64,000 nucleotides of DNA from an uncultured Spirochaetota bacterium. Its GTDB lineage: Bacteria > Spirochaetota > Brevinematia > Brevinematales > JAOACQ01. The notes beneath the pieces were generated by a model. That model had not been told where the DNA came from and ran no database searches. It saw only the letters and a list, made by a program, of their open reading frames with translations. Within the stretch, counting starts at the first letter, position 1, and the number at the start of each line of letters is the position of its first letter. Location of the stretch: positions 1,248,001-1,312,000 of the forward strand of contig CAVYGN010000002.1 in the NCBI GenBank assembly GCA_963768055.1, read 5' to 3'. Below are positions 1 through 64,000 of this stretch, piece by piece. The translations under genes and the position numbers were made by a program.

Positions 1-1000
1 TGAATTTGGAAAGATTGCCCTTTTCAAGGCCCAGCCCCCCGTAATCACGGAACTGATAAAGGGTTATACCCGCCAGCCATGGAAAATCGCCGCGGTTTAT
101 TCTATCGTAGACGCTGCCCACCATCCGGGCCTGAGCTTCCGCACCGTCCACATCCGAATCTGTATTGAACTCATTGATAAATAGAGGTTTCAAGCTCAAG
201 CCATTATGCCAGATCATATTCAGATAGCATTCTTCGATCAAACGCCACCAGTCTTCAACCGTACCTTGAAAATATGTGTTTTTGCTCTCGGGTGTAATGG
301 TTTCTTCATAGGGCCAGGCATAGTGCAGGGATGCATATTTGTCAAGCGACCAATAGTCTGCTGTTTGAAGCGCTTCTCTCATCTCGTCCTGATTCAGGCG
401 GAGAAACATATCGCAGACCACCTTATCCTTAACATAAAAATCGCTGCTTAAGCTGAAGACCGTAAATATGTTAGAAGAATTTGCCTTTACTATCTTGTGG
501 CATCTTACAAAAAAATCGCTAACCTCTTTATAATTGTAGAATTTGTTGAAAGGGAACCATGTGCCGTTGCATTCATGGTTGACGCGAAGAAACACTCGTC
601 CGAAAGTGGTGAGGGAACGGACCACCTTTTCAATATCCTGGTCGGACAGGGAAAGATCCATTGTAAGAGTCAAGTGGATATCCGAACCGTATCGTTTAAT
701 ATCTTCGAATTGCTTTTGAGAATTCCCTCCCTCCACCAACAGGTTGAAGGGATTATAATCCTCATAATCATAACCCCAGGCAAAATTGATATCTTCGCCG
801 TGTTCTATTTCCGATATCTTTTTATGGGGAGACCACTTTTCATGATAAGGATAATAGGCCTTAAGCACCTGGATGCCGTCGTGAATTCTTCCCAACTTTG
901 AAAAGATATAATCCATGGGTACAAAATCGCTTCTTTCACTTTCATTAGACATTATCAGCATAGGTTTTTTTCGATGTAATGTGCATGGAAATGCCTGCAT
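1..1000 (-). CDS. GH26-like glycoside hydrolase (runs off window start; absent from ORF track)
   Basis: Hand translation from ATG at 1000 (GAGGAG RBS) is open to position 1. It has VFLRVNHECNGTWF (GH26-like acid/base) and KPLFINEF (nucleophile-like). Confidence 0.65.
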   Translation of the reverse strand, partial: MQAFPCTLHRKKPMLIMSNESERSDFVPMDYIFSKLGRIHDGIQVLKAYYPYHEKWSPHKKISEIEHGEDINFAWGYDYEDYNPFNLLVEGGNSQKQFEDIKRYGSDIHLTLTMDLSLSDQDIEKVVRSLTTFGRVFLRVNHECNGTWFPFNKFYNYKEVSDFFVRCHKIVKANSSNIFTVFSLSSDFYVKDKVVCDMFLRLNQDEMREALQTADYWSLDKYASLHYAWPYEETITPESKNTYFQGTVEDWWRLIEECYLNMIWHNGLSLKPLFINEFNTDSDVDGAEAQARMVGSVYDRINRGDFPWLAGITLYQFRDYGGLGLEKGNLSKF

Positions 1001-1012
1001 AATCCGCTCCTC

Positions 1013-2188
1013 TTATTGATAACGAGGCCGGGATAAAGCCTCTTTCCGGTATTCGGTCATGTTTCCCAGGTCCACTACGGGATCATCGAAAATCGGATCT
1101 TTCAAAACATCCAAGAACTTCTCGAACTCTTGATTAAAATTTTTCCACACCGCATTCGCTTCATATTCTCCCGTTTGCCAGGATTTCCAGTCATTGAGGA
1201 GGTTGAATATGAAAAGATCCACTCCAAAACTCTTTCCTATCCTGATCGCGTCGGGCATTTCGTGATAATTTTTCTTTTGCACTACGAAAGCGAGCATAAA
1301 ACGTCGTATTTTGCCCTCTCTCCTGAGAGAAGCTAAAAATTCAATATTAGAAAGAAGCTTTTCATAGGAGCCGTTAACGCGGATCTGTTTATAGGTTTCG
1401 GGGCGCGAAGCATCCAGCGATACTATAACTTCGTTTATATTCGAATGGATTTTTTTCATCTTCCGCCAGGCATCCGGTGTAAACAGGATCCCGTTGGATT
1501 GAATATTAATATCGAGGCGGGGATACTTTTCGCCGTCAAAGTTATAAAGAAAATCGGTAAAAATCTTCGAAATAAAGGGTTCGCCGGCCCCGGTCAGATT
1601 GAAACGGCCTATATTTTCAAAACCGTTTTCTTTAACCTCGCTGAGAAGTTTCTTGTGAATTCCAAGCCTGAATAAATATTCCGGGCCGCTCCTGTAGGTT
1701 ACTGTCTTTTTACGGCAGCTCGGGCAGGCCAGGTTACAGCTTTCATCATAAGCCAAATTGTAGTTGGCGGGGAATATATCCACTTTAGTATTTTCTTCAA
1801 GGATATACCGGATCCACGGAGCATATTTAGTTATCCTGCTGGCATGTACGGGAGATAATCCGGCGGGATTTTCCAGTTGTTCCCTTGTGTAAAGATAGTA
1901 GTTATCATTGCAATAAAAGGGGCATTGATGCCAGTCGCAGAAGGAATAACTGCCGTCTAAAATACTGGCCCGGATAGCCTGCAGTATATCGGAGTTCCAG
2001 ATTTCCTTTAGAGTTTTTTCAGAAAAATCGCCGATCCATTCGGGCATCCACGACTCGCTGCAGCACCTCACCCCGTAATTGCTGTGAATATCGACATTTG
2101 TAAAAGGCTGAAGGCAATATTTCCCGTGTAAATCCTTGGGTTTTTTTAAAGTCCCCTTATTGCTTTCAAATCCTCTTTTATTAATCAC
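1013..2188 (-). CDS. Radical SAM protein with N-terminal SPASM/twitch-like domain
   Basis: CNLACPSC motif and GAGEPF; N-terminal CLQPF...RCC...IGD...LKEIWNS...CDWHQCPFYC. Confidence 0.85.
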   Translation of the reverse strand: MINKRGFESNKGTLKKPKDLHGKYCLQPFTNVDIHSNYGVRCCSESWMPEWIGDFSEKTLKEIWNSDILQAIRASILDGSYSFCDWHQCPFYCNDNYYLYTREQLENPAGLSPVHASRITKYAPWIRYILEENTKVDIFPANYNLAYDESCNLACPSCRKKTVTYRSGPEYLFRLGIHKKLLSEVKENGFENIGRFNLTGAGEPFISKIFTDFLYNFDGEKYPRLDINIQSNGILFTPDAWRKMKKIHSNINEVIVSLDASRPETYKQIRVNGSYEKLLSNIEFLASLRREGKIRRFMLAFVVQKKNYHEMPDAIRIGKSFGVDLFIFNLLNDWKSWQTGEYEANAVWKNFNQEFEKFLDVLKDPIFDDPVVDLGNMTEYRKEALSRPRYQ

Positions 2189-3668
2189 TTATTATTCTCC
2201 TTCGATGGCCGGTCAAAACCGGCTTGAAAATAGTAGCGGCATTGGAATTTTCTTTTATTATTCTCCTTCGATTGCCGGCTAAAACCGACTTAAAAATAGT
2301 ACCGTCATTGAGATTTTCTTTCAGGTTTTTAACCAGATCATGGAACCTTTTTTGATGGACAAAGTGGTATTCGTATATACCTTTGAGATAATTATTCTTT
2401 CCCGAGGCATTTCTTGACTGTTCCATATGGTAAAGATTCGTCATATGATCAGCCAGGAATTCAAGCTCATGGCGGGAGAGATTCTTACATGGATTTATTG
2501 TTATGCTATTTGTGAAAGGAATGAAAAGCGACGGTTTTTTTTTGTCATCGGGTATTAAATCAATGAAATTGGGTTCATAAAAAGAAATCTTGATGCTGGT
2601 AGTGCCGATCCTTTCTGCAAGTTCGAAGGTATCCTTCACTGTCCACCAGGTATCCTGGGGAAAACCTATCATGAAAAAGGCCAAAGTAAATATATTTTTC
2701 GAATTCAGATGATTGACCAGCCTCTTTAATTTCACTTCGTCGCAAAGAGGTCTGTGAAAATACCTGTGAATTTCATCGGATGCGGTTTCTACGCCGAAAC
2801 AAATCGTATCCATACCCGCCTTGATCATTAAATCGATCAGTTCCGTATCGACCGATTCGAGACGCGTTTCACAAGACCAGTTGAACTTCAGGCCTTTATC
2901 TATGATCATACGGCAAATGGATGCCGTTCTTTCAGGTTTATAAGTAAAATACTGATCGCGGAATGATATTTTTTTAATACCCAATGAAAGAAGATACTCG
3001 ATATCTTCACAAATTTTTTCGTTAGAACGAAACGACATTTTATTTCCGTAGAAACGGGCGTATGGACAATAAGTGCATCCTATTGTGCAACCGCGGCTAG
3101 TATGCAGGGAACCGCGTAAAATCCCATCCATATCGCGGTATCCTTCATAGGGGAAAAGAGTAAAGTCGGGAGTCGGCAGATCATCGAGACCTATTTCCTC
3201 TTTACCGGAAATCATTTTGTGTACAAAGAACTCTAACGGAACAAGAGCGATTTCATCTATTTCGGGAATATTGGTTTTTATCCAATCCGCTAAAATCCTT
3301 GCAACGTATCCGGCTAATACTATCCTGGAATCCGGATAGCGTATCTTGATAGTTCTGGCTAAGTCCAGATCGCAGTGTATAGTGGGCGCCTCCGCCTTAA
3401 TAATAATGACATCGTAGTGTTCTTTCAGTTTTTCCATCAGCATTACAGGCATGATTCTATTTAAATTCGCATCGATGACATGGAGATCGATGGAAGGATC
3501 CTTACTTGCAATAGTAGCTGCATATATTAAGGATAAATCCGGGTAGATTTGGGGCTGATGATCGGAAACTCCCAGATCGCCATGCATATCTCCATGCACA
3601 GTAATACCGTAAAACGGTCTCAGAATGAGAAGTTTGGTTTTAACTTTGACGTTCTGTTTTCTGCTCAT
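2181..3668 (-). CDS. B12-binding-domain radical SAM protein
   Basis: SRGCTIGCTYC, FRDQYFT, WSCETR, FGVET, FMIGFP; N-terminal Rossmann-like region. Confidence 0.85.
   Translation of the reverse strand: MSRKQNVKVKTKLLILRPFYGITVHGDMHGDLGVSDHQPQIYPDLSLIYAATIASKDPSIDLHVIDANLNRIMPVMLMEKLKEHYDVIIIKAEAPTIHCDLDLARTIKIRYPDSRIVLAGYVARILADWIKTNIPEIDEIALVPLEFFVHKMISGKEEIGLDDLPTPDFTLFPYEGYRDMDGILRGSLHTSRGCTIGCTYCPYARFYGNKMSFRSNEKICEDIEYLLSLGIKKISFRDQYFTYKPERTASICRMIIDKGLKFNWSCETRLESVDTELIDLMIKAGMDTICFGVETASDEIHRYFHRPLCDEVKLKRLVNHLNSKNIFTLAFFMIGFPQDTWWTVKDTFELAERIGTTSIKISFYEPNFIDLIPDDKKKPSLFIPFTNSITINPCKNLSRHELEFLADHMTNLYHMEQSRNASGKNNYLKGIYEYHFVHQKRFHDLVKNLKENLNDGTIFKSVLAGNRRRIIKENSNAATIFKPVLTGHRRRIISD
2189..2320. 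repeat. 66-bp tandem duplication (2 x 22 aa) at the 3' end of the B12 radical SAM gene
   Basis: KENLNDGTIFKSVLAGNRRRII / KENSNAATIFKPVLTGHRRRII; ttattattctccttcgat at 2189 and 2255. Confidence 0.9.
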
Positions 3669-4198
3669 AAGGTTACATCCTTTCCGGCAATGAATAATAA
3701 AAAAACATATAAATTAACCCCTCACTATTATCAGGTATTGAAACTTTACATCCACATTTAAATTATTCGAAAAATCATAATTATACTTTTAAATGGCAAA
3801 TGTTGTACCAACCCAAAAGAACTCATAACATTCGATAGGAATTAAAATAATAATTGATTGCAGAACAATGAATTAGGATGTTATTTTTATTTGGGGACAA
3901 ATTTCCGATAAAACTTCAGCCGGCTGACCGGGAATAAAACTGTTGAAAATATTCAACAAATGTTTACAGAATTCGACAATTCTTTGTCAGTGAATTATCG
4001 ACTCTTTCATTCCGGCTGTTCTTTCCAGCCTGCCGAAATATACCACGCGTCCTTCCATGCCCGAAGTCTTCGAGACCCTCACCCACTGAAATAAAGTTTA
4101 ATTTTTACTTTACTAGCGCCTTGAATATTTATTATTATTAACAAATAGAATGCATTTGTATCAGCGTCCCATAACCCGTTTAAAACCGGAGGTTTGCC

Positions 4199-6118
4199 AT
4201 GAAAGGTACAATCGCCGAAAAAATCTTAAGTTCTCATATTGTCGAGGGCAGGCTCGAATCAGGCAGCGAGATAGGAATTAAAATCGATCAAACTTTAACG
4301 CAGGACGCTACTGGGACAATGGTCTACCTGGAATTTGAAAGCCTTGGCCTTGAAAGGGTGAAGGTCGATCTTGCGGTAAGTTATATAGACCACAATATCA
4401 TTCAGACGGATTTCAAGAACGCGGACGATCACAGGTTTTTGCAGTCGGCGGCGTCTAAATACGGCGTGCTTTTATCCCCGGCCGGCAACGGCGTTTCGCA
4501 CCATGTTCACAGGCACCGTTTCGGGGTTCCCGGGAAAACCCTGCTGGGTTCGGACAGCCACACTACTACTGGAGGCTGCCTCGGGATGCTCGCAATGGGA
4601 GCGGGCGGGATCGAAGTGGCGATGGCTATGGCTGGAAAGCCTTATTACATCAATGTCCCCAGGATCTGGGGGGTTAATGTAAAGGGAAAACTCCAGGATT
4701 TTGTCTCGGGCAAGGATGTTATCCTTGAACTGCTAAGAGTATACAGGGCTAACGGGGGATTGGGGAAAATCATGGAGTTTTACGGGCCCGGCCTTGAGAA
4801 CCTCGATATGTCTGCCAGGGCGACCATAGCAAATATGGCGGTCGATATGGGGCTTACCGCCGCTATATTCCCATCGGATGAAATTACAAAAGATTTTTTC
4901 AGGATGACGGACAGGGAAAAGGATTGGCTGGAATTAAAAACGGAAGACGGCGCCCAATTTGATATGACTTCCGAACTCGATCTTTCAGCCGTCGAACCCC
5001 TTGTTGCATGCCCGTCCAGTCCTGATAATGTTATGCCGGCCAGGGAACTTGGCAATACGGATATTCATCAGGTTATTATAGGTTCATCATGCAACGGCAG
5101 TTACAGGGATTTCATGATCGCCGCTAAAATGGTCGAAGGAAAAATAAAAAACAAGCAGGTGAGTTTTGAAATAAATACCGGCAGCAGGGAAACGCTTTTG
5201 AATGTCCTGAATATGGGCGGGATCAGGAATTTTATCGAGGCCGGGGCAAGGGTACATGAACCCGGCTGTCTCGGATGCATCGGGATGGGTCAGGCCCCCG
5301 CAAGCGGTACGAATTCATTAAGGACCTTCCCCAGGAATTTCAAGGGCAGGAGCGGAACTAAAGACGACGCGGTTTATCTTTGCTCGCCTGAAACAGCCGC
5401 CGCTTCAGCATTAACGGGCAGGATCACCGACCCGAGGACAATGAAAGATTATCCGGTAGTGACCTATCCGGACAAGTTCGTTTATAGCCTGGACTGGTTT
5501 ATCAAACCCTCGGGAAAGCCGTCCGATGTAGAGCTGATAAAAGGTCCGAATATCCAGGCGCTTCCAGTATTCGAAGCCCTGCCCGACTCCCTGGAATGCG
5601 AAGTTATAATAAAAGTACCTGACAATATAAGCACCGATATCATCATGCCCGCCGGCAATAAAGCCCTGCCGTTCCGGAGCAATATCTCCAGGATCAGTGA
5701 ATTCGTTTTCGATGTAATCGATGAAAACTTTTCTAAAAGGGCTAAAGAAAAAGGAAGCGGAATCGTTGTAGGGGGTGAAAATTACGGCCAGGGTTCGTCG
5801 AGGGAACATGCCGCCCTTGCCCCGCGGTATCTGGGGATCAGGGCAAAAATAGCAAAGAGTTTCGCTAGGATCCATAAAGAAAACCTTATAGATTTCGGCG
5901 TGATACCCCTGGTCTTCAAGGATAAAGGAGATTACGATGTTATACAGCAGGGCGATAAAATAAGGCTTTTTAATGTCAGAAAATTGATAGAAAATAATGA
6001 AGTTGAAATCCCTGTCGATGTGAACGGCAGGAAAATCGCAACAGTCCTTGAAGTTTCTGAAAGACAGAGGAAGATCCTTCTTGCCGGGAGCATCCTTAAT
6101 CTTGCAAAAGCCAAGTAG
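4199..6118 (+). CDS. acn: Aconitate hydratase (single-chain, Aquifex-type)
   Basis: [44 protein letters not shown]. Confidence 0.9.
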
Positions 6119-6131
6119 AATGGAGGCCGTA

Positions 6132-7868
6132 ATGGTGCATGAATTTGAGGCCGTAATCGTAGGCGGCGGCGGAGCAGGCTTATACGCAGCCCTCGAGGCG
6201 AGCGAAAGGGGAAGGACGGCTGTAGTTTCCAAACTTCATCCCCTGAGGAGCCATACCGGAACTGCCCAGGGAGGCATTGGGGCGGCTTTAGGAAACCTTG
6301 AAGAAGACAGGCCCGAATGGCATGCATTTGACACCATCAAGGGCGGAGATTATCTTGTCGACCAGAATGCGGCTAAAATACTGGTGGAGGATGCGGTCAA
6401 GGCCGTTTACGATCTGGAGAACAGGGGTTTGCCTTTCTCGAGGACCCCTGACGGCAGAATAGACCAGCGCAGGTTCGGGGGTCATACCAGGAATTTCGGG
6501 GAGGCTCCGGTAAAACGCGCCTGTTACGCTGCGGACAGGACAGGTCACATGATCCTTCAAACCTTATATCAGCAGTGCGTTAAAAATAAAGTCTCATTTT
6601 ACGAGGAATTTTTCGTTTTAGATGTAATTATAGATAACAAAAAATGCAGCGGCGTGGTAGCACTGGAATTGGCTACGGGCGAAGTCCATGTATTCAAATC
6701 AAAATGCGTCCTTTTTGCGACAGGCGGTTTCGGAAGGATGTTCAAGACTACTTCGAACGCTCATGCGAACACCGGCGACGGGCCGGCTGTGCTCTTAAGG
6801 AAAGGGGTTCCCCTGATGGACATGGAATTTTTCCAGTTTCATCCTACAGGTATAGCTGGTATGGGAATTTTAATAACCGAGGCCGTAAGGGGAGAGGGGG
6901 GAATATTAAAGAACAGGAAAGGCGAGCCGTTTATGAAGGAATACGCCCCGAATCTGCTCGATCTTGCCCCCAGGGACCTTATAAGCAGGGCGATCATACA
7001 GGAGCTTAAAAAAGGCAATGGGATGAGGGGAGACCAAAAAATCGACGATTTCGTTCTTCTTGACGCTACACATCTCGGCAGGGACACTGTTAACTCTAAA
7101 CTCCCCGATATCGCCGAATTCTGCAAAACTTACCTGGGAATCGATCCCGCGGATGAGCCGATCCCTGTCCAGCCTACCGCGCATTACGCAATGGGAGGGA
7201 TACCTACGGATATTTACGGAAGAGTCCTCCGGAGCCCCGGCGGTGATACCTACGAAGGCCTTTATGCGGCCGGAGAATGCGCCTGCGTTTCTGTGCATGG
7301 TGCGAACAGGCTCGGCACGAATAGCCTGGTCGATCTGATAGTTTTCGGAAAAAGAGCGGGGATCGCGATGGCGGATTATATGAAAAACGCCGATTACGGA
7401 AAGGCCTCGGAGAGCGACAGCGAACAGGCATTAAAGGTTATCGGTAGCCTCCTAGACGGTAAAAAGGGCCTCCATGGAGGTAAAATCCGGGAACAGATGC
7501 AGGACACGATGATGGAAAATGTCGGAATATTCAGGAATCAAACCGATTTAAATAAAGCGGTAGAAAAACTGACGGAGTTGAAACAGTCTTTCATGGAAGT
7601 CAGGGTTGAAGATAAAAATAAGAAATTTAACACCGATCTTCTTGAAATCCTTGAACTGCAGAATTTACTCGATCTTGCCTATATAACGGCTGTTTCGGCC
7701 ATGAACAGGACCGAGAGCAGGGGAGCTCACAGCAGGGACGATTTCATGGAAAGGAATGACGGGGAATGGCTTAAGCATACTATGGTTTCCACCGGGGACG
7801 GTAAAATTACTATAGGATATAAAAGCGTCGACCTGTCATTATTTAAACCGAAGCCGAGGACATATTGA
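6132..7868 (+). CDS. sdhA: Succinate dehydrogenase/fumarate reductase flavoprotein
   Basis: [16 protein letters not shown] (covalent FAD His), QFHPTG, HYAMGG, HGANRLG; start placed after GGAGG at 6122. Confidence 0.95.
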
Positions 7869-7883
7869 AACGGGAGTCGATTC

Positions 7884-8597
7884 ATGAAAGTCACGCTTAA
7901 AATTCAAAGGTATAATCCGGAAGAAGACAAAGCACCCTATTTTAAGAGCTATGAGATTGATGCCGAACCTAAAGACAGGCTGCTCGATTCTTTGATGTAT
8001 ATCAAGACTTACATCGACGGCTCCCTGGCGTTCAGAAAAAGCTGCGCGCATGGGATTTGCGGTTCCGACGCAATGGTAATAAACGGGATTGAAAGGCTCT
8101 CATGCAAGACCCTGATAAAAGACGTGTCGGGAGAATCTGAAATAACGATACAGCCGTTAAAAAGCCTGCCGGTGCAGAGGGATTTGCTGGTAGATTATCG
8201 TCGCTTTTTTGAAAACTATAAAGTCGTTAAACCCTTTCTGATCAATAAGAATCCTGTATCTGAAAAAGAAAGGCTGCAGAGCCCTGACGAGAGGAACAGG
8301 TTTGACGATTCGACTAAATGCATTCTGTGTGCGGCCTGTTTTTCGGCGTGCCCGGTGGAAAATGAAAAAAATCCGGATTTCATAGGGCCTGCCGCTATAG
8401 TGCAGGCGGCGCGATTTATATTCGATTCCAGGGACATGGGTTTGAACGACAGGCTCGATGTCCTTGACAAACCCGACGGGGTATGGGCCTGTGAAAACAA
8501 ATTTCTCTGCACCAAGGTATGCCCGAGAGAAATCAAGGTTACAAAGAATATCAATCTGACAAAAAACAGGATCAAAGAATTGCGGGAACAACTATGA
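7884..8597 (+). CDS. sdhB: Succinate dehydrogenase iron-sulfur subunit
   Basis: SCAHGICGSD, CILCAACFSACP, CENKFLCTKVCP. Confidence 0.95.
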   Translation: MKVTLKIQRYNPEEDKAPYFKSYEIDAEPKDRLLDSLMYIKTYIDGSLAFRKSCAHGICGSDAMVINGIERLSCKTLIKDVSGESEITIQPLKSLPVQRDLLVDYRRFFENYKVVKPFLINKNPVSEKERLQSPDERNRFDDSTKCILCAACFSACPVENEKNPDFIGPAAIVQAARFIFDSRDMGLNDRLDVLDKPDGVWACENKFLCTKVCPREIKVTKNINLTKNRIKELREQL

Positions 8598-9727
8598 AAT
8601 TATTCGAATACCAGGCAAAGGAATTATTAGGCAATTACAGTATACCTGTCCAGAAGGGGCGGGTGGCGTTAAATGCAGGCGAGGTTTACGAGATCGCCGG
8701 CGGGATGGTTGGAAAGATCGTCATCAAGGCGCAGGTGCTGACAGGCGGCAGGGGTAAAGCGGGAGGGGTCAAACTCGTGTCTTCGCCCGACGAGGCCAGG
8801 TCCGCGGCAGAGGATATATTCATGATGAAGATCAAGGATAATCCGGTCAATAAGGTGATGGTGGTACAGGCCTTCGATATAAAAGAGGAAATTTACGCCG
8901 CTGTCGCCCTTAACAACGCTGAAAAAAGGATTGAATGCATATTAAGCAGCGAAGGCGGCATGGAAATTGAAGACACGGCAGCAAAAGAGCCGGGGAAAAT
9001 TTATAAAATCCCTTTAAGCCGGGAAATTTTTCTCGATGGAATCGCTATTCAGGAAGAATTAAAGAGGATCTTCGGCATTAATTTATCTAAAAATATATTT
9101 GAAATAATCAAGAATATGTTCGTCCTGTTTGTTGAAAACGATTGCTCCCTGGTGGAGATAAATCCGCTTGCAGTGGGGCAGGGTGGGGATTTTATGGCGC
9201 TTGATGCTAAAATAGTTATTGACGATAATGCCCTGTTCAAACATCCGGAGCTGGAGAAGCTTAAAAATCAGGAGGAATACTCCAGCGACGAACTTGACGC
9301 AAGGAAAGCCGGTCTCGCTTTTGTCAGCCTTGAAGGAAAGATAGGATGCATGGTCAACGGGGCTGGGCTTGCGATGGCGACAATGGATCTTATAAAGTAT
9401 TTCGGGGGGGAACCTGCGAATTTCCTGGATATCGGAGGAAGTTCCAACCCACAAAAAGTGGTGGACGGTTTGAAAATATTGATAAAAAACAAAAACATCA
9501 GGACGATTCTGCTTAATATATTCGGAGGGATCACACGCTGCGACGATATTGCGAGGGGGCTTGTCGAAGCCGAGCATGAATTCAGGATCGACATACCTCT
9601 TGTAATAAGGCTTATAGGGACAAATGACAGCGCCGGTATTGAAATTTTAAGGCAAAACGGTTTTACCGCTTTTTCAAGCCTTGCCGAAGCTGTAAAAACC
9701 GCAGTAAAAATGCAGGGTTTGTTATGA
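8594..9727 (+). CDS. sucC: Succinyl-CoA synthetase beta subunit
   Basis: [44 protein letters not shown]. Confidence 0.97.
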
Positions 9728-10596
9728 GCATATTGATAGATGAAAAAACAAGGGTTATAGTCCAGGGGATAACAGGCAGGGACGGAAGTTTCCATACAAG
9801 GCAGATGATCGAATACGGGACAAAAGTGATTGGAGGCGTAACTCCGGGAAAGGGCGGACAAATCGTCGAATCGAAGCCTGTTTTTAATTCCATCGGGGAA
9901 GCATTGAATAATTCGGAGGCCGACGCATCTGTCATTTTTGTCCCGGCGAAATCCGCTTCAGGGGCGATAAGAGAGGCCGCCGATAACGGAATCAAATTGA
10001 TCGTGTGCATAACCGAGGGGATCCCAATACTGGAGATGCTTGACAATTACTATTATGTCAAAGGAAAAAATTCAATTCTCATAGGGCCTAACTGCCCGGG
10101 CCTTATTTCTCCCGAAAAATCTAAAATAGGGATTATGCCGGGGAAGATCCACAAAAAGGGGAATATCGGGGTTATATCGAGAAGCGGGACATTGACTTAC
10201 GAGGTCGTTTACAATCTTACTCTGAAAGGACTGGGACAATCGACCTGTGTGGGTATCGGCGGCGATCCGATCGTCGGATCGGGGTTTATCGATATGCTTG
10301 AAAAATTCAATGAAGATCCTGATACAGACGGTGTTGTCCTGATTGGTGAAATAGGCGGCAATGAAGAAGAAAAAGCCGCCGAATGGATCAGGAGAAATTT
10401 CAAGAAGAAAGCCGTTTCTTTCATATCGGGGAGGACCGCCCCGGCGGGAAAGAGAATGGGGCATGCGGGGGCCATTATTTCCGGAAGTTTCGGTACGGCG
10501 GAAGGGAAGATAGAGGCTTTCAGGGCTTCCGGAATTCCTGTAGCGGACAGGCCTGACGAGATTCCCGATTTGATGCTGGAGCTATTGGGAGAATAA
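9724..10596 (+). CDS. sucD: Succinyl-CoA synthetase alpha subunit
   Basis: [28 protein letters not shown]. Confidence 0.97.
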
Positions 10597-13308
10597 ATGC
10601 TGAATAATAATATCAAATATCTGGAAAGTTTATTCGGAAGTTCTGAAGCCGTTGAAGCGGTTTCTAATACAGCAGTGGAAACTTACGAGATACCGGCCTA
10701 CCAATCGGATAATGCCGTCAAGCAGGGCAGGGTGGACAGCCTTATCTGGGCCTTCAGGGAGGTCGGCTATATATACGCGAAGCTGAATCCGCTTGGAGAA
10801 GATTACCAGGAGCATTATACCAATCTGCCTTTGATCCGGTCAGGCATTTTTGAAAAATTGACCCCGGAAGATTTTGGGCTTTCAATAGAGGATATGAACG
10901 GGATATTTTACGGCGGCCCCGCTTTCGAATATCAAAAAAAGACCCTGAGGGAGATCATGGAAGTATATTCCCGGATATACTGTTCTTCGTCAGGTTTCGA
11001 ATTCCTTCATATCCATAGTAAACCAGTCAGAAAATGGTTCATAGAGAATCTTGAAACCCGAAAGGATAAATTCACCCTTTCAGGTGAAGAAAAAAAAATA
11101 ATTCTCGAAGACCTCATAAAAACAAGTGAATTCGAGAATTTTCTTAACAAGACTTATATCGGCCAGAAAAGGTTCTCCATCGAGGGGGCCGAGTCGGTAA
11201 TACCTTGCCTTCATTCACTAATCAATATGGCGACTGATTTAAAAGTAAAAGAGATCGTTATAGGGACTACGCACAGGGGGAGGCTGACTATACTGAATAA
11301 CATTTTACAGCTTCCTCCGGAGGATATCTTTTACCTGTTCGAGGAAAATTTTGTCCCTGACATGGTGGACGGGGGAGGCGATGTAAAATATCATCTCGGA
11401 TATACAATGGAGCATTCCCACCCGGACGGAAGCAGTATCAGGGTCACCCTTCCGCCTAACGCGAGCCACCTGGAATCGGTCGATTCCGTCGCTGAGGGAA
11501 GGGCAAGAGGAATTCAGGACTGTATCGGGGATGACGGGAAAAAAGAGGTTATACCGGTAATCCTGCATGGAGAAGCCGCTTTCTCAGGCCAGGGGGTCGT
11601 AGCTGAAACATTGAACCTTTCAGGCCTTGAAGGTTACTCGACCGGGGGGACCATTCATATTATTATCAACAATCAGGTCGGGTTTACCACCTCCCCGAGA
11701 AGCGAACATTCGAGCGCTTTTGTAACGGATATTGCGAAAGCCATATCGATTCCCATTTTACATGTCAACGGGGACGAACCTGAGGAAACGGTCCTGGCAA
11801 TGAAGCTGGCTTTTATTTACAGGCAGAATTTCCATAGCGACGTAGTTATAGACATCATCTGTTACCGTAAATACGGCCACAACGAGGGGGACGACCCGTC
11901 ATTTACCCATCCCAGAATGTATGAAATAATCAGGAACCATAAAAGCGTTGCCGGTATTTACCTGGATAAATGTCTTCTGAGTAATTTAATCACTAAAGAA
12001 CAGGCCGACTCGATTAAAAACGATTATGTCAGGGAATTGAAGGACGCTTTTGATAAAATGCACCGGGATAAAAATTTTGAAGGCTACACGGGTTTTTATC
12101 CGAAAAAAATAGAATATTTCGACAAGGGCCTGAAGCTTAGCGTCGACGTAGGCGTCCCGAAAAATGACATTTTATATATCGCCGGGCAGATCCATAAAAT
12201 ACCGGAGGGTTTTAAAGTACATGAAAAGCTTGAACGAATTCTGGAAACCAGGTATAAAAATTTTTTAAATAACGGTACTGTCGATTGGGCTTTTGCGGAA
12301 TCCCTTGCCTTCGGGTCACTGCTTTTAGAGGGCTGCGGCGTGAGGCTATCCGGACAGGACAGCGAAAGGGGAACTTTTTCACAGCGGCACCTGGTATGGT
12401 GGGAAGTAAATGTCGATGAACCGAAATATTATATTCCGCTAAATCATATAAAAGAGGATCAGACTAAAATTTCAGTGTATGACAGCCCGTTATCCGAATA
12501 TTCCATCCTCGGCTTCGAATTCGGCTACTCAATATCATGCCCTGACAAACTTGTCATATGGGAAGCCCAATTCGGCGATTTTGCAAACGGTGCCCAGGTT
12601 ATAATAGATAATTTCATCATCGCTTCTGAAGCGAAATGGGGCGTCAGGAGCGGCCTTGTTCTGTTATTGCCGCATGGCTACGAGGGCCAGGGGCCTGAGC
12701 ATTCGAACGGCCATATGGAGAGGTACCTGCAGTTGTCGGCCCAGGAAAATATCCAGGTATGCAATGTTACCACCCCTGTTCAATATTTCTGCCTTTTAAG
12801 GAGGCAGATCAGGTTAAAAGTCGATAAGCCCCTTGTCATCATGGCCCCGAAAAGCCTTCTCCGCCATCCTCTTGCCGTTTCGACGCTGGAAGATTTAACC
12901 AGGGGGCATTTTCAATTCGTAATAGACGATCCTTATATTTCAGGGAAGGAAAATGAAATTTCGAAACTATTGTTCTGTACTGGAAAGATATATTACGACC
13001 TGATTGCCAAAAGGGAAAAAACCGTGGACAACCACACCGCAATTATCAGGCTGGAACAGCTGTATCCCCTGCCGGTCAAAGAAATAGAAAAGATCCTGAC
13101 AAAATATAAAGTTTCAGGCGGCAGGTATTGGGTCCAGGAAGAGCCGCAGAATAGGGGGGCATGGTCGTTTATCAAGTATCAGTTCGAAAATGTTTTTAAT
13201 GAAAAACTTGTATATATTGGAAGAAAAGCCAGCGCCAGCCCGGCGACAGGTTCGCTGGCCTTGTTTAAAGAAGAACAGGAAAAAATTTTGGATATGGCTG
13301 TCAAATAA
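10597..13308 (+). CDS. sucA: 2-oxoglutarate dehydrogenase E1
   Basis: GQKRFSIEG, HRGRL, GDVKYHLG, WEAQFGDFAN, PHGYEGQGPEHS. Confidence 0.97.
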   Translation: MLNNNIKYLESLFGSSEAVEAVSNTAVETYEIPAYQSDNAVKQGRVDSLIWAFREVGYIYAKLNPLGEDYQEHYTNLPLIRSGIFEKLTPEDFGLSIEDMNGIFYGGPAFEYQKKTLREIMEVYSRIYCSSSGFEFLHIHSKPVRKWFIENLETRKDKFTLSGEEKKIILEDLIKTSEFENFLNKTYIGQKRFSIEGAESVIPCLHSLINMATDLKVKEIVIGTTHRGRLTILNNILQLPPEDIFYLFEENFVPDMVDGGGDVKYHLGYTMEHSHPDGSSIRVTLPPNASHLESVDSVAEGRARGIQDCIGDDGKKEVIPVILHGEAAFSGQGVVAETLNLSGLEGYSTGGTIHIIINNQVGFTTSPRSEHSSAFVTDIAKAISIPILHVNGDEPEETVLAMKLAFIYRQNFHSDVVIDIICYRKYGHNEGDDPSFTHPRMYEIIRNHKSVAGIYLDKCLLSNLITKEQADSIKNDYVRELKDAFDKMHRDKNFEGYTGFYPKKIEYFDKGLKLSVDVGVPKNDILYIAGQIHKIPEGFKVHEKLERILETRYKNFLNNGTVDWAFAESLAFGSLLLEGCGVRLSGQDSERGTFSQRHLVWWEVNVDEPKYYIPLNHIKEDQTKISVYDSPLSEYSILGFEFGYSISCPDKLVIWEAQFGDFANGAQVIIDNFIIASEAKWGVRSGLVLLLPHGYEGQGPEHSNGHMERYLQLSAQENIQVCNVTTPVQYFCLLRRQIRLKVDKPLVIMAPKSLLRHPLAVSTLEDLTRGHFQFVIDDPYISGKENEISKLLFCTGKIYYDLIAKREKTVDNHTAIIRLEQLYPLPVKEIEKILTKYKVSGGRYWVQEEPQNRGAWSFIKYQFENVFNEKLVYIGRKASASPATGSLALFKEEQEKILDMAVK

Positions 13309-13322
13309 CGGGAGGACCCAAT

Positions 13323-14534
13323 ATGAAAGTTGAAGTCAAAGTCCCATCCGTTGGCGAATCTATTGTCAAAGGAATCTTATCGAAATGGCTGAAAAAAAAT
13401 GGAGACGTTGTAACCGAGGGTGAAACTATTTTCGAACTTGAAACGGACAAGGTAAATGTCGAGGTCCCCGCTCCAGCATCCGGTAAAATCGAGATCCAGG
13501 CTCCAGAGGGCGATGAGGTAAATATCGGCCAGACAGTCGCTTTTGTGGACACTGATTTTATTCCTGAAAAAACTGAAGTGAAAGAGCCGCAGGCTCCGGA
13601 AATTATTGCAGAAATAAATCCGCCGAATACCTCTCCTTCAAGCCCTGCCCCAAGCGCAGCCAAGGCAACCCCTTACAGGACAAGCCCCTCCAGGACAAGC
13701 CCATCAGTAAGAAGGATTGCCTTCGAGAACAATATCGATATCGGAGGTATTGACGGGACAGGGAAAGAGGGCAGGATCATGAAAGAAGACGTTTTGAATA
13801 GATTGAAGAGTGCAAAAGCTGATGAAAAACCGGAGGAAAGGCAAACTGTCGTTAAAATGTCCCCCATAAGGCGCACTATTGCGAAGAATCTTGTCCAGGC
13901 CAAACAGGAAGCGGCTCATGTCACCACCTTCAATGAGATCGATATGGAGCAGGTCATAGCGATACGGGCCAAAGACAAAGACGAGTTCATGAAAAAACAT
14001 GGGACCAAGCTCGGGTTCATGTCTTTTTTCGTAAAGGCTTGCTGCCAGGCCCTGAAGGATTTCCCCGACGTCAACACTATGATCAGGGGGGATGAGATTA
14101 TATACAACCATTATTATAATATCGGTGTAGCCGTTTCAGTTGACGAGGGCCTTATAGTACCGGTCATTAAAGATGCTGACCGGCTGTCATTCGCGCAGAT
14201 CGAGGCGGTATTGGGCGACCTGGCGGAAAGGGCCAGGATGAAAAAGATAAAGCTTGAGGAATTGCAGGGCGGAACGTTTACCATAACGAATGGCGGTATT
14301 TACGGTTCCATGATGAGCACGCCGATACCCGACTTTCCCCAGTCTGCAATCCTGGGTATGCATGCGATAAAGGACAGGCCTGTCGTTATAGACGGCAAAA
14401 TCGTGATCAAGCCTGTCATGTATACAGCCCTGACTTATGACCACAGGGTTATAGACGGTAAAGACGCAGTTGAATTCCTGGTTGACATAAAAAAATATAT
14501 CGAAGACCCGGAAAGCCTTCTGATCGAACTATAA
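13323..14534 (+). CDS. sucB: Dihydrolipoamide succinyltransferase E2
   Basis: Lipoyl ETDKV, PSBD GTGKEGRI, catalytic YDHRVIDG. Confidence 0.97.
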   Translation: MKVEVKVPSVGESIVKGILSKWLKKNGDVVTEGETIFELETDKVNVEVPAPASGKIEIQAPEGDEVNIGQTVAFVDTDFIPEKTEVKEPQAPEIIAEINPPNTSPSSPAPSAAKATPYRTSPSRTSPSVRRIAFENNIDIGGIDGTGKEGRIMKEDVLNRLKSAKADEKPEERQTVVKMSPIRRTIAKNLVQAKQEAAHVTTFNEIDMEQVIAIRAKDKDEFMKKHGTKLGFMSFFVKACCQALKDFPDVNTMIRGDEIIYNHYYNIGVAVSVDEGLIVPVIKDADRLSFAQIEAVLGDLAERARMKKIKLEELQGGTFTITNGGIYGSMMSTPIPDFPQSAILGMHAIKDRPVVIDGKIVIKPVMYTALTYDHRVIDGKDAVEFLVDIKKYIEDPESLLIEL

Positions 14535-14570
14535 AGTATAGTCCTGTAAAGGGACTGCAAAGGAGATAAT

Positions 14571-16004
14571 ATGAACGGAAATAAATTCGATGTGGCGGTC
14601 GTCGGCAGCGGCCCCGGCGGTTATGTGGCGGCTATCAGGTGCGCCCAATTGGGCTTGAAAACAGCGGTCATAGAAAAAAACAAGACATTCGGCGGGACTT
14701 GCCTTAATGTCGGATGCATCCCCTCTAAAGCGCTCCTCGATTCGACTGAATTGTTCGCGGCCGCGAAACATAAAATGAGAGATCATGGCATACTGGTCGA
14801 TCCCGGCAATATTGTTTTAGACTTGAGCATTATGATGGCAAGAAAAGACCGGATAGTGGCTAAAATGACAGAAGGGGTCGGACTGCTTTTAAAAAGCAAT
14901 AAGGTTGAGAATTTCGAAGGTACCGGGAAATTAAAGAACGATCATACAATAATCATAGAAAAACAGGATGGCGGGACTTCCCAAATTGAGAGCGGAAAAA
15001 TAATCCTCGCGACGGGGAGCGTACCGGTAACGCTTCCGGCGTTGCCCTTCGACGGAGAAAAAATAGTCGACTCTACGGGAGCGCTCTCCTTCGACAGGGT
15101 TCCGGGGAAGCTTGCTATTATAGGCGCCGGAGCCATAGGCCTTGAAATAGCCAGCATCTGGAGCAGGCTCGGAGCCGATGTCGTTATAATTGAAATGATG
15201 GATCAGATCCTGCCCCAGTCTGAAAACAGCACCTCCGGCAGGCTCGCCCTGCTGTTGAAAAAACAGGGGGTAGATATTAAACTTTCTAGTACTGTTAAGT
15301 CGGCTGATTTTAAAGACGGGAAGGTCGTTTTATCGATAAGCGACAAAAGCGGCGTCCCAGGCGATATTTCCTGCGATAAGGTCCTTGTGGCGGCCGGCCG
15401 GAAACCCTTCACAGCCGTGCTTGGGCTTGATGAAATAGGCGTCGGATACGACAAAGGAAGCGGAAGGATAAATGTAGGGAAAAATTTCGAAACGAATATT
15501 CCGAATATCTTCGCGATAGGGGATATTATTAAAGGCCCTATGCTTGCCCATAAAGCCCAGGAAGAAGCGGTTGCCGTATCCGAATTTATAGCCGGCGGTT
15601 ACGGCGAGGTAAATTATGACGCTATCCCTTCAATAGTTTATACCTGGCCCGAATACGCTTCGGTTGGTAAAACCGAGGATGAATTAATTAAAAGCGGTGT
15701 ACCTTATAAAACTGGGAAATTCCAGTTCGGCGCGAATGGAAGGGCGCTTGCCGGAGATAACACCGAAGGCTTCGTGAAAATTATTTCATCCGCCCAAACG
15801 GACGCCTTGCTGGGGGCGCAGATCTTAGGGCCCTGGGCGTCGGAACTCATCGCGGAGATATCGACTGTGATTAACTTTAACGGCAGTTCCGAGGATATAG
15901 CACGTACTGTTCACGCCCATCCGACTTTATCTGAGGTTGTAAGGGAAGCCTCCATGGACGTGTCTGGCCGGTCTATCCATTCCCTGCCGAAAATAAAAAA
16001 ATAG
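14571..16004 (+). CDS. lpdA: Dihydrolipoamide dehydrogenase E3
   Basis: GGTCLNVGCIPSK, HAHPTLSE. Confidence 0.97.
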   Translation: MNGNKFDVAVVGSGPGGYVAAIRCAQLGLKTAVIEKNKTFGGTCLNVGCIPSKALLDSTELFAAAKHKMRDHGILVDPGNIVLDLSIMMARKDRIVAKMTEGVGLLLKSNKVENFEGTGKLKNDHTIIIEKQDGGTSQIESGKIILATGSVPVTLPALPFDGEKIVDSTGALSFDRVPGKLAIIGAGAIGLEIASIWSRLGADVVIIEMMDQILPQSENSTSGRLALLLKKQGVDIKLSSTVKSADFKDGKVVLSISDKSGVPGDISCDKVLVAAGRKPFTAVLGLDEIGVGYDKGSGRINVGKNFETNIPNIFAIGDIIKGPMLAHKAQEEAVAVSEFIAGGYGEVNYDAIPSIVYTWPEYASVGKTEDELIKSGVPYKTGKFQFGANGRALAGDNTEGFVKIISSAQTDALLGAQILGPWASELIAEISTVINFNGSSEDIARTVHAHPTLSEVVREASMDVSGRSIHSLPKIKK

Positions 16005-16018
16005 AAGGGGAGGTACAT

Positions 16019-17164
16019 ATGGCTGATATTACTTATTCCAAGGGCCTTGAGGGAGTGATCGCCGGTGAGACGACAATTTGTAAAATCAACGGCCTGGAAG
16101 GGAAACTATACTACAGGGGTTACCCTATCGATGAACTTGCTGAAGGCTCCTCGTTTGAAGAGGTAACATACCTTTTGCTGTATGAAAAATTGCCTGTAAG
16201 AAATGAACTGGATGAATTCACAAAAAATATGAGGAAGAGTAGGGGATTGGCGGCGCCCGTCATAGATATGATAAAGAAATTCCCTCCCGGGGGGAAACCC
16301 ATGGAACTTTTGCAGTCCGTGATAGCCTACCTGAGCGGATATGTCGAACATATAATAGAACATAATGCTTTCTGCAATTGCAGGACAACTCTTCACCAGG
16401 TGGCCCAGCTAGCCAGTGTTATCGCGGCATACCAGAGAATAAAAGAGGGGAAGGATTATGTGGAACCCGATGATTCGCTCTCCCATGGAGCGAATTTTCT
16501 CTATATGATGAGGGGGGAAAAACCCGAGGATTATGAAGGTAAAATTATGGACAGGTGTTTTGTGCTTCATGCGGAACATGAATTTAACGCTTCTACTTTT
16601 ACAGCCAGGGTAGTGGCATCAACAATTTCGACATGTTATTCGAGCATTTCAGCCGCTATAGGGGCTTTGAGGGGGCCGCTTCATGGAGGAGCTAACGAAG
16701 AGGTGCTGAAAATGCTTGAAAATATCGGCAGCCAGGACAATGTAGAAAACTGGCTGAACAGGGCCCTCGCTGAAAAACAGAAGATAATGGGTATGGGGCA
16801 TCGTGAATACAAAGCCATGGACCCGAGGGCTGTCATAATGAAAAAATTGCTTGAAGAACTCTCCCTTAAAAAGAATAACGATAAAAATTACAAAATGCTG
16901 CTCCTGATAAATGACATAGTAAGAAAATATATGGACAGCAAGGGTAAGCCGATTTATCCGAACGTCGATTTTTACTCCGGATCGGTTTATTCCCTGTTGG
17001 GAATTCCCACTTATTTATTTACTCCTATATTCGCGGCCGCCAGGGTTTCCGGCTGGCTTGCCCATGTGCTTGAACAGAGGAAAGACAACAGGATTTTCAG
17101 GCCCGAGTCCCTCTACAAAGGGCCGATAGATTTAAAATATATCCCTATTGATGAAAGGAACTGA
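16019..17164 (+). CDS. gltA: Citrate synthase (or 2-methylcitrate synthase-like)
   Basis: HAEHEFNAST, GPLHGGANE, GMGHREY, PNVDFYSG. Confidence 0.9.
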   Translation: MADITYSKGLEGVIAGETTICKINGLEGKLYYRGYPIDELAEGSSFEEVTYLLLYEKLPVRNELDEFTKNMRKSRGLAAPVIDMIKKFPPGGKPMELLQSVIAYLSGYVEHIIEHNAFCNCRTTLHQVAQLASVIAAYQRIKEGKDYVEPDDSLSHGANFLYMMRGEKPEDYEGKIMDRCFVLHAEHEFNASTFTARVVASTISTCYSSISAAIGALRGPLHGGANEEVLKMLENIGSQDNVENWLNRALAEKQKIMGMGHREYKAMDPRAVIMKKLLEELSLKKNNDKNYKMLLLINDIVRKYMDSKGKPIYPNVDFYSGSVYSLLGIPTYLFTPIFAAARVSGWLAHVLEQRKDNRIFRPESLYKGPIDLKYIPIDERN

Positions 17165-17180
17165 CGGATGTAATCGGGTT

Positions 17181-19898
17181 TTATCCGGTATTTCTCAATC
17201 CTGAAGCGATGCCGTTAATTGTTATTACAATTATCTCCCTCAGGACTGAGGCTTCAGAGCCTTCAGGGTCGCTTTGCGCTCTGAGGCGCCTGAGCATCTC
17301 GACCTGTAGAAAATTTAGAGGATCGACATAGGGATTGCGCAGCCGTATGGATTTTTGCAGGCGCGGGTCGCCGTCTAGAAGGACGGAATGGTCCGTTATC
17401 TTAAGTATAATCTCTTCGGTCTTTTTATATTCTTCCAATATTATTTTGAAAATACCCCCGGCAATTTCCCTATCGGGTATCAGTGTCGAGTACATGCCGG
17501 CGATTTCCATATCTGCAATGGCAAGCGATACCTCGGTATTATTTATCAGTGTTGTAAAAAACGGCCATCCGAGGTACATTTCTTTGAGCTCTGAGATCCG
17601 GTATTCTCCGGATAATCCTGAACCGAAGCCGTACCATCCCGGAAGGTTGAAGCGGCTCTGCATCCAGGAGAACACCCATGGTATAGCGCGGATATTTTTT
17701 ATCGAATCTTCCGCCTGATCCCGGTCTGCCGGGCGCGATCCTATCCTGAGCCTTTTGATCTCGTCTATCGGGGTAGCAAGGCGCCAGAATTCTGAAAATC
17801 CGGGCGTATCAAATAATAGCGACCTGTAAACGGCATGCGAATTCAGAGACATGCCGGATAAGGCGGAATGCCATTCTTCCGATACAGGTTTAAAGCTTGT
17901 TGTTTCTTCAAATGAGGACAATAGTACCGCATGAACTATCTCTTCGATATGTCGCCGGCCAAGGTAAAGGTTCGAATAATGCGAGGAAATTACTTCGCCC
18001 TGTTCGGTAAGGCAAAACCTTCCGTTGACTGTGCCGGGCGGCTGAGAGCGTATTGCCTGGTTTGACGGGCCGCCCCCCCTGGCTGTCGTGCCCCCGCGGC
18101 CATGAAATATAGTAAGCACAATTCCATATTCGCCGCATATGCTTGTGATTTCCTCCTGCGCCTTGTACAGCGCCCAGTTCGAGGCAAGGTAGCCCCCATC
18201 CTTATTCGTATCGGAATATCCGATCATAACCGTCTGATGATTATTGTTAACCGACAGATGTTTCCTGTATGCCTCGTTTGTGAAGAGGTCTTTTAATATC
18301 CGGGGGGCCGCGTTAAGATCTGAAATGGTCTCAAAAAGCGGAACTATGGGTAAACAATCGGAGCATCCGGTCCATTTAGCGAGAGTGAGCACGGTAAGGA
18401 CGTCGGCAGAGCTTTTTGTCATCGAAATGACAAACGGGCCTATTAAATGATTGCCGAAGATCGAATGGGCTTTTGTAACAAGCTGAAAAAGGGACAGGGT
18501 TTCAGCCGCCGCAGAAGTGACTCCGGGATGCCTGGCAAGTTCAGGCGGCGATTTATCAAGGAGAAATGTGAGAAGTTTTTCCCGTCCGTGTTCATCCATT
18601 CCTGTAAAGTTCATTTCGATCTCGAGGCCCCTGAGAATTTCTCCCAGGGCCCGGTTCAGCCTTGAAGATTCTTCGCGGAGATGCAAATTGGCGCTATGAA
18701 GGGAAAATATCTCCATCTGCCTCAATACTTTTGCGGGCTGCCTCGAGGCTAACGGCTGAGGGAGTATCTTGATCAATGTTTTTAGAAAATCCGTCAGGTT
18801 TTCCGGCTGAAGGTGAGAGGTTTGGGGCAAGTCCGATAAAAGCTGGGAAAGCATATCGGACTGAGAGGCCAGGGCCAGGTCGTTTGAAACAAGGGAAAGG
18901 GCGAGCCTGTAAGGTTCTCTCTTGTATCTTTCTTCTATATACGCGACATGCTGAGGGAAAGGCCGGCGGCTGTCTATCCAGGCCTGAAGTTCAGGGGGTG
19001 GCGGCAGCCTGCGTATGCTTAAAGACAAACGCCGGGAGAGATCCCGGAGCGCCGTCCGGTATTTTTCAACAGCCAGCCCGCGATGCAGGCGTAAAGTTTC
19101 AGCTGTGACTTCTGTTGAAACATTGGGATTTCCGTCGCGGTCGCCTCCAATCCATGAAGCGAGTCTTAACCATGTCGGCGTCGAAGAAAGGCCCTGATAA
19201 TACTTTGCGAGCGACAGGTCGAGAGTATCATAAATCTGCGGTAAAAGGGTCCAGAAGATTTCATCGATAAAATAAAGGCCTGTCCTTACTTCGTCGGTCA
19301 CGGCGGGTCTCTCAGTCCGGACACGGTCTGTAAGCCAGAGCGCGCTAATCTCCGCGCGGAGATCGGCTGAATATTCATCAATCTGAAGCGGCGGCAGGTC
19401 GGGACGCTTAAAATTTTGCAGAATTTCCGCAATACGCTGGAGTTTTGACAGGATTGTGCGTCTCTTCGCCTCGGTAGGATGAGCTGTGAGTACAAGCACA
19501 ACACTAAGGCTTTTCAGGAGGGACTCCATCTTCTCTTTTGAAACGCCGCTCTTTTTTATAAAAGCGACAGCTTCCCCGATCGATCCGGGGACTGGTTCGG
19601 GATAAAGGTCTCTTTCATTCTTCTGCATTCCCCGGACCCGGTCGTCCTCTTCCGCCAGATTGACAAGGTCGAAAAAAATCGTGAAAGCGGAAGCGACAGC
19701 CCGTGCGTTATCGGGAGCAAGGGCCGACACGAGTGTTGTAAGGGTTTTAAGGGCCGTTGCATCGCCCGACCTCCGCGCTTTCGATGCATGCCGTATACTC
19801 TCTTCGATATTTAACAGATCGATCGATTCGAACATTGTGATCGTTTGCCCCAGAATATCTCCAAGCAGATGGATCGTCCCGGATAAATTATCAGCCAT
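17181..19898 (-). CDS. ppc: Phosphoenolpyruvate carboxylase
   Basis: VLTAHPTE, WIGGDRDGNP, GYSDTNKDGG, FHGRGG, RAIPWVFSW, C-terminal RNTG; start trimmed to MADN. Confidence 0.97.
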   Translation of the reverse strand: MADNLSGTIHLLGDILGQTITMFESIDLLNIEESIRHASKARRSGDATALKTLTTLVSALAPDNARAVASAFTIFFDLVNLAEEDDRVRGMQKNERDLYPEPVPGSIGEAVAFIKKSGVSKEKMESLLKSLSVVLVLTAHPTEAKRRTILSKLQRIAEILQNFKRPDLPPLQIDEYSADLRAEISALWLTDRVRTERPAVTDEVRTGLYFIDEIFWTLLPQIYDTLDLSLAKYYQGLSSTPTWLRLASWIGGDRDGNPNVSTEVTAETLRLHRGLAVEKYRTALRDLSRRLSLSIRRLPPPPELQAWIDSRRPFPQHVAYIEERYKREPYRLALSLVSNDLALASQSDMLSQLLSDLPQTSHLQPENLTDFLKTLIKILPQPLASRQPAKVLRQMEIFSLHSANLHLREESSRLNRALGEILRGLEIEMNFTGMDEHGREKLLTFLLDKSPPELARHPGVTSAAAETLSLFQLVTKAHSIFGNHLIGPFVISMTKSSADVLTVLTLAKWTGCSDCLPIVPLFETISDLNAAPRILKDLFTNEAYRKHLSVNNNHQTVMIGYSDTNKDGGYLASNWALYKAQEEITSICGEYGIVLTIFHGRGGTTARGGGPSNQAIRSQPPGTVNGRFCLTEQGEVISSHYSNLYLGRRHIEEIVHAVLLSSFEETTSFKPVSEEWHSALSGMSLNSHAVYRSLLFDTPGFSEFWRLATPIDEIKRLRIGSRPADRDQAEDSIKNIRAIPWVFSWMQSRFNLPGWYGFGSGLSGEYRISELKEMYLGWPFFTTLINNTEVSLAIADMEIAGMYSTLIPDREIAGGIFKIILEEYKKTEEIILKITDHSVLLDGDPRLQKSIRLRNPYVDPLNFLQVEMLRRLRAQSDPEGSEASVLREIIVITINGIASGLRNTG

Positions 19899-19964
19899 TA
19901 TCAGCGCCTTTTTATAAAATTGGAATATGATAATAATAGGGAAAATCAGATTTCTCGTCAAGGG

Positions 19965-20158
19965 GCCGTTCAAACAATATACCTCTGGATGAAGTCAATT
20001 TTTTTTCTCACAGGATTCGCAAGCTTAAGCTGCAACGGCTCAAACTGCGGCGGGACATGTGCCCGCTGATCGCCGTTTTTCGCCGGCAGCTTCTACGCTT
20101 ACTCATTAGGTTTGAAAAAAAATTGCTTCATCAGGATTTATATTGTTTTGAATCCGGC
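19965..20158. repeat. Long imperfect palindromic element, copy A
   Basis: Termini TTCAAACAATATA...TATATTGTTTTGAA; core AGCTGCAACGGCTCAAA...CGCCGTTTTTCGCCGGCAGCT shared with 34305-34594. Confidence 0.85.
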
Positions 20159-20253
20159 TTTAAAGGGTAGGTAATTCTGTTTTTTGACCGGCCCTAATGG
20201 TTAGATTAAGGGATTTTCTGGAAATTTCCATAGCTATATATTATATTTCTACT

Positions 20254-20946
20254 ATGAAATTGACAATAGCGGAATTGGGGCTTGTCGGGTACAAAGAAGC
20301 TCTCAAGCTCCAGGAGCATTTAAGGGATTTGAGAGCTGCCGATAAAGTTAAAGATACGCTGCTTCTCCTTGAACATAATAATGTCATAACCATCGGGAGG
20401 AGGGGCAAGTATTCAAATATTAAAATTCCTATTAGCTTCCTTGAAAAGGAAAAAGTAGATATTCACGAAGTGACAAGGGGAGGCGACGTTACTTATCATG
20501 GCCCCGGCCAGCTTGTCGGTTATCTTATTTTCGACCTCAGGGATCATGGCAGGAATATCAGGGATTTTGTCTGGAATATTCAGGAAGTTTTCATCAGGAT
20601 GCTGAAAAATCATTTTCATATCGAAAGCAGCCGCGGCGAGGGTTTATATACGGGCGTATGGGTTGGAAATGAGAAGATAACGGCAATAGGCCTGTCCGTA
20701 AAACGCTGGGTAACAATGCATGGATTTGCCTTCAATATCAATACGGACCTGGACAATTACAAATGGATAAATCCGTGCGGCATCACTGATAAAGGAGTTA
20801 CTTCGCTCGAAAAAATTACAGGCTTTAGGCAGGATTTTAAAAATGTCGCCGGTTTTGTTTCGGATTCATTTTGCGAGGTCTTTAATATGGAAAGAGATAA
20901 AATTACCGGGACAGTGCAGGAAATATTTAGGGATTTAAATAAATGA
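20254..20946 (+). CDS. lipB: Octanoyltransferase
   Basis: [36 protein letters not shown]. Confidence 0.95.
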
Positions 20947-21815
20947 TCAATAAAAAACCGGACTGGTTAAAAATAAGGGTCCGAAGCTCGAAAGAAAAGG
21001 CTGAGGTTGAAGAAATATTGAACAGGTTTTCACTGAATACAGTTTGCGAAGAAGCCGAGTGTCCCAATCTCATGGAATGCTACAATAAAAAAACGGCCGC
21101 ATTTATGATCCTCGGGAGCGTATGCACGAGGAACTGTACATTTTGCGGCGTATCCAAAGGACAAGTTTCCGAAGTCGATAAAAACGAGCCCGGAAATGTC
21201 GCCGCCGCTATTAAAGAACTGCATCTGTCGCATGTGGTAATTACTTCCGTTACAAGGGACGATCTTTCCGACGGCGGTGCAGCTCATTTTGCCGAAGTAA
21301 TAAAAAACATAAGAAATCTTGGGAAAAAAATTGTAATTGAAGTGCTGGTGCCGGACTTCTCCGGCAGCCTGGAATCGCTGAAATTAATTGCCGGCGCCGG
21401 TCCGGACATCATTAATCATAATGTGGAAACCGTGCCCAGGCTTTATCCGGAGGTAAGACCCGCAGCGGTTTATAAAAGGTCTCTCCTTCTGATAAAAAAT
21501 GTCAAAAGATTAAACAATAGAATTTATTCAAAATCCGGGATCATGGTAGGGCTCGGGGAAAAGCGGAAAGAGGTTATCCGGGTGATGTCAGACTTACGAA
21601 AAGCCGGGTGCGAGATGCTGACAATTGGACAGTATCTTGCTCCCTCTAAGAAGCATCATGAGGTCGTCGAATATATCAGCCCGGATATTTTTGAAATGTA
21701 CAGGAAAACCGGACTCAAGCTCGGATTTATGTCAGTCGCTTCCGGTCCTTTCGTCAGAAGTTCTTATAATGCCTGTGAATTTTTCAGTATGATGGATACT
21801 TCTTATGAATTATGA
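20943..21815 (+). CDS. lipA: Lipoyl synthase
   Basis: [30 protein letters not shown]. Confidence 0.97.
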
Positions 21816-23517
21816 AGAAGAGATCCAGTCTACCCTTATCTCCATCCCCGAACAATTATTACAAATAATCGGAGTCGTTTATACCCACCATAAAACCGGC
21901 GACGGCGGGGATATTTATCTGACCCAATACGGCCTGCCTTATTCGCGCCTTCTTGAAATTGAAAATTGGTACGAACAACAATGGTTTGAAACCCACAGGG
22001 AAAGGCTTGAAGGCACAAGCGCTGTTTTTAAAGTAAAAACCAAAGAAATGGAAGGAAAGAGCCTTGAGCTGGTTGTTAAAAACTCGCGGTTCGGAGAGGA
22101 TGTGCCGCTTGAAACGCGTACGCTCATAGAGTTTATAAACGCCGAATTTAACAGTCCCTGGGAAGAATTTTCGATGGTTTTTGAACTGAGGGAAAGCAAA
22201 TACGGCCCTGACGGCATCAAAGTAAAAACACAATACCCCCTGGCAATATATGTTCCTCCGGAAACCATGCAGCTCTGGCAAAGCGGCAGGTCCGCATACA
22301 AGGTAAGCCGCATAATCGACAGGCATCCGGGCATCGATATCGATATTCTCAAACAGTATAAATTGATTTACGGATGGATAAAGGGAAAAAATATAATAGA
22401 AGTTTTCAATGAGATCGGAATAGCAGGGGCCGAGCTTGAAATGAATCTGGCGCCGATTACCAGAAAAGTGATAGCTGACCTTGATAAAAAGGGGTACGCG
22501 GTAGCGGATATGAAACCATCCCATATAATAATCGATGAAGATAATATCAATAAGCTCGATGTAATGGGCGATAATAGCGATCATAAATCCCGGGGGAAGA
22601 AATTTACTTATATTCTTGACTTGGTAAACAGCGGGCAATATTCGATAGTAGATTATGAACTATTGGTCCGCACTCCGTCATATGACGAATATGTAAAGAA
22701 TATCCGCAGGCATACATATCTTGACGATCAGAGGGACAGGTATTTAGCCGCTCCTCTGCCGTCATACCTTTCTGAAATGGAAATTTTCAACGTGCCCTAT
22801 ATATATGGTCATGTGGAAAGCACGGGAGGGTTACTATGGGTAGTGGGAAGAAACCCGAACCTTTACGATTATTTCCTGCCTGAAAGGTGGAGGACCACCC
22901 ATAACTGGAAACTATCGGTTAAGAACGAAGTTTTTTATACAATCACGAAGGACAATATCCATATTGTCTGGAAGGATTCCCGCGTAGGGGAAAAGCCTTC
23001 GGCTTCTCCAATGATCGAATACGGTTACAACAGCCCGTTCGAAGAGTTCTCGATAGCCGAATACCTGAATAATAACGGGGTTCCGACCGTATATATGCGC
23101 GCGATTTATATGACCGGCAGTTCCAAGCAGGAACACTCGGAGGATATGAGGCGGTATGAGGCCCATGGCAGGCTTAAATGTCCCGACGGCCGTCCCGTAT
23201 TAAGCGCTCTGCATAATTATATCACGATCAGGGGATATTATAACGGTCCCGATGAATGGGTAGCTGAGCAAAAAGGGCAGCTGTACAGGCCCGTCGATCT
23301 GGCAAAAGCGCTGAATAGCGGCGTTTTCACTGAAACTGAAGCTTACGGCCTCATCGGCAGGGTAATCTCATCAATGAAAAATATAGGCTACGACGGCTCC
23401 CTTCTCCAGGCAAACGATATAATAATATCCTATAATACAAAAGGCGATATCGTAAAAGACAATGAAGGATATCCCGAATTACGCATAACCAACCTGGAAT
23501 TCATCAGAAAAATTTAA
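21805..23517 (+). CDS. Hypothetical protein, internally duplicated protein-kinase-like fold
   Basis: Halves share [16 protein letters not shown] and [19 protein letters not shown]-half has DMKPSH and VDYE. Confidence 0.6.
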
Positions 23518-26500
23518 GTCTGGCTCCCCGCAAGTTTCTTTTGCTGCGCCCTGCGGACTCTCCACCTGTCAAGCCTCCATTCCACCGCCTCGTAAACCAC
23601 CGGAACGACCACAAGGGTGAAGAAAGTCGATGTGAGCACACCGCCGATGACCGCTACAGGCAGAGCCTGTCTTCCCCTGGACCCTTCGTTGAGTCCGAGG
23701 GCCATCGGCAGCATTCCGAAGATCATGGCGAAGCTTGTCATTAAAATAGGCCTCAGTCTTATAGGCCCGGCATGAAGCAGGGCTTCCCTGATAGTCATCC
23801 CCTCGACCCTTTTTTTATTGGTAAAGTCTATCAGCAGGATCGCGTTCTTGGTGACCAGCCCCATTACAAGAAGGATCCCTATGAATCCGTAGATGTCGAT
23901 ATCGACTTTTGTCAGCAGCAGGAGTAGCGATGACCCAATTAGAGCCAGAGGTATCGAGATCATCAGGATTATCGGCTGTATGAAATTATTGTAAAGCGAG
24001 GCCAGGATCATGTATATAAAGAGCAGGGCAAGAACCAGGGCCAGAGCCATCTGCGGCACCAGCTCGTTGTAATTTTTCTGCTGTCCGGCGAAATAATAAT
24101 AGTATCCGGGAGGCATCGGCACGGTCGTATCGATCTGTTTTGAAATATTTTTCAAAACCTCCTGCAGGGAATGGCCCGGCGCAAGATTGCCGAAGATCCT
24201 CACTATGCGCTGTTTGTTTTCCCTGCGTATAGCAAGCGGGGAGGATGAATAGGTAAAGTTGGCTATCGCCGAGATAGGGACTTTCGTGCCGTTCTGGGTC
24301 GGTATCATGATATTCCTTATATCTTCAGCCTTCTGCCTGTCCTTTTCATCCATCCTTATTACGATGTCAAAATCCTGGTCGCCCAGGGTATATTCTGAAA
24401 TTATATTGCCCTGTATGAGGTCCTGGAGTGTCTGCCCGAGATATTGGGCGGTGATCCCCATCTGCTGGGCCTTGATATTATCCACCTGGAGGACGTATTC
24501 AGGCTGTCCCGGTTTATAGGTCGTGTTGATATCTATAGCTCCCGGAGTCTGCGCTACTATCCTGAAAATTGAAGTGGAAATATCCGCGAGAATGTTCAGA
24601 TCGGGGCCCGCTATATTCAGGTAGATAGGCGAACTTCCCCCACCCGAAGCGCCGCCTCCGCCCCCGCCGTACGAGGCCTGGGTTGTCCTGGCGATGATGT
24701 ATTTTCCGAATTTCATCTGAATATATTTTCTTACCTGGGCCATGAAATCTTCGGTGTTGATATTCCTTTTGCTTGAGTCTTTCATGTCCACGTAAATAAA
24801 CGCCTTCTGGCTGTCCGAAGAGGTCGGGATGCTTCCAGTAGACCCGATAGAGGTATAGACGGTTTCGACAGGCTGTTGTTTAAGCAGATATTTTTCAAGA
24901 TCGTCGGCAAAATAGGCTATTTTGTCGAGGGGCGCGCCGGGATATGTCTCCATGTAAACATTGAACGATCCGGCGTCTCCCGGGGATATGAAATTAGCGC
25001 CTATATACCCTCCCGCAAAAATGTACATGCTGAAAATAAACAACCCCAGTGTAGATATTAAGACCTGCCATTTGTGATTAAGGCTCCAGCGCAGGATTTC
25101 ATGGTAGAGATTGTTCATATAATGATAGGCCTTGTTCCATCCTCCGCTCAGGTTGTCGAAAAACCTCATAACTCCCTTTGATTTAGCTTTATCGGTTTTC
25201 TTGAACCAGTAGGCTGAAAGCATGGGGGCCGATGTAAAGGCGTCGAGAAGCGATATCAAAAGGGCGAAAGCCACTGTAAGGCCGAATTCCCTGAAGAATT
25301 GCCCCGTGACCCCTGTAAGGAATGATATCGGTATAAACACGGCCAGAATAGAAAGGGTTGTCGAAAGCACGGCCATGCCCACCTCGTTAGTCCCGTTTTC
25401 CGCCGCTGTTTTCGGGTCCTGTCCCATTTCAATATGCCTGAATATATTTTCCCTGACGACGATCGAGTCGTCGATTAAAAGCCCTATTGCCAGCTGCAGA
25501 GAGAGCAGCGTCATCGTGTTAAGGGTGAAGCCGGCGATGAAGACCAGGAAAAACGCGCCCAGCAATGAATTGGGCAGGGCCATCGCCGTTATGATAGTCG
25601 AACGGAAATTCCCGAGGAAAAGCCACACTATGACTATAGCGAGGATAGCGCCGAGCAGGATATCGTTTTCCACCCCGGTGATGCTCCTGTGGATGAATTT
25701 CGACTGGTCGCTGACCATTCTAAGGCTGACTCCCTTCGGAAGGATTTTCTGGATGGAAGGCAGGGCCCTGCGCAGATTATCGGATACCGCGACCGTGTTC
25801 CCCCCGCTCTGCTTGAGGATCTGGAACATACAGGCGTTGTTGCCGTTGACCCTTGCCCTGGACAGCTCATCCTGTAATTTAACCTCGACCTTTGCTATAT
25901 CTTTAATGCGCAGTATCTTTCCTGTGGAACTTGTAAGGGCTATGTCCCCGAGGTCCTTTACTTCCTTGGCCAGCCCGAGGACCCGCACGTTTACCCATTT
26001 CTCATTTTCATATATTGTTCCTGTAGGAAAGGTTATATTCCTCTGCTCCAGGGCGTTGACAACCTGCTTGTAGGTCAGGCCTGTAGCCGCAAGCAGTCCC
26101 TTGTTAACCGTAAGGTTAACGACCTTTTTCTGGGCGCCCAGGATATCCACCTCACCGACCCCGTCGACAGCCTCGACCCTGGGTTCGGCCATTTCCTCGA
26201 AAATCTGGCGCAGGTCAGCGAGGCTTTGCTTGCCTTCGATGGACATGTAAATGATAGGAAAATCATCGGTGGAAAAGCGCCTGATAATGGGCTGCTGTAT
26301 GTTTATCGGGAGCTGGTTCATTGTCTGGCCCACCTTGTCCCTGACCTCCAGTTCGGCGAATTTGACGTCTGCGGTCGAGGTGAACTGTATTATAATTATA
26401 GATACGCCTTCTTCGGATTGGGACGAAAGAGTATCGAGGTCCGAAACGCCGCCGAGGTTGTTTTCAAGCGGCTTGGTGACCAGCTGTTCGATCTCTTCGG

Positions 26501-26666
26501 AGGAAGCGCCGTTAAGCTGCGTCACTACCGTTACGACCGGGAAATCTATGTTGGGCAGCATATCCATAGGGAGCCGCATATACCCGACTAGACCAAGTGT
26601 TATAATAGATACTATGATCATTACTACGAACACAGGCCTGTTTATAGCAATTTTAACGATTTTCAT
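23514..26666 (-). CDS. RND efflux transporter permease (AcrB/SwrC-like)
   Basis: 1050 aa; GLLIDDSIVVRENI, KNAILLIDF, RLRPILMT. Confidence 0.95.
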   Translation of the reverse strand: MKIVKIAINRPVFVVMIIVSIITLGLVGYMRLPMDMLPNIDFPVVTVVTQLNGASSEEIEQLVTKPLENNLGGVSDLDTLSSQSEEGVSIIIIQFTSTADVKFAELEVRDKVGQTMNQLPINIQQPIIRRFSTDDFPIIYMSIEGKQSLADLRQIFEEMAEPRVEAVDGVGEVDILGAQKKVVNLTVNKGLLAATGLTYKQVVNALEQRNITFPTGTIYENEKWVNVRVLGLAKEVKDLGDIALTSSTGKILRIKDIAKVEVKLQDELSRARVNGNNACMFQILKQSGGNTVAVSDNLRRALPSIQKILPKGVSLRMVSDQSKFIHRSITGVENDILLGAILAIVIVWLFLGNFRSTIITAMALPNSLLGAFFLVFIAGFTLNTMTLLSLQLAIGLLIDDSIVVRENIFRHIEMGQDPKTAAENGTNEVGMAVLSTTLSILAVFIPISFLTGVTGQFFREFGLTVAFALLISLLDAFTSAPMLSAYWFKKTDKAKSKGVMRFFDNLSGGWNKAYHYMNNLYHEILRWSLNHKWQVLISTLGLFIFSMYIFAGGYIGANFISPGDAGSFNVYMETYPGAPLDKIAYFADDLEKYLLKQQPVETVYTSIGSTGSIPTSSDSQKAFIYVDMKDSSKRNINTEDFMAQVRKYIQMKFGKYIIARTTQASYGGGGGGASGGGSSPIYLNIAGPDLNILADISTSIFRIVAQTPGAIDINTTYKPGQPEYVLQVDNIKAQQMGITAQYLGQTLQDLIQGNIISEYTLGDQDFDIVIRMDEKDRQKAEDIRNIMIPTQNGTKVPISAIANFTYSSSPLAIRRENKQRIVRIFGNLAPGHSLQEVLKNISKQIDTTVPMPPGYYYYFAGQQKNYNELVPQMALALVLALLFIYMILASLYNNFIQPIILMISIPLALIGSSLLLLLTKVDIDIYGFIGILLVMGLVTKNAILLIDFTNKKRVEGMTIREALLHAGPIRLRPILMTSFAMIFGMLPMALGLNEGSRGRQALPVAVIGGVLTSTFFTLVVVPVVYEAVEWRLDRWRVRRAQQKKLAGSQT

Positions 26667-26691
26667 ATTATACCTCCAGAGTCCCTGCGAG

Positions 26692-27651
26692 TCAGTTCCC
26701 GGGGGATGTCTTTATCTGGTCCCCGTCATTGAGCTTGAAGGCTCCCGCTGTGATAACCTCGTCTCCCTCTTTAATGTCTCCGCTGATTTCAACCATACCA
26801 TGGTATGAATAGCCCCGGGATACGTTGATCTGCCTTGCCCTGCCATGGTTGTTGACGAAAATATAAATGTTGTCAAGGTTGGCTATGACCGATTCTTCAG
26901 GAACGCTGAAATCGTTTGTAACCCCTATAATGATATCGACGACAACCGACATCCCTATCTTAAGCATCGTGTTAGTAAGGGGCGCCGTTGCGGTAACGGT
27001 CCCGGAAAGGGTTTGACTTTCTACGAAAGGGGTTACTTCATCGACCGTCGTATTCATTGTTATGTTTGAGTTGTTTTCATAATAAACTTCGGCCTGCATC
27101 CCCTTTTTTATTTTAAGAAGGTCGTCAACACCGAGGTTGACGTCGACCTTTATTTTTTTCGGATTCGCGACTTCGGCGACGGGTTTATCCATGGTGACCA
27201 GAGTCCCCCTGTCTATATAATATAATTTAATAACTACTCCCTCGATCGGCGACCTTACAGGGGCTAAATTGTAAGTCTGCCCCACTATGTCCCTGTAAAT
27301 ATAGGCTATAGGCTGGTCATAAGCGATATAAGCACCTTCGGTTACCGTATTGTACTGGAATTTTCCGGTGACCTGGGGATAAACAAGGACCTGGGGATCG
27401 CCCTCTACGATGCCTTCCCCTGAAACGGTCATCGTCAGCGGCTGTTTTTTCAGGGTCATGGAACCCACCTGGTATGCAAGGGGGGGAGTCTTTTTGCTGT
27501 TTTCAATGATCTTATCGACTATCCGGAGAACTGCCACCCCGAGAATCAATGCGGAAAAACCGATCGCAATGTATATCAGCAATCTTTTCCTGGATTCTTT
27601 TTCTTTATTTCCTTTTTTAGCCATATGCGGCATAATAGTCAGCTTTGCCAT
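26692..27651 (-). CDS. RND periplasmic adaptor (MFP)
   Basis: One N-terminal TM, VRSPIEGVV hairpin, VEISGDIKEGDEVIT; position in operon. Confidence 0.85.
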   Translation of the reverse strand: MAKLTIMPHMAKKGNKEKESRKRLLIYIAIGFSALILGVAVLRIVDKIIENSKKTPPLAYQVGSMTLKKQPLTMTVSGEGIVEGDPQVLVYPQVTGKFQYNTVTEGAYIAYDQPIAYIYRDIVGQTYNLAPVRSPIEGVVIKLYYIDRGTLVTMDKPVAEVANPKKIKVDVNLGVDDLLKIKKGMQAEVYYENNSNITMNTTVDEVTPFVESQTLSGTVTATAPLTNTMLKIGMSVVVDIIIGVTNDFSVPEESVIANLDNIYIFVNNHGRARQINVSRGYSYHGMVEISGDIKEGDEVITAGAFKLNDGDQIKTSPGN

Positions 27652-27661
27652 GTAAAACTCC

Positions 27662-29005
27662 TTATCTGTTTTGTTCCCCTGTCAGTCTCTTCAATTCCAG
27701 CGCGCTTGAAAAATAGTCGAATATGGCCTGCAGGTAATTTCCGGACGCCTGCGTGTAAGCCGTTTCGGCGTTGATAAGATCAAGCGACGACGCCTGCCCC
27801 GCTGCGAATTGTTCATTGGCGATCCTTACCCCTATCTGTGAAAGCCTTAAGCCCTCTTTCTGGCTGACAAGGTTTTGCACGGCCTGGTTTAACTGAAGCA
27901 GGAGGGCTTTGATCTGCAGGTCCAGGGATTCTATGTATTCATCGCGGCTGAATTTGGTTTTCTTTATAGTTTCATCGTACTCTTCATCGGTTTTAGAGGG
28001 CCTTGAAATAGGTATCCAGCTGTCGACCGAAAAGCTCAGCTGCAGGCCTGCGCTCCAGCTCGGCCACCAGTTCTGGTTTGTATCCGTAAATTGACGCTTA
28101 TAATTGTAATCGTAATTGAAAAAAGCGGAAAGTGTAGGGTCGAAATTAGCATCGTTGATGCCCTTTGTTAGAGCCAGGCTTTTTAACGCGACGTCGTATG
28201 AAAGCAGGACGATGCTGTTAGACGCGGCCTTTTCCATGATATCGGTCTCGTTAGTGTTTGTAAAGACCACATTGGTATAATCCATCAAGTCCCCTATGAA
28301 TTCTATGTTGGTTTGATCTATGCCGATAGCATTGCATAAGGAGATCAGCGCCACCTGATAGGCGTTAGAGACCTGGACCAGCTTGGGCTGGTTATTCATA
28401 TACAAGACCTCGACGCTTATATAATCGTACTGCGATGCTATCCCCTCACGGTAATTGATCTTCGAGGAAATAAGCTGGTTCGAAAGTTCCCTGTCCAGAT
28501 CCTGGTCCAGCCTTATGTTTTCTCTTAAAACGATAAGGTCGTAGAAAGCGGTTTCAGTCGAATAGATCGTTGCCTGTTTTGCATCCTCGTATTTTTTTCT
28601 TGCGAGAGCAAGGTTGATCTCTTTTATCTGAAGCGCATCGAGGTTCCTGAAGCCCAGGAAAAGGGCCTTGCTTATAGTCAGCCCCGCCGAGTAGTTATTC
28701 GGGAAAACGTTCGATGTCTGAGAGAACCCAGAACCGGATGGAGTATTGATAATACCGTTAGATACAGTCAGGGGATCCAGCATGGTATAAGTTCCGCTCA
28801 CGTTAATGCTGGGAAGCCAGAAATCGGCGAAATTCTCCCCGTATTGGGCTTCGGCGATAAAAACGTCTTTCTCGGCCTGCTTGAGGTCGAGGTTGTTATT
28901 TAAGGCCATTTCGACTGCGTTGGAAATAGTGATTGTTCTTATATTTTCAGCGTAAGCGGATAACGACATAAAAATCAGCAAAAGCGCTGAAACAGCAAAC
29001 CTCAT
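27662..29005 (-). CDS. TolC-family outer membrane channel
   Basis: Signal peptide, ISNAVEMALNNNLDL, two helical repeats (YREGIASQYD / FAAGQASSLD). Confidence 0.9.
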   Translation of the reverse strand: MRFAVSALLLIFMSLSAYAENIRTITISNAVEMALNNNLDLKQAEKDVFIAEAQYGENFADFWLPSINVSGTYTMLDPLTVSNGIINTPSGSGFSQTSNVFPNNYSAGLTISKALFLGFRNLDALQIKEINLALARKKYEDAKQATIYSTETAFYDLIVLRENIRLDQDLDRELSNQLISSKINYREGIASQYDYISVEVLYMNNQPKLVQVSNAYQVALISLCNAIGIDQTNIEFIGDLMDYTNVVFTNTNETDIMEKAASNSIVLLSYDVALKSLALTKGINDANFDPTLSAFFNYDYNYKRQFTDTNQNWWPSWSAGLQLSFSVDSWIPISRPSKTDEEYDETIKKTKFSRDEYIESLDLQIKALLLQLNQAVQNLVSQKEGLRLSQIGVRIANEQFAAGQASSLDLINAETAYTQASGNYLQAIFDYFSSALELKRLTGEQNR

Positions 29006-29646
29006 TGAATACCTCCGATTCCATTATAACCTATTGCCCTGTAAATGTAATGTTTAAGATCCTCGATCGGCATTGCGGCCTTTGTTTGATTAAGTCCGGC
29101 GTCATAATCTTTAATATAGTTAAATATCATCATTATGGTTAGCTGAGCGGACATCACCGGTTCGACTTCTTCCAGGATTTTTCCCTCTTTTTTACCCTGA
29201 TCGATAATATTTTTAAGGGAATTAACGAAATATTCCCTTGCCTTGAGGAAATACTTATACGGTTCCTTTATATTTTTATCATGATAAGCCTTTTTTATTA
29301 AATAAAGATGCTCTTCGAAGAAAGTACTGATAAAATTACCGGAAATGCGGGTCATATTTACCAATTTTTCGATAAAAAAATCCAGTTTGCCTTCGAATGA
29401 ATCCATTGAATCTATTTTTTCAAGGTATTTTTTGGTATCTTCCAATATATTCAGAATAATAGAGAGGAAGAGCATGAGCTTATTTCCGAAATGCCTGTAA
29501 ATCGTACCTTTGCCAATGGAAAGGGCCAGCGCGATTTCCTCGATGTTGGTCTCGTAATATCCTTTTTTTTCGAAGGCCTTTTGAGAGGCGCCGAGGATTG
29601 CCCTATCCAGTTCGGTCAGGCTGCCGATCTTTTCCAGAATCGTCAT
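29002..29646 (-). CDS. TetR/AcrR regulator
   Basis: HTH IEEIALALSIGKGTIYRHFGNK. Confidence 0.92.
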   Translation of the reverse strand: MTILEKIGSLTELDRAILGASQKAFEKKGYYETNIEEIALALSIGKGTIYRHFGNKLMLFLSIILNILEDTKKYLEKIDSMDSFEGKLDFFIEKLVNMTRISGNFISTFFEEHLYLIKKAYHDKNIKEPYKYFLKAREYFVNSLKNIIDQGKKEGKILEEVEPVMSAQLTIMMIFNYIKDYDAGLNQTKAAMPIEDLKHYIYRAIGYNGIGGIQ

Positions 29647-29660
29647 TTAGGTTCTCCACT

Positions 29661-29684
29661 AACGGACGGACCGGACCGTCCGTT
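29661..29684. promoter_or_regulatory. Probable TetR operator
   Basis: Perfect inverted repeat AACGGACGG-N6-CCGTCCGTT just upstream of the tetR start, downstream of a minus-strand TATAAT (29691-29696). Confidence 0.75.
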
Positions 29685-29736
29685 TCAAGCATTATAATAT
29701 TAAGCATAAAAATTGAAAAAATCAAATTATGGAAAA

Positions 29737-30186
29737 TTATAAATTACCTTTTGGAAGCCTTACTATAGTGAACCAGAAATTATCGATCGATTGCACGACA
29801 TTCATAAGCCCGTCAAAATCCACGGGTTTTTTGATGTAGCAGTTGGCATGCAGGTCATACGCTTTCACCACGTCCTCCTCGGCCGATGACGAAGTGAGCA
29901 CGATTATAGGGATCGATTTCAATCCGGGGTCATTTTTAATATCCGATAATACTTCCCTTCCGTCTTTCCGCGGCAGGTTCAAATCCAGAAGGATCATATC
30001 CGGCCTCGGCGCGTTTTTATATGAACCCTCTTTTTTAAGGAATTGCATAGCCTTTTCCCCGTCGCTGACATTTTCCAGGCTGTTTAAAATCTTAAAGTTT
30101 TTGAAAGCCTGCCTGATAAGCTCTACGTCGCCGGGATTATCCTCAATAATCAGTATTACTGCGGGGTCAGCATCTTTTCTGTTCAT
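29737..30186 (-). CDS. Single-domain response regulator (Rcp1-like)
   Basis: EDNPGD, LLDLNLPRKDG, LTSS, ANCYIKKP. Confidence 0.92.
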   Translation of the reverse strand: MNRKDADPAVILIIEDNPGDVELIRQAFKNFKILNSLENVSDGEKAMQFLKKEGSYKNAPRPDMILLDLNLPRKDGREVLSDIKNDPGLKSIPIIVLTSSSAEEDVVKAYDLHANCYIKKPVDFDGLMNVVQSIDNFWFTIVRLPKGNL

Positions 30187-31636
30187 AAAAGTCCTCCAGA
30201 TTATCCGGTACTGTAAAAAAGAATGTGGAACCTTTTCCAACGCTTGATTCCACCCAGATCCTTCCGCCATGGCTTTCGATGATCTTTTTACATATGGCTA
30301 ATCCCATACCTGTTCCTTCATATTCCTCATGCGTATGAAGGCGCTTGAAAATTATAAATATTTTATCAAAATGTTTCGGATCGATCCCGATGCCGTTGTC
30401 TTTTATTGAAAAAACCCACTCGCTGTCTTTATGAACCGATGATATCTTTATCCTCGGGGCAACGCTGCCGCAGAATTTAACTGCATTGGATATAATGTTC
30501 TGGAATACCTGGGATAGCTGGACAGCGTCGTAATCAAGAGTCGGCAGATTTCCGGATTCTATTACCGCCCCGCTTTCCTCCAGGAGGACTGAAAGATTAT
30601 TTTTAACCTTTTCCAGAAGCTGTCCGCAGTCGTTAGGCGTAATGCTTCCGCATTGCGGATTTATCCTTGAATAAGACAGCAGGTCGTTTATCAGGTCCTG
30701 CATCTGCCTGGCGCCCTCGATTGCGAAATGGATGAACTTATCCGCTTCAGGGCTTAATTTTCCCTTGTAATGCTCGGAGAGAAGCTGGGTATAACTTGAG
30801 ACCATCCGGAGGGGTTCCTGAAGGTCATGAGAGGCGACATAAGCGAACTGTTCGAGGTCCATATTGGACCTCTGGAGTTCCCTTACCGTCTCTTTCAGTT
30901 CCTTTTCAACCTTCTTTCTTTCAGTGATGTCCCTGATTATATTTATAAGGGTCCGCACCCCTCCTATTTCCGCCCCTTTGGAACTGGCTTCCACCGGGAA
31001 AATGCTTCCGTCTTTCCTGCGGTGAACCGTTTCGAAGATTATGCCATGAAGATCGGCCTCTTCCATCTGCTCGGCGGTTAATTCCCGTTCGCTCTCGGCG
31101 CGGATGTCGGGAAGGGAGAGTTTTAAGAGTTCATCCCGGCTGTATCCGTACTCTCTAAGGGCCGCATCGTTCCCGTCAAGAATGCGGAGGTCGGACTTTC
31201 TCAGGAAAAGGATTATATCCCTGCTGCTTTTCACGAGCAAATCGAACCTGGATTTTGTTTCTTTCGATTTTTTGTTTTCAGTGATATTTTCAAAGACCGC
31301 GGCGAAATACCCCTTTTCAGGGCAGTACACAGAAATATTGAACCATATATTCAACTGTTCCACATATGTCTCGAATCTTTCTGGATTTCCGGTCGTCGCG
31401 CACCGTCCGTATACTTCGAAAAGCTCCGGATTTGTTTTCCGGATTCCGGGGATCACTTCCGTCACCTTTTTCCCCGCAACATTTTCAAGGCCGGTCAATT
31501 TCAAGAAAGCCGTGTTGACCATAACATATATAAAATTCACCGGCCTGCCTTTTTTGTCATAAACCATTTTGCAGTAGGCTATCCCGTTAAGCATATTATC
31601 GAAGAGAGAGCGTATCGCTAACGATTCATCGATCAT
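30167..31636 (-). CDS. PAS-PAS sensor histidine kinase
   Basis: LEQFAYVASHDLQEPLR H-box; N, G1, F and G2 boxes; two PAS regions. Confidence 0.93.
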   Translation of the reverse strand: MIDESLAIRSLFDNMLNGIAYCKMVYDKKGRPVNFIYVMVNTAFLKLTGLENVAGKKVTEVIPGIRKTNPELFEVYGRCATTGNPERFETYVEQLNIWFNISVYCPEKGYFAAVFENITENKKSKETKSRFDLLVKSSRDIILFLRKSDLRILDGNDAALREYGYSRDELLKLSLPDIRAESERELTAEQMEEADLHGIIFETVHRRKDGSIFPVEASSKGAEIGGVRTLINIIRDITERKKVEKELKETVRELQRSNMDLEQFAYVASHDLQEPLRMVSSYTQLLSEHYKGKLSPEADKFIHFAIEGARQMQDLINDLLSYSRINPQCGSITPNDCGQLLEKVKNNLSVLLEESGAVIESGNLPTLDYDAVQLSQVFQNIISNAVKFCGSVAPRIKISSVHKDSEWVFSIKDNGIGIDPKHFDKIFIIFKRLHTHEEYEGTGMGLAICKKIIESHGGRIWVESSVGKGSTFFFTVPDNLEDFYEQKRC

Positions 31637-32676
31637 TACTGGGTACCCTCCCCGGCAATGGGCAGGATTATAAGAAATTCCGTCCCGCTTTTATTTTTTA
31701 TTTTCAGTGTCCCGTTACTGCTTTTAACCAGGTCGCTGACAAGCTGTAATCCAATGGAGCCGTTTTTCATGGGGTCAAAGGCATGAGGAAGACCGATTCC
31801 GTCGTCGCTGATTGAGTAGAGGTAATTATTCCCTTTATTTTCAAACCTGATCTTTATATTTCCATTACGATCCCCTGGAAAAGCGTGTTTTACGGCATTT
31901 GTCACGATTTCATTCATTATAAGCCCGCAGGCTACTGCCGTTTTCGCGTCGATTAAAATATCTTCAATATTCTTACTAATTGTTATTTTTTTTATATCCA
32001 ATTGATAGGTCATTGAAAGTTCATCGGTAAATGCTGAAATATACTCTTTCATATTGACGCTTGTGTGGTTTTGAGCCTCCTGCAGTATTTCATGAACATG
32101 GGCTATCGCTAAAACCCTGTTCTTAATATCGGCAATGGCGGTCCTGCAGCAGTTTTCTTTTTCCATGTTCATCTGTAAGCTCATGATGCTTGAAATGATC
32201 TGAAGGTTATTCTTGATCCGGTGGTGAATTTCCTTCATAAGATATTCCTTTTCATCGATCGCTTTCTTAAGGTTTGTTTGAAACTCCTTTCTTTCAATAG
32301 AATAACAGATTGTCCTGATCAGAAGTTCCTTATCGAACTCGCCTTTTACCAGATAATCCTGCGCGCCATGCGAGAGAGCTTCCATCCATGCCGATTCGTC
32401 GGATAAGCCTGTAAGAATAAGCACAGCAAGATCCGGAAACCTTGAGTTAATTTTATCGAATGTATCGATCCCGCTATTGTCCGGTAAAGACAGGTCCAGT
32501 AATACGATATCGTATCTTTTTACCGTGAGCAATTTTAACCCGTCGTTTAAGTAACAGACTGCGTCCGGCGGATTATTAAGGCCTGAATCTTTGAGCATGG
32601 TGCCTATTAAAACCTGGTCGCCCCTGTTGTCCTCGATTAAAAGTACCTTTAAATTCTTATATTCATGGAAAGCCAT
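31636..32676 (-). CDS. Receiver-HisKA_2 hybrid histidine kinase
   Basis: LLDLSLPD receiver; KEIHHRIKNNLQ H-box. Confidence 0.92.
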   Translation of the reverse strand: MAFHEYKNLKVLLIEDNRGDQVLIGTMLKDSGLNNPPDAVCYLNDGLKLLTVKRYDIVLLDLSLPDNSGIDTFDKINSRFPDLAVLILTGLSDESAWMEALSHGAQDYLVKGEFDKELLIRTICYSIERKEFQTNLKKAIDEKEYLMKEIHHRIKNNLQIISSIMSLQMNMEKENCCRTAIADIKNRVLAIAHVHEILQEAQNHTSVNMKEYISAFTDELSMTYQLDIKKITISKNIEDILIDAKTAVACGLIMNEIVTNAVKHAFPGDRNGNIKIRFENKGNNYLYSISDDGIGLPHAFDPMKNGSIGLQLVSDLVKSSNGTLKIKNKSGTEFLIILPIAGEGTQ

Positions 32677-32930
32677 AAACCCTGCCGCTGAATTATTGGT
32701 TATTGTTTCTTCGCTTTAAAAATATCCATTATTTATTTGATAGTCAAGCGATGAAGCGCATGAATTTGTCGAAGTGAAATCTTGCTGCATGGGAATGGCT
32801 CGAAAACTTTCGGATTAAAAAATTAATTTTTGGTCAGGTTTTTTATAAATTATTTGACAAACTATTACGCCGTATATAGTTTTATAGTAAACAAAAATAG
32901 TGTTTATAAATTTAATTTTCCGGAGGCGTT

Positions 32931-34304
32931 ATGGATGACGGCGTATTGGAAGATATCAAGAAGGAAAATTTAAATAAACGTATGAACTTCTTCATCGTGA
33001 TACAGAAGATGTTCAAGGGATATCCTATAGAAATCGGTTTTTTTGACTGCGCTTTTCAGCCCCTGGCTCCTACTTCATTTACTTCCGAAACGGCGAGGCT
33101 TATAGCAAACCTCAGCGGGCAGAAAAAACTGAACATTAAAAAAGATATGAACTACTATTATTTTTCAAAGGTGATATCGTCTGAAAATCTGCCGGCTGAA
33201 GATTTTCCCGACGGTTTTTTCCTTAAGGAATTTCCATCGGAGTTTTATGTCATCGGCAAGGTGGAACATGAAAGCGTTAAATTCGAATTTCTCTTTCGCA
33301 TAATTGAAATGATGGTTGAGATGAATATAAGGAATATCCAGGAACAGGGTATAGCTTCCGGCCTCTTCCGCCAGGCCCTTCAGAATACTATAGATGAATT
33401 GAAAAAATACAACGACAGGGAAATCGAACTTCGCACTTCTTTTCAAAAATATATCCCCGCCAGGGTAGTCAACGAGATCATGAGCAAAAATAAAAACGAT
33501 CTGATGAAGGGGCAGATCAGCGAAGTAACTATCCTGTTTACCGATATCAGAGGATTTTCCTCCCTGGCGGAAAAATATTCGACAGAAAATGTAGTTTCTA
33601 TGCTTAACGACTACTTTTCATTTATGATAGATATTGTGCTTGAAAACGGGGGGGATATATATAAATTCATGGGAGACGGGATGATGGCGGTTTTTGAAAG
33701 CGGAAAAGATAATGCGTTCAAGGCTTTGAATACTGCCCTGCAGATAAAAAAGGGACTGGTATCTTTTAATGATAAAAGGAAGAAGAACGATCAATTTCTA
33801 ATAAATATGGGGATCGGAATCCATACAGGAAAGGTTCTGATCGGAAATATCGGAAATGAAAAACGAAGCGATTATACCTTGATCGGGGATGCTGTAAACA
33901 TAGCGAGCAGGCTGGAAAACCTGACTATAAAATATAACGCCTTCCTGGTAATTACAGATACAACGTATAAATTGATCCAGGACAGGATTGTCGCGAGGGA
34001 ACTTGACAGTATCAGGCTCCGGGGCAGGAAATCCCCTCTCGTTATTTATGACGTCCTTGGTTACCAGGACGAGATCAATGACACGATCATTTCCGCTCTC
34101 AAGGAATATAACCAGGGCCTGATACAGTACAGGATAAAAAGATGGGAAGGCGCGATGGTCCATTTTAACAAAGTCTTGAGCTATTTGAACGAAGACGAAC
34201 CCTCGAATATCTACCTGAAACGCTGCACATTTTATTATTCGAACCCGCCGTCTGAAGAATGGGACGGCGTGATAGATTCGGAAAACCTGGGGTATGATTT
34301 TTAA
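32931..34304 (+). CDS. Class III adenylate cyclase with C-terminal TPR-like region
   Basis: TILFTDIRGFS, YKFMGDG (Lys suggests ATP specificity), DYTLIGDAVNIASRLE. Confidence 0.9.
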   Translation: MDDGVLEDIKKENLNKRMNFFIVIQKMFKGYPIEIGFFDCAFQPLAPTSFTSETARLIANLSGQKKLNIKKDMNYYYFSKVISSENLPAEDFPDGFFLKEFPSEFYVIGKVEHESVKFEFLFRIIEMMVEMNIRNIQEQGIASGLFRQALQNTIDELKKYNDREIELRTSFQKYIPARVVNEIMSKNKNDLMKGQISEVTILFTDIRGFSSLAEKYSTENVVSMLNDYFSFMIDIVLENGGDIYKFMGDGMMAVFESGKDNAFKALNTALQIKKGLVSFNDKRKKNDQFLINMGIGIHTGKVLIGNIGNEKRSDYTLIGDAVNIASRLENLTIKYNAFLVITDTTYKLIQDRIVARELDSIRLRGRKSPLVIYDVLGYQDEINDTIISALKEYNQGLIQYRIKRWEGAMVHFNKVLSYLNEDEPSNIYLKRCTFYYSNPPSEEWDGVIDSENLGYDF

Positions 34305-34594
34305 GCGTTCAAACAATATACTGAATTCTTTAGGAAACAATATTTTTATCGAGCAGTACTCGAATGCTTGAGCTGCAACGGCTCAAAACGGCAGCAAGCG
34401 TTGATTGAATGCTTTTTTATTAAAGAAATTTTTATCATCTGTATGAATAGATTAAATACAATGAACGGTCTCGGATAAACGCCTGCTTCGCCGTTTTTCG
34501 CCGGCAGCTCTTATACCCTCCGGGCACAAGCGCTCTTCGTAAGGCTCGATAAAAAAATTGTTTTCCACAAAATTTTATATTGTTTTGAATCGGC
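34305..34594. repeat. Long imperfect palindromic element, copy B (longer apical loop)
   Basis: Same termini and core as 19965-20158. Confidence 0.85.
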
Positions 34595-34654
34595 AGGAAT
34601 GGGGGGTCTCCGTAACTTCCCGTAAAACCTGTGTAAAATATTTTAATAAAATAC

Positions 34655-34688
34655 TTGAATTTTTGTAAATAACTTTGTAATATAAAGT
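34655..34688 (+). promoter_or_regulatory. Sigma70-like promoter with overlapping operator palindrome
   Basis: TTGAAT-N17-TAATAT; ACTTTGTAATATAAAGT (34672-34688) covers the -10 box. Confidence 0.7.
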
Positions 34689-34707
34689 AGAAAGGATAGG
34701 AGTTTTT

Positions 34708-35262
34708 ATGCAGGACGAGAGTGTAAATCAATTTGAGAAGCTGGTTGAAAAAAGAAGCGCCAGGGGCAAGATTGCGGGCGGGGAGGTTTTCGCCTTCTGG
34801 GGCATATTGAATTTGATTGGATACTTTACTTATTTCTTTTTATGGACTTCAATAATAGTATGGGTGATAATGATGGTGATAGGGGTAATTGTTCAAATAT
34901 TTTATGTGGAGCGAATTAAAAAAAAAGACGGCTATCAATTATTCTGGACAGGGATAATCAATCAATTATGGCTTTTCATACTCGTCCTATTGCCGTTTCT
35001 TTTTTATATTTTCCCGTTTGTATTTAAAATTTATTCACCGATTGCAATATTCCCTTTAATATTTCTGTGGCTTTCGATCGGATCTTTGATAACAGGCCTG
35101 ATCGTTGAACAATTGAGCTTTACGCTGGGAGGGTTAATATTATTTGTGTCATCGATTTTACTCGTTTTATTTATTGACGAACTGATTATAATTTACCCAG
35201 CTACAATAACAGCAGGCGTTATCATACCGGGTATCTGGAGCAGGTATGAAGAAAAAAAGTGA
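34708..35262 (+). CDS. Multi-TM membrane protein (paralog of 35580-36143)
   Basis: About 6 hydrophobic segments; shares GxE(V/I)FxxWG and G(V/L)IIPGI with its paralog. Confidence 0.85.
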   Translation: MQDESVNQFEKLVEKRSARGKIAGGEVFAFWGILNLIGYFTYFFLWTSIIVWVIMMVIGVIVQIFYVERIKKKDGYQLFWTGIINQLWLFILVLLPFLFYIFPFVFKIYSPIAIFPLIFLWLSIGSLITGLIVEQLSFTLGGLILFVSSILLVLFIDELIIIYPATITAGVIIPGIWSRYEEKK

Positions 35263-35587
35263 AGAAAGAGAGGAGTCAGAGTACTATCTTGACAGTCTCT
35301 TAACTACTGAAATCCGTTTTTTCTTAATGACTATCCTGGCTATGTACGATTCGGCGGATTTTAATTTTTTAAAAAATGAACTTTCGGCAAGCGATGGAAA
35401 CTTAAGCGTGAATCTTACAAAACTTGAAGATGCGGGATATATTTCATCTAAAAAGGAATTCGTGGGGAAAAAACCTAAAACAACCTATAAAATAACCGAC
35501 CTTGGGCTGGAAAAGCTGTCAATGCATATAAACAAGATCGACAGCTTCAAACAATTGCTTGATATTAAGGAGAAAACAGATGGATAA
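35246..35587 (+). CDS. Winged-helix transcriptional regulator (MarR/ArsR-like)
   Basis: ADFNFLKNELSASDGNLSVNLTKLEDAGYI...KPKTTYKIT. Confidence 0.9.
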   Translation: MKKKSEEREESEYYLDSLLTTEIRFFLMTILAMYDSADFNFLKNELSASDGNLSVNLTKLEDAGYISSKKEFVGKKPKTTYKITDLGLEKLSMHINKIDSFKQLLDIKEKTDG

Positions 35588-36143
35588 AACGTTTGATAAA
35601 CTCAAGGATTTGATAGAAAAACGGAAAGTAAGGATAAAAAATTCGGGAAGTGAAATTTTTATTATTTGGGGCGTGATCTTATTGGCGGGTTATATTGTCA
35701 AGGCATTTATTATTAAATCAGAATGGGTTTTTCTCATTACGATGATTTCGGGAATCATAGCTCAGGTAGCCTTTATTGCGGTAAAAAAGAAGGCTAAAGG
35801 ACATGAATTATTGTGGAATAACACTATGAGTATCATGTGGATTTATACTATTCTTATTATTATTTTGCTGGGGGAGGTTTTTCCGGTTTATTTTAAGCTT
35901 TATTCCGACCAGGCCGGAACAGTCCTTATTTATCTCTTTGTTTGTCCGGCATTGTTCATATCCGGCCTATGGCTTAAAAAATGGAGCATAAAATTAAGCT
36001 GCTTTGTTTTTATCCTGGCTTCCATTTTTATGGTCCTGCCTTTTCCTGAAAATAAAACGATAGTCATTATTGCGGTCATCATTCTGGGGCTTATCATTCC
36101 TGGAATAGCGGGAAAACTGGAAGAAAAATACTCTCGGAATTAA
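35580..36143 (+). CDS. Multi-TM membrane protein (paralog of 34708-35262)
   Basis: Hydrophobic segments; AGGAG RBS. Confidence 0.85.
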   Translation: MDKTFDKLKDLIEKRKVRIKNSGSEIFIIWGVILLAGYIVKAFIIKSEWVFLITMISGIIAQVAFIAVKKKAKGHELLWNNTMSIMWIYTILIIILLGEVFPVYFKLYSDQAGTVLIYLFVCPALFISGLWLKKWSIKLSCFVFILASIFMVLPFPENKTIVIIAVIILGLIIPGIAGKLEEKYSRN

Positions 36144-36371
36144 AGCGGCATTGAAGATGCTTTCACCGAACCGGCCGGCAAATCGCTTTATTCGATTTAT
36201 TCCCCTTCTCATCATCAAATAACGCCTTCTCATCAAGAAAAGCTATGCAGTCATACTATCCGAATGTTATAATAACTTATCCCAACTTATGAAATCAGGA
36301 ATATTTAAAGCATTTTGGATTGATAATTTGAATTCTTATTGAGATCAAGGAAAATATTTTTTTCAAATCTA

Positions 36372-36405
36372 TTGACAAAATCAAAAGTACTTTATATAAT
36401 AAAGC
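36372..36405 (+). promoter_or_regulatory. Consensus sigma70 promoter with overlapping operator
   Basis: TTGACA(36372)-N17-TATAAT(36395); ACTTTATATAATAAAGC at 36389-36405. Confidence 0.85.
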
Positions 36406-36440
36406 ATATTCATATTATAAAGCTGATTTTGGGATGTTTT

Positions 36441-37673
36441 ATGAAAAAACAAATAATTTTATTCTCGATAATTTTCATTTTTTCAAATGCAGGGGCAGCA
36501 GTGACTATAAATAAAATTAAGGTTATCGGGAATACTCATACGCAAACGGAAACCATACTGGCGTTTGTGCCGGAACTGAAAGAAAAAAGCGAATATAACG
36601 AAGAGGAATTGACCAATATTATTAAAAGAGGCAAAGAGAGGCTGGATATCACGGGCTGGTTTTACAGCACGGAAATTTATATAACTCCTTCGCAGGAGGG
36701 AACCAATTTCAGGAACATTGTCATAGAAGTGGCCGACGGTTTTTTAATCCGTCCCGGCGGAGGCGCTATATACGGTGTTTACGGCATGGATAATATATAT
36801 GGCAACGGTGAGTTTTACTCTGTAGATTTGGGATGGAATGCGCAATATATCGATTTCGGGAGCTATTTTGTTAATAAAGATGTGTTTTTTAAAATCGGCC
36901 TTGGAAATATGCCGTCAGGCTTTTATACAAATACGGAAACGAATGCATATAATTGGAATTCAATACAAAATATCGGAAGTTATCAGGAGATCGGGTGCAG
37001 GTTCAATTATGATTTCAGCCTTAGTTTATCGAATACCGTAAATTATATTTTTTCGGATAATTACTCCTGCATAGGCGGTTACGATTCTATAAGCGTCGCA
37101 GCCCTGCTTGATGCCAGGCCGGATATTTACTCTTCATCCCATGGATATTTTGCCGGGATTACATACAGTTATATCTTTCCATTTGAATCTTGCCTGTATC
37201 CTTTCAACCGTTTTAAATTTGAGGCTGACAAGTATATTTCAATAATTCCAGGATATGATAATTTGACCCTGGCTTTAAAATTAGATGGGCAGTTCCAGGA
37301 TAACGAAACACAGATCTATTATCCGGATTATTTGAAGCTTTCGCTTGCCGGGATCGACGGAATAAGAAGCTTGAACGACCCGGATTTAATTGGAAATATT
37401 TTGCTGGACGGCCATGCTGAATTACGCTGGGATTTTTTTCAAACCGCGTTTTTCGGGATTTTTAATATGGATTTCGAGATACTGTCATTTTTTGATACGG
37501 GCGAGGCCGCAGAAGGCGCCGAGTATTTTACCCGGGATAAAATCCAATACGCCTACGGGGCAGGCCTGAGAATATTTTTCAGGGAGCCTATCTATATTCC
37601 TTTAAGATTCGAATTCGGATGGGATAAATTGGGCGATATGTCGTTTTTTTTCAGCATGAGCGCGCCTTTTTAA
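36441..37673 (+). CDS. Omp85/BamA-TamA superfamily protein with a single POTRA domain
   Basis: Signal peptide, INKIKVIGNTHT POTRA start, YGAGLRI...PLRFEFGW, C-terminal Phe. Confidence 0.8.
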   Translation: MKKQIILFSIIFIFSNAGAAVTINKIKVIGNTHTQTETILAFVPELKEKSEYNEEELTNIIKRGKERLDITGWFYSTEIYITPSQEGTNFRNIVIEVADGFLIRPGGGAIYGVYGMDNIYGNGEFYSVDLGWNAQYIDFGSYFVNKDVFFKIGLGNMPSGFYTNTETNAYNWNSIQNIGSYQEIGCRFNYDFSLSLSNTVNYIFSDNYSCIGGYDSISVAALLDARPDIYSSSHGYFAGITYSYIFPFESCLYPFNRFKFEADKYISIIPGYDNLTLALKLDGQFQDNETQIYYPDYLKLSLAGIDGIRSLNDPDLIGNILLDGHAELRWDFFQTAFFGIFNMDFEILSFFDTGEAAEGAEYFTRDKIQYAYGAGLRIFFREPIYIPLRFEFGWDKLGDMSFFFSMSAPF

Positions 37674-37711
37674 TATAGAGGATAGATAAAAATGATTACG
37701 TGGAGGCAATC

Positions 37712-38461
37712 ATGAAAAATATTATAATAACAATGATATTTGTTTGTTTATATGCCGGGAGGGTATTCCCGACAACCTTCGATGAGTGCAGTTCGCTTGA
37801 AATGTTTTTCGGGAAAGGCCCGGCGGCCTTACATCAAAAGATCGGCGAATACGAGGCCAGGTTAAAGGCCGATAGCGGCGATTATTATGCCGACCTTGCG
37901 CTTGGGATCCTTTACTTCGGCCTGGCATACCCGGCGGATAATAACGAAAAGGGAGCGGGCCAGAAGGCGATAGATTATACCGACAAATTCCTGTCCAGGG
38001 AACATGACAATCCACTGGCTATGATTTACAATGGTGGGGGCCATGGGTTCATCGCCAGGGATTCCGGCAATATCTTTGTAAAAATGCTCGAGGTAAATAA
38101 AGCCTTAGGAATAGAAGACAAAGCCGTAACTTTAGCCCAAGGAAAAAGTTACGAATGGAATATCCGTTTCTTACGCGCTAATTTCTTTATGAACCTCCCG
38201 GATTTCTATAAAAAAAGGGATACGGCGGTAAAAGATTACAGGTTTATCGAAACCGAATATGATAAAAATACCAATAATCATAATATTGAAGGGATCATGG
38301 GCACAGTTTATTTCTATCTCGGCGAAATAGAAAAATCCAATACGAATATCGATAAAGCCGTTGAATACTGGAAAAGATCCGTCAGGTTGAACGCCAGGTA
38401 TTCTTTTAATTCATATGAAGCCAGAAAGGCCAAAAAAGAACTGGAAACCTTATCCGATTAA
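37712..38461 (+). CDS. Exported TPR-like helical protein, paralog 1
   Basis: Signal peptide; YFYLGEIEK...KAVEYWKRSV TPR-like motif. Confidence 0.75.
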   Translation: MKNIIITMIFVCLYAGRVFPTTFDECSSLEMFFGKGPAALHQKIGEYEARLKADSGDYYADLALGILYFGLAYPADNNEKGAGQKAIDYTDKFLSREHDNPLAMIYNGGGHGFIARDSGNIFVKMLEVNKALGIEDKAVTLAQGKSYEWNIRFLRANFFMNLPDFYKKRDTAVKDYRFIETEYDKNTNNHNIEGIMGTVYFYLGEIEKSNTNIDKAVEYWKRSVRLNARYSFNSYEARKAKKELETLSD

Positions 38462-38491
38462 TGATATAATTTTTAGTTAAAGGAGTTATTT

Positions 38492-39241
38492 ATGAAAAGG
38501 ATTATTGCAGCAGCGGTTTTTTTGTGTATGTATGCCGGGTCTGTATTTCCGACTACCTTCGATGAGTGCAGCGGGCTCATAATGTATTTCGGGAAAGGCC
38601 CCGCGGTTTTACATCAAAAGATCGGCGAATACGAGAAGAAGTTAAAAACCGATTCTAACGATTATTATGCCGAACTGGCGCTTGGGATCCTTTACCTGCC
38701 GCTGGCATACCCGGCGGATAGTCATGAAAGCGGCGCCCTTCAAAAATTGATCGATTACACCGGCAAATTCCTGGCAAGGGAACCTGAAAATCCCCTGGCT
38801 CTGATCTATAACGGCGAGGGGCATGGACTTGCTGCCAGGGACACTAACGATCTGCTGGTTAAAATATTCGAGGCCAATAAAGGTGTGGAAGTATGCGATA
38901 AAGCCGTAAAACTTGCCGCGGGAAAAAGTTACGAATGGAATATCCGTTTCTTGAGGGCGAACAGCTATGTAAACTACCCGGAATTTTTCAAAAAAAAGGA
39001 TGTGGCGGCAGCCGATTACCGGTTTGTTGAAACCGAATACAATAAAAATACTAACGATCAGTACATGGAAGGTGTAATGGGCTCAGTTTACTTCTATCTC
39101 GGCGAAATAGAAAAATCCAATACGAATATGGATAAAGCGGTCTTGTACTGGAAAAAATCGGTTAAAATAAACACCAAGTATTCTAACGATTCATATGAAG
39201 CCAGGAAAGCAAAAAAAGAGCTTGAAACTTTTACGGATTAA
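38492..39241 (+). CDS. Exported TPR-like helical protein, paralog 2
   Basis: Colinear with paralog 1 (FPTTFDECS, GKSYEWNIRFLRAN). Confidence 0.75.
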   Translation: MKRIIAAAVFLCMYAGSVFPTTFDECSGLIMYFGKGPAVLHQKIGEYEKKLKTDSNDYYAELALGILYLPLAYPADSHESGALQKLIDYTGKFLAREPENPLALIYNGEGHGLAARDTNDLLVKIFEANKGVEVCDKAVKLAAGKSYEWNIRFLRANSYVNYPEFFKKKDVAAADYRFVETEYNKNTNDQYMEGVMGSVYFYLGEIEKSNTNMDKAVLYWKKSVKINTKYSNDSYEARKAKKELETFTD

Positions 39242-39290
39242 TAAAGTTAATGATGGGGGGCGTCCCTATAAAACAAAAAAGGAGAATAAA

Positions 39291-39953
39291 ATGTTCATAA
39301 GCGTAAACAATGTATCAAAAACCTATAAAATGGATAAGGTTGAGATCCAGGCGTTAAAGAACGTAAGTCTTGATATCGAGGCCGGGGATTTTATCTGCCT
39401 TATGGGACCAAGCGGAGCCGGTAAATCCACCCTTCTTCATATAATAGGATGTATCGAGAACCCGACAGAGGGGGATGTGATAATTCATGGCAGCAATGTA
39501 AAAAAAATGAAAGATAAAACCCTTTCGCTTTTCAGGAACGCTCACATAGGCTTCATCTTTCAGAGTTTTAATCTGTTATCAGTTTTGACAGTTTATGAAA
39601 ATGTGGAATATCCCCTGATGATCAGAGGGGGTAAAGTGGACAGGGAACATGTCATTTCAGTTATCGAATCGGTCGGCCTCAAGGACTACATGAAACACAG
39701 GCCTGACGAGCTTTCAGGAGGACAGAGGCAGAGAGTGGCGGTAGCCAGGGCGCTTGTGACAAGTCCTGACATAATAATAGCAGATGAGCCGACAGCTAAT
39801 CTCGATTCCAAAACCGGCGACAGGATCATAGACCTGCTCCTCGATTTAAACAGGAAGTCCAATACAGCATTCCTGTTTTCGACCCATAACGAAGCCGTCT
39901 CAAAATATGCTAAACGCATAGTGCATATTCTGGATGGGGAATTTCAGGACTAA
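39291..39953 (+). CDS. ABC ATP-binding protein (LolD/MacB-like)
   Basis: GPSGAGKST, LSGGQRQRVA, ADEPTANLD, STH. Confidence 0.95.
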   Translation: MFISVNNVSKTYKMDKVEIQALKNVSLDIEAGDFICLMGPSGAGKSTLLHIIGCIENPTEGDVIIHGSNVKKMKDKTLSLFRNAHIGFIFQSFNLLSVLTVYENVEYPLMIRGGKVDREHVISVIESVGLKDYMKHRPDELSGGQRQRVAVARALVTSPDIIIADEPTANLDSKTGDRIIDLLLDLNRKSNTAFLFSTHNEAVSKYAKRIVHILDGEFQD

Positions 39954-39971
39954 CACAACAGGGAGGATCAG

Positions 39972-41195
39972 ATGTTTTATTTCAAGATCGGGTTCAGGAA
40001 TATAATAAAGAATATAAGAAAAACCTCGCTTACAATGGCGACGCTTGTTGTAGGAATGGCGGCGCTTCTGGTCTACAGCGGTAATAATACAAATATGTTC
40101 AGAAATATGAGGGAGATGCTGATTAAAACACAGTACGGGCATTTCCAGGTCTATGCAAAGGGCTTTTTGCAATACGGGAAAGATTTTCCCTTTGACTATC
40201 TTATAGGCGATTATAAAAAGGCTGCTCTAGAAATAAAAAGGATACCGGAAGTCAAATTCGTCGCGCCGAGGCTGTCCTTTACTGGGTTGATTTCAGGAGA
40301 CAAACTAAGCACAGTAGTAATGGGGCTTGCAGGCAGCCCTGAAGAGGAAAAATTGATGAATTCGTCCCTTATAACAAACGGCGATTTTATAAGCTCCGAC
40401 GATCCCTCGGGAATAGTCGCCGGGGATAACCTGCTGCGTAAGCTTTCCGGGGGCCCGGGAGACAGCTTTACGATAATGACCACCATGAAAGGTGGCGGTA
40501 TAAATGGTATGGATGCGACGGTCAGGGGGGTCAGAAAAGGCTTCGGGGAGTTCGACCAGATCGGTAAAATGTTCGTTCTGGCCAACATTGAAAGAGTTCA
40601 AAAGCTCCTGAATGTAGGCGATTCCGCAGGAAGTTTGGTCGTAATGCTGAACAAGACTGAGGATGTCACGAAAGCGGAAAAGCGGATCAGTTCAATATGC
40701 AATAAATTCGGGCTTGAATACAGAAGATGGGACCAGCTGGCGGTATTTTATAAAAGCGTAAAGGCAATGTACGATATGAATATCCTGATCATCACGATCA
40801 TCATACTGGCAATCCTGGTCTTTATAATAGCGAATACGATGTCGATGAACCTTCTTGAAAGAATACGCGAGATCGGGACTATCAGGGCGCTGGGTACGAC
40901 AAGGATGAAAGTTGTCAATATTTTCCTTGCTGAAAGCGCGTTGATAGGGGTCATCGGAAGTATAGCGGGCGCTTTCTTCGGATTACTGCTCGCCGCAGTA
41001 ATAAATGCAAGCGGGGGTATTTATCATGAGGCCAATATGTATGCTCCCAACGGCTATACTACTTTTATCGAACCCGAAACCCTGGGAATAATCGTTTATA
41101 TTGTCCTCTTTATAATAATTGCAGTGGTCTCCGCGTTTGCAACAGCCCGAAAGGCTTCGAAAATGGCAATTGCCGACGCCCTGAGATGGATTTAA
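39972..41195 (+). CDS. ABC permease, FtsX/LolC-E family
   Basis: ERIREIGTIRALG, 4-TM pattern, C-terminal ADALRWI. Confidence 0.93.
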   Translation: MFYFKIGFRNIIKNIRKTSLTMATLVVGMAALLVYSGNNTNMFRNMREMLIKTQYGHFQVYAKGFLQYGKDFPFDYLIGDYKKAALEIKRIPEVKFVAPRLSFTGLISGDKLSTVVMGLAGSPEEEKLMNSSLITNGDFISSDDPSGIVAGDNLLRKLSGGPGDSFTIMTTMKGGGINGMDATVRGVRKGFGEFDQIGKMFVLANIERVQKLLNVGDSAGSLVVMLNKTEDVTKAEKRISSICNKFGLEYRRWDQLAVFYKSVKAMYDMNILIITIIILAILVFIIANTMSMNLLERIREIGTIRALGTTRMKVVNIFLAESALIGVIGSIAGAFFGLLLAAVINASGGIYHEANMYAPNGYTTFIEPETLGIIVYIVLFIIIAVVSAFATARKASKMAIADALRWI

Positions 41196-41208
41196 AGGAG
41201 AATAAATT

Positions 41209-42429
41209 ATGTTCTATTTAAAATTAGGTTTTAGAAACCTCTTAAAAAATAAAAGAAGGACATTGTCGACGATGCTGACGATCATCATCGGTATGTCGGC
41301 TCTTATACTGGCAAAGGGATTTATTAATTACAGCTTATGGGGACTCAGGGAGACGATAATTAACGGCGGGATCGGGCACTTCCAGATATTCAAAAAGGGA
41401 TTTTTAAGCCATGGGGATGAAAAACCCTACGATTACCTTATAACAGGCTATAAGAAGATAATAAGGGAGCTTTTCAATATCCCGGGAATGAAGATCGTTA
41501 CGCCAAGATTGAGGTTCCAGGGCATAATGGCAAGCGCCGATAAGAGCGCAATAGTTTTCGGAACTGCCGGCAACCCTGAAGACGAAGCGCAGTTCACAAC
41601 ATTTACAAGCCTCAACGAGGGGAAGAAGTTGAGCGATACCAACCAGTTCGATTTAACAATAGGAAGCGGCCTTGCAAGGAGCATATCGGGCAAAACAGGC
41701 GATCCATGCACAATCATTGTATCCATGAAAGACGGAGGCGTCAATGCGCTTGATTTTAATATTTCAGGTATAGTCCAGAGCCAGATAGCGGAATTGGATG
41801 ACGTATACGCCCTGGCAAACCTGAAAACGATCCAGAATCTTCTCAACATATCTAATTCGATCGATACCCTCGCCGTCATGCTGACTAAAACCGAGGATGT
41901 GGAGAAGGTTGAACCTGCCATCAACAACCTGTGCAATAAATTCGGGCTTGAATACAGGCGATGGGACCAGATCATGCCTTATTATTATGTCGCGAGGGAT
42001 TTTTACACTTCGGCTATGAACGTAGCCATGCTGATCATCTTCGCGATCGTGATCTTCGCCATTGCAAACACGATGAATATGATACTGTTTGAAAGGATCC
42101 GCGAGATCGGCACGATAAGATCCCTGGGCACCACAAGGATAAAGGTGATGAAAATATTTATGTCGGAGAGCGTTTTATTAGGTTTCTTTGGAGGACTACT
42201 CGGCGTCATTGCAGGGGTGATCCTGGCCCAGATAGTTAATTCGTCTGGCGGGATCCCTATCCCCCCTCCGCCGGGCAATTCCAGGGGATACACGGCCTTT
42301 ATCCATCCGGACTTCCTGGGCTGTTTATTTTATTTTGTTTTGTTCCTGGGGGTATCGGCAATTGCGGTAACTTACCCGGCGTTAAAGGCGGCCAGGATGG
42401 TAATCTCCGACGCCCTTCGCTGGATATAA
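41209..42429 (+). CDS. ABC permease, FtsX/LolC-E family
   Basis: ERIREIGTIRSLG, PPPPG loop, C-terminal DALRWI. Confidence 0.93.
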   Translation: MFYLKLGFRNLLKNKRRTLSTMLTIIIGMSALILAKGFINYSLWGLRETIINGGIGHFQIFKKGFLSHGDEKPYDYLITGYKKIIRELFNIPGMKIVTPRLRFQGIMASADKSAIVFGTAGNPEDEAQFTTFTSLNEGKKLSDTNQFDLTIGSGLARSISGKTGDPCTIIVSMKDGGVNALDFNISGIVQSQIAELDDVYALANLKTIQNLLNISNSIDTLAVMLTKTEDVEKVEPAINNLCNKFGLEYRRWDQIMPYYYVARDFYTSAMNVAMLIIFAIVIFAIANTMNMILFERIREIGTIRSLGTTRIKVMKIFMSESVLLGFFGGLLGVIAGVILAQIVNSSGGIPIPPPPGNSRGYTAFIHPDFLGCLFYFVLFLGVSAIAVTYPALKAARMVISDALRWI

Positions 42430-42451
42430 TAGAAAAAGGAGGCAAATCTAT

Positions 42452-43195
42452 ATGAAGAAAACTATTATTGCCCTTGTTTTCGGGCTTTTTTCGGTCTGCT
42501 CAGGGTATTCGATCACAGCCGATGAAATTCTGCGGAATACCGATGAAACCCGTTCTATAGCTACTAACTTCATAATGACCGACTATATGGAGGACTACCG
42601 CAAGGGGAAGTTATCGGACAAATCGATGTTAAAGGGTTATATAAAGGGGATGGATAAATCCATGGTCATATTTACCGAACCCTCTAATATGAAGGGCAGG
42701 AAAATACTCATGGTGAAAGACGATATGTGGGTATTTATTCCAGACACGAAAAAGCCGGTCCGGACAACTGCTTCCCAGAGGCTTCTCGGCCAGCTTTCGA
42801 ACGGGGATGTTCTCAATGTCAGATTTTCCTATGATTACAGCGCTGTCCTTGAAAAAGAGGAATCCATAGCGGATATAAATTCGGAGAATAGAACATGCTA
42901 TAAACTGGACCTGACGGCCAAGCGGCCGGGAGCCGCATATCACACCCTGACATTATGGGTGGAAAAGGAAACTTTTTATCCTGTTAAAGCCGAATTTTTT
43001 GCTTTGAGCGGAAAAAAGATGAAAACCTCTTTTTACAGCGGCCTGAAGGTAATTGCAGGCAGAAATGTCATAACCAAAACCTCCATTTACGATGAAATAA
43101 TCAAGGATAATTACACAACAAGCGAATTTTTAGACCTTAAAGCCGCGGAAGTGGAAGACAGGTACTTCAACAAGGAATACCTGCAGAGGATGTAA
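42452..43195 (+). CDS. LolA-like outer-membrane lipoprotein-sorting protein
   Basis: Signal peptide; GRKILM...DMWVFIP...RLLGQLSNGD...YPVKAEFFALSGKKMK. Confidence 0.85.
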   Translation: MKKTIIALVFGLFSVCSGYSITADEILRNTDETRSIATNFIMTDYMEDYRKGKLSDKSMLKGYIKGMDKSMVIFTEPSNMKGRKILMVKDDMWVFIPDTKKPVRTTASQRLLGQLSNGDVLNVRFSYDYSAVLEKEESIADINSENRTCYKLDLTAKRPGAAYHTLTLWVEKETFYPVKAEFFALSGKKMKTSFYSGLKVIAGRNVITKTSIYDEIIKDNYTTSEFLDLKAAEVEDRYFNKEYLQRM

Positions 43196-43226
43196 ATCCT
43201 GGTAGAGATGTAAATAAGGAGATTAT

Positions 43227-44564
43227 ATGAGGATCGCGCTTTTAACGTTATTTATGGTAACAGCCGCTGCAGCGGTTTTCCGTGGAGAAACGAACGGTTC
43301 CGGGGAAACGAACAATTCCGAGATCACATACAGCGCGAAGATATATAATACGGAGACCTTTTCATCCGTTAAAACTGTCCTTAACCCTGACGGGGTTCTT
43401 AATAATTACAGCAGCTTTCTTGCGGGCGGCCTTTCAGGGGAGGTCAAATACTATCTGGATTTCAGATGGAAATCGGACCCTTTTTCGTTCCAAGCCTCGG
43501 ATATAGGTTATCTTGATGCGGTTACGAATTCCGCTTTCACCAACCTCATGACCGAGGATTACCTTTCATTTAATTTCTGGGAAATTTTCCTGGACGCGGG
43601 CAAGAAAAAGATAACACAAAGCGTGTGTTTTCTCACCACACCCATCGATTTTGCGATTAACGGTTTCAACGATATTTCAAAGAATAAAAGCTACAACCTG
43701 CAATTTTCAGAAGGTAAATACATGGCCAACGCGGACTGGTTTTCAGATTTCGGGGTTATCGGGTTAAGTTATATGCCTGAGTTAGATTTTGCAACTAACG
43801 CTCAGCAGTATTTTTCAAGCTCCCAGATAGAACAGGAGGAATTCCGTTATACGGTCAATATATCGGGCGCAGATATGGGTTTAGCCCTTTCCCATGACAG
43901 CAACTGGCGCGCCGGGGCGAATTTCTCCGCAACGATCGGCGATTATGTCGAAGTCCATGCCGAGTGCGCCTACCTTGAATATATCCCGAGGTTCGGCCTT
44001 GGCACCAATATGACAGCTACCGGCTTCGACCCGGCGAGCATGCAGCCCATATATTCCCCTGAACTGACAATTACCCGGGAGAACGTCAGCAATGTTTACC
44101 AGATCATAGTGGGGGGGACTTACAACGGCGAGTATTTTTCATTGTATGTCGAGTATTATTACAATATGGCAGGGTACAATTACGCCCAATGGTCTAGCAT
44201 CAGGCAATCGATGAGAGACTTCAGGTCGGATTACTATAACAATTCTTCAGGGGTGCTCAATGCGGCGAATCTCGGCACCTTGATGAGTTTTATGGGAACT
44301 AATTCTTTTCTCGATGTCTGCCAGGATTACGCCATGATAAGGGTGACCACTCCGTCGGCTTCAACCGAGAAACTGGGGCTTGCATGGACCACCCTTGTGA
44401 ACCTCGAAGATTTAAGCGGGATGGAAATATTTTCAGCCTCTTACAGCTGGGACAATCTCTCATTGACCGGCCAATTCACATTTGATTTCGGGGACGATTA
44501 TTCCGAATTTAAACTATTGGGACAGGATTGGACCGCCGGCGTTGAAATTGAAATTGGAATTTAA
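43227..44564 (+). CDS. Probable outer-membrane beta-barrel protein
   Basis: Signal peptide, aromatic-rich amphipathic strands, EYYYNMAGY; last gene after the LolA-like gene. Confidence 0.6.
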   Translation: MRIALLTLFMVTAAAAVFRGETNGSGETNNSEITYSAKIYNTETFSSVKTVLNPDGVLNNYSSFLAGGLSGEVKYYLDFRWKSDPFSFQASDIGYLDAVTNSAFTNLMTEDYLSFNFWEIFLDAGKKKITQSVCFLTTPIDFAINGFNDISKNKSYNLQFSEGKYMANADWFSDFGVIGLSYMPELDFATNAQQYFSSSQIEQEEFRYTVNISGADMGLALSHDSNWRAGANFSATIGDYVEVHAECAYLEYIPRFGLGTNMTATGFDPASMQPIYSPELTITRENVSNVYQIIVGGTYNGEYFSLYVEYYYNMAGYNYAQWSSIRQSMRDFRSDYYNNSSGVLNAANLGTLMSFMGTNSFLDVCQDYAMIRVTTPSASTEKLGLAWTTLVNLEDLSGMEIFSASYSWDNLSLTGQFTFDFGDDYSEFKLLGQDWTAGVEIEIGI

Positions 44565-44595
44565 ATATCTCAAAGACTCTTATAAAAGATAAGAT

Positions 44596-44664
44596 AATTT
44601 TTTATCGCGCTGAATTTTGAAAGCGCTTGTGCCCGAAGGATATGTGCCCTAACGGTTCAAAACA
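44596..44664. repeat. Degenerate half-copy (C) of the palindromic element
   Basis: 44622-44643 matches the reverse complement of 34513-34534 at 20/22; preceded by AATTTTTTATCG. Confidence 0.6.
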
Positions 44665-44698
44665 ACTGTCCTGCCCCTGAATCGGAGGAAAGTTTTTA

Positions 44699-46069
44699 AT
44701 GTCTCTGCGCACTTTTCTCGCTAAAGTCGATAATAAGGACATCAGGCGGGGGTTATATTTTTCCAACCTTGACGGCATAGTCTGGGCTGTGATGTTCGGG
44801 CTCGCGGAGAATTTTATCGTACCTTTCGCGCTGCTGTTCGGCGCTTCTGTCCTCCAGGTCAGCCTGATAACGGGGTTCGGGCAGCTCGGGGTAGGGATCT
44901 CACAGCTGGCCGGGGCGAGGTTCGTAAACTGGCTGAAAAAGAGAAAAATATTATCGACTGTCTGTGAAATTATCCATGCCCTGTCATGGCTGTTAATGTT
45001 CATCTTCACTGCTCTCACAGGGAATCCCTGGTTCGTAGTCGTTTTCTACACCATAGGGCTTACCGTAAACAATTTTGCAGGGCCGGGCTGGCTTTCCTGG
45101 ATGCACGACCTGATGCCTAAAAAAGTAAGGGGCGAATACTGGGGTATCCGCAACCGCTACATGGGCGTGGCTCAATTAATATCGATTACAGCGGCCGGGA
45201 CGGCTCTTTTTATAGCCAGGAGAAATAATTTCGAAGAGCTGGCGTTCGGTTTCCTGCTGGTTGCGGGTTTCGCCTTCAGGTTTTCAGGGGTCTTTTTTCT
45301 TCAAAGGCAATATGAACCCCGGATGAAAGTCACAGAGGAAAGCCATACTTTTAAATTCCATGTATTTTTAACGAAGCTGTTCACGACCAATTTCGGGCGT
45401 TTTGTATTCTTCAGTATAATGCTCACTTTTTCTTCGAACCTGGTGGGGCCGGTCCTGCCCGTTTATTTCCTCCAGAGCGTGCGGCTGAATTATCTCCAGT
45501 TTACTGCCGTGATGATGGCTGGTGCGATAAGTTCCTTCGTTTTCATGACTTACTGGGGCCCATTATCGGATAAATACGGGAATTACAGGGTTCTGATAAT
45601 ATCATCTCTCGCCCTTCCCCTCATAGGTTTCGGATGGGCATTTATCAAGGACTTCTACCTGATGATCCTGCTGCAGATCTTCAGCGGTTTCGTATGGGCG
45701 GGGGTAAACCTCGCGACAAACAATTTTATATTCGACGCAGTAAGAAAGGAAAACATGCCCAAGATCATGTCATATTTCAATATGCTCAATACCTTCTGCA
45801 TTTTCCTCGGGGCCCTGACTGGCGGCGCTTTGATCGAATTCCTTCTCAAATATAAATTCTCTTTCGGTATTTTCAACAGCTTTACGATCATATTTCTTTT
45901 TTCGGCACTGCTGCGGATAGTCGTTATCGCGGTCTGGCGCGGCAGCTTCAAAGAAGTAAGGGATACGGAAAAGTCGCCGAGGTTCCACTATTTCTTTATC
46001 TATAAACCCGCCCTTGAAATGCTCGATTTCATACAGGAAACGAGCGAAAGGATATTCCGGAGAAAGTGA
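44699..46069 (+). CDS. MFS transporter
   Basis: About 12 TMs; WGPLSDKYGN motif. Confidence 0.88.
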   Translation: MSLRTFLAKVDNKDIRRGLYFSNLDGIVWAVMFGLAENFIVPFALLFGASVLQVSLITGFGQLGVGISQLAGARFVNWLKKRKILSTVCEIIHALSWLLMFIFTALTGNPWFVVVFYTIGLTVNNFAGPGWLSWMHDLMPKKVRGEYWGIRNRYMGVAQLISITAAGTALFIARRNNFEELAFGFLLVAGFAFRFSGVFFLQRQYEPRMKVTEESHTFKFHVFLTKLFTTNFGRFVFFSIMLTFSSNLVGPVLPVYFLQSVRLNYLQFTAVMMAGAISSFVFMTYWGPLSDKYGNYRVLIISSLALPLIGFGWAFIKDFYLMILLQIFSGFVWAGVNLATNNFIFDAVRKENMPKIMSYFNMLNTFCIFLGALTGGALIEFLLKYKFSFGIFNSFTIIFLFSALLRIVVIAVWRGSFKEVRDTEKSPRFHYFFIYKPALEMLDFIQETSERIFRRK

Positions 46070-47394
46070 CGGGTAGGAACCACAGATTTCACAGATTGCA
46101 CGGATGGATTGGGATGAATGGGGGTTCACCGAAAAGATGCAAAGGTACGCAGAGAGGGAAAAATCCGCAGATGGATGGGGAATCTTCCGCGAAGCCACGC
46201 GAAGGGACATTAAGATTTTAGGATAAAATTAAGCTTTCAGCCGATTTAAAAATTTCATATTAGATATTCTTAGGAAGTTGCAAGTTAAATCTTTCAAACC
46301 TAACCCCATCACTACTTATAACACTTTCTATAATCTCTTTACCTTCATCATCTTCTCGCGTTATTTCAAATCTTTGCTTTAAATCTGTTAATTTCTCTCT
46401 TTCTTCAATGGGTTTAGATATTAATTCAATTATTCTATTGTTTAATAATAATTCTGGGAAATCTTGTCTACCATATTCAATAATGTTATTATTATAAACA
46501 TTATTATTAAAATAGCTAGAAAGATGTGATGACATAAAATCAAGTAATTTGTGTTCAATAGCTTCTATAATTAATTTTCCAGAGCTATTTAATGGTTTTG
46601 ATGGCTTATTTTGTTCGATCGGTTCTTTTTTCCAAGCTTTTAATAAAGCTTTATTTTCAATAAAAGTGGAAGTTAAAGTTTATATATAAGCCATTCACAA
46701 AATCATAATTAGGGATATTGATTAATTTTTTATTTGTTTCATCATAAATAAAAAAACAATCAAAATTTTCGGAATAATTTAAACTTTTTAATTTTTTTAT
46801 CGAAATGTATAATAAAGAAAATGAACATAATAAAATACCAATAATTAACAATTTTATATTATTTTGATAAAAAAATAAATAATTTGAAATAGTGCTGGTT
46901 CCTAATGCTAAAAGAAAAGCGATAAAGTAAATTTCAAATAAAAGTCCTCTTTGTGTTAAAAATTGTTCAACAACTTTTTTGTTATTAAAACCATCTTTAC
47001 TCAAAGTATTTATCCTTAATTATCAAAAATTCTTAGACATTATAATATAATATTTTGTTTTTGTAAATGCTTAATGAATAATAAAATCGGATATTTCCCA
47101 GTGATTATTTTAAGGGTTTACAGAAAAATTTTAGATAAAGTGTAAATAATTTGATGGTCATTAAAATAATGCGGATTTAACAAATTCCTAAGAAATGGAA
47201 AGCATGGATAGGCTATTTATCAGTGAAATCAATTTCTAATTATCGTATTATATCTTAAGAATGTTATTCGCATGCCTTCGCGGAAAACCATCCCCAAAAA
47301 GAAATGAATGAAAACGTAAGATTCACAACTTACAAAAATTAATGTAAAATCTGCGTAATCTGCGAAATCTGTGGTTCCAGTCCTCCCCCGTCTA
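46070..47394. mobile_element. AT-rich cassette bounded by nested inverted tandem repeats, with no mobility gene
   Basis: Outer IR 46076-46105 / 47349-47378 (26/30); inner IR 46185-46203 / 47267-47285 (17/19). Confidence 0.6.
46260..47004 (-). pseudogene. Frameshifted AT-rich gene, 2 N-terminal TMs plus a soluble domain
   Basis: ORF 46657-47004 continues after a +1 shift near 46660-46680 as TSTFIENKALLKAWKKEP... into ORF 46260-46535. Confidence 0.7.
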
Positions 47395-48372
47395 TTACCT
47401 CAATCCCCTAATCGCCTTTATCCTCTCCTTCATCAGCATATCGATATCCGCTGACGTCTTGGGGTCCATCTCCCAGTCGGCGGCATGGTAGGTTTCGGCT
47501 ATCTGCTCCGGACGGCGCGCGCCGACAATTGCGGCAGTAAGTTCAGGCCGTCGAAGGACCCATGCTATTGCAAGCTGTGAAACGGTCCTTCCGGCTTGTC
47601 CGGCTATACGGGAAAGTTTTTTCACATAATCAAGGTTTATCGAAAGTTCGGGCTCCTGAAAATGGCTGTCATACCGCCTGTGATCGTCGGGAGGCAGCCC
47701 TTCCATACGTTCGCGCGTGAAGCCTCCTGTTAAAAGCCCCTTATACATCGGGCTGTAAGATATCACCCCTATCTTGTTTTTATAGCAATAGCCTAAAATT
47801 TCATTTTCTATTTCCGGGGAGATCATGCTGTATGGAGGCTGGAGGCTGGTCACGGGGTAAAGTTTTTCTGCCCTTTCAATCTGGTAAGTGTTGAAATTCG
47901 ATAATCCTCCATACCTGACTTTCCCTTCTTTAATAAGCTCGTCGATTGCCAGCCAACCCTCTTCTATTTCATAATCCGGTTCAGGCCAATGTATCTGATA
48001 CAGGTCGATAGCTTCTATTCCGAGGCGTTTAAGGCTCGATTCCGCTTCTCTTTTGATGCTGTTTTTTTTCATGCTTCCGCTGATATTTCCATCTTTATCC
48101 CATACCCTTTCGCATTTTGTGGCTATCAGGGGCTTTTCCTTCATTCCCTTTATAGCCTTTCCGACCATTTCCTCCGAGTGTCCCAGGCCGTAAACTGCCG
48201 CCGTGTCTATCCAGTTGATCCCCACTTCAAGGGCTTTGAATATTGTCTGAACGGACAATTCGTCATCCTGCGGGCCCCAGGAAAACCGCCAATTACCGCC
48301 GCCGATAGCCCATGTCCCGAGGCCGATAATGCTTATCTCCAGAGCGCTCCGGCCAAGTTTTCTCTTTTTCAT
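47395..48372 (-). CDS. Aldo/keto reductase
   Basis: GLGTWAIGG, WIDTAAVYG, IATK, DLYQIHWP, GLSNF. Confidence 0.95.
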   Translation of the reverse strand: MKKRKLGRSALEISIIGLGTWAIGGGNWRFSWGPQDDELSVQTIFKALEVGINWIDTAAVYGLGHSEEMVGKAIKGMKEKPLIATKCERVWDKDGNISGSMKKNSIKREAESSLKRLGIEAIDLYQIHWPEPDYEIEEGWLAIDELIKEGKVRYGGLSNFNTYQIERAEKLYPVTSLQPPYSMISPEIENEILGYCYKNKIGVISYSPMYKGLLTGGFTRERMEGLPPDDHRRYDSHFQEPELSINLDYVKKLSRIAGQAGRTVSQLAIAWVLRRPELTAAIVGARRPEQIAETYHAADWEMDPKTSADIDMLMKERIKAIRGLR

Positions 48373-48506
48373 CGGATCCTCCATTTATATAATATTTATA
48401 AAATAATAAAAATTTTAGAAATCGGGTAAAGAAAGAAGTCAAATGCATCTTTTCCCCTCAGCCTGCACTTAAGCTAAGTATAAATTTAAGCACTTGGAGG
48501 TGCGTT

Positions 48507-49091
48507 ATGAACAGGTTTTCTACATATCTGCTGAGCATTGCAGCTTTGCTTGTCGCAAGTTCTGCAGGCTTTTCACAGATGTCCGATATGGGGCTTGACG
48601 GAGGCCATTTCGGGCCTGGAATGATGGATGGGCGCTCTTTTCATCATGAAATGATGTCCCCTGGATTACATGCCATTATCCGCGAACTGCATCTTGAAAC
48701 AACCCTTGAAACTTTCCATGTCAACGTGGAAAAGATAAGGATCGATGCGGCTGAAAAAAAGATCCCGCTTAAGGAAAAAGCCAGGATTTCCATGAGCAAC
48801 TTAAAGAATCTTGTTAAAAAATATGCGAAAGACAAGACGGTATCCAAGGACATCGTACAGGCTTTGAAGGATTTGAACGGGGCGAGGATCGCGATACGCC
48901 AGATCGACAAGGACACCTTTACCAAGATCCGCGCGTTAAAGGACGGCCTTGATAGCGATATAGATAAGGCTGTAGACTCGTATATTCAGAAACTATCGGC
49001 AGGCGGAGCCGAGCTTGACGATCTTGCCAAGGACTTGGCGAGGGATAGAGCCTACGAAGAAATAAACGTCCCTATGGAGATGGAAAAATAA
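48507..49091 (+). CDS. Exported helical protein with Met/His/Gly-rich N-terminus
   Basis: Signal peptide; MSDMGLDGGHFGPGMMDGRSFHHEMM, then coiled coil. Confidence 0.7.
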   Translation: MNRFSTYLLSIAALLVASSAGFSQMSDMGLDGGHFGPGMMDGRSFHHEMMSPGLHAIIRELHLETTLETFHVNVEKIRIDAAEKKIPLKEKARISMSNLKNLVKKYAKDKTVSKDIVQALKDLNGARIAIRQIDKDTFTKIRALKDGLDSDIDKAVDSYIQKLSAGGAELDDLAKDLARDRAYEEINVPMEMEK

Positions 49092-49104
49092 TAATCTTAC
49101 CCCC

Positions 49105-49139
49105 AAACCCCGCCCCTCTTGAAGGAGCGGGTTTTTTTT
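49105..49139 (+). terminator. Rho-independent terminator
   Basis: CCCGCCCCT-loop-AGGAGCGGG followed by T8. Confidence 0.8.
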
Positions 49140-49163
49140 GTAAAATTTATATGGAGAATTCTA

Positions 49164-49192
49164 TTGACAAATTTATTATAAAATAGTAACTT
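49164..49192 (+). promoter_or_regulatory. Sigma70-like promoter of the oxidase operon
   Basis: TTGACA-N17-TAACTT. Confidence 0.6.
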
Positions 49193-49236
49193 AAAGCCAT
49201 GAAATAGTCTGGAAGGATTATGAGCGGAGGGTTATA

Positions 49237-49755
49237 ATGATAGATCAATTTTTCCAGTTCCTTGCGAAAATGGGGTTCGGCGACCCCCTTCATCCTCCTA
49301 TCACGCACATGCCGATAGGCCTGACAGTAGGCGCTCTCGTCTTTTTCCTTTCAGCCTTTTTTTTCAAACAGAAACATTACATTCTTACAGCCCGGCATAT
49401 ATCGATTCTGGCATTTATTTTCGCTTTTCCAACTATATTGCTCGGCGTTATCGATTGGATCCATTTTTACCATGCGGCTTTATTCCTGCCTATAAAGATT
49501 AAAATTGTCCTTGCATCCATTCTGCTTATAGTTCTAGGTACTGGTATAATTCTCGGCAGTGAAATTAAAGTCCATTCGATGACAATGGCTATTCTTTATA
49601 TAATAGCGTTCTTCTGCGTATTCGGACTCGGTTATTTCGGAACATCGATCATCTACGGGCGGGGCCTTTTAGAGAAATCCAGCGCTGTTACCAATGTTTC
49701 GCCCGCGCATGATATTGCAAAAGAACCGGAAGGGCACAGGATTTTATTAAAATAG
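49237..49755 (+). CDS. DUF2231-like membrane protein
   Basis: HPPITHMPIGL motif, 4 TMs. Confidence 0.7.
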   Translation: MIDQFFQFLAKMGFGDPLHPPITHMPIGLTVGALVFFLSAFFFKQKHYILTARHISILAFIFAFPTILLGVIDWIHFYHAALFLPIKIKIVLASILLIVLGTGIILGSEIKVHSMTMAILYIIAFFCVFGLGYFGTSIIYGRGLLEKSSAVTNVSPAHDIAKEPEGHRILLK

Positions 49756-49773
49756 AAGATTGAGGAGGCGGCT

Positions 49774-50559
49774 ATGATTTTAAGGTCCCTGCTTTTCTTA
49801 ACAATCATCTCGGGCTGCTGCAATATCATATTCGCCCACGAAGAAGAAACAAACGGTAATGTCGGTTTTGAAGAAAAGGCGGGCGCATTTATACCCCTGG
49901 ACATTCCCTTTGTTGATGAAACCGGAGCCGGGGTAAAACTCGGGGACGTTGTCAGGGGGCCGACAATCCTTTCATTCGTTTATTATAAATGCCCGAATGC
50001 TTGCGATTTCCTGCTTTCCGGCATGGCCGGCGCATTGAGGCCGTTTACCGATAAACCCGGTTCGGAGCCAAACCTTGTAACGATAACGATCGACGATCGC
50101 GAAACCATATCGGACGCGCTAAGATCGAAGAAAATCGCGTTCGAATCCATACAGAAGCCGTATCCGGAAGATAAATGGCATTTTCTGACCGGCAGTGCTC
50201 AGAGCATAAGGGAGGCCACTGATGCGGCGGGATTTCGTTATGCCAGGCAGGGCGACGAATTCGATCATCCGATCGGCATTATAATAATTTCGCCGAAGGG
50301 CAAAATAGTGCGTTATATTATCGGAACAGAGATATTGCCTATGGACCTTGCGATATCCCTGATGGAAGCGTCGAGCGGAACCGTCAGCCCGACGGTCGCA
50401 AGGGTTATCCGCTTCTGTTTCAGCTATAATCCGAAAAGCCATCAGTATGTCTTCAATATCCTTCAGGTAAGCGGTACTACGATCTTTGCAATCATAGGCT
50501 GTTTTGCGCTATACCTGGCCGTATCAGGCAGGAAAAAACGGAAAGCTGAGGTTAAATAA
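49774..50559 (+). CDS. sco: SCO1/SenC copper chaperone
   Basis: CPNAC (CxxxC), WHFLTG, FDH. Confidence 0.9.
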   Translation: MILRSLLFLTIISGCCNIIFAHEEETNGNVGFEEKAGAFIPLDIPFVDETGAGVKLGDVVRGPTILSFVYYKCPNACDFLLSGMAGALRPFTDKPGSEPNLVTITIDDRETISDALRSKKIAFESIQKPYPEDKWHFLTGSAQSIREATDAAGFRYARQGDEFDHPIGIIIISPKGKIVRYIIGTEILPMDLAISLMEASSGTVSPTVARVIRFCFSYNPKSHQYVFNILQVSGTTIFAIIGCFALYLAVSGRKKRKAEVK

Positions 50560-52205
50560 TGGAGGAAAAAACTGTGCAGTCAAATCACGGGGATTACATT
50601 CCGTATTATGCCGATAAGGGGAAATTCCCCGGGATTTTCGGCTGGATCTTTGCAACAGACCACAAAAGGATCGGTATACTTTATCTTGTTCTGATCATAT
50701 CTTTCTTTACAATTGCCGTTTTTTTCGGGGTATTTATGCGTCTCAACATGATCCCCGGTTTGAAGATAATGACCGCCCAGCAGTACAACGCGCTTTTCAC
50801 CCTTCATGGAATAATCATGATCTTCCTTGTGGTGATCCCTGCGGTTCCCACAATTTTCGGAAATTTTTTCCTTCCGATCCTTATAGGCGCCAACGATATG
50901 GCTTTTCCGCGCTTGAACCTGTTCACATGGTATCTCTTTGCTGCCGGCGCGACCCTTGTTTTCGTATCGGTTTTTACCGGGGGAGGTCCGGTCGATACGG
51001 GCTGGACTTTCTACGTGCCTTTCAGCCTTAGAACGACTGTAAATGTTCCCCTTGCCACATTTTCCGTATTCGTCCTTGGAATGTCTTCAATACTCACAGG
51101 CATCAATATTGTAACCACTGTTCACCAGTTGAGGGCTCCCGGGATGGGATTCTTCAAAATGCCCCTCTCGGTATGGGGTTTTTATGCCACTGCATGGGTC
51201 CAGATCCTGGCCACACCGATCATAGGGATAACGATGGTTCTTATAGTTGTCGAGAGGTTCTTCGGAATAGGGGTTTTCGACCCCGTAAAGGGGGGCGATC
51301 CCCTGCTTTACCAGCACCTCTTCTGGATCTACTCGCATCCTGCTGTGTATATAATGATACTGCCTGCGATGGGAGTGATGTCCGATATTTTCCCGGTGTT
51401 CTCCCGGAAAAACATCTTCGGTTACAAAATGATAGCTTTTTCCAGCATAGCTATTGCGGCGGTGGGTTCCCTCGTATGGGGCCACCATATGTACGTGAGC
51501 GGCCAGAGCGATCTTGCTGGTATAATATTCTCGCTTCTAACCTTTCTCGTAGCCGTTCCGAGCGCGATTAAGGTTTTCAACTGGCTGGCCACCATGTACA
51601 AGGGCTCGATAAGGCTGGAACCGCCCTTTCTATACGCCCTTTCTTTCATTTTTCTCTTTTCGATCGGCGGATTGACCGGGCTTCTCATAGGCGCATTGTC
51701 GACCAATGTACACCTTCATAATACTTATTTTATTGTCGGCCATTTCCATTATGTAATATTCGGGGGAATGGGTTTCGGGATGTTCGCGGCTTTCCACTAC
51801 TGGCTCCCCAAGATAACGGGGCGAATGTACGCTAAAAATATCGCAGTGATCGCCTGGTTCATACAGTTCGCAGGGTTTAATATATTTTATTTTACCATGT
51901 TTATACTGGGCTGGGAGGGGATGCCGAGGCGCTATTACGATTATTTGCCGCAATACTCGGAACTGCATACAATAGCCAGCATAGGGGCTTTTATTATGGT
52001 TGCAGGTTTTATTTTAATGGCTTTTAACCTCCTTCGAGGGGTATTCAGGGGCAGTATCGCCCCGTCGAACCCATGGGAGGGCGCGACCCTTGAATGGTCC
52101 CTGCCGTCGCCCCCTGAAACCGAGGATTTCAGAGAAACGCCTGTAATTGCCAGAGGGCCTTACGATTTCTCTGATTTCAGGGAGAAAAATAATGCCGGAA
52201 AATAA
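50559..52205 (+). CDS. ctaD: Cytochrome c oxidase subunit I (A2-type)
   Basis: TDHKRIG, GWTFY, WIYSHPAVY, WGHHM, HFHY, GMPRRY. Confidence 0.97.
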   Translation: MEEKTVQSNHGDYIPYYADKGKFPGIFGWIFATDHKRIGILYLVLIISFFTIAVFFGVFMRLNMIPGLKIMTAQQYNALFTLHGIIMIFLVVIPAVPTIFGNFFLPILIGANDMAFPRLNLFTWYLFAAGATLVFVSVFTGGGPVDTGWTFYVPFSLRTTVNVPLATFSVFVLGMSSILTGINIVTTVHQLRAPGMGFFKMPLSVWGFYATAWVQILATPIIGITMVLIVVERFFGIGVFDPVKGGDPLLYQHLFWIYSHPAVYIMILPAMGVMSDIFPVFSRKNIFGYKMIAFSSIAIAAVGSLVWGHHMYVSGQSDLAGIIFSLLTFLVAVPSAIKVFNWLATMYKGSIRLEPPFLYALSFIFLFSIGGLTGLLIGALSTNVHLHNTYFIVGHFHYVIFGGMGFGMFAAFHYWLPKITGRMYAKNIAVIAWFIQFAGFNIFYFTMFILGWEGMPRRYYDYLPQYSELHTIASIGAFIMVAGFILMAFNLLRGVFRGSIAPSNPWEGATLEWSLPSPPETEDFRETPVIARGPYDFSDFREKNNAGK

Positions 52206-52791
52206 AGGGAAAAAAGCCGACGGTAGGGTCGGAATGTGGCTTTTTATTTCTACGGAAGTCTTATTATTCGGCGGTTTGTTCCTTCTTTATTCGATGTACA
52301 GATTTAAACACGCGGTGGATTTTCATAACGGGTCTCTGGAGCTTTCCAGATTTGACGGAGCCCTGAATACATGCATCCTGATAACCAGCAGTCTTTTTAT
52401 AGCGCTTTCAATCTATTTCATGAACAGGAAAATGGAAAAGACCGCAGGGATCTACCTTTTATTGACAATATCGATGGCTTTCGGGTTTCTGATCGTAAAG
52501 GCGTTCGAGTGGGGCGCAAAATTCGAACATGGGCTTTACCCCGGGGCGAAGTATCTCCTCACTCTTCCAAAAGGGGAAATACTTTATTTCGGCCTTTATT
52601 TCATGATGACGGGACTCCATGCCCTTCACGTAATTGTCGGGATTGGAGTTTTGTCGTTAATGTATATTTTTCTACGCAGGGGCGTCCTTACGAAAATTTC
52701 CCCGGTAATGCTTGAAAATTCGGGGCTTTACTGGCATCTAGTCGATATTATCTGGATATTCCTCTTTCCGCTTTTCTATCTTATTACTTAG
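52192..52791 (+). CDS. ctaE: Cytochrome c oxidase subunit III
   Basis: GMWLFISTE, TGLHALHV, YWHLVD. Confidence 0.95.
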   Translation: MPENKGKKADGRVGMWLFISTEVLLFGGLFLLYSMYRFKHAVDFHNGSLELSRFDGALNTCILITSSLFIALSIYFMNRKMEKTAGIYLLLTISMAFGFLIVKAFEWGAKFEHGLYPGAKYLLTLPKGEILYFGLYFMMTGLHALHVIVGIGVLSLMYIFLRRGVLTKISPVMLENSGLYWHLVDIIWIFLFPLFYLIT

Positions 52792-52800
52792 GAGGCGCTT

Positions 52801-53089
52801 ATGGGTGAAAAGAGCGTTAAAGAAGCAGGGATAGGCACATATCTCACTATCTGGGCCGCACTTATTATCTTTACAGGAATCACGGTTACCACGGCGAGCT
52901 TAAATCTGGGGCAGATAGGCATTGTGATCGTGCTTTCCATAGCGGCAATTAAATCGACCCTGGTGCTGCTCTATTTTCATGCACCTGCGCTACCAGAAGA
53001 TGACATTAATAAAACTTGTTATTCCTATAGCGATCGTTGTTCTCGCTATTTTTATCGGCTTGACATATTCCGACGTCGTCTCAAGGTAA
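52801..53089 (+). pseudogene. ctaF: Cytochrome c oxidase subunit IV with a +1 frameshift (possible sequencing error)
   Basis: Removing one T at 52974-52977 restores AAIKSTLVLLYFMHLRY...YSDVVSR-stop just before the RBS of subunit II. Confidence 0.85.
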
Positions 53090-53104
53090 GGAGGGATATA
53101 AAGT

Positions 53105-54022
53105 ATGTCAACATCGGCTGTCGAAGTTAACGGCGCATTGATATATATACTCGCCATTTCACTACTCATGTTCTTCCTGATAGTTTTCTTCATGGTGTAT
53201 TTTCTTGTCCGCTACAGGCGTTCAAGGAACCCGGTGCCCGAGGAATTGCATGGCGATGTTTTTCTTGAGACGGTATGGGTGATCGTTCCCATGCTGATAA
53301 TGCTTTCGATGTTTTATTACGGAATGACAGGGTTCGTATTCCTCAGGAATCCTCCGGCTAATTCCATAAATGTCAAAGTTCATGCGAGACAGTGGTCATG
53401 GCTCTTCGAATATGCCAACGGCACAAAAAGCCCCGATCTTGTCATTCCTCTCGGGAAAAATATAAGATGCGAACTTTCTTCCGACGACGTTATCCATGGG
53501 TTTTACATCCCGGCCTTCCGTATACAGCAGGATGCGCTGCCGGGATTCAAAACCGAAGCCTGGTTCAATGCGACGGTTCCCGGAACTTATGATATTTTAT
53601 GTTCCCAATACTGCGGTTTGAAACATTCGGACATGCTTGCGAAACTTGTCGTGGTTTCTTCCGATCAGTTCGATACATGGCTCGCGGGCGGGAAAATAAG
53701 CTATCCGGGAAAATCCCAGCCTTCGGGCATGCCCCCCGGATACATGCTGATCAGGGAGCGGGGATGCCTTTCGTGCCATTCCCTGGAAGGCGTAACCATG
53801 AGCGGGCCGCCTCTTAACGGTCTTTACGGTTCACAGGTTAAGGTTGTTACCGGAGGTGTCGAAAGGGTCCTCACCGCCGACGACGAATATATAGAAAAGC
53901 ATATCATTACACCGGGGGTTGATGTGGTGGAAGGGTTCCCGAATATTATGCCTTCCGGGAGAAACGAGCTTTCAGACAAGGAAATAGACGAAATTATTAA
54001 ATATCTTAAAACCCTGAAGTGA
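53105..54022 (+). CDS. ctaC: Cytochrome c oxidase subunit II with fused cytochrome c
   Basis: DVIHG, CSQYCGLKHSDM (CuA), CLSCH heme c. Confidence 0.95.
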   Translation: MSTSAVEVNGALIYILAISLLMFFLIVFFMVYFLVRYRRSRNPVPEELHGDVFLETVWVIVPMLIMLSMFYYGMTGFVFLRNPPANSINVKVHARQWSWLFEYANGTKSPDLVIPLGKNIRCELSSDDVIHGFYIPAFRIQQDALPGFKTEAWFNATVPGTYDILCSQYCGLKHSDMLAKLVVVSSDQFDTWLAGGKISYPGKSQPSGMPPGYMLIRERGCLSCHSLEGVTMSGPPLNGLYGSQVKVVTGGVERVLTADDEYIEKHIITPGVDVVEGFPNIMPSGRNELSDKEIDEIIKYLKTLK

Positions 54023-54876
54023 AAAAAATAAAATATTTAGGCATACTTGGAGAACTGGCGAGGGTTAATCTTTCCCTTGCCGTGTCTTTTTCCGCGGCCG
54101 CCTGTTATTTTATGAAAAGACAAAGGGTAGATTGGGCGGCTTTGTATACATTCCTGGGGGTTTTTTTATTATCCGCCTCGGCTTCGGCGTTAAATCAATA
54201 CCAGGAAAGGGCCTTCGATGCGATCATGGGGAGGACGAAGGGGCGTCCAATTCCTTCCGGAAGGCTGTCTCCTGCGGCGGCTGTTTACACGGCTTTCATC
54301 TTCGGGATTGCCGGGTTTTCCATCCTCTTTTTCAGCGTATCGCCCGTACCGGCTTTTCTCGGGATTTTGACACTTTTATGGTATAACGTTTTATATACTC
54401 CCTTAAAAAGGGCTTGGCCTTACGCGTTTATTGCAGGGGCTTTTTCAGGAGCGATCCCTCCAATTATAGGCTGGTCGGCGGCCGGGGGCGGACTTTTCGA
54501 CCATGCGATTTTAATTGTTTCATTATTCATGTATTTATGGCAGATACCCCATTTTCTATTGCTTAATCTGGAGTATCGCGAAGAATATTCGTCGGCAGGG
54601 TTCCCCTCGGTTTTTAAAGGGAGGGATGGAAATAATGCGGTCAGGATTATTTTTTTCTCCCTTATCGGTGCGGCGGCTGTAACATTTTTCTTTCCCCTGT
54701 TTAAAGCTGTATCGGGTATAATCGTTCCGGGGGTCATGATACTTGCAGGTTTGGCGGTAATATTATACTTTTACATCAATACTTTCACCCTGAAAAATGC
54801 TTTCGAATTTAAAAGATGTGTAAAGGCTCTTTATTATTACCAGGCGGCGGTTCTTATATTGATAATGCTAAAGTGA
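54019..54876 (+). CDS. cyoE: Protoheme IX farnesyltransferase (heme O synthase)
   Basis: NQYQERAFDAIMGRTKGRPIPSG, YTPLKR, WQIPHF. Confidence 0.93.
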   Translation: MKKIKYLGILGELARVNLSLAVSFSAAACYFMKRQRVDWAALYTFLGVFLLSASASALNQYQERAFDAIMGRTKGRPIPSGRLSPAAAVYTAFIFGIAGFSILFFSVSPVPAFLGILTLLWYNVLYTPLKRAWPYAFIAGAFSGAIPPIIGWSAAGGGLFDHAILIVSLFMYLWQIPHFLLLNLEYREEYSSAGFPSVFKGRDGNNAVRIIFFSLIGAAAVTFFFPLFKAVSGIIVPGVMILAGLAVILYFYINTFTLKNAFEFKRCVKALYYYQAAVLILIMLK

Positions 54877-54881
54877 TGCGA

Positions 54882-55094
54882 TTAAGCGGTTTCGTCAAAA
54901 TTATTGCCCAGGTTCGGTTCTTCGAGGGGCCTTTCCCTTGCGGGTTCCCTTTCCCTTGCCTGAGGGTTGTCAGCTTCAGTTTCTTTCACAGTCTCCTGTT
55001 CATTAATCTGCCTGGCTTCCTCGGCTTTTATCTGCTCTCTTTGCTGCGGTTCCAATATCGTTTCGAAAGGCTGCTGCACCTGTGAAATGATCAT
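54882..55094 (-). CDS. Small acidic protein, related to 59881-60084
   Basis: MIISQVQQ...LGNNFDETA; AGGA RBS. Confidence 0.7.
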   Translation of the reverse strand: MIISQVQQPFETILEPQQREQIKAEEARQINEQETVKETEADNPQAREREPARERPLEEPNLGNNFDETA

Positions 55095-55137
55095 ATTAAT
55101 TTCCTATAATATAATCTAATTTCAAGCGGGAAATAAG

Positions 55138-56067
55138 TCAATTCACGCTTCTTATAAGAAAAGCAAGTTCCATCCTGCTGTTTACATGGGTTTTGCTGTA
55201 AATATGATGGATATGGTTTTTAACGGTTTTTGGAGAAATGAAAAGTTTATCGCTCATCTCGCGGTTATTCAACCCCCTGAGGATTAACAGGAGAATCTCC
55301 TGTTCGCGGCCGGAAATGCCGTATTTTTCGTAAAAGGCTTTACCCGGCTCGTTTAACGGCGATGTTTCGGGAAAACGAGGGAAAAATCGTATAGTTATGA
55401 TCAGGAAAAAAAGGTTCAAGAGGAAATAAAAAGAGAGTTGAAAAACAAGGCCTCCTATATTTCCCATATCAAGATATCCTCCCGCAATCCGTGAGGAAAA
55501 CCAATCGAATATAAGAAATCCGTAGTAAAAAATTAAAGCGGCCCATAACATCCATGAAACAATTTCATTTTTTACGATATTTTTACGGTAGACTACGGCT
55601 ATAACCGGAAGAGAGACTGCGATAAGTATCTGAACTCCTGAAGTAAACCATTCCAGTATTGAAAAAAGCAAAGCCCCTCCGGTAATAGTACCGGAAAATA
55701 AATAAGGGATTGAGAATGCCGCCGCCGTTGTTAAAGCAAAAATCGTGACAGTAATAATTCCCCCTTTTTCATACTTTAAGGCCAGCAGATGCATCAGCAT
55801 TGCCGGAATGAAGAATAAAAAAAGACGGCTTAAATCTTCAATTAAATTGTAAAGAACCATGGTAGTAATGTAATAAACCGACCGGTCCAATCTGACCGAA
55901 AAGAGCAATCCGAAAAGAATAACCCTTAATGTAAAGATCAACAGGAATACCATATAAAACAGAACAGTGCGGTTCCTGTATTTTAAATAATAAATTATGG
56001 AGACAACGAGAGATGCAAATCCCATTGAAAAGGATGCGATTTGTATATATATAAGCAATTCTAACAT
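55138..56067 (-). CDS. Membrane-anchored LuxR-family regulator
   Basis: About 7 TMs, then ISGREQEILLLILRGLNNREMSDKLFISPKTVKNHI. Confidence 0.92.
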   Translation of the reverse strand: MLELLIYIQIASFSMGFASLVVSIIYYLKYRNRTVLFYMVFLLIFTLRVILFGLLFSVRLDRSVYYITTMVLYNLIEDLSRLFLFFIPAMLMHLLALKYEKGGIITVTIFALTTAAAFSIPYLFSGTITGGALLFSILEWFTSGVQILIAVSLPVIAVVYRKNIVKNEIVSWMLWAALIFYYGFLIFDWFSSRIAGGYLDMGNIGGLVFQLSFYFLLNLFFLIITIRFFPRFPETSPLNEPGKAFYEKYGISGREQEILLLILRGLNNREMSDKLFISPKTVKNHIHHIYSKTHVNSRMELAFLIRSVN

Positions 56068-56123
56068 GGGCAGTTCCTCATAATATTTTATTCCGAGTAT
56101 GGCGAATAGTCAAAACAATATTA

Positions 56124-56165
56124 AAATGAACCGGTATTACCATGCAAATGAACCGTTTTACCCAT
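56124..56165. promoter_or_regulatory. 22-bp-period direct repeat, probable LuxR site
   Basis: AAATGAACCGGTATTACC / AAATGAACCGTTTTACCC between the divergent genes. Confidence 0.6.
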
Positions 56166-56218
56166 TGTTAAATTGCGTTTAAAATGCTACCATTATTTCA
56201 TTAAAGGAGGATCGGACA

Positions 56219-57100
56219 ATGAGTAAAAAGTTTAAAATTCTTTTAATGTCGTTTTGTTTCTGCTCATTTCTAGTCGCAGCAGTTTTTTCTATGGGCGGCA
56301 AAGTAGAAAATATTCCTATAAAGCCTTATTCGCGTATTAATATTCATGACGGCGAATTTCTGAAATATGTAAATTATGAGGACGGAGGGGGAATAGGCGG
56401 AGTATTTTACCAGGTAACCAGGATTGAAACCAATAAGGCTGGAAATATTTTATACAGGATCTATCAATGCATACTTTCCGCTAAAGACTTTAAAAAATCC
56501 CCGGGATACTATAAAAATTGGCCTTCGTATTACCTGATAGACCCGAAGTTGGGTTCTGTAATCGAATCATTGACCGTTTACAACACAAACGATACGAAAA
56601 ATGAAGTTAATTACAGTATGGGATTCGAGGGGATGGTATACTGGCATTATAAATTTGATTATGAAACAGGGCATATTGAAAATGTTACAAAATATGTAAA
56701 AGATACTCTAACGAACACGAAAACATGCAGTGTAAACGTGAATCCCGATATACCTGCCTGGGACCCGACTTCCCTCATATATTTTCTTGGAAGGTTCTTA
56801 GATCCGCGAAGCCCCGGAATTTTTTATATGGTGGCTCCTGAAATTATGAAGAATCCCATCCCTTTTTCGATAAAGCTGGCTAAAAAGGAAAACATAAGTA
56901 CAAAAGCAGGTAATTTTATAGCAAACAAAGTTAATACTATCTCCGGCGATCCGTTTATAGGGAAACTGATGGAACCTTTCATAAAAAATTGGATAATCTG
57001 GGTTGCCGATTCGGACAGCAGGCTTATAGTTAAATTACGTCCCCCGGCCGGAGGGCTTAGTATTGTTCTCGAAGAGATTTCAAACGTGAATGTTAAGTAG
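56219..57100 (+). CDS. Exported hypothetical protein
   Basis: Signal peptide, AAAGGAGG RBS, beta-rich. Confidence 0.75.
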   Translation: MSKKFKILLMSFCFCSFLVAAVFSMGGKVENIPIKPYSRINIHDGEFLKYVNYEDGGGIGGVFYQVTRIETNKAGNILYRIYQCILSAKDFKKSPGYYKNWPSYYLIDPKLGSVIESLTVYNTNDTKNEVNYSMGFEGMVYWHYKFDYETGHIENVTKYVKDTLTNTKTCSVNVNPDIPAWDPTSLIYFLGRFLDPRSPGIFYMVAPEIMKNPIPFSIKLAKKENISTKAGNFIANKVNTISGDPFIGKLMEPFIKNWIIWVADSDSRLIVKLRPPAGGLSIVLEEISNVNVK

Positions 57101-57192
57101 ATAGGAGTATTTTAGCGGTTATATGCTTGAAATTTTTTCTTGCATTGAATAAAATATTATCCTGAATCGAATTTTTTGATGGAGGTGATCCG

Positions 57193-58428
57193 ATGGACTC
57201 TCAAAAAGTAATAGTCTATCCCTACAGATGGGTGATTCTCTTATCCTACATGATAATAATGGCGCTGCAACAGCTCCTCTGGATAACTTTTGCAAATATT
57301 ACTGTGGAAGCAGCGGCATTCTATAATGTTTCCGATATCAGTATCGGCCTGTTATCGATGGTATTTATGATAGCATATGTATTCGTATCAATACCCTGTT
57401 CCTGGCTGATCGACACCAAGGGTTTCCGTTTCGCAGTAGGGCTGGGGGCGGTAATTACAGGCGTATTCGGCCTTCTGCGCGGCATATTCGCCGGGAACTT
57501 CATAATCGTTTTTCTCTGCCAGATGGGCATAGCCGTAGCTCAGCCGCTTGTCATTAACGCCGTAACCAGGGTTTCATACAGGTGGTTCCCCATGAGCGAA
57601 AGGGCCACCGCGGGGGGTTTAGCCTGGCTTGGCGCATATGCCGGCATTATAATCGGCCTGACCCTCACGCCTTTTCTGGCTAAAGTTCAGGGGATAAGCG
57701 GCATGCTCATAGATTACGGAGTGGTATCCGCCGCCGCCGCCATATTATTTATATTTACGGCAAAGGAAAATCCTCCTACTCCCCAGAGCCCTCTTGAACA
57801 GGAGGAAAAGACTTTAGTATTCGAAGGGTTGAGAAGGCTTATTGCAAAAAAAGACTTCGTTTTCCTGATGCTTATATTTTTTGTCGGCCTCGGGGTTTTT
57901 AACGCCATTGCGACATGGCTCGAGGAAATAGTAAAACCGAGGGGCTTCACGTCCGAACAGGCGGGGATAATGGGCGGAGTGATGGTAGCCAGCGGCATAT
58001 TGGGGTCGGCCGTTGTACCCATGCTCTCGGACAGATTCAGGAACCGCACCCGTTTCATCCTTCTGGCGGTGGCCGGATCGATTCCGGGGCTACTTGGGAT
58101 AGCTTTTTCGACCAGTTACCCTGTAATACTCCTGTCATCTGCAATCCTGGGATTTTTCCTGCTGAGCACCGCACCTGTCGGGTTTCAGTACGGTTCGGAG
58201 ATTGCAAAACCGGCCCCGGGTGGAACCTCTACCGGAGTGCTCATGATGATGGGTCAGGTTTCCGGGATAGCCTTCATCTTCGGCATGGATATTTTTAAAT
58301 CGCCCATCACCGGGTCGATGACATCCCCGATGGTAGTTCTTATCCTCCTGATGATCATCTGCATAATGCTTGCGATATTCCTTAAGGAATCGGGGCTTAT
58401 GCGGGGGGAAAAAGAAAAGGCGGACTAA
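57193..58428 (+). CDS. MFS transporter
   Basis: YRWVIL, WLIDTKGFR, WFPMSERATA; about 12 TMs. Confidence 0.92.
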   Translation: MDSQKVIVYPYRWVILLSYMIIMALQQLLWITFANITVEAAAFYNVSDISIGLLSMVFMIAYVFVSIPCSWLIDTKGFRFAVGLGAVITGVFGLLRGIFAGNFIIVFLCQMGIAVAQPLVINAVTRVSYRWFPMSERATAGGLAWLGAYAGIIIGLTLTPFLAKVQGISGMLIDYGVVSAAAAILFIFTAKENPPTPQSPLEQEEKTLVFEGLRRLIAKKDFVFLMLIFFVGLGVFNAIATWLEEIVKPRGFTSEQAGIMGGVMVASGILGSAVVPMLSDRFRNRTRFILLAVAGSIPGLLGIAFSTSYPVILLSSAILGFFLLSTAPVGFQYGSEIAKPAPGGTSTGVLMMMGQVSGIAFIFGMDIFKSPITGSMTSPMVVLILLMIICIMLAIFLKESGLMRGEKEKAD

Positions 58429-58536
58429 AATCATTCCGCCGTTTGGTCCGAGCTCGGAGCTCGGGCTCCGGGCATGCCGGCAATAATCGACGCCGCTAGT
58501 GAAAGTAGAAAAGGGCCGAAGGCTAACGATTTCGGG

Positions 58537-59031
58537 TTAGATAGGGATTTGAGGAGAAGGCAATACGAAAAGCTCTTCCCAGGGCATAAGCTTCATTCGT
58601 GTATAAAGCCCGAATCGTCCAGCGCCGAATTTTTCTTTAAGGGCGGACCTGCTTATGGGCAGGAATCCGATCTTTTTCAGCATTTCCCTGGAAGGCCTGT
58701 TTTTCTTTTCTGCGGCCGCGAAAATCTCAGCCGGCCCGATATCATTTATTATGGAATCGTTTGCCCTGAGGATCAGTCTTTCTCCGGTTCCTTTTCTCCT
58801 GAAGGCGGGATGCACCGCAAGGTAGTAAAGATAGCCCATTTTTTTGTTTTCAAGATCGATTATCAGGTAGTCGATCGCCCCGATTATTTCAGCGCCTTCT
58901 TCCGCGACAATGGCATTCCTGAGAATGGAAAAGCTCATTTTAGCGAAATAGGCGTAAATAGGGCTGAAAGAAAGTGTGAGGATCTCGTTTATCGCCGGCA
59001 GGTCGTTTTGCACCGGCGCTCTGAAAGTCAT
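58537..59031 (-). CDS. GNAT acetyltransferase
   Basis: LAVHPAFRRKGTG, KIGF. Confidence 0.88.
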   Translation of the reverse strand: MTFRAPVQNDLPAINEILTLSFSPIYAYFAKMSFSILRNAIVAEEGAEIIGAIDYLIIDLENKKMGYLYYLAVHPAFRRKGTGERLILRANDSIINDIGPAEIFAAAEKKNRPSREMLKKIGFLPISRSALKEKFGAGRFGLYTRMKLMPWEELFVLPSPQIPI

Positions 59032-59255
59032 AAGCCCTCTTATTAATTGTAAATATAATCGGATCGGATGTAAATATAATGAACCTTTCCAAAGCAAAAA
59101 AATCCGCAGAGCTTCGGTGCAGATTCCCCACTATAAGGGAGCGCTTACAATCGGGTCCTTACCGGCTCAGCTTGATCTTATAAGTGTAACTAATTATACT
59201 GAAAGTAATAAATAATGAAAAACTTTACAAAATCTCATTCAGAAAGGAGCTTCTT

Positions 59256-59675
59256 ATGAAAAAATTGCTGTTATTCACTCTCGCAATACTTGCAATCTCC
59301 CCCTTAATTTTTGCCGGAGAAACGAATTATGTAGATAAGCTTGCAGTAAAATCCTGTGATTCTATCGTTATGACAATTGACAAAGGCGATTATAACAGGA
59401 GTTATGAACTATCTGCAAAATACTTTAAAAACTCGTTGGGGTCAAGCGACAAATGGACAGAGATGTTAAATACGGTGAGAAAACCGTTAGGGAAGAGCCT
59501 GTCAAGGGAACTTATATCGTCAAATTCCATGAACCAGGTACCGGGAGCGCCTGACGGCGATTATGTTCAGGTAAAATATAAAACATCTTTTGAAAATAAA
59601 AAAGAATCCGTTGAAACAGTCGTTGTGATTAAAGAAGACAATAAATGGAAACTGGACGGATATTTTATTAAATGA
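59256..59675 (+). CDS. DUF4019-like exported protein
   Basis: RKPLGKSLSR...PGAPDGDYV...TSFENKKESVETV...WKLDGYFIK. Confidence 0.8.
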   Translation: MKKLLLFTLAILAISPLIFAGETNYVDKLAVKSCDSIVMTIDKGDYNRSYELSAKYFKNSLGSSDKWTEMLNTVRKPLGKSLSRELISSNSMNQVPGAPDGDYVQVKYKTSFENKKESVETVVVIKEDNKWKLDGYFIK

Positions 59676-59818
59676 AATTCTAGCGGCAACCCGGATGGTA
59701 TATGACAAAAATCAAACCGGACAATTGAATTCATTGTTACTTACGAACTCACACCGGTCCTCAACGCCCTTAAAAAGCTGCTGGAAAGCGATTGAATTTT
59801 GTGAAGATGGATTCCATC

Positions 59819-59847
59819 TTGACATAAAATGAGAAAAAAAGTATATT
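59819..59847 (+). promoter_or_regulatory. Sigma70 promoter
   Basis: TTGACA-N17-TATATT upstream of the small gene at 59881. Confidence 0.75.
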
Positions 59848-59880
59848 GAATATGGAATGAATCGAGACAGGGAGGTATTT

Positions 59881-60084
59881 ATGATCATTAATCCTGTTCA
59901 GCAGTTTAATGAATTAACCGCTACCCAGAAACAAAAACAGGAAATGGAGGCAATTGAAGAAAAAAAGGCAGATCAGGCAGACCAGCAGAACAAAGCCCGT
60001 AAAGAGGAGGAGTTAAAGCCTCCGGACCAGAAGCCGACAATGGTTAAGGAACAATTGGGCAGAATAATCGATACAACGGTCTGA
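59881..60084 (+). CDS. Small charged protein, related to 54882-55094
   Basis: GGGAGG RBS; MIINPVQQ...LGRIIDTTV. Confidence 0.75.
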   Translation: MIINPVQQFNELTATQKQKQEMEAIEEKKADQADQQNKARKEEELKPPDQKPTMVKEQLGRIIDTTV

Positions 60085-60101
60085 TAAGACCGCAGATCAT
60101 G

Positions 60102-60209
60102 CTATATATTTTTTTCTGATTTTTTCTGTTGTTTCTCTTTCCTCTTTTCTTTCAGGGTCTTTTGCGGAGGTTTTTTTGTTTCTTTAGCTCCCTTGTTCTT
60201 TTCTCCCAT
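60102..60209 (-). CDS. 35-aa lysine-rich small protein (not in ORF track)
   Basis: AAGGAG RBS; MGEKNKGAKETKKPPQKTLKEKRKEKQQKKSEKNI. Confidence 0.7.
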   Translation of the reverse strand: MGEKNKGAKETKKPPQKTLKEKRKEKQQKKSEKNI

Positions 60210-60321
60210 AGTTTTCTCCTTATTCTGAATATGGTTTTCTTTCGTTATGAATATTAAAAAATATCATAAAAAAAATCAAGTAAAATTTTAACTTAAAAAC
60301 ATAAATTCCTTCGATCAGGAA

Positions 60322-61539
60322 TTACCTATTAATTTCATTTTCAGGGAATTTTTTATTGAAAACAGCCATGTCGGGATCATTATCAACTGCCTTTCCGGTT
60401 ATGGATAAATACTGGATTGTATTGTTCGAATAGCATAAAACATTGATTAATTTCGAAAAAGCCTGTTCGGAGAAATTTTCATCATCCCGGAAATAAAAGT
60501 TTGTGATCCTATGATTATCTGAAATCATTTTTGAAAGCATGTCCATTTGATTATCGTTGATAATACAGTTTATAACATGGAAAGCTTCAATGTAACTTTT
60601 ATTCAGCCGGCTGAATAAAAAGCCGGCATTTTTATCGCCGAAAGTGCTTTTATTCATTATTAATGATTTGAGATTGCTTGAATAGGTAAAAGAATCAAAG
60701 AAGTAGCCCGCGTCAATGTTTGAGAAATCCGCCTGAGTTATATAAACGCTGTCGATTATAAGGGAATTTCTGATTAAATCTCCAAGAACTATCGAATCAT
60801 AATTTAAGTCATTCGTATCTGTGTCAATTAAATAAGTAGAATTGAAGAAAATCAGGTCATATGGAATAGTTAGGTTGTCCTCGAATTTATAGGGGATCCT
60901 CAGCATTTTCCTGTCGATTCTGAAAAAATTCAGGAATTTTTTATAGACGGGAAGATTATTATTATAACAGGAATTAAGATAAATATTTACATTGTCCTCC
61001 CAGGGGCTTTTTTTATCGAGATCGATTAAATTGATCTTATTGCTTTTATCTGAGATAGTTTTTTTCAGCAGCTCTTTGCCCTTATCGGCTATAGAACAAT
61101 TTCGAAATTCTACTGTCTTGATCGTATTATTTACGTTTAATAGATCCGATAGCATTTTTGCCCCGACATCGCCGATAAAGTTGCCGTCTAAAACAAGATA
61201 AACGACTGTTTTATTTATCCTCAAGGAATAAAAAATCGGCTCGAATTCCCTGAATGTAAGTCCGAAATTTCTTAAGTTTATCCGTATTTTCCCTTCGCCG
61301 ATCTGGTCCTCGAAATTTGTAATTTCCTTTATCTGATCGTTTGTGCATTGATTTTTATAGATCTGCACCGTTAAATTGATATTTTCGCTTATGCCGGGGA
61401 TATTTTTATCTGCATTCGGATACATTATCGATTCGGCAATCCAATCCAAACTTAACCAATCAGGCAAACCAGTACAAAATGCCGGATTGATAAAAATGAT
61501 GAATAATAATACTATGGGAATTACCTTGGCAATTTTCAT
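60322..61539 (-). CDS. Exported RNI-like leucine-rich repeat protein
   Basis: Signal peptide; LVLDGNFIGDVGAKMLSDLLNVNNTIKTVEFRNCSIADKG. Confidence 0.7.
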   Translation of the reverse strand: MKIAKVIPIVLLFIIFINPAFCTGLPDWLSLDWIAESIMYPNADKNIPGISENINLTVQIYKNQCTNDQIKEITNFEDQIGEGKIRINLRNFGLTFREFEPIFYSLRINKTVVYLVLDGNFIGDVGAKMLSDLLNVNNTIKTVEFRNCSIADKGKELLKKTISDKSNKINLIDLDKKSPWEDNVNIYLNSCYNNNLPVYKKFLNFFRIDRKMLRIPYKFEDNLTIPYDLIFFNSTYLIDTDTNDLNYDSIVLGDLIRNSLIIDSVYITQADFSNIDAGYFFDSFTYSSNLKSLIMNKSTFGDKNAGFLFSRLNKSYIEAFHVINCIINDNQMDMLSKMISDNHRITNFYFRDDENFSEQAFSKLINVLCYSNNTIQYLSITGKAVDNDPDMAVFNKKFPENEINR

Positions 61540-61558
61540 AAACCGCTCCCATTGATTT

Positions 61559-61719
61559 TTATACTTTGCAGTTGCTTTTTCTCAGGCAGATTGCGCACCT
61601 TTCGCAGCTGCAAAACCCGCATTCGTAGCAGTCCCTGCAGTCATGCTTTTTTTCTTCGCAGGTTCTTCATCGGGAGTATAAACCAGGCCGGTGACACCGG
61701 GCATTTCGACAAAAGCCAT
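61559..61719 (-). pseudogene. Small Cys-rich protein split at an A7 run
   Basis: MAFVEMPGVTGLVYTPDEEPAKKK, then in the -1 frame KHDCRDCYECGFCSCERCAICLRKSNCKV-stop. Confidence 0.65.
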
Positions 61720-61759
61720 TTTTACTCCATTTTTATTGACATACTGGAAATCAACAGGC

Positions 61760-63640
61760 TCACTTCTTTATAGCAATGACAACACCTTCCTCGACAGGCA
61801 AAAAGAGCGTCTCGAAGCCGCTTCCCCGAGCCAGTTCCTCGTTGAAGAGCCTGAGGAGCATAACTGCTTCCCTTCTCTCCGGAGACCCATCGAAAAGAAA
61901 ATTATCGGCGAATAATACGCCGCCCTTTTTCATCCTTTTTTTCAACAATTCGAGATAAGCCGGGTAGTCCCTCTTTTGAGCGTCGAGGAAAACAAAATCG
62001 TAAATTTCATTGCTGTTAGACAGGAAATCCATGGCGTCGCCGTTAATGATCGATAGACGGGGATTGCCCCCGAAAAGCTGTTTGGCTTTAAGATACCTCT
62101 TTAAGTCTCTTTCGATCGTGGTGATCCTGGCGGCCGGGCCTATGCCCCTTATTATCCACAGGGTCGAATAGCCGCTTCCCGTCCCTATCTCTAGAATATT
62201 CCGGGGTCCGGCGAGCCTGATAAAAAAGTAAAGGAGCCTGGCGGAAACCGGCCTTAAAACCGGAATATCCTGCCTCACCGCCTCGTCAAAGAGCTCTTCC
62301 CATTCAGGGATGTCGAGGCAGCCGTTAAGAAATGCGGCGTATTCACACCTTCCCGTCGAAATATTTTCAAGCACCTTATCGATAATTTGAAAAGACCCTG
62401 TAAATATGTTCAATAATCCCTCTTCATGCGAAACCGGGGGTATCGAAGCGCTGTACTCCGACTGGGGCAGGCGGGATACCAGTTCGAATAAAGCCTTGCC
62501 GCCGCTCATCCTTGGCGATGGAAAATCAAAAACAATTATCTTTCGGAACATTTTTTCGTTTGCAATGATTTTTTCCGCGATCCTCCGAAGTTCCTTGTCC
62601 GATAGAATTCCTATATGAAGCGTCACAAGCGCCGGTCTGAAATATTCCTTAACTGTTTTAAAAAGGCTTTCAAGGGAACTGTCGTTATGGGCGACATCGA
62701 TGAGGCAGTCACCCCGCTTTTCCATTCTGAAAGGAATGCGTATCCTGGCAGTCTCCCGGATGGACTTTTCTGAAAACTCCAGTCCGGCTGCGGCCAGGGC
62801 CAACACGGAAAGCAGGAAATTTTCAACGAAAACATCCCCTGGCTGTGAAATATAAATATTTTCGAAGCCGCTCTCTTTTTTTCCCGATTTCATCCTGAAA
62901 TCAAAAATCCCTCCGCGAGGATTTCGTTCTTTTATTTTATAGCTTATATAATCAGGAAAATAATATAATCGGGAACCCTTTAATTTAGCCTCTTCACTCA
63001 CCCTTTCCAGGGCTTCATCCGGCAGAAAGGATGCGGCAGTCGGCCTTTTTTCTTTTATTATGCCGGCTTTTTCCCCTGCTATTTCTTTAAGTGAACTGCC
63101 GAGAAGGGCTGTATGGTCGTACCCGATGGAGCTTATTACAGATACCTCGGGCATGCAGAAATTAGTGGAATCCAGCCTTCCTCCGAGGCCGGTTTCAAGC
63201 ACGGCCCAGCTGCAGCGGTTATCTATGAAATAAACCATCGCCAGAAATGTCAGTATGTCGAAATAAGTGGGTTTTTCACTTTCCCTGTATTCATTGATGA
63301 AAGTGGAATGTTTTTCAATAAGATGAACGAGTTCCGTATCAGATATCGGTTCCCTGTTTATGCTGAACCGTTCGTTAATTCTGAGTACATGCGGGGATGT
63401 ATAGAGGCCGATTTTATCTTTTCCGCATGACTCGAGTAAAGAACATGTGTAGTGGGCGGTGCTGCCTTTGCCTTTTGTACCCGCTATATGTACGATCCTG
63501 ACCCCCCCGGGGTCAAATCCCGCCCCGCCCAGCATTCTCCCGACCCTATCGGGGGTGTAATGCTCCGACCTGTATTTCCCGGGGGTATTTTCGCGGTTGA
63601 TAAAAGAGTCGAGAAATTCAAGGGCGTTTGCCATGGTCAT
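61760..63640 (-). CDS. folC: FolC folylpolyglutamate synthase fused to a class I O-methyltransferase
   Basis: HIAGTKGKGST, LETGLGGRLDSTN, DVAHN; C-terminal LEIGTGSGYS, FVFLDAQK, ADN. Confidence 0.88.
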   Translation of the reverse strand: MTMANALEFLDSFINRENTPGKYRSEHYTPDRVGRMLGGAGFDPGGVRIVHIAGTKGKGSTAHYTCSLLESCGKDKIGLYTSPHVLRINERFSINREPISDTELVHLIEKHSTFINEYRESEKPTYFDILTFLAMVYFIDNRCSWAVLETGLGGRLDSTNFCMPEVSVISSIGYDHTALLGSSLKEIAGEKAGIIKEKRPTAASFLPDEALERVSEEAKLKGSRLYYFPDYISYKIKERNPRGGIFDFRMKSGKKESGFENIYISQPGDVFVENFLLSVLALAAAGLEFSEKSIRETARIRIPFRMEKRGDCLIDVAHNDSSLESLFKTVKEYFRPALVTLHIGILSDKELRRIAEKIIANEKMFRKIIVFDFPSPRMSGGKALFELVSRLPQSEYSASIPPVSHEEGLLNIFTGSFQIIDKVLENISTGRCEYAAFLNGCLDIPEWEELFDEAVRQDIPVLRPVSARLLYFFIRLAGPRNILEIGTGSGYSTLWIIRGIGPAARITTIERDLKRYLKAKQLFGGNPRLSIINGDAMDFLSNSNEIYDFVFLDAQKRDYPAYLELLKKRMKKGGVLFADNFLFDGSPERREAVMLLRLFNEELARGSGFETLFLPVEEGVVIAIKK

Positions 63641-63699
63641 TTTATTATCCTTTTATTGATTGAATATTTTAAAGGAATACCCGGGATTTATCAATACTT

Positions 63700-63781
63700 C
63701 AGTCTGCAGTCGATAGTCGACACTCGATAGTCGGTAGCATTATGGCCGGCTGTTGACTTTCGACCGATGACTGTCGACTGA
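63700..63781. repeat. Inverted heptamer tandem-repeat hairpin
   Basis: CAGTCTG CAGTCGA TAGTCGA CACTCGA TAGTCGG, then the inverted CTGTTGA CTTTCGA CCGATGA CTGTCGA CTG. Confidence 0.8.
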
Positions 63782-63864
63782 TTATATATTTTGCTTTATT
63801 TTTTATAAAAACCATGTTAGAATATATGTAGGTATTGGGGGTAATAGCGGGGGAGGAGGAATAA

Positions 63865-64000
63865 ATGAAAAGGGCCATTTATTTTTGCGTTTTATGCCTG
63901 CCTTTGTCGTTTATCTTATATTGCAGTATAACTAACGATAATTCAAGGATCGAGGGAAACTGGTGGCAGAACAATAATGTCAGCCCGGGCAGCACGGTTT
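63865..64000 (+). CDS. Putative lipoprotein (truncated by window end)
   Basis: GAGGAGG RBS; MKRAIYFCVLCLPLSFILYCSITND (Cys after a hydrophobic stretch). Confidence 0.6.
   Translation, partial: MKRAIYFCVLCLPLSFILYCSITNDNSRIEGNWWQNNNVSPGSTV

Follow-up and report, generated by a model that had tools for sequence, protein, structure and literature searches.

An insert of ~1.3 kb, at positions 46070 to 47394 of the window (the whole 64,000-nt stretch of DNA that was analyzed, from a genome here called G000), separates convergent genes for an MFS transporter and an aldo/keto reductase (AKR) (Table 1). Two nested inverted repeats lie where the initial annotation had placed them: the outer one (I1; 30 nt, 87% complementary) ranked first among the inverted repeats of the region, and the inner one (I6) is 19 nt long and 89% complementary. 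The GACGGG and CCCGTC ends and the unpaired left arm (46129-46154) that it described are also present, as is its sharply AT-rich interior, with 23% GC between the inner arms compared with mostly 44-56% in adjacent genes; no recombinase is found inside the insert. Its description of the whole as one symmetric unit holds for the nested pairs, but full symmetry is broken by the extra left arm and by a lone motif (47217-47230), which lies within the inner arm pair, points away from the cargo, and fits no nesting order tried. GACGGG is possibly an eroded outermost repeat layer; we infer an old layer here from its resemblance, by eye, to the GACGGGAAGG lead of arms in G004 (a genome of the same genus) and its absence from the corresponding junction in the relatives G001 and G002. 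The idea that CCCGTC is plain host sequence was dropped, as similar leads stand on G004 arms. The sigma70-like match upstream of the cargo can be read as a consensus match only, because the whole region holds 8 promoter-type sites, no more than the shuffle mean of 8.5. A search against Rfam returned just two chance-level matches (E about 4).

Table 1. Features of the insert and its flanking genes; positions are those of the window.
Feature	Position	Strand	Basis or remark
Host MFS transporter gene, left flank	44699-46069	+	PF07690, E=1.5e-25; stop codon at insert edge
GACGGG, overlapping the MFS stop	46068-46073	+	Position
Outer left arm, type A (9-bp-period CACAGAT units)	46076-46105	+	Inverted repeat I1
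"Unpaired" arm, type C (CGCAAAG-like units)	46119-46154	+	Alignment to GxxExxY element end
Inner left arm, type B (CGCGAAG/CGCTAAG units)	46185-46203	+	Inverted repeat I6
Cargo pseudogene	46260-47004	-	tblastn to P0001
Sigma70-like promoter match, TTTACA-17-TATAAT, 35 bp upstream of cargo start	47039-47067	-	11/12 consensus matches
Lone ATCAGTGAAATC motif resembling a type A upstream end in its inner half	47217-47230	+	Unexplained relic, weak
Inner right arm, type B	47267-47285	-	Inverted repeat I6
Outer right arm, type A	47349-47378	-	Inverted repeat I1
CCCGTC	47387-47392	+	Position; similar stretch kept in the probable near-strain short allele
Host aldo/keto reductase (AKR) gene, right flank	47395-48384	-	PF00248, E=1.3e-77

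The supposed membrane-protein gene within the insert proved to be a pseudogene. A tblastn comparison with the homolog P0001 (397 aa) aligned residues 8-130 at 38% and residues 111-251 at 58%, in two different frames; the frameshift, near 46675, sits in a short A/T run where an assembly slip is possible. The reading stops at residue 251, about 60 bp from the inner left arm, and the missing last third was not found elsewhere in the genome. A contig from run X1 spans 46155-46345 without differences, so at least one set of reads, possibly that of the source sample, contains the truncated end. The cargo belongs to an unnamed family of proteins of ~370-400 aa with two N-terminal hydrophobic helices, comprising 744 clusters (50% identity) at E<=0.001; in the phylum sample it occurs in 2/401 genomes, G000 included. 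Pfam and NCBIfam gave no match to the cargo over cut-off, and no Pfam family was present in more than 1/106 members of the family. PADLOC, run on 3 cargo homologs, gave no match, an Atlas search with the cargo gave no usable match, and a metagenome scan with P0001 yielded 98 candidates, 0 of them confirmed. A structural model of a cargo homolog (pLDDT 89) had no clear fold match: the best Foldseek hit had E 0.02, and the best VIA hit (Z 7.7) covered only the N-terminal helices, in a comparison that barely took in the rest. Members of the P0001 family are usually more AT-rich than their surroundings, and the family is a candidate accessory or defence family.

Related genomes speak to the origin of the insert. 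The initial annotation had singled out the MFS-AKR junction of relatives as a place to look for empty or alternative cargo, and it is empty in two of the four same-genus genomes compared: in G001 and G002 the MFS and AKR genes are adjacent, their 3' ends touching or overlapping, without repeats. In G003 and G004 the MFS match has another neighbour. Pieces from run X4 are mostly 95-99% identical to the window, and one X4 contig (543 nt; depth 4.4) joins 46071 to 47407, with 384 nt aligned on the right, 84 on the left, and, judging from its length, ~75 other bases between them. In run X2, a loose end before 47407 looks by eye like positions 47377-47406 of the window and diverges on reaching the outer right arm. 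As the X4 contig skips the insert and the X2 loose end agrees, the species or a close neighbour probably has a short allele. Because the flanking genes abut without repeats in G001 and G002 and the X4 contig skips the 1.3 kb, the unit is an insertion. In G004, an empty type B doublet (L081:1968-2072) stands directly after the stop codon of the MFS homolog of the left flank gene; the next gene differs.

The arms of the insert are traceable to a family of nuclease genes. The initial annotation had pointed to a link between inverted arrays of this kind and GxxExxY-family genes, and this link is borne out. Genome G000 (94.75% complete) contains 5 GxxExxY genes (PF13366, with a match at E=4e-37; PD-(D/E)xK-fold nuclease family), and 5/5 stand between inward-facing arms, which fall into four repeat types in all. 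Full-length members of the family consist of a GxxExxY nuclease gene between inward-facing arrays of 8-10-bp units. Window segments were aligned to 13 GxxExxY elements from G000, G003, and G004, with 60 shuffles each, and all five window arms scored above the shuffle maximum. For the outer left arm, the flank segment scored 47 on the end of element L125, where shuffles reached at most 29; the outer right arm matched best the upstream end of element G2 (41; shuffle maximum 31); and the inner right arm reached 33 against L119 (shuffle maximum 31). The inner left arm is identical over 22/22 bases to the downstream end of element L124 in G004, and the "unpaired" arm matches the downstream end of element G3 (C1:1532259; score 30, shuffle maximum 27, 0/60 as high). 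The outer, inner, and "unpaired" arms thereby match the ends of three different GxxExxY element types. Matches of the inner left, "unpaired", and outer right arms agree with a cargo placed and reading as a GxxExxY gene would; for the outer left and inner right arms, the scores do not separate the two ends. The lone motif scored 34 against element G1, with 4/60 shuffles as high for a short segment and 17/60 for a long one.

No GxxExxY remnant was recognized within the insert, whose spacer segments did not score above shuffles; with neither gene nor remnant inside, the insert is a non-autonomous derivative at most. Additionally, none of the 5 GxxExxY matches in the 94.75% complete assembly is of type B despite the type B arms, so the type B layer is either orphaned or its gene is unassembled.

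The association extends beyond this genome. Across the phylum sample, G003, G004, and G000, 33/39 GxxExxY loci have at least 2 inward-pointing units and an arm label. On the GxxExxY protein tree, arm types cluster, with 9 changes where shuffled labels gave 15.0 on average and 0/200 shuffles went as low. It is a quick tree with crude arm labels from which fragments and L075 were left out, and this clustering does not prove co-evolution. The 5 genes of G000 occupy four places on the tree, beside genes of other genomes. In 150 other genomes of the phylum, at least 4 arm matches were found in 14/31 with a GxxExxY gene over cut-off compared with 12/119 without; the associated Fisher p=3e-5 is overstated, because the genomes share kinship. 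The PDB contains no sequence relative of GxxExxY, and a single-sequence fold of the protein (pLDDT 41.5) was not used. The type A upstream end at C1:1510162-1510656, like other such ends, carries a promoter-like match (TTGAAT-17-TATAAT) whose spacer is, by eye, an inverted repeat unit; hairpin formation or protein binding there could control the GxxExxY gene.

A profile scan identified 70 outer-type arms at a score of >=20 in G000, against 6 and 3 in two shuffles, and they are therefore not due to chance. Adding other unit types gave 84 arms, against 13-18 in shuffles. At a score of >=19, 79 arms yield 18 inward-facing pairs of <3.5 kb, which contain near-empty hairpins of ~50 bp, short spacers, two GxxExxY genes, or AT-rich single genes. 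That such arrays enclose variable genes elsewhere in the genome, as the initial annotation had anticipated, is confirmed: cargo in other arm pairs includes an ankyrin protein, a methyltransferase fragment, and, at C1:1098738-1100926 (L168; 30% GC), a Septu-like anti-phage pair, PtuA/PtuB (PADLOC, E=8e-68 and 2e-9), which fills its arm pair at a convergent junction of host genes. Two sites in G000 agree at ~67% identity in their arms, their cargo, and the arrangement of both, which suggests that a cargo unit was once copied whole; an integrative element later split one of the two.

Some arm-bearing loci are more complex. The cargo gene of one arm-bounded cassette is interrupted at C1:1371989-1383526 (L011) by an ~11-kb integrative element, which carries a tyrosine integrase and two IS copies and is bordered by a 12-bp direct repeat. 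Three arms pointing the same way (C1:974731, 975852, and 978918), each after an apparent tRNA 3' end (by eye), form a tandem series interspersed with IS remnants and small AT-rich gene pairs, and were probably duplicated with an island attachment site. Type C arms at C2:548005-552854 (L169) enclose a fragmented HD-phosphohydrolase-like gene, a two-gene insertion, which we take to be IS21-like, and an AEP-like ORF.

Presence of these elements varies widely among relatives. G001 and G002 lack both GxxExxY genes and exact type A arms (0 of each), and G004 has 9 of the former and 37 of the latter; G003 has 2 GxxExxY matches and 0 exact type A arms, its arms being of another variant, and G006 has 3 GxxExxY fragments but no exact arm. 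Element G5, which carries a GxxExxY gene, is missing from the orthologous junction in 4/4 relatives. Element G2 is absent from G001 and G002 (by sequence) and from G003 (by spacing); the G004 gap matching its site measures about 5.5 kb, and a G2-like element, 83% identical, occurs at another site in G004. In 6/17 G004 arm pairs, interior pieces of GxxExxY elements were found at 71-81% identity, identifying these pairs as deletion derivatives. Individual junctions are also filled differently. Junctions i and j hold type A arms and cargo in G000, short doublets of other types in G004, and neither in G002. Junctions e and h have type A arms in both G000 and G004 with different content, and are empty in G001 (e) and G002 (h); no arm of these types was seen at junction f in G004. 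In G004, arms of several types also nest around AT-rich cargo; one such case, of 4.4 kb, separates two convergent genes that are direct neighbours in G000. Deleted, empty, and cargo-filled forms exist side by side with full-length ones, and elements sit at different sites in relatives. The initial annotation had envisaged a hotspot where cassettes insert repeatedly into repeat hairpins. Insertion, and the differing content of the same junctions in a relative, uphold the first part of this idea; the picture shifts, however, from hairpins as passive targets to arms that are the ends of GxxExxY elements, with the insert as a derivative lacking the gene.

On balance, we think it probable, by a modest measure, that the insert belongs to a dispersed GxxExxY-nuclease repeat family as a member with cargo but no nuclease gene, mobilized in trans. 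Under this model, successive insertions would have built the insert, with GxxExxY nucleases encoded elsewhere in the genome as the predicted drivers. Each nuclease type would recognize its own arm type and nick or cut there. New elements would land beside stop codons and in many cases inside an older element, flanked by its arms; in the model this accounts for the nesting. Type A may have been laid down before type C, and type C before type B, perhaps on top of an old GACGGG layer. Foreign AT-rich DNA may have taken the place of the nuclease gene during repair or recombination, after which the arm-bounded unit could be copied whole; one right-hand arm and the 3' third of the cargo would later have been lost, or were perhaps never captured. 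Several results count against this model: the lack of a target-site duplication, the 12 genomes with arms but no GxxExxY gene over cut-off, the variant arms of G003, the lack of a type B gene among the GxxExxY matches of G000, and the mixed orientation of arms to cargo across the genome (by eye), together with the armless cargo homologs and the array in G392 described below.

In the main rival to this model, the arms would be small hairpins, either selfish or acting at the RNA level, that accumulate at harmless sites downstream of stop codons; AT-rich cargo would arrive separately in this tolerated gap (by illegitimate recombination or as a stray cassette), and nesting would mark a neutral landing zone rather than capture. 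We judge this unlikely, though several observations fit it. Among 25 elements, 10 lie at convergent junctions, compared with 202/1484 background gaps (p=0.001; the element set was assembled by hand and gene calls were simple ORFs >=100 aa), and survival alone could give such an excess. Junction j is occupied by ~640 bp without recognizable arms in G001 and by 7.9 kb with IS genes in G003, and the cargo family of that junction has no visible arm in G001, where it lies near a contig end. The broken state of the window cargo can be read in the same way. The repeated centring of cargo where the GxxExxY gene would stand, with a pair of inward-facing arms around it, is harder to reconcile with separate arrival, as are the arms-plus-cargo layout shared by two sites and intact-looking cargo, such as the PtuA/PtuB pair, that tightly fills its arm pair.

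The cargo family itself is mobile without arms. None of 26 loci with cargo homologs (many phyla, 25-45% identity) has an arm within 600 bp. Relatives carrying the same cargo without repeats, which the initial annotation had named as evidence against its proposal, are represented here in a loose sense, as 26/26 armless loci hold distant homologs rather than close kin. The only other member in the phylum sample, in G392 (L086/L089), is a frameshifted homolog that by eye lies in an attC-like repeat array; toxin-antitoxin-like pairs and an amidase-like gene adjoin it. The cargo is best regarded as a generic mobile gene whose armless homologs fit capture of passing DNA and independent arrival equally.

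A host tyrosine recombinase or a transposase of another kind could instead move the units, with GxxExxY as the commonest passenger, for example as an addiction or defence nuclease; this seems to us quite improbable. The genome has 14 tyrosine-recombinase matches, two of them <900 bp from an arm. The closest candidate for a tyrosine recombinase acting on the arms was rejected, since it is part of an integrative element that had split a cargo gene and has a 12-bp direct repeat of its own there; the second lies beyond an intervening host-like gene. Ends that form hairpins by themselves (an arm, a loop, and an inverted half-arm) resemble paired recombinase sites, but the loop sequences differ between left and right ends. 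In addition, G000 contains no Y1/HUH transposase and no integron integrase over cut-off, and arm type tracks the GxxExxY tree. Pairing of the outer and inner arms with each other in the predicted fold of the whole insert would suit an RNA-level role, in which the insert is looped out or processed as in intervening sequences, and thereby tolerated, and DNA movement is incidental, but this is very improbable, since convergent stop codons flank the insert and no transcript needs rejoining.

The proposed mobilization by GxxExxY nucleases invites comparison with established repeat systems. As described in the literature, REPINs/RAYT, REPtrons, and TIRtrons are extragenic inverted doublets that form hairpins, with many gene-less copies; RAYT genes are few, each flanked by its own repeat group, and patchy among relatives, and they are described as unable to self-mobilize, mobilization in trans having been proposed (PMC3116915, PMC3733652). 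The G000 family is likewise composed of hairpin-forming extragenic inverted doublets in many copies (70 arms; 18 inward pairs among 79), with few enzyme genes that have their own repeat group, many gene-less copies, and patchy presence. It differs from these accounts in that the partner is a PD-(D/E)xK family protein (PF13366) rather than an HUH Y1 transposase; the arms are tandem 8-10-bp units and kilobase cargo is common; and the enzyme-bearing GxxExxY element itself is found at different sites in relatives, unlike RAYTs as described. No RAYT/Y1 transposase (PF01797; 0 matches) and no four-helix-bundle genes were found in G000 at its 94.75% completeness. The GTAG or CGTC tag given for REPIN ends (PMC3733652) was present at only 11/53 strong arms, in either direction within 27 nt outside.

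MIC231 and MITEs have two inverted ends without a transposase around passenger gene(s), spanning 0.7-3 kb, with ends common to an autonomous element (PMC6199540; for such derivatives see also PMC6542083). Relative to what these sources describe, the insert is similar in its inverted ends around passenger DNA without a transposase and in the existence of internally deleted forms (G004). In contrast, the cognate element lacks a DDE transposase, the ends match GxxExxY elements and are periodic arrays, and several end types nest. Nor is a target duplication seen in the flanks of 25 elements, whose longest shared word measured 4.68 nt (controls, 4.75), though old duplications could have decayed.

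Like integron cassettes, the units here hold single accessory or defence genes that are AT-rich and lie between repeats able to form hairpins, and a cargo homolog occupies the attC-like array in G392 (by eye); they are, however, dispersed and bounded by inverted rather than direct repeats. No match to the attC pattern (RYYYAAC ... GTTRRRY) was found on either strand of 46061-47400; because the 3' end of the cargo gene is missing, such a site could have been lost. The search for integron integrases in G000 at E<=1e-20 returned one partial TIGR02249 match of 87.8 bits against a cut-off of 265. The insert works like REPIN/RAYT and MIC231/MITE elements, yet it belongs to neither class, nor to integrons. 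Cyanobacterial small dispersed repeats, also mobile and very small, use short tandem repeats and one another as insertion sites; we know of no nuclease partner or gene cargo among them. A literature search, which took in few of the subscription journals, found no published description of GxxExxY repeat-bounded elements.

A broader proposal is offered tentatively, and we lean somewhat against its holding in full: GxxExxY proteins may be the mobilizing enzymes of an undescribed class of prokaryotic mobile DNA, predicted to use a restriction-like nuclease in place of DDE, HUH, or recombinase chemistry. Each type would read its own periodic arm code, target gene ends and older elements, and capture and spread accessory and anti-phage genes in the manner of integrase-free integrons, and the present locus would document three or four rounds of this process.

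Since the cargo itself is broken, the value of the window locus is as a record of the process: a single insert combines three arm types that can all be traced to nuclease elements, and a relative reuses the same junctions. The nuclease-fold family GxxExxY (PF13366) is widespread, its function being listed as unknown (PMC3424549), and a single genus supplies the complete series of full-length, deleted, empty, cargo-filled, and nested forms, with a probable near-strain short allele in addition. The pairing of enzyme to arm is directly testable with cognate and non-cognate arms. If the nuclease is indeed the mover, these elements would represent a new chemistry of DNA mobility and, if so, a route by which defence genes such as PtuA/PtuB may spread without an integrase or a classical transposase.
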